A stretch of DNA of 63,395 bases, the filler included, from Reticulomyxa filosa (taxonomy: Eukaryota; Protista; Foraminifera): the NCBI GenBank assembly GCA_000512085.1. It is 23 parts of 23 records of this genome, joined end to end, with 100 filler letters (N's around TTAATTAATTAA, not from the genome) between each part and the next. Parts side by side here need not be neighbours in the genome. Positions count along the whole stretch, not along the records: positions 22,754 to 27,283 come from ASPP01007148.1; 22 more parts are not named here. The stretch is one strand, 5' to 3'. The notes under the pieces were generated by a model, which saw only the letters and a list, made by a program, of their open reading frames with translations, ran no database searches and was not told the origin of the DNA. The translations under genes and the position numbers were made by a program. Below, one piece after another: positions 1 through 63,395 of the stretch (within the stretch, counting starts at the first letter, position 1; each line of letters opens with the position of its first letter).

Positions 1-532
1 GTCTTAAATATATATTTCTTTGGGATTGCATTGTTCCAATTATTGCACAAGTACGGTTTTGCTGCAGTTGGAAACGAGTGGACGCGTTATGGATAGCTGA
101 TGTTTGTAACATGCTTTTATTTTGACCACATTGATACTATCGATCATTTTTTATTTGGAATATGTTATTTGAAAATACGCTTTCTCTCATTTTGGAGTAT
201 TTACGTTTACCAACGATGAGGAATGTTCATCAAAGACATTGGCTCAATTATTCGTTATAAAGTGCAACGGAATGATAGAACAAGAACGCTCGAAAAGACA
301 GAAGCTCTATCGACAGTCAAAATTGTAACCCTTGTTTCTTTGTATTGTGTTTTCACAAAACATGGGCATTGTCAATTTTTTACGTTTGTTGAATCATTGG
401 TTTTTCTCTATTATTCTTTCATAAGCATATTCATAGAGAAAGAAGTAATCTTCGCATGAAATAAGCCATTGCATTTCTTTCCATTTATAAGGAAATTATT
501 ACTCAATTGCTTGCAGAACAAATATTTACGAG

Positions 533-2030
533 ATGCAAGTCTTTTTGATGTGTGTTGAGTTGCTGTCGTTGCAATGCAAAACTAAACAAAAGTGTCACAC
601 ACCCAGGCTGAAGACAATGAAACAAGAGATCTCATTAAAAATGAATAACTCAAATGTATCATTACATGATATTTACAAACATCTCCCTCATTATCCAATT
701 ATTCAGGCACATTGGGAAATAATATCATTATCCATGGTATCCTACAAACGCACAATTGATATACAAAGAAAAGATTTATCAAAAAGTATTCCAATTCAAG
801 ATAGAGTTATTTTATCAAATAACAAACCTAAATTCAATCCTTTGTTATGTAAATGTGATTTGCATAAACTTAAAATTACGCAAGATACAGTAAATATACA
901 ATTGATAAAAAACAACGAATTGCAGAGACTATTTCATGAAGTAATAAAGAATGGTTATTTGCGTGATTTGGCCTCTAAAAAGTTATTACGATCAACAAGT
1001 GAAGGAGTAATAAAAAAAACAAATTAATTATAATGAAAAGGATGAAGATGGTGAATTGATATTAAATGATTTGATATTAACAATATTAAACGAATTGAAG
1101 ATATTGTATCATGATGATATTCATAAACATATGGGATATCCACTTCAATTACATCAAATTTGTGCAATTTTATTGTATTGTGGTAGATCATGTAATATTG
1201 AATTCAGTTATGATCAAATCCAATTTAAACACCATAAATGGCCTTATTTGGACTGGTATTTGTACGAATCTATTAGAATACTTCATAAACATGAAAGAAG
1301 AGAAGAAAGTGAAATGAAATTATATTGTGGATTGAAAGGAGTGAGATTTGAAAATACTAAAAAAGAAATAAAAAAAGGGTTTTTACATAAGTAATGTCAG
1401 TACTTCTGATTATATTGAAGTTGCAAAAATATTTCGAAGTAATTAAGGATGTATTTTACATTTTCATCCTTCTATGAGAAGAGCAAACCCAATATTTAGT
1501 TGTGATGTATCATGGTTATCTCCATTCAAACATGAACGTGAAATTTTGTTTCTATATATAGTAGTACAGATGATAAAACACATAAAGAAGAATATGCATG
1601 GAACGCAAAAGTAGAGAGTGAAAATGAATATACACAAATGATATTATTAACATGGGTTCTCTATGATCAGTATATCCAACAAACTATGCAAATAAGTGCA
1701 ATATGGAATCATTCCGTTGATACAAATCTTATTTATGTTGCACTTCATTATTTCAGTAAAGGAAATATAAATGAAACGTTTAAATTATTGCTTGAATTTA
1801 GACAATGGAAACTTCAACATAAAAATAAACAAAAATACAAAGAGAGCATAAATAAATTTTTGAAAAAAGCGTTGCTGTAATCACAATATCAATTTATTTT
1901 GTATGTTTTCTTCAGAAAAATACAAAGGGCGAACTGCTGCTGAACGTGCAATAACAAACACTGCTTCCAATGGTTTACCGTTTGCTAAAAAGGATCAACA
2001 CACACATATGAGTATTTTAAGACTGTTATG
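533..2030 (+). pseudogene. Disrupted paralog of the ADP-ribosyltransferase-like gene at 36073-38630
   Basis: ORFs 533-1027, 1056-1394 and 1638-1880 plus the intervening frames align colinearly with ORF 36073-37614 (KFNPLL, LHEVIKNGYL, HMGYPLQLH, LYCGL, STS at 1399-1407, HFHPSMRRA, CDVSWLSPFKHEREILF, NGLPF). There are several frameshifts and an in-frame TAA where the paralog has Gln (N*GCILHF vs EQGCILHF). Confidence 0.9.
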
Positions 2031-2244
2031 ATAATCAATTGAATTGGTTTAAAAGTTTTACGAGAACTGCATTTCGAATATGTATTTATTTGTTGAATGG
2101 AATAATATCTTTGCAAACGTCATCGATAAATTTGTGGCAATTTTACAAAAAAGAATTTAAACAAATCGTTTAGTAAAAAAATGTTGTGAATTAATTATTA
2201 TTTCGAATATATTCACTATTTTTAATTTTGCATTTTTGTTAATT

Positions 2245-2503
2245 TAATAATATTTGACAGTACCATATCAATAAATATCATTAAATTGTAATGTAAAATA
2301 TAGAATTTAAATTTGACAAATATATTTGTTTTTCAAACTTGTGGTTAATGCTATTATTGTAAATTTGCAAATTATATTTCTTGAATTTTACAGTTTTTTT
2401 TAATCATAAATTTGAAAAACAAATATATTTGTCTAATTCAAATTCTATATTTTACATTACAATTTAATGATATTTATTGATATGGTACTATCAAATATTA
2501 TTA
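2245..2503. repeat. Long inverted repeat (fold-back), arms 2245-2347 and 2401-2503
   Basis: Two ~103-bp arms are reverse complements with about 6 mismatches by eye, around a ~53-bp spacer. Confidence 0.93.
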
Positions 2504-2583
2504 CAGTAGAATGCAAAGTAAAGTTGACACCTAAAATGGCACCTTATAGAGATGATTGATTTTCTTCATGAAAAAACAACATT
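2504..2583 (+). mobile_element. Tc1/mariner-type transposon or MITE terminus (copy 1, end type A)
   Basis: TA|CAGTAGAATGCAAAG...AAAGTTGACACCTAAAATG.CACCTTATAGAGATGATTG; nearly identical to 19668 onward; runs into the contig end. Confidence 0.75.
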
Positions 2584-2683
2584 NNNNNNNNNNNNNNNNN
2601 NNNNNNNNNNNNNNNNNNNNNNNNNNNTTAATTAATTAANNNNNNNNNNNNNNNNNNNNNNNNNNNNNNNNNNNNNNNNNNNN
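2584..2683. other. Artificial contig spacer (N44-TTAATTAATTAA-N44); 22 copies split the window into 23 unlinked contigs
   Basis: Identical 100-nt spacer with stops in all six frames starting at 2584, 5222, 8179, 11572, 12960, 14900, 17987, 19835, 22654, 27284, 31721, 34417, 35601, 41622, 44915, 46119, 47345, 48466, 51314, 54788, 56693 and 60960. Confidence 0.99.
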
Positions 2684-3000
2684 GTAAAAGCTACCGTTTG
2701 ATATCAATAGTTTAGCATTGAAAGTCATATACTGACTATCAATCATGTGTGAAGACAAAGAGGTACATGATCTCATTGTTTTTCTTTTTTTACGAACAAA
2801 GTTACACCTGATCATAGTTTTTATATATTTATTGTTATTCAAGCTTGCTTTCTGTATTTCAATCTTGAAATTCAATAACTTTGAAAAAGCAGCTATTTTT
2901 GATAAAATGAACTATTATAAAAAGTAATTTTTTATGAATAGAATCATATACGTCTTTTTTAAATCTATTGATATTGGTATTAGTCAATAATAAAGACATA

Positions 3001-5221
3001 ATGTCTACAGTGCTTTCATTTTTACTGGATGCGTCAGTATTCTGTAAGGAAGACATGACAAACAAACTATGGGACAAACTAGACAAAGTACACGACTGCC
3101 AATCAGTAAAAGATCTTTTGTATTTAGAGCAAAGTGAATGAGACGAGATTTTCATGCAAATTGGAGAAGCCAAAGCCACAAAACGCAGAATTATGGAAGC
3201 ACTAGATGCTCTCAGTCTGAAATCAGATTTAGGCACTCAGTTAATCAAAAATGATCTTTTTAAGATTTACAATATTAATTTGAACTGTAAAACAATACAA
3301 TCGAATAGATTAAAATCAATTCCACAACCACAAGGTGAATTCCCCTTAGTTGGCTTAATATTATCGTTATAAATTTTGGGGTAGGTTTTTTCATCTTCTC
3401 CCCCCTCCTCCTTCCTAATATGATATTATTTAAAAAATAGAATGTCATCTAGAATACGATGAAAAAGAGGCAATGGAACATGTTATAAAAATCGCAAATG
3501 AACAAACAGAAAAAATTTTGCAACTTTATGTTTACGCACCAAATGAAAATCAAATCGTGGTTAATTTCAAGGATTATTCAAATGGTTTGTTTGTCCCAAA
3601 AAAAAATAAAATCAATTTTTATTTTGCTATGTTGCATATCTATTAAAAAGAGTATATGATAACAGGATATTATCAATTGAAGAATATCGGTGATGATATA
3701 TTTTATGGTGATTTTGAAGTCGAACAAAAGAAATTAAATATTTGTGTCAGTTGTAATGGACAAACCATTTCCCATTTTGTGTCTTCCCAGTCGGTGATTT
3801 CTCTTATTAAAATTCAAAGTGGATCTTCACCCACTTTGAATGAAATTACAATACTGAATCACCTAATTAAGACGACCAATGATTGGACATCTTTTCAACT
3901 TGCAGTTCGTGCTGCAGAGGACATAAGAACAGAGATTCGTGAAGCATTGTCAGGACAAAATAATCTAACAATCAATCACAAACTGATATTTCATCAGTTA
4001 GTTATTATATTTCTTTATAAAAATATACGTAGATGTAGTGTTCTACACAACAACAACAACAACAACAAAGGTATTAAAACGTCTATTAATAATTGACTGG
4101 AGACGAAATTATTTAAACACATTTGATGACAGCAATAAACTGAAAAATGAACTACCTCCGTGGGATTTCTTTGTAATTATGAAGTTCATGTCACAAGAGT
4201 ATGGAACCAATTTGAATGCATCAGTATACAATATATTGACAAAATGCTTAGAAAATTATCAAAAGGTCTCCAACTTATCCCATTTGGATCTCTTCTGTCT
4301 TATTCCATGTTTCAATTACTTGCGTTCTATACAAAGTAACATATCAGATACGCGATTCTTCAATGATCAGAACATCGAATCGCAAGAAGAATTAAAGGAA
4401 AACAATATGAAAGAAATGATACTTGATATTCTGCAAACAGAATTGCGTATTTGTCAATCGAAAGATATTACACCAGAGATATTCACAGAAGCATATGTAT
4501 TTCAATTACTATACATTCAACAAGATCACAAACTATCTCATTCCATTTTGCAATTTCTATTCGAACAAAATGAACAGGTTTGGATTAATATCACAAGTGT
4601 AGATAATAACATAACACGAACCTCAATGCTCGCAGAATATCCTCACAAGATGTTTACACGCAAACTGGTGAGCATCTGCAAAGATATCATTGAACGTGTC
4701 TCCTTTGAAGTGTACATGAAAGTATTTGAGAGTGCGAATCAAACATGAGAGCATTTATCCAAAGTTATCTATTTTTTCTTTGAATTATCACACAACAAAA
4801 ATTATTTTTTATACATTAATAAAAAAAAAATAAAAAACAATAAATTGCAATTTGCTGATGTGACATGGTTTGAAAATGTAAATTGGAAAAAAACATTTGA
4901 ATTGTGAAGAAGTGGAGTATATATTGACCGATTGGTATCAAACATACAAAGATCGGACGTTGAGATGATTGTTTATCAGTTTGGAATTTGCAAAGAGATT
5001 TACTCGCTTCGCATGGATTATTGGGAAAAAGGTGGACGTTTGGATACGTGTAGGCATGGGCAAACGTGGAAAATCAAGCATGACACTGAAAAAATCCGTC
5101 AAAACACGACAAAGCATGTGGAAGAAATCTGTGTGCGATTTAACAGCAGTGATATCGATTGGGAACAAATTGTGTACATTCTTTGGCAATACTATCTATT
5201 ACAAGACAAACAAGATTATGT
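3001..5221 (+). pseudogene. Multi-exon hypothetical gene with N-terminal SAM-like motif, interrupted by three in-frame TGA codons; 3' partial
   Basis: Approximate exons 3001-3334, 3441-3585, 3666-4000, 4071-4763 and 4845-5221 join in frame. SAM-like stretch VKDLLYLEQSE*DEIFMQIGEAKATKRRIMEAL. TGA at 3139, 4746 and 4905; the last intron has no AG acceptor. Confidence 0.6.
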
Positions 5222-5394
5222 NNNNNNNNNNNNNNNNNNNNNNNNNNNNNNNNNNNNNNNNNNNNTTAATTAATTAANNNNNNNNNNNNNNNNNNNNNNN
5301 NNNNNNNNNNNNNNNNNNNNNCGTATACTTTTGCTTGTTCTCGTCATTTGAAAGTAATTTGATTGGTTGACTTGTTTTTGAAACCAATCAAAAG

Positions 5395-6125
5395 ACATTG
5401 GGTTTTGAAAGAATTCAAAAATTACGATGACGAATTGGAATATGTGGACGAATTGCTGAAGTTGGATGTACGCAATAACAGCGCTTGGAATCATCGCTAT
5501 TTTATTATCTCTCAAACCACCGGATTTACTCTTCCAGTCGTGCTGAGAGAAATTAGGTTGGAAGTTTATGTTTTATCTTTCATCTTGTTTTTGATTTTTC
5601 TTTTTTTTTTTTTGGGGGGGGGGGGGGTCATTTTTTTTTTTTTTTAAATTATCATATTGCATTATACATATATGCAATGTATGTGTACATGTTTGCTTGC
5701 ACTTGTACAGTTATTGTCAAACAAAGCTTGGCCAGATGTCAGATAATCAAAGCGCTTGGTATTATTACACGGATTTGATATTGGTGCAATTGAGACAGTT
5801 GACACATGGAAAATATGAAGATAAAACTACTAGTGACACCAGCCCGGGCGAAAAAAGTTGGAAAGTTCATAGATTGGCTCAAATTGAGTGGCTTAAAAAA
5901 CTACTCGTTGCACAGCCCTATTCCGGCCGATGCATTTTATGTTTGATCGATGTTTTATGCGATGACACGTACGCCACTTTGGAAGATGCTATCTTCGCTG
6001 AGGAGCTATGTGATAAACTAATGCTCGAGGTTGACAGAATACGGTATCAATATTATCAGTATTTAAAGGACACTAAGATCAAAAATTGCAAGCTTTCTAG
6101 AAGCCAAACCACAATCAAAAAATAA
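5395..6125 (+). CDS. FNTA: Protein farnesyltransferase/geranylgeranyltransferase-I alpha subunit, 3' exons
   Basis: PPTA repeats RHWVLKEF...[26 protein letters not shown] and DNQSAWYY, C-terminal DRIRYQYY; GT-AG intron 5557-5710. Confidence 0.85.
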
Positions 6126-6885
6126 AACATATAATCAACAATCTTTTTTTCCTTTAAACAAAAAAAAAAAGAGAAAAAGAGGTCATTGTTCTTGTTGATC
6201 TTTTTTAAGTTTTTTTTTTTTTCTTTTGGTCCGCTAATAGTGATTACTTTCAATCATTTCCATTTGAATGTGTTTGTCCGCCATTTTGTTAGTTTCCTTA
6301 CATTGGAGATTTAGTCAATCAGGGCCACATATGCAACAGAAATTTCTATAACTTTTTAATTTTGGTTTTTTTTTTAAAACTGCCTTGCAAGTTTATTAAA
6401 AAAAAAATTTTGAACAAAAAGCATTTTGAATTTTTTGCTTGACTTGTTGGTTGTTGATCAAATAAACACAAAAAAAAAAAAAAAAACGAATACCACATTG
6501 TTAAAAAAGTTGTGAACTGACGGGGCCACAATATCATAATTTTTTCATTCGAAGAGACTACAAAATACATTGGGTCAAGTAAAGCAACAAAAAAATTATA
6601 ACCAGGGGAAAGACTTCAAATGACATCTTTTTTTATAAAAAAAAAAAAAAAAAGTTATATGCTGCATTTTATGTAAGCTTCAACAACTTCCTACAATTGA
6701 AATACAGTAAGGAGAGGAAGTATTTATACAAATAATAATAAAATAATAATAATAATAATTTTTCTTGGTCACAACTTTGCTCTTCCTCGTTTACATCAAA
6801 GGACCACTTTGCGGAAAAATGGATGGAAATAACAAAAAGTGGATGAGGTAGTCATTACATTCCGAGTTCGATTTCGAGATCAGTA

Positions 6886-8178
6886 TCAATTGGTTGTGTC
6901 ATCCACCGTTGTCTCAGTGACCAATTTACGTGCCAAAGATGTGGCAGGGGTTAAGCGATGAGCATTTGCACGAGTGTTCAAACTTGTGTATTCCTGTATT
7001 TGTCAAAATCATATTATATTTTCAAAACTAAAAAGAAGAGACTCTTTATGGTGCACGTATGACATATGCATATATAAGCATACATATATAAACATATATA
7101 TGTACATATAAACATATATATATGTATATGTATATGTACATATATATTAAATAAACCTCGGATCTCTTTGCTTTTTTTTTACGACACCAGGCGCAACAAC
7201 AAATAAACCTACAGGAAGGACATTTCCACAAGTGCCATGCGGCGTGATGGCAATCATGGATAGGGGTTTCCAAATAGAATCTCAGCAAACAAGATTTGCA
7301 ATATTTTTTGGTGCAAGTTTTCATAGTGTGCTTGACAATAAAAACGTGTCCACAAATGATAATATCATCCAATTTTTTCTTGTTTTTGCACTGATGACAA
7401 CTCAACATATCTTTGTGAACGGGTTCTTCCAAAACCATGCGATACCCTGTTTCGCAATTACCTTTCACGCAAGACGACGACTCGCCGCTTGCGTACTCGC
7501 GTCCATTTTCTCGTTTTTCCAGTCCGTCGTGTTTCATCGTGGTCTTCCGACTCTTTTTCTTGGATGCTTGCGAGTGTAGTAGTGGCGTGGCTCCGTTTTG
7601 GACTGGCTCCATTTTCGGGCACTCGGCTCTGTCTTCTTGTTCTTCTTGTCCTTCTTCGTCTTCGCGTTTGTAGGGTTCCGTATCACCTTCAGTGGTAGGT
7701 ACAAAGCTAGTGTCCAGAGACAGCCCGCCCTGGTCATCCGCGACCTCATTCAACTGCGTGGCAAGGATGGAGGTGTTTATATCCGATATCATCGGCGGCA
7801 AAATCCCATTGGGAAACAACGCATCAGTATTGTATGGTTTTTCATCTCTAATGATATATATATACATATATTTATATATATATATGTATTACGTATACGT
7901 ATTGTATGTGTGGAAAAGTTGTAAAGTAAGTTGAAGAAGTTAGGATAAAAAAAAAAAAACTGAGGGAAATGAAGTGATCCAAAGTGTTGGGGATGCATCG
8001 CATTCATGCTGTTCAATAGCGAGGGTGGGAACAGCGCCAGTTCCCACGGGATTCGTACTTTTTCCAAGGCAGTGTTCGGACAATGACTATTACTTGGACT
8101 GATATTATGGAGATGGTGATAGTGGTGATTGTTATTTGGTTGGAACACGTCGTCGTTGTTGTTGTTGTTGTTGTTGTT
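6886..8178 (-). CDS. zf-4CXXC_R1 zinc-finger protein (CDCA7/JPO1-like), 5' partial
   Basis: SCHQCKNKK...CGH...CTKKYCKSCLLRFY...WKCPSCRFICCCAWCRKKK. A phase-0 intron 6994-7156 joins a last exon (6993-6886) ending in TGA. Asn/His-rich N-terminal region. Confidence 0.85.
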
Positions 8179-8278
8179 NNNNNNNNNNNNNNNNNNNNNN
8201 NNNNNNNNNNNNNNNNNNNNNNTTAATTAATTAANNNNNNNNNNNNNNNNNNNNNNNNNNNNNNNNNNNNNNNNNNNN

Positions 8279-11200
8279 CCCCCCCCCAAGCAGTAATACT
8301 CTCTTCAGCCGTACTTTTGGCCAAGGTACTTAAAAAGCGCGATAAAGATGTTTTAATATTATTGAATGCCCTTTTCACATTTGGATCGTCAATATTTTTG
8401 TTGAATACGAAGCAAATTCAGAGGCAACCAGTTGGATACTCATGTGCTTTTCAATTGCCTCCAATATCGGCCTGATATCAATTTGCATCACCGTAGATTT
8501 CGGTTTGATGCTTTAAAAACAGCTCACGAAATTTGCAATTGGGTTTAGCAAAGTCATCTAATACACTCAATATTCTGGCGATTTGTGATTTTTCTTTTCA
8601 ATGATGTAGTACTTGTTTTCACGGCCGCTAATTTCATCATTTCATCGTGCAGATCCAAATACATTTGTTTTAATCGTTTGTCAAATTGTTCAATTATTTC
8701 TTGCGGAAAGTATGCAAATATTATGGGATAATCTTTTTTGTAATTTTTTGATTTCAGTAAATCGATTGAAAACATTTTCGACTTTTTCAATCATGCCCTA
8801 TGCTGTCATCATCTTTTTCATCATCATCGTTAAGATGTTCCTTCACTTTCGGTAAAGTTCAAAGAATTGAGTTGACTTTGAACAAAGATAGAATACGTTT
8901 GTAAAAATTCTTCCATCAAATCCCAATGTGTTTGTGGTTTCTTGTCTCAGAGGGATTGCCGATTTATTCTCTGTTTTGTTTTTTTTTTTTTCATCCTCTT
9001 TCGTCTCATTGTCGCTATTTTCATTGCCATTTTTATCAGATTGATTTGTGCAACACCTTTTTGCAGTTCTGGTGGCATTCAACACTTCAAAAGGTGTACC
9101 CAGAATTTTTTTTTAAATTTTGCAATCTCATGTTCGCATTGACGAATTTTGTCGTTCAATTCTTTTTTAATTGTTAATTAATCTTTGCACATCACTTTTC
9201 AAAAAGCCATGGGCTCTTTAATGATTCAGTAATGCTTTTGCAATGATGCCATTCCCTTTTGTAACAGTTCTTCATATTCCTTCTTTACTTGTTCGTCCTT
9301 GTCCAGTATTTTCTTTTAATTCCTTCACTTGTTCTTGAAAGCCTTCTTTGCTTTTCGCTTCTTCTTCTTCTTCTTCTTCTTCTTCTGATAAATTTTCCAA
9401 CTTTTGTTGTTCTTTTTTGATATCGCCCTCCACAGCTTGTGTGGATTTATATCCTTTTGCGGTCAAATATTCCATTGCTTCTTTATTATTTGACCCCAAC
9501 AAAGAAGAAGCTAACGATCGTGAATTGGGGTTCTTTTTTCCATATTCTCGTTTGATATCTTCCAATTGTGAACTTGTTTGTGTCTTATTTGCAATTGGTT
9601 GATATTTTGGTTCAAACGTAGCCTCGATGTTGGTTAGTTTTTCTTTCATTGCAGCATTGTGAATACTTTCTGCACATGGTTTGAGTCGGATCAAATCCTC
9701 TTCTCATTTTTTCATAATTTGGTACATTTTTTGTGCCCAATGCAAATTCACGACGAATTGTAGCCAATGTGGCTCGCACCGATTGCTCCAATGGAACACT
9801 CACCTTTTCACGAAAAGGGGCCAATTCTGGAATGATCACTTCCAAACGACGCAAATTTCCAAGATGGATAAAGATGTTACGAGCTTCTTCGAGGAGTTCA
9901 GGATGGTCCAAATCGAGTTCTAATTCTTGGCTTGATTGTTGCAATTCATGTAAATGCAATGTCAATATTTGTTTTACGGTTTCCTTCAAATTGCTGCTGC
10001 CATCTCTCAGACGTTCGTCAATCCACTCCGATTGATTTATACACACGACGCACTCGTACAGTCGATTGTAATCAAAAGATACTTTTGGCTTATTGAAAGA
10101 GTCGAGTATTGTGTCAATGTCTTTTTGGACAAAACCAAACATCGTTTCGATAGTTTGATAATACTGACTTCCTGTCCTTTGTTTTACGGCTTGTATGGTT
10201 CGAAGATCAGCCATTACTGAAATAAACCTTTTGATTTCATCAAATGTTTGATATCTTTGCTTTTCAAAAAGATATAAAATCTTTTGTGTAATTTTTTCAA
10301 AATATCCAATAATTTCATCTACAAATGATCGAACCAACTCTTTTGTCGACTTGTCAAGTCCAACATGTTCATAAGGTAAATCAAATGCATTTGCTGCTTC
10401 CTCCAAGAAAGGGACTATCCTTTTCAAAATGTCGACAGCAGTTTTGTCGAGTTGTTCAATTCGAATATTCGCTATTTCAATTTTTTCTGTTTCATGCTTT
10501 TCCTCGTTTGACGTAGTGAATTCTTCTTTGATTGTCTTTTTCAATACAACAAATCCTTCATTTATAGCATTATGTAGATGAATTAATAATTCATTTTCCA
10601 AATCTTTGATCTCTTTTTTGATATCTATGAGACAACCAAGATGTTCTTGAAGAATCAAAGTCCTTCCAATCTTCTCCAATTCTTTTCGAAACTCCAGAAA
10701 TTTATTCTTTGTAATACATTCCTTTGCTTCATCCACACAATTTACAACTCTCTTTTTCAACTTTTGGCATGCTTCGTTGTAAGAGCTACGGAAATCAGGG
10801 AAACAGGTTTGCACTTGTGCAATTTTATCCAAATGAATTTGTAATATGCTTTCATTTCCTTCCTTTTCATCTTCGATTGCATTACTCAAAAGCCGCATTT
10901 GTTCGTGGATATTTTGAATTAAAGATTCGCCACAAATTGTATCTTTCAAATGACTTTGCAATTCATTTGCAGAAACAAGCTCAGTTACAACTTTCTGATA
11001 AATTAACACATCACCTTTACTTATTGAATGTGGAGATGCAATTCGTTTATTGAATATTGACTTAGCATCTTCAATTTTTTTGTTCCATTCATTGGTCAAA
11101 TTTTTTACACAGTCATTGTATTCATTTTCAATCGTTGGAAGTTTCAACACATTATTCAGGTCTGTGAGTTCATCCAATTTTGTTTTGGCAAGTTTGTAAT

Positions 11201-11453
11201 CTCCATTTTGATAAGCCAACCAAATATTTTCTTTGTGTGTTTGCACTTGCATTTGGACCGCTTCTTTAGCACTCTCGGGAATAAAAGGTTGAAAGACCTC
11301 TTCAGGATCGTTAATAAAATCCTTTATATCAATAAGTTCCTCCAACAAACTCTCTGGTGAATCTTTCACTAAATTTGGTGCAATCACTCCATTTCTTGTT
11401 TTTTTAACAATATCTGCCAAAATTGAAGTATTTTTTCCAAAACATTTCAACAT
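8279..11453 (-). pseudogene. Large alpha-helical/coiled-coil hypothetical protein with a frameshifted 3' half
   Basis: The 613-aa ORF 9612-11453 continues through overlapping shifted ORFs (9272-9694, 8843-9085, 8554-8790) with similar Glu/Lys/Leu-rich composition. No family motif recognised. Confidence 0.55.
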
Positions 11454-11671
11454 TTTTTATATTTTAAATAAAGACAAATGAAAAAAAAGATAATTAACTG
11501 CAGGACCGCAACATTTTTTTCTTTTTATTCATTATTTTTTCCTTTTTTATTTTCTTCATTTATTTTATTTTNNNNNNNNNNNNNNNNNNNNNNNNNNNNN
11601 NNNNNNNNNNNNNNNTTAATTAATTAANNNNNNNNNNNNNNNNNNNNNNNNNNNNNNNNNNNNNNNNNNNN

Positions 11672-12959
11672 GAAATTGTTCAAATCTTTCTCTTGGTATC
11701 GATAACGAACTTGGTGCCTTGACAACCTTGATCCTAATGTCTGGTTTCCACGTTCGATCCCCAATGAGATATTTCATCAACAATGCATTGATCAATGCCT
11801 GGATATTTGTCCACATGCACAAACTCAGGTCTTTCTAGTTAAAAGAGCACATCGTTCTAAGAAATAGAACACAGTACTCAAAAAAGAAACACAAAAATAA
11901 AAGACAGCTTTGATCCTGATATCTGGAAGCAATTCTTGGACATTTGTCCACCAACTGCGAGGAATGCAGCTGATTTATGCGAGCATTATTTGCAATAAGA
12001 TCCACTTTATCATTTCCAGGAATACCAGAATGACCTTTAATCCAATAGATCTCTGGAGCATTATCTTCATTAAATAATCTCAATATCTTCTGACAATCCA
12101 TAATTGGCAATTTATAGATATCAGAATCCCATTTGTTGAATATCGAATTAATCACGAACTTGCAATCAGTGAGAATAATCACTCTTCAACGATGTGATCA
12201 TTGCTTCGATATCTGATCCAATGTTTGTTGTAATACCCCTGAATGACAAGTCCTGCTCCTCCAATTCCAGGGTTCGGGAACGTACTTCTATCACAAAATA
12301 TCACAGTGCAATCGAAATCCAATGATGACAAAATTTCATCTGATGTTGGTTCATTGAAGATCGCAAATGGTGATTTATTTGATTGTGGCATCATTGCAAC
12401 TTGTATTGGTGGAATATTTGGTATTGGATGTGAATCTGGTTCAACTGATGCATCCACGGGATAATGTCGATAATTTAACAGTCCATGAGATATAATTTAA
12501 ATTAGTCTTTGGTCTTGATTCATTCCAAATCTTGTATGCCAACACAAGATTATGACCATTGAATCGACCTGACCATCTGATACATTTGTGATACAGCTTC
12601 AACTCTTCTTGTCTTCGTCGTAATTCAAGGGAGGAGTTGGGAAATAACTACACATTGAAATTTTTTGTATCCTTTCCAATCGTCTCTTATGTGTGTCCGC
12701 TGCACCATTCTAAAATGCTGATGCATACTCGAGACCCGGACGAATGGTGGTCTTGTATAATAGATTATATATGGATAAACTTGGTCTGATACCTTTGTAT
12801 GAACATAAGTATGTCAAATATCCAAGTTTCCTTGCTGTTTTGCCATAGATGTAATTAACATGCTTGGAATAAGTCATGTGAGAATCAAGTAACAATACAA
12901 GATACTTTACATGACCGCATTCTTTCAGGTTTGAGTGATGCAATATCAATTGCATCTTT
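11672..12959 (-). mobile_element. Degenerate non-LTR retrotransposon (LINE): RT C-terminal region plus RNase H
   Basis: RT thumb VKYLVLLLDSHMTYSKHV and LYKTTIRPGLEYAS; RNase H motifs VIFCDRS...GIGGAG, IILTDCK, IYWIKGHSGIPGNDKVDLIA; broken by stops and frameshifts. Confidence 0.9.
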
Positions 12960-13059
12960 NNNNNNNNNNNNNNNNNNNNNNNNNNNNNNNNNNNNNNNNN
13001 NNNTTAATTAATTAANNNNNNNNNNNNNNNNNNNNNNNNNNNNNNNNNNNNNNNNNNNN

Positions 13060-14865
13060 TTTCATTAACTGGATTGTTATTTTTTAACGAAGACAGATCA
13101 TTTTGATTGTCCTCATTTCCGATGAGCTGTTTTACTTTTTCTCGATATTTCCAAGAAACAATCGACGGAGGTTGATGCAGCACAAACACATTGTGATGAA
13201 TGGCGTGCTTTAAACTGCCGCCCATCACTTGTAAGCCAGCATTCATATTGTCAATGCTCTGTTTCATTTGCTTTCGAGGATTGGAAATAAGCAGCATGGT
13301 GGGTGGATTCAATCCAATTTGTCCGGCCGCAAAAAGCAGCGTATTGTCAATGCGTGTCAATTGAGAGTAAGGGCCAATACAGCATGGCGCCCATTTGGAA
13401 ATGCTTCGGACATGCAACACATCGCAGCGTTGCTGGGATGGATTGTCGTCGACGCTTTTCACCAATTGCTTATGTTTGTAGGCCAGAGCTTCCAAAGCGA
13501 CGTGGCATTTTTTGTGCAATTCAAGCTATCGAAATGTTCATACCATAGCATGTACAAATTACACAAGTAAAATGACGAATAGCATAGAATGTACACATAT
13601 ATATGTATATGTGCTTATAAAGTGATATAAGAGAACATAACCTACATAGACACCTGACAGCACACTCGTGACGGCGGGTCAATTCCATGAAAGTGCTTTT
13701 TATACATTGCATTTACAATTGGAAATAAAGACATGTCTTGCAACCACAAGCAAATAAAAAAAATGTGAGATCGATTGAGATCATGACATTGCAAGTGTAG
13801 ATCCAATTGGCAGATGATCTCTTCAAACTCTCTCTCAAGGGACGACACTTCCAAACCGTGTTCCGTTAGTTTCGTTTGCTCTTCTTTCTTTTCCGTGTCG
13901 ATGACTTTCAAAGGTCGAAATTTTGACCGCAAAAGGCTTGCACACATATCGAAATATGCCATTGGCACGTCCATACGAGCTATGTTGCACTTGCGTTTTA
14001 TTGTCTCCGTCGTTTGTGCTTTGTGTTTTTGAGGAGATAAGGGTTGATTCGTTGTCTTGTTGTTGTCGTTTTTTCTCTTCTTCTTCTTCTTCTTCTTCTT
14101 CTCCTTTCTCCTTCTTCGTCAATTGCAATCATCTCATCGTCATCATAATCCGAGTCATCCGCATCATCAGCATCATAGCCAGTCTCATCCAATCGATAAA
14201 CCAACTGCTGCGACATCCCCATTTCCTTCATGTCGATCACTTCGATTTCTTCTTCTGCTTTTTGTTGTCTTTGACTTCCTCGTTTTCCTCTTTCAATTGT
14301 CTCAGAAATTTATTCCACTTTTTTCGGGCTGTGTATTCGTGTGTGTGTGTGTGTGTATGTATAAATACATTTTCAAATCGTTATTTATTTATTTATTTTT
14401 TTGTTTGTTTGCGATACACGGAACAATGGCGGGCTTGGGAATCAATTCCATTTTGTTGATTTTCAGATATCCGCTTGGGTTGATAGGATTGGTCAAATCT
14501 TTGCCGCCCATGATTTCGCAATCAACAATTTGAATGCGATAATAGCGATACAAATACGGACAATCCAAAACTAGGGTTTCATACTCGCCGCCTTCGCCGC
14601 ACACATTCATTCCAAAGTCTTTTTCCAACCCACACAAATGCGAGTACAACTCGTTCATATTTTTGTTCAAATTCTGCAATGGGTTGAGTCCCATCGATGC
14701 GCATTTTATCATCACGATTTCCATTCCCAAATCCAGCATTTCTTTCAACAGTACATCCTGGTCTTCACGTTGCCACAAATAACACACACTGCTCAAATTC
14801 AAACGGTCGCATATCGACTCCACTCGCAGTCGTTGATAGTTCGACAATATTGCACCACATGCGAC

Positions 14866-14868
<3 letters not shown>
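13060..14868 (-). CDS. DPH6: Diphthine--ammonia ligase, long form with C-terminal YjgF/RidA-like domains (internal fragment)
   Basis: GAILSNYQRLRVESICDRLNL...YLWQR, IKCASMGL, NVCGEGGEYETLVLDCP; downstream DMSLFPIVNAMYKKHF...PPSRVC and LHVRSISKWAPCCIGPYSQ...AGQIGL. Confidence 0.9.
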
Positions 14869-14899
<31 letters not shown>

Positions 14900-14999
14900 N
14901 NNNNNNNNNNNNNNNNNNNNNNNNNNNNNNNNNNNNNNNNNNNTTAATTAATTAANNNNNNNNNNNNNNNNNNNNNNNNNNNNNNNNNNNNNNNNNNNN

Positions 15000-16341
15000 C
15001 AGCAGCAGCACCAAAAGTGATAGATGGCATACCAAAATCAATAATTCTGATTTTGAAGCTTTCATATAGGGATGGTTTGATGCAGAAGTAATAGTGATCG
15101 AATACATGAAACACATTGCCAAAAACAGCTCTATTGATTTCCAATGCCATTGCGTGACATGCATCATGTTTGTCATATTCTCGTTTATAAAAGTGACAGT
15201 TTCCAAGCATAGCGCAGGAACCACTTACAATTGGATGCTCAAATCCGAAAGTGTGAACAGCCATTTGAAAATGTGTCTGCGCATAAAGAAGAGCATCATC
15301 TGCATATCCTTCATATAAGCACTGTTTTTCTTTGTTTTCAAGCTGTTCAAGCTGCAGTGGAATGTCATGATGAATGTTTGTATCCCACGGAATGAAAGAA
15401 GTCGATTGTCTCAGCATTTCATCGACAATAGCATCTTTTGTAACAAATAACTGTGTTGTAATATTCACACTTCCTTCACATTGAATTTTGCAATTGACCA
15501 CATACACATTGCCATCAATATTTATTTCGTGTAATACCACGAATTTACATTTAATCACATACATCCAATAGCCTCCAAATCTCTTTTTTTTGGTCTTATG
15601 TTGACAAAGCAATTTCAATAAGGAAGAGGCACTGTCCTTATGTTCTGCTAAATCTGTATATGCTATTGTTTGTCTTACATACACATTTTTGGCAACAATT
15701 ATCAAACCTTGTTTATTCTTAACAAGCATTTGCTCAACCTTTTTTGCTGCTTCGAAATTCGATTTTCGCCAATTGTTATCCCAATGCTTTTTGAAATCCA
15801 AAGTTTCTATTGAATTCTTGTTTGCTGCCAATGATATCTGCCGATCCATGCAATCATTTATTCTGGTGTTAATGCAATCCCACAAATTCAGAGTGAATTG
15901 AATATTTTGAAGAATTTTTCTTAGTTCTTTATTTATTATAATACTTGTTGAGAAGCTGTTATATACATTTGTCTCAATTACTTGACAAATATCTCGTGTC
16001 CAATATTCTTCGCTCTTTTTGCTTCTATTGTCTGTATCGCTGCTATTTGCAAACATTTCAAATATACCATCAGCGATTCGGTTATTCCATACGCTCTTTT
16101 GTCTCATTGCACTTCTTTCACTGTCTTCTACCCGTTTGGATTCTTTTTGTGTCTTCCACTCAAGTTTTAGCGACGTCTTTTGCTCTTGCGTCAAGTGGCT
16201 AGACTGCTTTACAGGAATACTCTGAATAACACCCAAATCTTTGCACAGACTGTCATCTTCTAATGCCTTACGGACACGTTGTCTGGGATAAAGGAGCTCA
16301 AGAAAAGAGACCAATGTTTTGAAGTGCTTTGCATCATTCAT
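15000..16341 (-). CDS. Lineage-specific TPR protein, paralog of the 23837-25977 family; 3' partial
   Basis: Shares LDFKKHW...WRKSNFEAAKKVEQML..NKQG and FGGY...INIDGNVYVVNC.IQC.G..NITTQLFVT blocks with 23837-25620; degenerate kinesin-light-chain-type TPR (FGFEHPIVSGSCAMLGNCHF). Confidence 0.8.
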
Positions 16342-16750
16342 TCTTTTTTTGATTAATGGCTTTGATTTTGTCGATATTTGTAAAATATAAGTGATAGTTC
16401 AATAAAATTAGAGTCTTTTATCAAAAACTCCTTTTTTTTTTAACTACTTAGTTAGAAAGCGGATCTTAAAAATCAGAAATTTGAGAAGAAAAAAAACTAT
16501 GCTCACTCCGTTGTTGCACAATTAAATTATCGCTCTTGTCCGTTTTTGAAAACAGAGTTTCTCTACTTTCCTTTGGTAGAACAGAGTGGTTAATATTTAA
16601 ACACTGCCAAAATATTTCTTTGCAAATGATATTGCATTTTAATTTTTTTTTGTGTTCAAGTTTCCTTTCTTGTAACTTGGAAGTAGTCAAGGATTTTATT
16701 TAACCCATTTTTTAAAAACTCAAGTAGCGATTTTTTCCAAAGTTAAAATA

Positions 16751-17912
16751 ATGGGGAATCAAACATCAATAAAAATACCTCATGAAGCAAAATTAGAATC
16801 AAGTAAGGACATTCGATCCCCATTTGAGAATGTAACCCCTTTACCCGTTCCGCTCAGTAACGTTCAATGTGTGACACACAAGCAAGAAATAATTATTTGT
16901 GGGGGATCCAATGAAAAACTTTGTTATTCGTATAATACAATCACAAACCAGTATAAACTAATCTGCTCATATCCAGAAAACTTCAAAGTGATTGGACAGA
17001 GCGTGGTGAAGCTAATGAGTAACAACAAAGACACAAATACCATCACATTATTATCAGTTGGTGGACAAGGTGCTATGGAGGAAAAATCCACATGGATAAT
17101 GAACTATGTAAGCGTTTGGAATGAAAAATTGAGAAAACCAAAGAATTGTAATAAATGGGTTCCTTTTACCGATAATAATGATAATCAAATTTCAATTGGC
17201 AGAATTGAAGATAATTATTTTGGCGTGCGTACAGTGATTGGTGGAAGCAATAATAATTTGTTATTCATTACCTATCTTCCAAAGAATATTGACGTGTTTG
17301 ACTTGAGAACTTTTCAGTATATTAAGTATGGCACGTTACCAACTGAGTACAGTAGTATACATTATCACTGTTTTGTACCAAATGTAGAGAGCACTATGTC
17401 AAACAAAGAAAAGAATGAAATGATATTGCTTTGTCAAAAGGCTGGGATATTGATTAAATATAATGAAGGAAAGAATACTTTTCAATTCCATAAATTATGG
17501 GTTTGCACAACCATAAAGTCTCTATTTTTCCAAGGATGGGTTTTTGTGAAAGATGTTTTCCTATTTTTTGGTGGATGTGCTGATAAGAGTAATGGTTTTT
17601 CCGATATTGTATACAAGTATTCGATTTCAAGAAATAAATGGGTAAAGTGTGAAAAGACTTGGCCCATTTCATTGAGAGATTGTACGGGAGTATGGAATGA
17701 AGACACAATGTATCTGCACATTATTGGAGGGAGTGATGGAGATAGAACCGTAACAACACATATAAGGATAAACTTGCAGTCATGGATGAAAGAAGAAGAA
17801 ACAGAGATAGAAAGACTATGGATAAGTGAAGAAGAGGAAAAACGAGATTTAGAAGAAAACAAAATTGAGTTGGACGAAATGAAGAATGAAATTGCTCTTG
17901 AAAAGCTCAAAG
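16751..17912 (+). CDS. Kelch-like beta-propeller protein with an MGxxxS N-terminus; first exon, 3' partial
   Basis: Long open ORF with repeated GG motifs (IIICGG, LSVGG, VIGG, LFFGG, HIIGG) and Y/W blade spacing; runs into a GT intron ending in poly-A at the contig end. Confidence 0.8.
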
Positions 17913-17951
17913 TTGTTTTTTTTTTTGACAGCTATTTTGGCTTTGCCATCA

Positions 17952-17986
<35 letters not shown>

Positions 17987-18089
17987 NNNNNNNNNNNNNN
18001 NNNNNNNNNNNNNNNNNNNNNNNNNNNNNNTTAATTAATTAANNNNNNNNNNNNNNNNNNNNNNNNNNNNNNNNNNNNNNNNNNNNCCC

Positions 18090-18132
<43 letters not shown>

Positions 18133-18135
<3 letters not shown>

Positions 18136-19214
18136 GTAACTCCCGGCTCCCATGTTAGGAGTAATCCAAGCGAACAGCCACATAGTGACAAAGAAAGCAG
18201 AAATGAAAATGACAGACATAATAACGGTGATGGACAATCTGCATGCGTCGTGATTGTTTGGCAAGAAACAGGTGAGTTCGATCAGCTTATTTTTGGTAGC
18301 ATTGTCCAATGTCGACACCGTGGCCAGCCAAAGAAAGGAGACAAAAAACGATCCCATAAAAAATATTTTAACAGTTTTCATGTGACGATTTCCCAAATGG
18401 GTCATTGTTTTCATAAAACAAACGTGACAAGACTTTTTTTTTTTTTGTGACTGATTTTGTGGTGATTGGCATGATGATGATTGCTATGGTTTTCATTCCT
18501 ATCCGGGGAACTATGCACAGGATCGTTGCCCATCTCCGTTGCACCGATGACTTGGTGGTTATCGTAATCGACGACTAACTTATGCGGATCATTGTCCATT
18601 GGCGGCGTCAAATGACGATTCATATTTGCCTTGGGTGTTTTTATCCCTGCTGTCGATGTTATCTCTGTGCTATTCATCGTCACGCTCACTGCTTCGTCAT
18701 TATTCTCCTCTTTCTGCTGCATTCCCATGTTCGCAATGGCTATTTTGTTATCATTCTTGCCCATTGTCCCTGTCGATGGACTGTGATGACGACAATGCGT
18801 AAATAAGTACAGCTTGCTGGAGGAATAACATATTAAAAAATATCGATACGTACGTAATGCACAATATGATGCGAGCAGAAATGCCACCACTCCGCCATTG
18901 AAATACCTTGTACATACTGCCACGTGATGGGCAAAATTCGATCCATGTGACAAATAGGAGGATACAAATCCAATTAATGCTACCAACCGATCCACCGCCA
19001 AACCAAAGATCAGCAATGACAGCTCCACCGAGATCAAAAATAACACACGCTTCAAGGATTTTCGTACGCTTGCATTTCGGTTCAGTGAGAGCCCATAGTT
19101 GCGGACGGCTTTCAAACGATTCACTAGCCACACGACTGAAGGCACTTCAACCATAAGGTACGCACATACTGGTAAAATTATTTCCAAAATAGCGCTCGGT
19201 CTGCAACTTAACAT
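18133..19214 (-). CDS. Multi-pass membrane protein, possibly GPCR-like; 3' partial
   Basis: At least five hydrophobic segments across ORFs 18411-19301 and 18133-18414, which are separated by a frameshift near a T homopolymer (~18434-18447). Long Asn/His-rich loop after segment 3. First ATG at 19214. Confidence 0.5.
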
Positions 19215-19667
19215 TTGGATCTGAGTAATTTTGCATAAATTTGTTGTACCAAGCACGTTCACAACCCATCCAACCGAATTTTTCAAACAACACAGTAACA
19301 ACTTCGCACGCTTGTCATATTGAATTTAGTGTGACTACTTTGAAATGTTGTAATTGTTCTTATGTGTTGATCACTTTTGTTTATTAGCTGATCTTGGTTT
19401 TGGTGGAGAAAATATTGTTTGAAAGTTTAATTTGAATTAAAAAAAATTGTAACAACGAAAGTATTATAATTTCAATTCTTTTTTTTCTTTTATTATGCCA
19501 CTTTTGAAAGAATATTTTTTTTAAATCGCTTGACTTCCAAATTTTTTTCAACAAGTTAAAATGAGCTTATTACTGTATTTCAAAAATGTAAAGTAATACA
19601 TGACATTATTAAAAAAGTTCGAAAAAATTTAAAATTGAATTTTTTTAATAAATAATTTTCATAAATA

Positions 19668-19834
19668 CAGTAAGATAAAAAAGAAAGTTGACACCTAAAA
19701 TGCCACCTTATAGAGATGATTGTGTTTCTCCATGAAAAAACAACATTTAATCAAAATTTTTTTTAAAAAATATCTACAAATCGTGTAGTTTTTGAATATC
19801 ATTTTAGTTTTTTATTAAGTCTTTACAATTTTTT
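19668..19834 (+). mobile_element. Tc1/mariner-type terminus (copy 2, end type A)
   Basis: TA|CAGTAAGAT...AAAGTTGACACCTAAAATGCCACCTTATAGAGATGATTG; matches 2504-2583 and the reverse complement of 27384-27587; at a contig end. Confidence 0.75.
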
Positions 19835-19934
19835 NNNNNNNNNNNNNNNNNNNNNNNNNNNNNNNNNNNNNNNNNNNNTTAATTAATTAANNNNNNNNNN
19901 NNNNNNNNNNNNNNNNNNNNNNNNNNNNNNNNNN

Positions 19935-21025
19935 ACAATCCATTGTTTTTCTTTTTCAGTTTCTTCTTCTCTCATCCATTCCTTTACTCTTATTTTTAAA
20001 TTAGTTGATGATTTATTATCTTGATACTTTCCACCAAAAATATATATGTAATTGCGATCTTCACTTAATATTCCCATACAACCTTTTAATGAAATAATCA
20101 AATCGTAGTCGAATTTCATCCATTTATTTTCTGCAATGGAATATTTATGAACTGCTTTGGGAACATCGATAAAAGAACCAGAATTACCATCAAAAAATAA
20201 TATGACATCATTCACATAAACATAAGCATATTCATTAAATAAGCGAATTGTTGAACAAACATAAAGATCATCAAATTGAAATGTATTATTGTCTTCATTA
20301 TAATTAATTGATAATCCTATATTTTTACAAAATAATAACATTTTATTGTTCTTATTTGTATTATCCTTTATTAATATAAAACAATGATGCCGTATCCAAT
20401 TACCGCTTACAATTGGTAAAACATCTTTTTTGATACATTGCAATGTGTCTAAGTTAAATATTTCAATATTTTTAGGATAATATGTAATGAATAATAAATT
20501 ATTATTATTACCACCAATTATCCCACGCACACCACGATAATCCTCTTCATTTATACCAATAATTATCGAATTATTATCTTTATCAATTAAAGGGACCCAT
20601 TCATTTATGTGTTTTACTGTATCATTGTTAGTGCTAGTATTACCATTGTCGACATTATCATTATCCCAAACACTTACATATTTCATTATTAATGTGTGTT
20701 TTTTTTGGCCATTACTTTGTCCACCAAAAGATAATAATATTAGTTCATTCGCATTGTCATTGGCATTGTTTATGCACTTTATCACACAGTGTCCATCTAA
20801 TTGAACACTGCTTGGATATGAACAAACGTATTTGTATTGGTCTTTGAGTGTATGATAAGAATAACAATCTCTCTTAAAATAACCACCACAAATCAGAATT
20901 TCGTAATTGCGTGTTACACATTGAGTTTTAATAAATTGAGAAGAACAGGGCGCCAAAGTCTCAAATAAGGCTCCAATGGTCAGGTTTGAAGCTTCTTTTT
21001 CTGTTTTAATGTCAGTTAGATCCAT
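19935..21025 (-). CDS. Kelch-like beta-propeller protein, paralog of 16751; 3' partial
   Basis: Colinear with 16751 (QCVT..EILICGG, CYSY.T...QYK..CSYP, IGG.NNNLLFITY.PKNI, WM.EEETE.E..WI). Confidence 0.82.
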
Positions 21026-22198
21026 TTTAAATAAAAAAAGATATGCAAAAAAGTTAGTTCCCTTTTGAGATTTTTTTTTTGTTGAAGATTCTGTTCTTAA
21101 AAAGAGAACTTGTTTCTTTTCTCAAAAACTACTTCTTTTTGTTGCGTTTTTCATGTCAGAGCAGATGCTGTCCATTATTATTTCGTAGTGTAGAAGCGAT
21201 CAAATAAATATGAAAATGCGATATTCATGATGGATTTTAAAATTTCAAAACAAACTCAACTCAAAAGCCAAAAAAAGATATGTCGAGATCTTTTTCTTCA
21301 AAGCATTTTTTCCTACACCAAAACAAAATATCAAACATCAGTTTAAAAAAAGTGAGAAAAAATGTATCAGTTCTTTTCCAATATGTAAACATTTCGTCAT
21401 CGCCGGTAATCATAACATTGAAGGACAAATGAATAGGACGTGATGAATGTGAGCATACTTAGGAATGACAAAGATCACGGATTAACAACAACATCGCTGC
21501 TCAACAATAAGATCACGCAATTAGTGCCAGAAATCAATATGCTTAAATGGCAACAGCAAGCAATGGCTTGGAAAAAGCTGCCATTACGTGTTCATTTACA
21601 AAACCTACTCCGACAACCGTTGTAACCTTCTCTTCGTTGTCGTTAATCCCTAATGCAAAGCCTTCACTTTCTTTTGTCTTTTCTCCTCTGTTGTTTTGTC
21701 AGCCTCTAACATTGTTGTCATCACTTGAGCCACTTATATCTTCAGCCCTTTTACTACCCAGAATTTTTTTTCCAAGTTGCAGAGCACGGTACTGTCGTTT
21801 GTGATTCTGCCCAATCTTTATTTTCTGCAAAAAAAAAAGCAAAAACTGTGGTTACTCAAAAGAAAATAGAAAGAACTTGTGTAGCTTGAGATTTGCGTTA
21901 TTCAATATTTTAGTTAAAAAGTAAACAAACCACAATTATCGGAATTTTTTCCAATGTATTTGGATATTTACATATTAAAAGACAAGTATAAATTGAGGAT
22001 TGTGACAACATGTGTGATGAATGAACAGCGCCTTGAATTTTGTTAGTAAGTCACAAGGGAAAAAAACTTTTGAAAAGTTCTCGTGAAAAAAAAAATGAAG
22101 AGAAGAAAGCCCAAATGACAATGTTCCCAAAAGCCGTATTAAAAAAAGGGGGCATAAAATCTCAGGCAAATTCTAAAGGCTGAAAAGACGAAGCAGGT

Positions 22199-22600
22199 TT
22201 ATTTTTTGTTGTGAAGATGTTCTATGCAGTGTTCTATATATTTCAATCTGGGTTTGGGTTTTTTATTCCATAAGAAGTAAAATTTGTCAAGAATACGAAC
22301 ACGACGTACGTCGCCCGTGCCAAGGTGTGGTTCCATCAATCGTTGTGCTTCCTTAGCCTCCATATAAGAAAGACCCTGTATATTAAGTTTCTTGGAAATC
22401 CTTGCCCATCGGATTTCAATTTCGTGACCCGACCAGCAATAATTGCCTTGTGAGAAACAATGTTCAATTGCAAAGGCTTTGATCCTGTTGTGGTAGTAAT
22501 CGCTCGGCTTGGCATCCTTTTTATTAAAAACTTCTTCTTTTTTCGCCTTTGTTAGCTCATTCATCTCTCTCTGTTCAATCTCATTGTCCAGATGTGTATC
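22199..22600 (-). CDS. Hypothetical protein exon
   Basis: ~130-aa open frame after an intron-like (TA)n tract and AG; no family recognised. Confidence 0.35.
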   Translation of the reverse strand, partial: DTHLDNEIEQREMNELTKAKKEEVFNKKDAKPSDYYHNRIKAFAIEHCFSQGNYCWSGHEIEIRWARISKKLNIQGLSYMEAKEAQRLMEPHLGTGDVRRVRILDKFYFLWNKKPKPRLKYIEHCIEHLHNKK

Positions 22601-22843
22601 TGTTACAAACACACATATAAATAAATAAGTATATATATGTATATTATATATATNNNNNNNNNNNNNNNNNNNNNNNNNNNNNNNNNNNNNNNNNNNNTTA
22701 ATTAATTAANNNNNNNNNNNNNNNNNNNNNNNNNNNNNNNNNNNNNNNNNNNNAAAAAAAAAAATGTATACGTATTTCTTTTTTTTTTTGTTACTTTCCC
22801 TTTCAAGTTTTTCAACTTTTTCAAACAAATAAAAAAAAAATAC

Positions 22844-23282
22844 CTGTAAGTTGACATTCTTGTCTTCAACTGTAATTTCTTTTGTCAAAAAATCGGCGCC
22901 AATTGTTGCCTTGTGTTCTTGTAGAAATTCTCCATGCACATATTGGTTTATCAATGCCGTTTTGCCAACCCTTTTTTTTTGGTCGTTTTTATAGTTAGGT
23001 TATACACACATATGAATGTATGTATGTGTGTATATGAGGCTGGATTAATGTTTCCCTTTAGGTCGTTGGGAACATATCCTCTTCCTTCTTTCCCTCCCCC
23101 CTCCCCCTTTTGACAACTTCGTGAAAGATAAGCAATACTGAAATAAAAGATATCCCCCTTTTTTTTAACGCTCCCTCCCTACTCTCTTTCTAATACGACA
23201 CATCTCAAACATACCCTGAATCGCCCAAAATGATCACTTTGAGCAAAACTTTCTTTTTTGCTGAAGACACTTTGTTTGGCAT
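22844..23282 (-). CDS. RAB7: Rab7-like small GTPase, exons 1-2; 3' partial
   Basis: Exon 1 (23282-23215) MPNKVSSAKKKVLLKVIILGDSG plus exon 2 (22970-22844) VGKTALINQYVHGEFLQEHKATIGADFLTKEITVEDKNVNLQ; GT-AG intron in matching phase. Confidence 0.88.
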
Positions 23283-23836
23283 ATGAATTGCAATGGATTT
23301 GCTCCTTAATGAATTTTTACCTGAGTGTTTTTTTATACCAACGTGACTTCGAAAATTTTTAACACGTTAAGATATGAAATCTGAGGCAAATTCATCCAAG
23401 ACTTCTAAAAGAAATCATTTTTGACTTATTTTACTAGAATTTGAAAATAAATAATCGCCCAATCTACGAAATTCACGTAAATAAGTTTTATTAACATATT
23501 TGAAAAGTCATTTGGAAAATATATCTAATTAAAATGTCGATATATGCGGATGTCTGTTAGTTGATCACTAGAAGGTAAAACACTTAACAACGAAATAATA
23601 CAGGCAGAATATAAAAATAAGATGCGGTCAATAAGCTTTTTTTGGCATACAGAGAAAGATAATTTTCAATACAGCTTCGAAAGTAAAAAAGTAAAATTTT
23701 CAGACACTGCGAATACTGCAAAGAGAAATAGCGAAAAAAAAATAGTTTGGAATCAGGACAAAAAAAAAGAATTAAAAGGAGCAACAACAAAAAAACTGTT
23801 TACTCTCATTAACATTCCTGGAAAAGCTTTGATATT

Positions 23837-24677
23837 TTACTTCAATGAGCGCACTTGTACTTTTGCTTGTAACGTTTCTTCATTCCACTCTCCTAATACG
23901 ACATTATATACCTTCCATGCTTCTTCATAGCATGTAAGTGCACTTTGGTTTTCCCCTTTTCGTTTGAAGGCCAAGCCCAAATTCCAACAGGAATCCCCGA
24001 CATCTCTGTTGACAATTCCAAGTAATTTTTTTCTTATTTTCAACGCAAATCCATGATATTGAATAGCCTTGTCATAGTATTCCTGATTAAAGTAAGTGTT
24101 TCCAAAATTGTAATAAGTGTTGCCAATATGAGAGTGAATAGTTCCAAGAGTGTGTAGATAAACTCGTAAAGCTTGTTCATAGCATTCAATTGCCTTTTCA
24201 TACTCTCTGTTGCTCTGATGAGCATTACCTAAATTGTTGTACAAATCCCCAACGTAAGGATGTCTAGATCCAAAGTTGTCAATAGCAAGTCGCAAAGCTT
24301 TTTGCAAAAAGACGATGGCACTTCTAAACATGTAAACATTGGACTGATATTCAGCCTTGGCCTCCAAATCTTGAATTTGGACAAAAATATCATGATGCAC
24401 TTCGGCATTCCACTGAACGAGTGAAACCGAGTTCCTCAACAGTGGAGGGACAAAGGCATTATTTGTAACAAATAATTGTGTTGTAATATTGACATGCTTT
24501 CCTTTGCATTGAATTTCACAATTGACAACATATACATTTCCATCAATATTTATTTCATTTAGTGCTATTGTTTTACTTTTTAGTACATAAACAGTGTACC
24601 CTCCAAATTGTTTTATTTTAGTTAGTGACATATGAAATGAAAAAGTTTTGGAGCCATTATTATTATCATTATTATTA

Positions 24678-24714
<37 letters not shown>

Positions 24715-25977
24715 ATTAATATTAGTGTTAACATTGTCATCCATTGCAATGGATGATTTGCTTATGGCTTTTTGCCATGCAGAAATATTATATGAAACAA
24801 CAACCACTCCTTGCTCATTTTCGTGTAGCATTTGCATTACCGTTTTCACTGCCTCCGCATTGGACTTTTTCCAGTCTCTGTTCCAATGCGTTTTGAAGTC
24901 CAAAGTGCCTGCCATGATGTCCAATCGTATTTTATGTGTTGGATTTGGAAGCAGATACGTCTCAACACCTCGATCGAACACATGTGATGACGCGAGGCGT
25001 CGGACGATATCTTGCACACTTTGTTTGGAGCCATTGCTTTGAATATCCTGACAAAGCGTTGAAATGACAAGACTCTCTTTTCCACTGGCTCCACTTTTTT
25101 TGGAAAGAGGAATTGTCACACCCATTGCAAATACATCTGCATTTTGATTACACCACACTCCATTTCCATTTCCATTTCCATTTCCATTTTGATTTTTATT
25201 ATATTCTTCTGACTCTGTTTTATATGACATATGAATCAATATCTTTGGCTTTCCTTCAAAATAACAAGAATCCTCAATCAATTCCATTTCAATCTCTTTC
25301 AAATTGTTCATTGCATGATCACTGCTAATTTGTAATGTATGTCCATTGGAGCCATTGGAATGATGATATTCACACCATACAATGATCAATCCATCATAAT
25401 CCATCCCATTGTCTGTCAATCCCAAAAGATGTCTCCAAATGAAATTCTTCAATTCACTCAATGTCAAACATTCCATGTCTCTGTTTCGTGCATTGAAATT
25501 GTTAAATGCCCGATAGCCAAAGTGCAATTCAAATAGCGCTTGCAATATTCCCAAGTCTTGTCTCATACTTTCCAAGTTATCTCGCAAATCACTTTGTATT
25601 GCTCCCATTATTAATACCAATCCATTTTTTATTTTATATTCGTGCTTTGTTCTTTTTGTTTCTTCGTCTTTTTTTTCTTTTTATTTTGTTTTTTTTTTTT
25701 TGAGGGAAGAGAGCAGGCTTGACACAACTGGACATAAATTACATGAACACAAACCTTGGAAGTGTGCTCGAAAATTAAGTGGAGAGATATTCTGGAGCTG
25801 TTGATCGCTTTCAATGTCGTGGCCATTCCAATCGGTTATATTCACAATCATATTCTCTTGACCGTCGTTCTTGCTCACTGCAATTATTTGCTCTTTCAAA
25901 TGTTTGAGAGTTAAACTTGTCAAATGAAGCGTATATTGTTCTGAACCTATCATCACAAGAACTTCAAATGGAGGCAT
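23837..25977 (-). CDS. PB1/ubiquitin-like + caspase-fold (peptidase C14-like, probably inactive) + uncharacterised domain + TPR protein
   Basis: Exon 1 has ITDWNGHDIESDQQL (PB1 acidic-motif-like). p20-like KNGLVLI...QDLGILQALFELHFGY...LTLSELKNF...YDGLIIVWCEYH...FEGKPKILI; p10-like NADVF...SLVISTLCQ. C-terminal TPRs (HPYVGDLYNNLGNAH...YEKAIECYEQAL). One frameshift at the (AAT)n tract ~24660-24720. Confidence 0.75.
24656..24722. repeat. (AAT/ATT)n microsatellite inside a coding region
   Basis: Direct reading; coincides with the frame change between ORFs 24622-25620 and 23837-24631. Confidence 0.9.
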
Positions 25978-26894
25978 TTTCCTTTCAATTTTTATTTCTC
26001 AAAACTTTATGCTAACTTTATTATCAACTTTTTATCCCTTTTTTTTAAAAAAAGACGCAACGACAGGTTTTTAATATAAAAACACGGGAAAAAATCGAGA
26101 TTAAACCAATTTAGTGATATTTGTGTTGCTTTAACAGATAGGCAAATAATTTGAAAAAATTAAGCTTCATATTTGTTTGTGATGTAGACAACAGTGATTT
26201 TTCAGTAATATTTGCAGTGGTTAGAATTAATATTTTCAATGACCAATTGTTCAGTTTCATTTTTAAAACTTGATTTATCAAGAATTGCTTGAATTTAATA
26301 ATTCAGAAAAGGAATTGTGCTTGTGATCATATCTCATTTCGTTTAAACTTACACAATGACGTGCATTTTTTGTTTTTTATTGCTATACACAAAATAGCCT
26401 CTGATTTAATAATATTTAATATTAATAGTAGTTTAAGATATTTCGAGAACATGTGTAACACTTTTTTTTTATATTTTATTTTAGTTCCTCTCAAAGTTAC
26501 AATAAAACAGTGATTCACCAAAGGATGTTATGTAACTGTTTTTTAATACGAGTTGTTCTTTAAACATTGAGAATTTTTGGTTTCATTGAACTCCACCAAC
26601 TGAAACAAATAATATCAACTTTAAAAAGATATTCACAAGACTTGAATTACACCTCTTCCATTTTTTTCAAGAATTGCGTTGCTAATTTGTCACCACTGCT
26701 CCTCTCTTCCATCTGGATGCGGAGAACAAGCGAACATTTTTTGAAACAATTGGATCCATATTAAAAAAGGGACCACTACAAAAAAAAAAAAACTAGAAAA
26801 TTTAAAAAAGCATTAAATTGAAATTTGAAAAATATTGGATAACTATAAGTGAACAAATACAACACGAATTTTTTTTTTTTTTTAAAAAAAAGAG

Positions 26895-27260
26895 TCAGTC
26901 AAGTTGAGCAGCGTCAGAAACCAATTGCCGTAAGTCAAGAGAGCGACCAAGAACGGACGACAAAGAGTGGTCATCATCGGGAACGACTTTGAGAGCGAAC
27001 AGAACATGATTAGTCTGAACAAGTTGAACGACCTCGCTCAAAGGAATGACGGAGTCATTAGTGCCATGAACAATTACAAGTTTGTGTTTGTATGTGCTTT
27101 TGTCCACCCCCAAATGCATCCATCCTACCCCACTCTCACTCCCACTTTCATTCTCATTCTCATTTTTCTTATCCCTCCCCCTAACAATGTCACTCCTTTC
27201 AAACGGATACATTATCGACATCACCTTCGTATACGCCGGACATAACAACACCGTCGGTCC
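26895..27260 (-). CDS. Alpha/beta-hydrolase, last exon
   Basis: LVIVHGTNDSVIPL (catalytic Asp motif) and VPDDDHSL (catalytic His). Confidence 0.75.
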   Translation of the reverse strand, partial: GPTVLLCPAYTKVMSIMYPFERSDIVRGRDKKNENENESGSESGVGWMHLGVDKSTYKHKLVIVHGTNDSVIPLSEVVQLVQTNHVLFALKVVPDDDHSLSSVLGRSLDLRQLVSDAAQLD

Positions 27261-27383
27261 TATTTTTAATGTATACGTATATANNNNNNNNNNNNNNNNN
27301 NNNNNNNNNNNNNNNNNNNNNNNNNNNTTAATTAATTAANNNNNNNNNNNNNNNNNNNNNNNNNNNNNNNNNNNNNNNNNNNN

Positions 27384-27587
27384 TACATTTTAGAAATCTC
27401 CAAGTCACATAGATACTTTTTAAAAAAGTTATTAAAAAACCAATATCATATTTGAAAACTACAAGATTTGTAGATATTTTTTTTAAAATAAAAAAAAATT
27501 AGGTATAAATGTTGATTTTTCATGGAGAAAATCAATTATCATCATAAGATATCGTTTTATGCGTTCAGTTTTCTTTGCAACCTACTG
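27384..27587 (-). mobile_element. Tc1/mariner-type terminus (copy 3, end type B)
   Basis: Reverse complement reads TA|CAGTAGGTTGCAAAGAAAACTGAACGCATAAAACG...ATTGATTTTCTCCATGAAAAATCAACATTT; at a contig start. Confidence 0.78.
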
Positions 27588-30389
27588 TACATGTCATCAC
27601 TGCACAAAGACATATCGATTGAAGATATCATCGCATACACAAAGAATAAAATCTGATTGTGGAGTGATATGTTTACCGACCAATACATTATGGATTTAGT
27701 CACTATACAATACTATTCAAATACTCTATATAATTGGGTCAAGGTGATATTGCTAATCATTAATGATAATGTTCGCGAAGATTCCACTACGATCGCGTAT
27801 TGCACAATGTTAATTTCAATCGACAAACCAGATTGAAGTTCAATGCTAATTGCCATTGAATTTCTATGCTGTTTCTATTTTATTGATAAAACAATTAGAT
27901 CAATTAAATTTATTTTGGCTCAACAAATTTAGCATCAACGTAAATGGTTATTGAACTGTTTATCCACTTGTTAAAGAGATTCTACAATATATTAAACTAT
28001 TGGACGATGAAGTCGATGTCAAAGTTAATTTCAAACATGCATTTAACTACTGTAAAAGATCAAAGTTCTATAATTAGTAAGAAAACAAATTCAAGTAATA
28101 TGTTGATACACAAATAGTTGTTACTCCAATAATGTGATAATATTTTTGCAAAATTAACTATACAATATTGATCGAGCATCCACCAGGTGGGTCATTTGGC
28201 TGGTGCCCTTTTCGCAATAGTCTTAGCTGACACCTTAAAAAGTTCACTTGCTACCTTAAATAATACATATTGTGCACTATATCACGATGATCTAACATTT
28301 GCGTCAATAAGATCAGTATCAATAACCATAGCAATATCGTCATTATAATCTCTTAAAGAATCACACAGTATCGAAATAACTTATGACAAGACTGTATGAT
28401 CACAAATCTATCAGATACACAGACTAAACAGTTTGTTGGAATCACACATAACTCAACATTTGACAAATCATTCGTATGTATCACGATATGTAAAAACAAA
28501 TATGTTATTGCCGATATAGATATAAAGCAGAAGAATTTTTTATATCAAATTGATAAAATAATATGTTTGATATACTCACGAATAATGCTGCTATTAAGAA
28601 ACTACATATAATTGTACAAAGTAAATTATTTTGTACGATCAATTTTTCCAGTTATAATTATGATTGTGTTAAAAGATTTGATGATAAAATGAAACAAACA
28701 ATGTAACATTTTACTGCGCATATTGTTTCTGCTCAACAATAGCTACAATGTCGACAAGATTGCATCAGGCTAAAAGCAATAATGCTATTTGTCAGCTCCG
28801 CTTTCATCGCTTCTGCAATTATCGCATACAAACTTTTATAATCAATATACAAATAATTCAAAAACGTCAATTTGCTACTAACAGTAAAAAAGTACAATGA
28901 TATTCATGATTAAAACACGTTTACATCTAACAGATACAATAGCATCGACCTAAACTTTATATCAAACAATTCTTTTTTTTACGACAAAGTGAACAAAAAA
29001 ACGAAGCGATTTGGTAAAAAAATAATTATCGTGATACAAATCAGTCATGAAGTAAGCATATAATTATTTTATTGCTTTTGGTTATGTTATTGTTTTTTTC
29101 ATGAAATGTAGAATATTATCTTGTAATATTTTGATTAGCTTTTGCAAAGTAGATCATAATAGTGTTATTTTTTAAAATAATAAATTATTCAAATGCTGCA
29201 TGATACGTTTTTTGTTATAGAGTTGCATAAGAAACTTTTTAGTGAGAACATTAACTCATCAATTGAAATTAAAACTTAAAGTATTAAATGTACGATTTCG
29301 GTGTTGTTTTTGTTTTGCTTTGTCTTCACAAATGTTTCTACAAATTACTTTCACCCTGCAAAAATTATCATTTGTTTTATGTGTGCCAGGTATTCAAGAT
29401 TTTAGTCTTGACCATCTTTTTAACTTATGATCAAGAATCTTTTGTATATACTACAGCTATTTAATCAGATCTCATTGGATTTTTTATTAAATGTTGCACC
29501 TAAACGATAAAGTATGTCTAGAAATGGAAAAAGATTAATAATGACATGATTTGTACTTTCAATATGAAAATAAAATTATTAATGTTTTCAATTAAAGTTG
29601 TTTTTGTTACTTTCAAATAATGAAAATTTACGCTTGAACTGTTGTCTGCGTTTATTAAATAAAAATTTCTTTTGTTCTTTGAATATTAAGTTTAATTATC
29701 ATCCAAGTTCACTTGGCATGTTGAATATACGTCTACGTAGTCAAAAAGAAAGAACGGAAACTATCCTTAAATTTTACTAAGCATACTAAACACAAAATAA
29801 TCTATAGTAAAAGAAATGAAGGCATTTGTAATATTGCCATAAAAATAGCTGGGAAACAATTCAAAACAAGAAATAAACATATATTAGTTACGATTGAAAA
29901 AATATCAGCAAATATCAACGATAAAGGTAAAATAATATAGCCGTGCCATACATCACGAATATGTATACTTATGAAAAAAGCCTACAACAATTTCCACAAC
30001 GATCATTAATGTAAATTGACATGGACCACATTCTGCTTATCACCTCACACACGTGCAAGTGCTCTTACTAAAATTTACATAGCAAGTATAAACATACTAA
30101 CGTTGTACTATAACACTTTATGTGTGCATATTAAATATGACTATGTTATTAGATAGTGCCAAATCTGCTTGATTATAAAAGATTTTTCAAAGTTGTTTTC
30201 TAATTGAACGTAATATGATAGCAAAACTTCAAAAATATTGGTATGCGCTTTTCTGAAAGTCAATCTCATTTGTCGCTGTTTTCAAAACGAGGTATTTATT
30301 GTACAAACCATAAAAGAAAGATGAACTACCAAAAAAAAATGAACAAATAAAAACAACACAAAAAAAAAGAAAAAAAAGGAGTGAAAGAC

Positions 30390-31660
30390 TCAAAAATCTT
30401 TAATCCACCACAACCAACTGTTGGTGATATTATCGCTCTGCTTTTGGCTATCTTCAGTAATGACTGCAAGTCCCTGTACTCTCTTTTCTTCTTGTACTTT
30501 CTTCTCTTCTGGTGCATTCCTCTCTTCGTGTATTTCGGTACGAAGCACATTATACTCAGTGTACGATCGTGTTCTGCTTTGCGCATTATTCTTTTGAAAC
30601 TTTTTTTTCAGTTCAGCAATTTCTTTTTTCAGTCGAGTTTCTTGGTGAAACATCATTGTAAGCTCTTCTGTTTTCGAAATGGCTTCTTTTTTCAGTTCTT
30701 TTGTTATTTGACAATTTTGTTGTTGGAGGGGGGGGGGGGGGAGAGAAAAAAAAAAGGTTTAACATCGGTATATATACAAACATGCATATGCAGAAAAAAG
30801 AGAAAGGATACCTTGATTTTCTTTTGTGTACTGTTGCTCTTTTTCTTCATGTTCGCGAAGTAGTCTTTCCAATTGTCGAATTTTGTTGGCTAAGTCTTCT
30901 AAGCGAGTCAAGTTTTGTTCTTTTTCTTTCAACAATGCATCCAGCCGTTGATGTTTCTCATTGTCATTGGCAGTGATTGTATCGTGCTGCACTTTCAAAA
31001 TTTCGTATTTCTTTTCCAGCTCGCTTTTTTCAGTTTGACTTGATTGCAGCTCTTGTTTTATTCGGTCGAGTTCTTCTTGTAGTGCTGTTTTTTTTGTTTT
31101 TTTTTTGACAAGCAAGTCAAAAAAGTACCTTGACATTTGTTCCATCAAAAAAAAAAAGTTTAAACAAGACCCCCTTTGCTCCTCTAAACCTGTTAGCTTT
31201 GAACTTTCTTGAGTATCCATAGTTTTTGCCGTCTGACTGGAAGTTTGCTTGAGTTGTTCCAGTTCATGCATAATCTCATTTCTCTCCACAGTTATTTGTT
31301 CCAAAGACTCTCTCAATTCTGTGTGTTTTTTTTTTTTGTATGGGGCTATTTTTTTTTTTTTTATTAGACGCAAAGCAAACAGGACAAAAAAAAAAAAAAA
31401 AACGATACATTACTATTTGTAAAAGCAAACTCAACGATTGCATTCACTTTCTTGCTCGGTTGCAGCGCTTTCAAAAGCTTCGATTTGATCTGTTTTTTCT
31501 TTATTTTCACTAAGGAGTTGTTGGACTTGCTTCCTCCAGTTGTTGATTTTTTTTTCAATGATTGTCGCTGTGTCTGAGTTCGTTTCTTTCAATTTTTCCA
31601 ATTCCATTCGTAATGATTGATTTTCGTTGGTTCGTTGTCTCAGTAATTGTTCCAATTCTT
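30390..31660 (-). CDS. Multi-exon coiled-coil protein, 3' part
   Basis: Glu/Lys/Gln/Leu-rich heptad exons separated by short introns with poly-T/poly-A; ends SWLWWIKDF-stop. Confidence 0.65.
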
Positions 31661-31680
31661 TTTTTTATTGTAAATGTTGC

Positions 31681-31720
<40 letters not shown>

Positions 31721-31820
31721 NNNNNNNNNNNNNNNNNNNNNNNNNNNNNNNNNNNNNNNNNNNNTTAATTAATTAANNNNNNNNNNNNNNNNNNNNNNNN
31801 NNNNNNNNNNNNNNNNNNNN

Positions 31821-32162
31821 AGTGTTCGTTTGTGGGATATTCGATCTGGTAAAAAAATTCAAGTGTTCAATGGACATACAAGTTATGTATGGTCTGTTGA
31901 ATATTCACCATTTGTAATAAAGAATAGTATTTGTAATCCAAATGTGATATGTTCTGGATCATTGGATAATACAATTCGTTTTTGGGATATTCGATCAAAA
32001 ACGAATGAACTGTATGTGATGCAATTAGATGAAGAGATATATTGTCTTAAATTTATAGAATTGAAAAAGAAAATAAACGACAATGAAAACAAATCAAATA
32101 GTGATAGTTGCATTAATTTATGTTATGGTTCAAGTAAAGGTTTGATTCGTTTTTGGGGATGA
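31821..32162 (+). CDS. WD40-repeat protein, C-terminus (5' partial)
   Basis: WDIRSGK...FNGHTSYVWSVEYSPF...VICSGSLDNTIRFWDIR...LCYGSSKGLIRFWG. Confidence 0.92.
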   Translation, partial: SVRLWDIRSGKKIQVFNGHTSYVWSVEYSPFVIKNSICNPNVICSGSLDNTIRFWDIRSKTNELYVMQLDEEIYCLKFIELKKKINDNENKSNSDSCINLCYGSSKGLIRFWG

Positions 32163-32759
32163 ACATGTGTACACGATGTTTTTTTGGAGTCAATACTATT
32201 TTTGTGAATTGAACAGATATGTATGAAGTTTGTTTTATTTTTTTTTTCAATTTAATTATGTTAAAATTTGGGATGTTTTAAATGGTGTGTATCATTTCAC
32301 CAAATACTTTTGGTAAGATAAATGAGAAATTCTGTTGTTGAAATTGCATAATTTATTTTTTTTAGAAAATTGAATGCATTGTCATGGAAAAAACAAATAT
32401 AAATATACAATATTCAAGCATTTCATGTAACTTAATAATACTCTGAAGTTAGATTGAAGGTATAGTGTTTTGGACTTTTTGGAGCACGTCACCAAAATCT
32501 ATGAATTATCTGAACAATAAAGTTATACATTCGTTTATATAAACAATTAAAAACAGCAAATGAAGAAAATTATTTCTCTATTTATGAATTATTTTGATTT
32601 GGTCGGTGGTAAATGAATGGATATCTGGACGATGAAAAATATATTGAAGATTGGGCAAATACAATTCCATCACTCCATTCAATGGCCACTCGACTCATCT
32701 AATATAGTACGCATAATTTTTCTTGATCAAAATGGATCTAGGTAATAAGCAATGATTTG

Positions 32760-33015
32760 ACCATTTGTAATAAAAAAAAGTATTGGTAATTCAAATGTGA
32801 TATGTTCTGGATCAAGTGATAATACAATTTGTTTTTGGAACATTCGATCAAACAGAAAAAAATTGTTTGTGATCAAAGGAGATGCGGAAGAGGATGGTGG
32901 AATATATTGTCTTAAATTTATTGTATTGAAAAAGAAAAAGAAGACAAATAATGTCACATATGACTTGAATTTGTGTTATGGTTCATACAAAGGTCCCATT
33001 CGTATTTGGGGATAA
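32760..33015 (+). pseudogene. 5'-truncated WD40 family fragment
   Basis: Homology to the flanking copies starts abruptly at PFVIK (~32760), with stops and unrelated sequence upstream; ends GPIRIWG-stop. Confidence 0.8.
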
Positions 33016-34146
33016 TCTACTTTTTTGTTAAAAAAGTTTGATTAAAAGAAAAGTAAAATTATATTAAACTTGTTTGATTTGATTGAGCACACTGAAAGAT
33101 TTGTTTTATTTTACTCTGTTGTTTAAAAAAGTTGAAAAAACTGCGTTGAATGTTTTTTAAAGAATTGAAAAGCATAATAAATGAAAACTGCACTTTGAAA
33201 AGAATTAGATTGTATTTTTGTAATCAAAATTTTATTGAAATCAATAGTAAATCATTGCAGATGGAACATCGACAATGTAAGAATATTATTAAAAAAGGAC
33301 GAATTTATGACTTTGATGAAATGATTTCTAAAAATGTTAAGTTATTTAACAATATAATATTCAACTTAGTTTAAAGCATTTAAAGAAATGAAAATTCTAT
33401 ATAAATATCCAATTACATAATGACAGGGTTGATAGGTTTTCATTTGTGTTTTCCTTTTTTTTACATAAACATGGATGAGCTTAGCAAATCAGTTGGCTAA
33501 TGAAGACAGTAAGTTGTTTTGAGAATATATTGAAAATTATCGAACTATGAAGAAATATTTGTAAATGTCTCCACTTTTCTATGTTCAACCCTTTTTATCA
33601 CTTGTTTTGGTTCCCTTCTCGAATTTATTAAAGTTAGGATGAATTTAATCGAGATTTATTTTTTGCACGTGGTCAATATGATCAAATCTTTCTTAACTCT
33701 TTAAAAAAGAAAATAAAATCAAAATGATCCCCTTTACTGCAAAAAAATATTCTATTAAACAAATCTTTTTAAGTATCTTCTGTGGCATTCAGATTGTTAA
33801 ATTACATACTTTTTTCTTGAATGGATTGAGAAAAGGTTTAAAACTGCGTAAGATGCTACTAAAGACACTTGGTATTATAATCATATTTTCAAATTGGATA
33901 AAGTAATTACCCCCAAAAAAACTTCATACAAGAATATATTATTTCAATGTTCCAAAAACTTTTATATAATTAAAAACATTCTGCGCTTTTCAAAATAGTC
34001 TTAATCATGCCATTGTGTATACAATTTTTATTATTATGCTTTTGAATTCTTTAAAAAACATTAAATGCAACTTTTTCAATTTTTTTAGATAACAGAGTAA
34101 GACAAAAATATCTTTTAATGCTTACATTCAATCAAATCAAACAAGT

Positions 34147-34416
34147 TTATCCCCAAATACGAATGGAACCTTCCAATGAACCATAGCACAAATTCAAATC
34201 ATATTTAACATTCTTTGTCTCCTTTTTCTTTTTAAATACAATAAATTTAAGACAATATATTCCGATATTTTTCTCATCTCCTTTGATCATATACAATTCA
34301 TTCTTATTTGATCGAATATCCCAAAAACGAATTGTATTATCATCTGATCCAGAACATATCACATTTGAATTACAATTAATATTCTTTGTTACAAATGGTG
34401 AATATTCAACAGACCA
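34147..34416 (-). CDS. WD40-repeat protein, C-terminus (5' partial)
   Basis: WSVEYSPFV...VICSGSDDNTIRFWDIRSNK...GSIRIWG. Confidence 0.88.
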   Translation of the reverse strand, partial: WSVEYSPFVTKNINCNSNVICSGSDDNTIRFWDIRSNKNELYMIKGDEKNIGIYCLKFIVFKKKKETKNVKYDLNLCYGSLEGSIRIWG

Positions 34417-36072
34417 NNNNNNNNNNNNNNNNNNNNNNNNNNNNNNNNNNNNNNNNNNNNTTAATTAATTAANNNNNNNNNNNNNNNNNNNNNNNNNNNN
34501 NNNNNNNNNNNNNNNNATAAATGAAGTCACTCTGTCAAAGCTGCTGGTGATGCTTACAATTGCACTCGATTGACCACTATTACAAAAGCCTTGTTGTGAT
34601 AATGGCACTTAGAAAGTTTGTAGTTATTTTTTTTTACGTGCTTCTGTATGTATTGTCTTTTTTAAACAAAAAAAGTGTAATGTATTTATATATTGAAAGA
34701 TTGAAAGAATGGATAATCCTAAAAAGCAAGCAAAAGGTGGTGATAAAAGGGATAAGTTCACATACACGTAATTTATTTGCTAGAAGTGGAGAATTGTTCA
34801 ACAAAATAAATTGGTTCAAATAAGCACAAACACAACTATTAGTGTTTAATTCCATTTAATCAAAATGTTTTTTTTTATAGTATAAAAAAAAAGTTGAGTT
34901 TTTTTTGACTGATCGGAAAAAAACAACAAAACAGAACAAAATGGTAAGCCCAATTGAAAAAATTGTGGTTTAGAGAATGAATATAATGCAATTGCTTACA
35001 TTGATGCATTCATGTTGTGTGAATGTAGATAGAGTCGCTTTAATACTATCTGGTACTTTAGTCTGGAAATTGAAATTATCTTTGTTGGTCTAATTGTATG
35101 TAATATGTATTGTTTCACATATTGCCATTTTAATAGTTTTGCATGATACTTTATGCAAAAAAAAGAACTTGACATTTTGCTAAGCTGTGCCAACACCATT
35201 GCACTAAGATCATTGATCGAAGTTTTGTTTTTGTTTTTAATTTTTGTATATTACTTTGATTTTTTTGTTCTTTTTTTTTAGAGATCAATCTCCAGTTTAG
35301 AAGATTTATGGACCGAACTAACCTAAGCGAAGTTTGTATCAAGACCCATTTACAATACAAATTTTTCAAACTACAGATAAACACTGGCAATGCTGCCTTT
35401 TTTACTTTTGGCGAATCTATTTATTTTACCACAAATGAAGCGAACCAGAGCATTGCATTCTTTCATTTGAGATAACACATCAATATTGTCTTTCGGAGTA
35501 TGGTCTATATATAAGCAATGAGTATTTTCTAAAGACGCAGAACGAACGGATAGATAATTGTGGTCCTAGTGTGACAAGCCATCATGATGCCACACATGAC
35601 NNNNNNNNNNNNNNNNNNNNNNNNNNNNNNNNNNNNNNNNNNNNTTAATTAATTAANNNNNNNNNNNNNNNNNNNNNNNNNNNNNNNNNNNNNNNNNNNN
35701 TTTTTTTTTTTTTTCTAAGAGTTCGTACTGTTCATTCGTTTCTGATTTTACATCTATCGTATTTCAATTTTTTTTTCCTTCTCCCCTTTTCTGAAATTGA
35801 AAATGCTGTCATTCGTACGAACTGAATCAAGATACTTTTTATTTAATTTTTTTGAATAATTTTGGTATTGTTTGGATGTTCTTTAAATTTGTTTGTTTTT
35901 TTTTAAAAAATGTATTTTGTCAGAAGTGTTAGTTCAAATGTCAAATATAAAATTTCTTTTTTTTCTTCAAAGGCCTCTAGTGCCAAAGCGAAGCATAAAC
36001 GAGAAAAAACACATTACAAGCAAATCTTCTTTAAAAAAAAAAAATACAACTTTTACATCAACTCTTTTCTCG

Positions 36073-48895: not shown

Positions 48896-49429
48896 AAATG
48901 TAAATCTTGTGAAATAATAGTAACAGGAGGTGCTTGTACACCCATCTTCCCTCTCCCATCAAAACGAATTTTTTGTAATAAATGGAAAAACAACAACTTT
49001 TTGATAATGTTGCAACTACTGCAAGATCAATTATTAAGAAGATGCCCAACCCGGTCTTTTATTTTTTTCTTTATTTTGGATTTGTTCAAAAATAGATTAA
49101 GCATAATTTTTTTTGGCACAGTATTCAAATGTTAAATGAAAATGATTTTTTTTTTTATTAAAAATGTATCCAATATCAATCTTGTGTTGATCCAACAATA
49201 TATTTTCGTGGATCCACATTTTGTAATGAACTATTTTTTTTTGCTTATTGTTGACTACAATAACCATCATACGCAAAATAACATTAACAATATACGAAAA
49301 AACTACTTATAATGCAGGTCCGTGTTGTACGTATATGTGCACATGCAAAGTGTTTTTTTAAGTTTGTAAAGATTTTGCATTTGATCTAAAAAAATCAAAC
49401 TAAAAAAAAAAAAATTAAAGATTGGCTAA

Positions 49430-50800
49430 GTGGTGATACTGCAACAGCGTTATCATATTGATACGTGTATTTAGGCCAAGATGTTCGTGGGAGGTATCTG
49501 AGAAATAGGTCGTATTCGTTTTGGCGCAACGACGGCAATGACGCGATTGACACAATCTCATGGATGTTGCAGCAAACATGGAGCGACTGTTTCATGGACG
49601 TGCAAGGGCATATGTAGAGTTGCTCATTGGTGAGTGGTTGACCGAAATTGGAGAAACTTTGTACATTAACACAGTTTTGAAGAATAAGTCCTTTGGCCCC
49701 TATTGGTATCAAATAAATGGTGACTCCCAATGATACACTTTGCTGGATGGTACGACATTTTTCAACCATCCAAATACAAGTGGCCTTGGCTATAAACGAA
49801 ACGGGTTTGTTTTGAGTTTTAAAAAATTAAAAGAGAAAAGATGGTGAGTGGGGGGGGGTGTGTGTGGTCATAAGAATATACGTATACATATACGCAAATA
49901 TATACGTATTCTTTTTCATCAATCCCCCACTACTTATTTCTTGAAAAGAGAAAGTTTTTTTAAATGATTAAATATATAAAAATATGTTTGTTTGTGAACA
50001 GGTAGTGAGTATGCAAAAACGTCAACAGATCTTGATGATTGATGCTGGCGGCCATTGTGAACGGGGCGCGATCAATTGGCTCAACAACTCGTACGGTCTG
50101 GACTTGCTGCTCGATACATTGCTGCCAGAGATCTACGCGGGGGGCGTAATGTACCGTTCATATTCACATAGCGATTCCTTGGAACGTGTTGTTCTGCATG
50201 CTTGGACCGGTCCGAGAGCAACTATTGGATCGCCTCTGAATCGTTGCCTTCTATCAGATCGTATCTGACGTATTACCCCGATGGAAGTGGCTATTCTGGC
50301 GCCTTACACTTGGACTTGCCACAAGGGTCAGGCACGAAGCAATATGTATTTGAACCTTTTAATTCGATGCAGACGTATGTAGGAAATAATCTCATTTTTC
50401 AACATTTCTGGTATTTATTTTTTTGGAGAATATTATTATTATAAATTATTTCTACCAAGACATAATCATAATAAATATATGCATATAAATATATTTATTA
50501 TTATTGTTACTATTGTTATCATTGAAGTTGATCGAATCTTTCAAAATGGTACGCACATGCTTGTGCAATGCGGTATATTGCACTTAAAGTGGAGAAATGG
50601 AAACTCTTCCACGGAAATGGCTCAGCATTTGGTTGCTGAACAGGTGTATCAGATCAATGTCGACATTAAAATGATGAGCTATATTTTAATTGCAAACACA
50701 AAATTCGATTGATCATTTCTTCCAATAATTGGCCGATGTTTTTTGTGAATTGGAACAATGACAAACTGGTTATCGATGGGAGCTATGCAATGGTACTCGC
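49430..50800 (+). pseudogene. CocE/NonD family hydrolase (peptidase S15 with PepX C-terminal domain), degenerate
   Basis: YVYLGQDVRGR, NDGNDAIDTISWMLQQTWS, LMIDAGGHC, MLVQCGILHLKWRNG...VYQINVDI...RLIISSNNWPMF. Contains stops and frameshifts; no GxSYxG nucleophile block seen; introns present. Confidence 0.7.
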
Positions 50801-51714
50801 GGGCAATGTCTTTTCTTCTCGAAAAGCTCTAGTAATAGATGATGAGTTTGTCGCTTTTGAAAGCAGCACGATTCGTGCCTTCAATGTGATAACTCATGAT
50901 TTTGTTACAAATGTTCGGTCTAAAATTAAAAGTTCAAGACTTTTAAAAAATAGCATTGACCAATAACCGTCAAAAGCAATAAACGCCAACATGGCAATTA
51001 CTCTAGCACAAACTGCAAAAATATCACAAAAATTACCAATATTATCGTAATAACAATACAGCAAGGTTTGCAGATTGTCATCAGTTTGTTCTTTTTTTGC
51101 ATCATCAATATTATTGCTATTATCAGACATATACTAACTCTATTTAAGAAAACATAATAACGTGAATGTTGATAATCGGAATTCTCTAAAAAACATTGAA
51201 CGCAGCTTTTTTAAAATTTTTTAAACAACAAAATAAAAAAAAAAATAATAATTAAATGTTTGCATTCAATATATACTTTCTTTAATCAAATTTTTCAAAC
51301 AAAAACACTTTTCNNNNNNNNNNNNNNNNNNNNNNNNNNNNNNNNNNNNNNNNNNNNTTAATTAATTAANNNNNNNNNNNNNNNNNNNNNNNNNNNNNNN
51401 NNNNNNNNNNNNNAGAAGGAAAACGCTGTTGACTTTAACACTATCACAAATTTTATTATAAAATTGACAATTTGGAATGCATAAAAATATTTATCAAGAC
51501 TTTTTCTTTGTCAAGTATTGTCATAAGAAAACTGCAGTCTACTTTTAAATACACTTTTTTTTGGAAAAAGTATTGTTTGATTGCATTAAAAAAACAATAA
51601 TTACAAATGCAGCTTTAAAAATTGGAATTATACCTAATCAATATCCAAGCATTTCACAAACAGATTTGTGATTTTTCTTAAATCAATAACCTATTTTCTG
51701 TTAATTGATGTTTA

Positions 51715-52445
51715 TTAATTTTCGTCTTCTTCCTCTCCTTCATTTGGATCGGGATAAGGATCAGAGGCATCGACACTGGGATGAGCATACTCCCATGTCG
51801 GTGAACTATCGTAAGGTTTTTCAGAAGAGATTTCTTTCAAAAGATGGGTGGTGCAGCGCTGTTCTTGTAAATTTTTGTCACAAGACTGATTCTTAAACAA
51901 AACTAAATAAGGTTGGAGATCGACAGTAATTCGAGTAAAGTCATCCAAGAATTTCAGACGTACACCTTTTGTGGTATAGCTGCCAGCGAAAAAAGCCAGC
52001 TTAAAAACGACACATTCATCAGTATCAAATTTTAAAACAGCGGAAGAAGAAGGATCAGTTGTGGAAGATTGGGCATTAAATTCACGTGCAAAATATTTTA
52101 ATAACTTTGGAATACCTTGCCATTGATTATCGTTGACCTCAATGACAAATTGTTTGGGAAGGTTGTTGATCAAAGTATGTTTCGCTCTTTGTTCGAGGTC
52201 CAGCCATTTCCAAATGTCTTGCACTTCGATTGAAAATTCCAAATGGACAAAATCCAACGCATTGTCAAATAATACATCAAACACTCTTTTTTCATTTCTT
52301 GTCTGTTTCATTTTGACATCATCAATGGCCAGTTTCACTTTCTTCATAGCAGAGCTGTGCCAACGATCTTCATAATCATAGCACATTTGCACAGCGTGCA
52401 TTTCAACATCAAATGTAACAAAAGATAAACACTACGTATAATGAG

Positions 52446-52481
<36 letters not shown>

Positions 52482-53888
52482 AGTGAAAAACTAGTGTTGA
52501 GATCAATCAAAAGAGGTTGAAGCAATGCAAATGCATCATTGTCAAGTATCAATTCCCGCAGATGAAGGAACTTGGGCAGCAAGGCTCCAAAAGGTCCCAA
52601 ATTGTCGGGATAACGTCCACACCTCCACATGACCAGGACTTCCAAGCGTTCATGGAGCAGCAGACATGGGGAAGGGGATCGCAAGAACAGCTTTCGCATG
52701 TAGCAGTGCGCAAAGATGACGGATTGAACAGTGTTGACGATATGTGCCGGAACGGACTTATTCGTCTTCCCTTCCTCAAACTCTTGTATTTCTTCGGGAG
52801 CCAATAGTCCTACCATGCCATGTTCTTCAAACCCACTTTGGACAAAGCGAATTTCTTGGAGACAAGGGATTTGATGATTGATCGTGGCTAGTCCTTGATA
52901 TAAATCATTGGAGGTCCCTTCAAACGCAAGTTCCAATTTCTCCACTTTCATCAACGAGGTATTACTAACCATTGGGTCATTCGATTCCGCGCGACAATTG
53001 CGAATCAAATAATCTGCAAAATTTTTCATCACATTCAACTCGGCTTTGATTTTGCGCACGTGGCTAAAGTTTGGCAAATTATCATACACTTTTGCCGGCA
53101 GGATTTTCAAACTCAATTCCTCCACCGCCACAAAATGGTCTGCTAATTTTCTTACCTCTCCCAAACATTTGTCCGGAAGGTTCTCGGAACATTGCAGCAA
53201 CAGTCGTGGCGCACGTCGGTACGGAACCAAGTGACGGCGATATGCATTTTCTTCGTTTGACAAAACGTCCAAATCCAATGCAAATGCCAACTTAAAGCTC
53301 TCTGGAGATCGCATCAAATATAAAAAACGTCGACATATGTAACAACACATGGCTCGGTCACGCCACCCAAAATATTGAAATATCTCACACCATAACACAT
53401 TAGGCAAATCTCTCAATTCATGGGACTTATTTGTTCCTTCTTTTTCCTCATTTATCACGTCTATCGCACTGCTTGTCATTGATCTTGACAATGGCATCGT
53501 CGTCATCGCTGTCGTTTTCACCATACTCAAACATGTGTCCATCGCATTGCTTGTCATTTCTGGTAGCGATTCTAACATCAGACAAAATGTCAAACGCCGC
53601 ATCTGTTCCACGGACATTTCGGAACTCACCGTCCTTGCCCACTTCTCTATCAATTCTGTATATTGTGTGGGAGACGTAAAAGTTGTCAAATATTCTTGTA
53701 ATAATATTGCTTGTGAAAGAATATCTTGAGATATGCTTGGTTTCTTGTCCATCAATGCTTTTAAATTGATATCTATATTTTTTTTTTCTCTCACTCTCCC
53801 CCTTCTTTCTTTTTTTTTTTTTAAAAAAAAACAGAAATGTACAAAACTCTGCTTTGTTCGCTCTCAGACTTTCAAGTTGTGGCAACAT
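51715..53888 (-). CDS. F-box protein with LRR-like C-terminal region
   Basis: F-box LRDLPNVLWCEIFQYFGWRDRAMCCYICRRF followed by repeats such as VEELSL, VEKLEL, LQEIRF, LEVLVM and LRELIL; poly-T intron near 52430-52495. Confidence 0.82.
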
Positions 53889-54349
53889 TTATCAGAGAAT
53901 ATATATGTATATGTACACATATAATGCACTGCATACACATATAAACATGAGAGAACTTGAAGAAAGCGTGAGCTAGAAAAGAGACAGGGATTTATGAAGG
54001 GGAAATTGATTATTCTATTGCACTTTGTGCTGTTCTAAATGTTTAACAAAAACACACACATAAAAAAAAAATGTCTCGATTCATACAAGCACAGGGAGCA
54101 ACTGTTGCGTCTGTGTGCATTGATCTTTGTAACTTCAAAATTTAAAAACGCATACAGTTTGTACAAAAAAAAAAAAGGGTTCACTTTCATCCTTGTAAAT
54201 ATGATTGAATGTTGAAATATTGTCAAGGTTGCAAATTTTAATAGTTGAAAGATTTTTGTTTGTTTTTTTTTTTTTTTAAAAAAATGATATTGTGTTATGT
54301 ATTATCAAGGTTATAGTTTTTTGATTGGAATAAAAGTAGTAAGAGAATG

Positions 54350-54706
54350 TTAAGAATGATTGTCATTGTCATCTTCGTTTTCACTCCACAAGTCTTTAAC
54401 GGCTTCAATCTGTCCCATAAGTGCAGGTAATTGGGTGAGCGCAGTAGTGTACCAATTACGGTCTCCGATGTCTTCAATGCACTCTTTAAAAGGCTCCAAA
54501 GCCGAAATCCACTTGTCAGAAGACATTTGAACACATGTGATGACGACACAGAGAGGCACGCCCAAGTCGATCAACTTGGCACACATGGCAATTAACTTGG
54601 GGGCTTTGGCAAGCCATTTGAACAATGAGTACTTTGCTAAGTCTTCAGTGGATTGAGGGGGTTCCAATCCTTGGAAATCGTAGTCTAGCATCAATTGTCT
54701 CGTTCT
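54350..54706 (-). CDS. Hypothetical protein, last exon
   Basis: 114-aa coding-like ORF after an AG acceptor; no family recognised. Confidence 0.4.
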   Translation of the reverse strand, partial: RTRQLMLDYDFQGLEPPQSTEDLAKYSLFKWLAKAPKLIAMCAKLIDLGVPLCVVITCVQMSSDKWISALEPFKECIEDIGDRNWYTTALTQLPALMGQIEAVKDLWSENEDDNDNHS

Positions 54707-55594
54707 GTCATTGAAAAAAAAAAAATAAAAAAAACGGAGTTATTATTTATTTATGTATTTCTTTGTAATATAATTTTTGGGGGGGGGNNNNNNNNNNNNN
54801 NNNNNNNNNNNNNNNNNNNNNNNNNNNNNNNTTAATTAATTAANNNNNNNNNNNNNNNNNNNNNNNNNNNNNNNNNNNNNNNNNNNNCCAGAAAATATTT
54901 TATTTGATCAATCTGGTTATGCGTGTTGACTGTCCAAGGAATTGACCAATGCCCCAATATAACGATAACAAAGAGGTATATCTGCTGGGACTGGCAGTGG
55001 AACACACTATTGCAAATGAACATCACGTAAATGACTAGGACAGTCCGTTTGTGGTCGCCGCAATTGGGAAGGATTCCAATGCTTGTTCAAACTTCTTTGC
55101 AAATGTAATCGGCCATTCAGGGTCGCAGTTTGGACTTTGGAATAGTGGCTCTATGTCATTGTTGCTAATTTCTTTAATCAAACAATTGAAATTTCATTTG
55201 CTCAAATCATTGATGTTAAACAAAATTGTATCATTCCAACTGTCGAGTCTATAGTTTTGCATCCATTTGAACAGTGCTTTCTCGACCACGTCTCGACAGG
55301 TTGGCTTTTATAGATTTGTATTTGCGTAACAATCATACCTTTTTAAAAAGCGTCCAAGTCCATGGGACCGGCGTGCAAGGGATTATGCACACAGTTCATT
55401 GAACACAAGCAATGAGAAGTTTATCTCAGTGTATGATCTTCCGCAAAGTATAAACGTGTTTAGGATTGACGATACTGACATCTAGTAAAAAGCAAGCAAT
55501 TAGACACAGTCTTTCGGAAAGTGGTTTGATTTTTTGCTAGTATCAAGTTTGTGTGATTACACAAAAGAGGGACAACAGTTCAAACGACTCATTT

Positions 55595-55634
<40 letters not shown>

Positions 55635-56792
55635 TGTATAAATGCAATTTAATGAATACATGAAACAGGCATTAGTGAAACGTATGAGTGAAAAAAAGCA
55701 GTTGGTGTTGGAAATCCAATTTGCATTGGAAAACCGAGAGAATATTCCAATGAGTTTGGAGTCGATTGCCGTGATTCCCGTCCAATGGCATACATTTGCG
55801 TACGTATCAAATCTCACCAAAAGTGGACAACAGTCCTGGAAACAAGCATATTATGCACCAAAGCCTTATTGATCAATTACAGAGTTATCAAATGAGTTAC
55901 TTGTGCTTGCACAGAGTAATGACAAAACAGAAAAAGCAGATATTGAACAAGAAAAGAAAAAGAAAAAGAAAAGCAAAGAGCAATGAAATAGAGAGAAATA
56001 GACAAACAATCAACTTGTCACGCAACAACACAATGCTCTTATCGTCATGACACATCATCTCATCTTCATGTTCACAACAACAGGAACAACCCAAGACCAA
56101 AGACTGTTCATATCTTCAACTCTAAAAATTGTTCCACTCTTGGTTTGCTATATCTTCTTTTTTTAAAATTTTTTGGACTTATTTGCATTGGCGATATATA
56201 ATAATTGGATAAACAAAAAAAAAACATCGCTGCTCAACTGTTGCAGGATCGATTGACCATAGCTGTCTTCAAGCGACAAATGATTGGGAGTGCGTGGCGT
56301 TATGCTGTCGATCGTTTCGATATTGGGTTCCTTGTCTCTTATCACCTCTTCTGCCAATATGTTTTCTTTTCTTGTTCATACATAATTTTCTCTAATCTTT
56401 TTTTTTTAGCAATTAGGTCCAATCTCCTAAATGGAATTGAACACACACAGTTGTGTTTGTACTTATTTTGTTGAACAATTCTCCACATTCGACCAATTCC
56501 AACACAATATATAACATTTGTTTGCTCTCCAACACTTCTAGCAAACGAACCAAGTGTCTGTGATGATGTAGCATCTTCAATGCATTTACTTCTGTGCGAA
56601 CTGTAATGATAAGATTGCGTTTCTTGATTTCCTCTTTTTACTTATAACTTTTATATCCACTTTTTGCTTCTTTCAATATATGAATACATTACNNNNNNNN
56701 NNNNNNNNNNNNNNNNNNNNNNNNNNNNNNNNNNNNTTAATTAATTAANNNNNNNNNNNNNNNNNNNNNNNNNNNNNNNNNNNNNNNNNNNN

Positions 56793-56936
56793 AAAATCAA
56801 TATCATATTTAAAAACTACAAGACTTGTATATATTTTTTTTAAAAAAATTAGGTCTAAATGTTGATTTTTCATTGATAAAATCAATTATCATCATAATAT
56901 ATGTTTTATGCGTTCAGTTTTCTTTGCAACATAATG
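56793..56936 (-). mobile_element. Tc1/mariner-type terminus (copy 4, end type B, decayed)
   Basis: Highly similar to 27430-27587 (...TTTTATGCGTTCAGTTTTCTTTGCAAC...TG|TA); at a contig start. Confidence 0.72.
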
Positions 56937-57568
56937 TATATAACATTTAAAATAATATATTTATCAACTAGTTGTCACACACAAGAGCTCATTTGTGTAG
57001 ATTATTCAATGTAAGAATCAATGCCCTAGAATTGATTGGTGAAAGGATTGTCGGATGTTATAGATTGAAGTTGACTTTGACTGTTCAATAGTATAACTCA
57101 GTTTAATGTGAAGGTCACAGATTGCATACTGCGACATATGTAATGTGTGGGTAAGGGTGTATGTGTTAAGCATTAAACTGCTACTAGTCATAAGTGCATA
57201 GTGATAGTGCATATAAGCACCGGCACAAATTTTTTTTATATTATATATAAGATATTGAAATTTAACATGTAAAAATTTTTTTCACCAAGTTTTCTGGTTA
57301 ATTTTCAAAAAAAAAATTAATCGTTTTTTGTTAACATATTTGGCTTTGCGAAATGCTGAGACAAAAGCAGATTTGAGTGTTATTATTTGGAAAATGATAG
57401 TGTCTCATCGAAGTCGACAACTTTTTACAAGCACAAACTTAAAATGGCATCAAAATATAATAATTCACGTTAATTTTTTTCATTAGTTTTGTGCTCTTCT
57501 CTCTTTCTTGTTGGTTTAAGGAAAAATTATTGCTCTTTTCACTACCTCGCAAATTCGGGTTAAAAAAA

Positions 57569-58860
57569 TTAACAATTGAAAATCAGCTTATATTCCAAAG
57601 AATGCCTTTCTGCTGGGGATTTGTTCCAGCGGCAATGGTACACCAAATGTCCCTCAAATTTGTCAAGTTTTCCTTTGAAGAGAACACTTGACGACGTGCC
57701 ATCTTGAAGTGTTGCGGTGACAGTGGATGCATCACCAACACTTTGTTCAACACCAACATGCCAATTAGGATGTTCACGATCTATTTGATTTATTTTCAAT
57801 TTACCAAAACCAATGGTACCATCACGAACAGCCGCAAAGCCACCTAAGCTTATTTCACTGAATTTTTTCTCTCTATTTTTTTTTAAAGACAACAATACAC
57901 AATTTCAAATCATTTTAATAATTTCTTGCACAAGATAGATGGAAATGGAAAAAGCAATTATTTTGCGAAAGGAAAGTTATTGTTATATCATTTCCTCTCT
58001 CTTGGCACAGTTTTAAAAATTATACACAAGATGAACAACTTAACGTGCCCAAAACAAAGGTTTGATTTGGATTGCGTTGGTATTCCAACTTAAGATTGTA
58101 ATCTTTCAGGCCAAAATTTTTGTCATGGGAAGGTTTGTCAAACGACACCTTAGCACCAATGGCGAGTTTGTCAAATCCTTCATAAGAAACACCTGCTTCG
58201 GTTTCCCATCCATGGTTTTTCCAATCATGAGTATTTTTCCAATTGAATGCAAATTTGTCTTGCTTTTTCGACAATTCTGCCTCAAGTTTGGGTTCTTCAA
58301 CGCTATTTACAAAGCGCATCACATAACGTAATGGTTACATTTTTCCAAAACAAAAAAAATCCTTTTTTTTTTCATTTGGCTCACCTAAATTTTCCGCTGA
58401 ACACTGGTAATCGGCTGGTTGTGTAAATAAACTTTGGATTTTTCACCACACTTGTCTCTAATTGGAATGAATCTCGACCACAGTCATGTTTTACTGTCAA
58501 TTTGGAATCAACTTTATTGGTTGCATCGATTTTTGTTTTCACGGACCAGTTCTTTTTTTCCCCCAAATACAAACATTTTCAATTTTGTGAGAGGAAGAAA
58601 CTTTTCAAATTTCGAATGAGAGGGGAACAAAAAAAACACTATGCTCACGCCCAATTACATACCACTTTGCCTCCGTCGACATTCACTTCCAATGCGCGGT
58701 TCAATTGGTAAGTATCCTTGTCAAAAAATTCTATTTTTTTAAAAAGGTATACGTTGTACCAGTTCAAACTGTCGACATTATTAAAATCCTTCACAACAAT
58801 TCAGAAAAAACGTTTTCAACTGTCATAGCGTTTTGCAATATCTGCGTAAAAACGTGCCAT
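57569..58860 (-). CDS. VDAC: Mitochondrial porin (VDAC), divergent, multi-exon
   Basis: Spliced N-terminus MARFYADIAKRYDKFFDKD matches the VDAC N-terminal helix pattern; alternating beta-strand pattern throughout (AGVSYEG, LAIGAKVSFD, LKDYNLKLEY, WHVGVEQSV). Confidence 0.7.
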
Positions 58861-59161
58861 CTCCAAAGTTTTCAATGTCTTTCTTCAAAGTGCAATTAAT
58901 AGAGAGATTTTTCCCCTTCAAAAAAAAAAACTTTTGGTTGTGAACCTTGAAAGTTCTTGTGTTTTTAAATTTAGTTCGCTCAAAGCGTGAAATCATTTGT
59001 TAAAATGAAAAAAAAAGCAAGATCAAAAGTAAGAGCTATACTGTCACAGAAAACATACTTAGAGCACGCCGTCAAATTTGGCTGCTTCTCCCATAGAGTA
59101 AACTTCAAAGAGCGTGAAATATTCTTGGAAAAAGATAATAATATTAGTGAAAGCTTTGCTT

Positions 59162-60959
59162 ATGCTTCTTAGTGTACTTCTTGCGTTACTTTCACTTACT
59201 TTGTTGCTCCTGAGGTCGAATGGTCAAGTGAACGAGTATTGCGTCTACAATTCCTCGAGTGACAATCAGCTGAGAAAGTGCCACACACAAAACAAATATA
59301 ACACAGCCAAGTAGTGTAACAAATTGGTGTTGTGGTTTGCATGAAACACTTGAAAATGTACCTACCCTTCTTTCCGTTCAATCAGATATTTAGGGGGATC
59401 AACGGAATATAACTTCGAGGGATCGGTCGACAAATGGTTGGGTGTTCCAGTGGAAGCGAATCAAACAGTGTATTTAATGCATGGTCCCAATAAGCATTGG
59501 TTATTTTCCCTTTTTCCGAACGGGTATGTAAAAAAAAAAAAAAGTGTGTTATCATGACATTTGAGATAGAGTTTTTTTTTTTTGAAATGTAATGTAATAT
59601 TTTATTTTATTTTTTATAACAAAAAGAACAAATGCGTTTGCAAATTGTTCCGCGACAACACAAACTCCGAATGAATGTCCCTCATGGAAAGTGATGACGA
59701 AGAGTGGTCTGTATTTGGATCGCGGCCTGAACATCGCGGAAGGACCTTGCGTGTACAACAGTAGTCAAATGTCGAAGTGGACAGGCTTGCCCCGCTATGT
59801 ATGCAGCTACGGACAGTCATCCCCACATTGGAATGGCAACGCGCACTTGTGGGATGAGGCATGGGAGTTGCGTGCGTACACAAGCAACCATTATGGATAC
59901 TATCTCAACGTGGAAGCCATCCGAGCTGCGGATGGACAGTCTGTGTATTTATACGTACACCAAGTGAGTGCCCAACACGATGACCCTTCTCATGACTTTG
60001 TCGTGTGGACCGTTGCTACCGAGGTACGTATATCACCCAACCCATTGAATACAAAAAACACTTGGTATTGTAATGCTACAAATACTAGTAATGTGGCTGT
60101 TGCTTTGACTCAAATTTGTACCAAAAGTCATAGTTGGTATTATTTTGATTCCACTTCTTCCATGTGGACTGTTACGTAATCTCCTCCTGCCCCCTTTTTT
60201 TTTTTTTTTTTTTTGTTTCAAAAAAAAAAATAAATAATAATGGTTCATAAAATTAAAAAAGTTAATATGCAATATGTATAAATAGGTAAGTGCCAATGCA
60301 CGTCTTATTGGTCGTCAATGCCCTTATGTTGGCACGCGTCTTTGTGTGTATCAAAGCAACAAGTTAGTATTTTTCTTCTTGCTAGTTGCAAAAAGCTCAA
60401 ACGCAAACACAACTGACACTGGTGTGCATTTCATTTGAAAGCTCGATTATCAATGGGGACTACAACGCCACCGAGTCGTACACAAACCACTTTTCGTCGT
60501 GGGCCAAAGGCATCACTGCCTTTTTGGCTTTTTTTCCCAATGACACTACTGGCAACGGAACATGGACTATCACGAAAGATTTGGGCTCGCTCACGTAATT
60601 TTTAATTATTATTATTATTTTTTTTTTTATCTTTCGGAATAATAATATATGTTCATGTATACATATATGTATACATATATGTATACATATATATTAATGA
60701 TAACAATCTGATACGACATATATACACATACACACAAATGATTGGAACAAGTACTGTCTATGCGTACTGCCATGCCAGTGATCCATTCGACCCAATGACT
60801 TGCAATGGCCGTTGGGTCATTGGCAACAGTTCTACCTTCTATCCAAGCACAAAGATGAGAACTTACAACAGCACGTGCGCACTCGCCCCAACCCTGAAGC
60901 CGACCACATTTCCAACGCGTGAACCCACTCCTTTACCAACACCGCTCCCCACTCGACAG
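59162..60959 (+). CDS. Secreted or surface Cys/Trp-rich protein with a Pro-Thr stalk; 3' partial
   Basis: Signal peptide MLLSVLLALLSLTLLLLRSNG; repeated modules starting C-V-Y/C-I-S and containing INGxY and W motifs; many N-x-S/T sites; PTLKPTTFPTREPTPLPTPLPT. Confidence 0.7.
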
Positions 60960-63395
60960 NNNNNNNNNNNNNNNNNNNNNNNNNNNNNNNNNNNNNNNNN
61001 NNNTTAATTAATTAANNNNNNNNNNNNNNNNNNNNNNNNNNNNNNNNNNNNNNNNNNNNAAAATGACCCACAATAGTAAATCTTCGTGAATATTCCTTTG
61101 TCATTTTTATACACAAAATAGTTTCTTTGAATATCGATAGAATGACTGATTATTTTGATCTTCTTGTCATTTCCTTTCTTTGTTTTCATATGTCATCAAA
61201 TAAAAAAGGTTAAAAGTTCCTTTTTGAAAACTGTCATCAATTTTTTGATAAATTGTGAATTTTATGTATTGACTGTTTGTCACGCCTTAAATGCAAAAAC
61301 ATGATTCCGATTTAGCATATGAAACGCAAAAAAAATTTGCATGATTGATATTTTCACTTTATTCAACTTCTTTGGTTCAATAACAGATTAAAAACGACAA
61401 TGTGATTGAAACGATTTTTTAACAATTATCAATATGATTGGTGTATCGAAGCATTTTTGGATTACTTGTGAATAGCGCAGTCCATATTTTTTTGTTATCA
61501 AACTTCGCTGGATCTCTTCAATCAAAACTGTTAGATATTTTTCGGTCTTACATTAGATGAATGTTTGCCTCAAATTCTTTTTATTTTTCTTCATTAACGA
61601 ATTCATTTCAACAAAAGAAACAAGTTGCACTACACAAGAGAGTTGAGTAAGAAAGAAACAGAACCATTGGATTACGTTAATTATGTAATATTTAATGCTT
61701 ACGTTTAAAGTAATCAAAAAACTTAAACACGTTACTTCCTTTAGTGTATCAATTTTAATCAAAAAATGTTTCGACACATCAATTATATCCATCACAATAA
61801 ACAGTCATCATATTAAATTTCACACAATTATTTTCTAAAAAAGTAAATAATGACCCACAACCTTAAATATTGATAAATATAAAAATTATTCATTTTGTTA
61901 ATTGCACATTGTAAGAGGTGCAAATATAACTATACTGTACTTTGCAATGTGATTCCCTCAATTTTAAAAGTAGAAAGCGTGTGCGTGGATGTTGACCATC
62001 TTTCACGTCTGGTATGAACGCGAATGTATAGTTAACATAAAGGAGAATCAGATTGCAAAACAACATATTGATATGGCAAATTGCAAGCGCATTTCTCACA
62101 AAAATTTTATTCCAAAAGCATTAAAATAGTAATGCATTATTTTGAATGATGAACAACTTATATGTAAACAACAAGCGAACAACGTCAGCGGGAAGAATTT
62201 TGTTTGTCAGTCGAAGCCAATTTCGACTTACAAGTTCCATCAATTCATAGGGGGATAATACAATTTATCGTTTCTTTGACTTGTTCTTCAATAAACAAAA
62301 AAAAAATGTTAAATTAAAGATCCGTTGTCTAAGGCTCTAGTCTCCCAACAAAAGAATTTAAATAGTAAATAAAAAATTAAAATGAAGATTGAATTCAACT
62401 CAACATCAAACAAATGAATTATTGTTGTATTTTTTTTGTTTTTTTCTTCAATAGTTCACATAAGTTTGTTCAAGATATTTTGAAAATAATTAACGAATGC
62501 AGAAGTTAGTCATTACAAAAAAATTCCAAAGTGACGATTGTGATAATAAAAACAAACAAAAAGCGCTCACAAACTACACTTGCATAACCTCAAGTTATAA
62601 AAAGTTCTAAGTGATCCCTTTTTTTTGTTTGTTTGCTTCTTGCTTGCTTTACAGTTTGTTTTGAAACTAAATTGCTGCTTCATTAATATTCTCTCGCAAA
62701 ACAACTGTCCTTCATTATTTTCTTTGAAAAAAAGAAAAGTTACTGACTGCCTGCTTGTTCCTTCGGGTTTGTGTGGTAATTAGCAAAAATATTGTGAGAC
62801 TAAAGTCAAATTCTTCAGTCAAAAAAGCAATAAAATAATAAATAATAATAATAGCGTATATATTGTTATTTTGCGTTTTCATCTCCGAGGAAAAATATAA
62901 ATTATAATTCGTGTTGTTTGCCTGGAGGTTATAGATAATGCTTGCTTGGTCAGGAGTAAAAGCTAGCAAAATAGCATATCGTTGCTGCAAACAGTATTGC
63001 CAAGTCGGAGTTTGTAATTGTATAGTCACGTATTGTAATTTTCCAAGATGTTATCAAATGCACAATATCCGACAAAAACAGTAATTATCTGGTTGTGCAA
63101 ATTGCATACGGAAAATTTGGAAATATTTGATGACGTTTGTGGCGGCTTTCTTCGACAACAAGTAGTTGATTGTTCGGACATTGTTCTGAAGCTATTTTTA
63201 TATTTGTATTTTATCATATAGTTCTCATACTGTATGAATGTCTTTTTAAAAAACAGTTAATTTGCAAATAACTCGAATAGTTTCGGCCACCCATTGCAAA
63301 GTCCAACTTAAATGTAATTGTGCTAAATGTCTTTGCATTCAGAATATTGAACGTTTGTTTGCGTGTCTGACCTTTTGCACAAAAAAAAAAAAAAA

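What the first reader, a model, noticed from the sequence alone, without database searches (positions are those of the whole stretch)
23837..25977. PB1-like + pseudo-caspase + unnamed domain + TPR: a sensor-scaffold architecture with an animal-caspase-like fold in a protist
Seen: p20-like pattern (KNGLVLI; DLGILQALFELHFGY; LTLSELKNF; YDGLIIV; FEGKPKILI) and p10-like pattern (NADVF; SLVISTLCQ). Established: GKPK immediately before QACRG marks caspases and paracaspases rather than metacaspases. Here SHG reads EYH and QACRG reads HMSYK, so the catalytic Cys is absent. The p20-p10 linker is an (NG)n tract with no Asp. Inference: a cFLIP-like inactive scaffold or decoy, oligomerised through PB1 and coupled to a TPR ligand-binding array, reminiscent of caspase-TPR immune and cell-death modules.
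Basis: partly seen in the sequence, partly recalled or inferred. Interest (0 to 1): 0.8.

Follow-up and report, generated by a model that had tools for sequence, protein, structure and literature searches.

The report
Dead caspase-TPR gene in a foraminifer
This Reticulomyxa filosa gene joins a PB1-like oligomerisation domain, a caspase-fold domain with both catalytic residues changed to tyrosine, two unnamed modules and a TPR array. It is one degenerate, frame-broken copy of a family of about a hundred such genes, most of which have also lost the catalytic residues.

Summary
The piece is a whole 4.5-kb contig of the foraminifer Reticulomyxa filosa.

**Gene layout (minus strand):**
- Exon 1 is a beta-grasp domain closest to PB1 and CIDE-N.
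- A 78-nt intron follows, at a position conserved in paralogs.
- Next comes a caspase-fold domain.
- Then a ~70-aa helical module, an asparagine tract, a ~90-aa beta-rich module and four KLC-type TPRs.

**Caspase identity is secure:**
- The family profile hits only caspases in the PDB.
- Intact paralogs pass Pfam Peptidase_C14.
- The AF2 model matches CED-3, Dronc and caspases 3, 8 and 9 (Z 11.6-12.6) ahead of MALT1 and metacaspases.
- Catalytic His and Cys are both Tyr (TAT codons).

**Not one ORF here.** A one-base deficit in an (AAT)n tract separates the caspase part from the TPR part, and GenBank annotates two genes. More than 35 paralog clusters carry the same domain order in one ORF, so it is one gene in origin.

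**Family context:**
- The search returned 98 relatives, and all 30 with a source name are R. filosa.
- Only 7 keep His and Cys.
- About 30 lack the caspase domain altogether, including three of this copy's four nearest relatives.
- This copy's caspase domain is the most degenerate of the 30 aligned.

**What remains open.** Caspase homologs in Reticulomyxa were published in 2018. I found no description of this architecture, its expansion or its decay. A cFLIP-like scaffold role is untested inference.

The parts
25755..25977 (-). Exon 1: N-terminal beta-grasp domain (residues 1-74 plus the first base of codon 75), PB1/CIDE-N-like
   Evidence: ATG at 25977 and donor AG|GTTTGT at 25755/25754. The GenBank model P0001 uses this exon. 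The profile of 45 paralog N-termini has the Bem1 PB1 domain as its best PDB hit, E 0.005. AF2 model: pLDDT 81, order bb-a-b-a-b. Foldseek rank 1 is Bem1 PB1. VIA-align: CIDE-N Z 9.2, Par3-NTD 8.9, Bem1 PB1 8.3.
25677..25754 (-). Intron, 78 nt, GT..AG, phase 1
   Evidence: Reading through gives a stop at 25681. The GenBank model joins ...HFQ to EKKDEE. Paralogs P0004 and P0031 have a ~65-90-nt intron at the same place, right after the ..YFQ end of the N-terminal domain. A second in-phase acceptor at 25662/25663 is possible.
24940..25635 (-). Caspase-fold domain without catalytic residues (P0001 residues 89-320)
   Evidence: Pfam Peptidase_C14 E 0.0048, below cut-off. The family profile hits only caspases in the PDB, 55 of 55, best Dronc at 3e-4. 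AF2 model: pLDDT 70, pTM 0.71. The Foldseek top 50 are all caspases or cFLIP. VIA-align: CED-3 12.6, Dronc 12.3, caspase-9 12.0, cFLIP 11.2, MALT1 10.2, metacaspase-4 9.8. ESM features: 29 of 30 hits are caspase-3/7-like clusters.
25366..25368 (-). Tyr178 (TAT) at the position of the catalytic His
   Evidence: HMM alignment to Dronc THG and caspase-3 SHG. The family column is Y in 30 and H in 24. Codon.
25222..25224 (-). Tyr226 (TAT) at the position of the catalytic Cys (MSYKT in place of QACRG)
   Evidence: HMM alignment of GKPKIFIKItYke to GKPKLFIIQACRG. The family column is Y in 31 and C in 11. Codon.
25159..25189 (-). (AATGGA)5 repeat encoding (NG)5 in the linker between the large- and small-subunit-like halves; no Asp in the linker
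   Evidence: Tandem repeat, period 6, 5.2 copies, 100% matches. The linker string has no D. This stretch has low pLDDT in the model (residues 159-169).
24724..24939 (-). Middle module 1 ('unk', P0001 residues 321-392), family signature LDFKxHWNxxWxKxNxEAxKxVxxM..NEQG
   Evidence: Conserved in 65 family members, with or without the caspase domain. No PDB, Pfam or Atlas match.
24656..24724 (-). (AAT)n microsatellite (asparagine tract) holding the frame break at 24678-24681 (aat aat aa- aat)
   Evidence: TRF: period 3, 23.3 copies, 88% matches, 2% indels. The caspase frame runs into a stop at 24622-24624. The TPR frame is open from 24679. No GT..AG pair of the right phase removes the break without deleting the conserved FGGY.
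24356..24631 (-). Middle module 2 ('beta', first 92 residues of the downstream ORF), family signature FGEY..YVIK...INIDGNVYAI.CEIQCK..NITTQLFVT....W
   Evidence: Most conserved module of the family: mean column identity 60%, invariant G, Y, W. 47% identical to P0002 and up to 64% to P0032. No significant PDB or Pfam match; there is only a non-significant left-handed beta-helix hint, E 0.23.
23837..24355 (-). TPR array (about four kinesin-light-chain-type repeats) and stop codon
   Evidence: Pfam TPR_10 E 4e-23 and TPR_12 E 4e-22, both above cut-off. The length (172 aa) equals that of the nearest caspase-bearing paralog P0004.

Best explanation
**Shown.** This is one copy of a large gene family known almost only from Reticulomyxa filosa.

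The domain order is:
- a PB1/CIDE-N-like beta-grasp domain;
- a caspase-fold (C14A-like) domain;
- a ~70-aa helical module;
- a ~90-aa beta-rich module;
- a KLC-type TPR array.

There is no NTPase.

In this copy both catalytic residues are tyrosine, so it cannot cleave by the caspase mechanism. Its caspase domain departs from the family consensus more than any other aligned member. Its other modules keep the family's conserved residues.

The reading frame is broken once, by a one-base deficit inside an (AAT)n tract between the two middle modules.

**Inferred.**
- The family ancestrally carried an active caspase. A few paralogs still keep His, Cys and an xxCRG-type motif.
- The catalytic residues, and in some lineages the whole caspase domain, were lost repeatedly. 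The conserved working core of the family is therefore the beta-grasp domain plus the middle modules plus the TPRs.
- If this copy makes a product, it most likely works as a non-catalytic scaffold. The TPRs would bind a partner or ligand and the beta-grasp domain would pair head-to-tail with paralogs. The dead caspase domain would at most serve as a dimerisation surface for an active paralog, as cFLIP does for caspase-8.
- The frame break is more likely a draft-assembly error or a very recent lesion than an old one.
For: **Organism and family**
- P0001 is 100% identical to the window and is from R. filosa.
- The exhaustive HMMER search found 98 cluster representatives at E below 1e-3.
- All 30 named proteins looked up are R. 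filosa.
- Domain map: more than 35 representatives have the full order in one ORF, and about 30 lack only the caspase domain.

**Caspase identity**
- Sequence, profile and fold evidence.

**Catalytic state**
- This copy is Tyr/Tyr.
- Of 56 representatives with a residue aligned at the Cys position, 7 keep both His and Cys.
- These states are scattered over the domain tree.

**Domain-specific decay**
- The caspase domain deviates at 14 of 47 family-conserved columns. That is rank 1 of 30, against a median of 6%.
- The other modules deviate at 0 of 6, 0 of 11 and 1 of 14.
- Its terminal branch is 1.42 against a median of 0.65.

**Nearest relatives**
- In three separate domain trees the nearest relatives are P0004 (caspase-bearing, Tyr/Tyr) and P0031-33 (no caspase domain), with SH-aLRT 82-92.
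- The P0031 gene spans only 1362 nt, so it hides no caspase exon.

**One gene**
- P0002 and P0004 carry both middle modules and the TPRs contiguously.
- The 264-codon downstream frame is intact.
Against: - There is no expression or read-level evidence.
- The domain trees are short and mostly unresolved. Few branches reach 95, so 'repeated loss' and the sister relation to the caspase-less copies carry only moderate support.
- The scaffold, dimerisation and oligomerisation roles are argued from analogy only.
- The caspase model is of middling confidence (pLDDT 70).
- PB1 cannot be told apart from CIDE-N, Par3-NTD or other ubiquitin-like folds by Z-score, and Pfam PB1 gives no hit.
- This copy has Glu where most paralogs have Lys at positions 5 and 13 of the beta-grasp domain. 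That could weaken head-to-tail pairing.
Confidence: 0.7

Rival explanations
1. The whole locus is a dead pseudogene. The frameshift is real, the product ends in the asparagine tract, and neither the caspase-like nor the TPR part has a function any more.
For: - There is a frame break inside the gene.
- GenBank could only model two fragments.
- Its caspase domain is the most degenerate of 30 members and sits on the longest ordinary terminal branch.
- The family is large enough for copies to be redundant.
Against: - Decay is confined to the caspase domain. The beta-grasp, middle and beta modules keep 0/6, 0/11 and 13/14 of the conserved residues.
- The downstream 264-codon frame has no stop in DNA of about 33% G+C.
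- The only lesion is a single-base length difference in a 69-nt trinucleotide repeat of a draft contig. That is a typical place for an assembly error (my inference).
Confidence: 0.25
2. The caspase-like part and the TPR part are two independent genes, as annotated in GenBank (ETO27607.1 and ETO27606.1).
For: The two frames differ. The GenBank models are separate.
Against: - More than 35 paralog representatives have the same modules in the same order in one ORF.
- The conserved beta module starts only about 15 codons after the break and is always preceded by the 'unk' module in paralogs.
- The ETO27606.1 model begins with about 35 residues read out of frame across the conserved beta module (compare). 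It is therefore a prediction artefact.
Confidence: 0.05
3. The family has nothing to do with cell death or immunity. It is a set of cytoskeletal or cargo adaptors built on kinesin-light-chain-type TPRs. The caspase fold is an inherited, now structural, domain in an organism known for massive microtubule transport.
For: - The TPRs are of the TPR_10/TPR_12 (KLC/NPHP3) type.
- The conserved core of the family excludes the caspase domain.
- Most copies are catalytically dead.
Against: - No motor, cargo or cytoskeletal domain is present in any member scanned.
- Some members keep an intact dyad and pass Peptidase_C14.
- A large, fast-diverging family with TPR arrays of variable length (172 to about 760 aa) looks more like a recognition family. 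That last point is inference.
Confidence: 0.2
4. The domain is still a protease that uses other residues, for example the two His next to Tyr178 (WCEYHH) or the Cys before it.
For: His179, His180 and Cys176 lie next to the lost His position.
Against: - No Cys or Ser stands at or next to the nucleophile position (MSYKT).
- Fourteen family-conserved residues are also changed.
- No such rescue is known for clan CD peptidases (my knowledge).
Confidence: 0.03

Closest known systems
Animal caspases (MEROPS C14A; CED-3, Dronc, caspases 3, 8, 9)
   Same: - Same fold and element order.
- Shared motifs: the GKPK box before the nucleophile strand, and the small-subunit-like D-x-F...GS-x-F-x-x-x-x-C-Q stretch.
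- Caspases outrank paracaspase, metacaspases, legumain, GPI8 and CHAT in structure comparison, with 13-20% identity against 7-12%.
- The family profile hits only caspases by sequence.
   Different: - Both catalytic residues are Tyr.
- There is no QACxG motif.
- The linker has no Asp.
- The Arg of the first S1-pocket motif is not conserved even in paralogs with an intact dyad (my reading).
- There is no CARD or DED prodomain. The caspase domain is followed by TPRs.
cFLIP-L protease-like domain (animal pseudo-caspase)
   Same: - A caspase fold that has lost the dyad.
- It ranks among the best structural matches: 3h13 at rank 8, Foldseek E 4e-5 and VIA-align Z 11.2.
- cFLIP-L also has Tyr in place of the catalytic Cys (from my memory, not checked here).
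   Different: - cFLIP has tandem DEDs and works by pairing with caspase-8.
- Here the N-terminus is a beta-grasp domain, the C-terminus is a TPR array, and no partner is known.
- The loss arose independently inside a protist family.
Published 'caspase-like proteins of Reticulomyxa' (Klim et al. 2018, PMC5982838; used as outgroup in PMC10959488, PMC11463336 and PMC11251625)
   Same: - Same organism and same Pfam family.
- Paralogs of this gene carry UniProt's 'Peptidase C14 caspase domain-containing protein' label.
- Those papers report that they branch with animal caspases.
   Different: - This copy is labelled only 'asparagine-rich protein' and has no precomputed Pfam domain.
- The passages I read do not mention the beta-grasp/TPR architecture, the size of the family, the loss of catalytic residues or the caspase-less copies.
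PB1 domains (Bem1, Par6/aPKC, p62, NBR1) and CIDE-N domains (DFF40/45, FSP27)
   Same: - Beta-grasp fold of the same size and order.
- Bem1 PB1 is the best sequence-profile hit and the best Foldseek hit.
- CIDE-N, Par3-NTD and several PB1 domains fill the top of the VIA-align list at Z 7.4-9.2.
- The family keeps an acidic D-x-x-G-x-x-I-E-T-D stretch where PB1 has its OPCA motif, and mostly Lys in strand 1.
   Different: - No Pfam PB1 or CIDE-N hit.
- E-values are only 0.003-0.007.
- The acidic motif is weaker than a canonical OPCA.
- This copy has Glu, not Lys, at positions 5 and 13.
Bacterial caspase-like/TPR fusions (CHAT domain proteins; TPR-CHAT/Csx29 of type III-E CRISPR) and prokaryotic orthocaspases with TPR or WD40
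   Same: A clan CD caspase-fold domain in one polypeptide with a TPR array, in systems tied to defence or cell death (my knowledge).
   Different: - CHAT ranks well below caspases structurally (SAVED-CHAT Z 8.3 against 12.6) and gives no sequence hit.
- The domain order differs: in Csx29 the TPRs are N-terminal (my knowledge).
- Those enzymes are active.
- So this is a convergent pairing, not membership.
NLR/STAND-type sensors (effector domain - NACHT/NB-ARC - TPR/WD40/LRR)
   Same: - An N-terminal interaction or effector part and a C-terminal repeat array of variable length.
- A large lineage-specific expansion.
   Different: No P-loop NTPase anywhere in this gene or in the paralogs scanned. 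Two small unnamed modules stand in its place.

Membership tests
Caspase family C14A / Pfam Peptidase_C14 (PF00656) | Caspase/hemoglobinase fold (six-stranded sheet with flanking helices, large- and small-subunit halves) | tested here: met
   AF2 model: pLDDT 70, pTM 0.71. The Foldseek top 50 are all caspases or cFLIP, E down to 5e-6. VIA-align: CED-3 Z 12.6 over 169 residues at rmsd 3.2.
Caspase family C14A / Pfam Peptidase_C14 (PF00656) | Score above Pfam's gathering cut-off | tested here: not met
   17.1 bits against 21.4 for this protein. Paralogs P0036, P0034, P0027, P0041, P0050 and P0039 do pass, at 34-70 bits. This protein matches them at E 1e-22 to 1e-37.
Caspase family C14A / Pfam Peptidase_C14 (PF00656) | Catalytic His-Cys dyad (SHG ... 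QACxG) | tested here: not met
   Tyr178 and Tyr226 stand at the two positions.
Caspase family C14A / Pfam Peptidase_C14 (PF00656) | Asp in the intersubunit linker for activating cleavage; Arg/Gln/Arg S1 pocket for Asp | tested here: not met
   The linker has no Asp. The Gln of QACxG is Met. The first-pocket Arg column is not Arg in the family (my reading). The pocket was not modelled in detail.
Pseudo-caspase of the cFLIP kind | Caspase fold lacking catalytic residues | tested here: met
Pseudo-caspase of the cFLIP kind | Death-effector-domain prodomain and heterodimer with an active caspase | tested here: not met
   The N-terminus is a beta-grasp domain, not a DED. Pairing with an active paralog cannot be tested with these tools.
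PB1 domain (PF00564) | Beta-grasp fold with PB1-type topology | tested here: met
   AF2 pLDDT 81. Bem1 PB1 is Foldseek rank 1 at TM 0.67. PB1 domains of Bem1, MEK5, MEKK3, p62, NBR1, Par6 and Cdc24 score Z 7.4-8.3. CIDE-N and Par3-NTD score as high or higher.
PB1 domain (PF00564) | Sequence membership (Pfam hit); OPCA acidic motif and/or conserved strand-1 Lys | tested here: inconclusive
   No Pfam hit at E below 1. The family profile hits Bem1 PB1 at E 0.005. An acidic D..G..IE(S/T)D stretch is present. The strand-1 Lys is present in 24 of 45 paralogs but is Glu here.
TPR (TPR_10 / TPR_12, kinesin-light-chain type) | Pfam score above cut-off, several 42-residue repeats | tested here: met
   TPR_10 81.1 bits against 27.5; TPR_12 78.5 bits against 30.1.
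CHAT-TPR / Craspase-type proteases | CHAT-type caspase-like domain with active dyad | tested here: not met
   No sequence hit to CHAT. SAVED-CHAT scores only Z 8.3, below caspases, MALT1 and metacaspases. The dyad is absent.
STAND / NLR-like sensors | Central P-loop NTPase (NACHT or NB-ARC) between effector and repeats | tested here: not met
   No NTPase family appears in the Pfam scans of this gene or of 18 paralogs.

The most novel reading that the evidence does not exclude
The family is an NTPase-free recognition and cell-death system of a syncytial, self-fusing foraminifer.
- Diversified TPR arrays would sense non-self or infection.
- The PB1/CIDE-N-like domains would polymerise the sensors.
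- The few paralogs with an intact His-Cys dyad would act as executioner caspases.
- The many Tyr/Tyr copies, such as this one, would act as cFLIP-like brakes or decoys.

That would be a caspase-based death or allorecognition network that arose outside animals.
Probability: 0.15. Interest if true: 0.85.

Novelty: new variant of a known kind. Interest (0 to 1): 0.55.

Why it matters
Caspases of the animal type are usually treated as an animal invention. Reticulomyxa is the one protist repeatedly cited as an exception, but only as an outgroup sequence in trees.

This locus shows that the Reticulomyxa caspase homologs belong to a family with about a hundred cluster representatives. The family has a fixed sensor-like architecture: an oligomerisation domain, a caspase domain, two unknown modules and TPRs. 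Most copies have lost the catalytic dyad, and many have lost the whole caspase domain.

- That is a natural series from enzyme to pseudoenzyme to domain loss within one genome.
- It is a candidate non-animal parallel to the caspase-8/cFLIP relation.
- It is a warning for studies that use a single 'R. filosa caspase' as an outgroup.
- It defines two conserved modules of unknown fold that are the best-kept parts of the family.

Tried and rejected
1. **Introns to bridge the frame break.**
   - The only upstream GT (aat|gttaac) paired with the only AG (ttggag|) has the wrong phase.
   - A 29-nt GT..AG (gtcactaac...ttggag) is in phase but would delete the conserved Q-F-G-G of the beta module and keep the nonsense KIIIMIIIMAPKLFHFI tail.
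   - Both were rejected.
2. **Direct phmmer of the caspase ORF against PDB sequences.** It gave only chance hits. The family profile was needed.
3. **Word-based homolog search.** It found only the protein itself, because full-length paralogs exceed the length window.
4. **The two middle modules.** PDB profile searches, a Pfam scan of 49 members and the ESM Atlas gave nothing significant. The left-handed beta-helix hint (QdtC, E 0.23) is not evidence.
6. **Klim et al. supplements.** They are not held as text, so I could not check whether this accession was in their set.
7. **Literature.** Searches for a described caspase-TPR family in protists found nothing relevant.
8. **Joined model left out.** The parts were handled by reference (GenBank's own spliced model P0001, and the downstream ORF). 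The three domain trees were built separately.
Full report
**What the piece is.**
- The range 22754-27283 is a complete 4530-bp contig of the freshwater foraminiferan Reticulomyxa filosa.
- The word-based protein search returned a 425-aa GenBank protein that is 100% identical to the window. It is named 'asparagine-rich protein' and sits on a contig of exactly that length (accession ETO27607.1).
- G+C is 28-39%.
- The gene lies between ordinary nuclear genes. To the left are the first two exons of a Rab7-like GTPase. To the right is the end of a weakly Peptidase_S9-like hydrolase.

**Anatomy of the gene (minus strand).**
- Exon 1 (25977-25755) encodes 74 residues.
- A 78-nt GT..AG intron follows (25754-25677). 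It is needed because read-through hits a stop, GenBank's model uses it, and paralogs P0004 and P0031 have an intron at the same place.
- Exon 2 runs from 25676 through the caspase-like domain (24940-25635) and a ~70-residue module (24724-24939) into an (AAT)n tract (24656-24724).
- In that tract the repeat reads aat aat aa- aat at 24678-24681. The upstream frame then runs through nonsense to a stop at 24622. The frame one base over is open from 24679 and continues for 264 codons.
- Those 264 codons are a ~90-residue beta-rich module (24356-24631) and then a TPR_10/TPR_12 array (Pfam E 4e-23 and 4e-22), ending at the stop at 23837.
- GenBank annotates the downstream part as a second gene (ETO27606.1). 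That model starts with about 35 residues read out of frame across the beta module.

**Is it one gene?**
- The exhaustive HMMER search with residues 1-392 found 98 cluster representatives at E below 1e-3, 31 of them below 1e-30.
- I mapped the five modules onto all of them with jackhmmer profiles made from the window's own parts.
- More than 35 representatives carry all five modules in the same order in one ORF. An example is P0004: 661 aa, 44% identical, with a gene span of 2054 nt and one small intron.
- P0002 carries the end of the caspase domain, both middle modules and the TPRs in one frame.
- So the two ORFs of the window are parts of one ancestral gene. The break is a single-base length difference in a trinucleotide repeat.
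- I did not build or search a joined product. All work used the GenBank spliced model and the downstream ORF by reference.

**The caspase call.**
- On its own the domain is below Pfam's cut-off (Peptidase_C14 E 0.0048, 17.1 bits against 21.4). The match does cover profile positions 5-208 of 233.
- Language-model features put 29 of 30 nearest Atlas clusters in caspase-3/7-like families, at score 0.94.
- A profile of 30 paralog domains (A1) hits 55 PDB sequences at E up to 1. All are caspases, with Dronc at 3e-4 and caspase-3 at 1.5e-3.
- Paralogs that keep the dyad pass Pfam clearly: P0036 3e-19, P0050 3e-17, P0041 2.5e-15 and P0034 2e-12. The window protein matches these at E 1e-22 to 1e-30.
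- The AF2 model built on A1 has pLDDT 70 and pTM 0.71, with the caspase order of strands and helices.
- The Foldseek top 50 are all caspases plus cFLIP-L.

| Structure (VIA-align over 48,161 representative chains) | Z |
|---|---|
| CED-3 | 12.6 |
| Sf-caspase-1 | 12.3 |
| Dronc | 12.3 |
| caspase-4 | 12.2 |
| caspase-9 | 12.0 |
| caspase-3 / caspase-8 entries | 11.6 |
| cFLIP-L | 11.2 |
| MALT1 | 10.2 |
| metacaspase-4 | 9.8 |
| legumain-type, GPI8 | about 9 |
| Yca1 | 8.3 |
| SAVED-CHAT | 8.3 |

The domain is therefore caspase-like rather than paracaspase-, metacaspase- or CHAT-like.

**Catalytic residues.**
- The profile-to-caspase alignments place the family's G[H/Y]G on [S/T]HG and the five residues after GKPKxxx on QACRG.
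- This copy reads E-Y-H and M-S-Y-K-T. Both catalytic positions are Tyr, each a TAT codon one transition away from CAT or TGT.
- The linker between the halves holds an (NG)5 repeat and no Asp.
- Across the family the His position is Y in 30 representatives and H in 24. The Cys position is Y in 31 and C in 11.
- Only seven representatives keep both: P0034, P0036, P0041, P0050, P0077, and the metagenomic P0091 and P0093. Four of them read xxCRG and the rest differ at the last two positions.
- On a mostly unresolved tree of 48 domains these states are scattered. Starred branches alone force at least 4 changes of the intact state.

**This copy is the extreme case.**
- At the 47 columns conserved in at least 85% of the 30 aligned caspase domains, it deviates at 14. 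That is the most of all members, against a median of 6%.
- Its beta-grasp, middle and beta modules deviate at 0 of 6, 0 of 11 and 1 of 14.
- Its terminal branch is 1.42 against a median of 0.65.
- In three separately built trees (beta module, N-terminal domain, middle module) it groups with P0004 and with P0031, P0032 and P0033, at SH-aLRT 82-92.
- P0031-33 have no caspase domain at all. The P0031 gene is only 1362 nt long, so nothing is hidden in an intron.
- About 30 representatives share that caspase-less layout.
- The picture is a caspase module that is dispensable to the family and is being lost piecemeal. This copy is caught in between. The trees are short and weakly supported, so this is a reading, not a proof.

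**The N-terminal domain.**
- The profile of 45 paralog N-termini (A2) has the Bem1 PB1 domain as its best PDB hit (E 0.005-0.007), followed by ISG15.
- The AF2 model (pLDDT 81) is a beta-grasp.
- Foldseek ranks Bem1 PB1 first (E 3.5e-3, TM 0.67).
- VIA-align gives CIDE-N of FSP27 9.2, Par3-NTD 8.9, DREP3 8.5 and Bem1 PB1 8.3, then many PB1, CIDE and ubiquitin-like domains at 7-8.
- So 'PB1-like' is fair, but PB1, CIDE-N and Par3-NTD cannot be separated. All three are head-to-tail pairing or polymerising domains (my knowledge).
- The family keeps an acidic D-x-x-G-x-x-I-E-T-D stretch, and mostly Lys at positions 5 and 13. This copy has Glu at both.

**The middle modules.** Both are family-specific. 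The beta module is the best-conserved part of the whole family: 60% mean column identity, with invariant G, Y and W. Neither matches anything in the PDB, Pfam or the Atlas. No P-loop NTPase is present.

**Distribution.** All 30 named proteins I looked up are R. filosa. Three representatives come from ENA metagenomes:
- P0085 is caspase-like plus TPR. It sits on a gene-dense contig with RecA, ankyrin and DNA-polymerase-exonuclease genes.
- P0091 and P0093 are caspase plus ankyrin repeats, with intact dyads.

**What is already known.**
- Klim et al. 2018 reported caspase-like proteins in Reticulomyxa that branch with animal caspases (PMC5982838).
- Later papers use one of them as an outgroup.
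- UniProt labels several paralogs as caspase-domain proteins.
- In the passages and searches available I found no description of the beta-grasp/TPR architecture, the family size, the widespread loss of the dyad or the caspase-less copies.

**Verdict.**
- The functional reading (cFLIP-like scaffold) is plausible but untested. It competes with simple decay of a redundant copy.
- The interest lies more in the family that this locus exposes than in this particular, probably damaged, copy.

Noticed in passing
window 22844-23281 (-): First two exons of a Rab7-like small GTPase: MPNKVSSAKKKVLLKVIILGDSG, a GTATGT..AG intron, then GVGKTALINQYVHGEF...KATIGADFLTKE. Pfam Ras E 1.6e-6 on the second exon. 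The gene runs off the left end of the contig.
   Followed up: partly
window 26895-27251 (-): C-terminal end of an alpha/beta-hydrolase-like protein (weak Peptidase_S9 hit, E 0.0056, below cut-off). It holds ..HGTNDSVIP.. and ..DDDHSL.. motifs and is cut by the right end of the contig.
   Followed up: partly
window 23837-24540 (-), GenBank model ETO27606.1 (P0003): The GenBank model of the TPR part starts with about 35 residues (MEMYMLSIVKFNAKES...) that are an out-of-frame reading of the conserved beta module. A predicted intron then restores the frame. This is an annotation artefact caused by the upstream frame break.
   Followed up: partly
L001:5001-6581 (ENA ERZ26696514 contig, 9.8 kb): A non-Reticulomyxa relative (P0085) with a caspase-like domain (His kept, Cys replaced by Tyr) fused directly to TPR_12. 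It sits on a gene-dense contig next to RecA, ankyrin-repeat genes and a DNA polymerase B exonuclease fragment. The contig could be from a bacterium or a giant virus; its origin was not determined.
   Followed up: no
P0091 and P0093 (ENA metagenome proteins): Caspase domains with an intact His/Cys dyad (Peptidase_C14 E about 1e-15) fused to ankyrin repeats. These are the closest relatives of the family found outside the R. filosa assembly.
   Followed up: no
P0041 (ETO31498.1) and P0053 (ETO33050.1), R. filosa paralogs: Other C-terminal partners occur in the family. One copy with an intact dyad has a weak TRAF-type zinc-finger hit (E 8e-4, below cut-off). One Tyr/Trp copy has a TMEM43 domain after its TPRs (E 1.4e-7).
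   Followed up: no
A4 alignment; window 24356-24631 (-): The ~90-residue beta-rich module (..FGEY..YVIK...INIDGNVYAI.CEIQCK..NITTQLFVT....W..) is the most conserved part of the family, with 60% mean column identity. It has no known fold or family. A non-significant resemblance to left-handed beta-helix repeats was the only hint.
   Followed up: partly
window 25366-25368 and 25222-25224 (-); family columns: Tyr is the commonest replacement at both catalytic positions across the family (30 and 31 representatives). Here both are TAT, one transition from CAT and TGT. This could reflect AT-biased mutation or a shared, selected Tyr/Tyr state. It was not resolved.
   Followed up: partly
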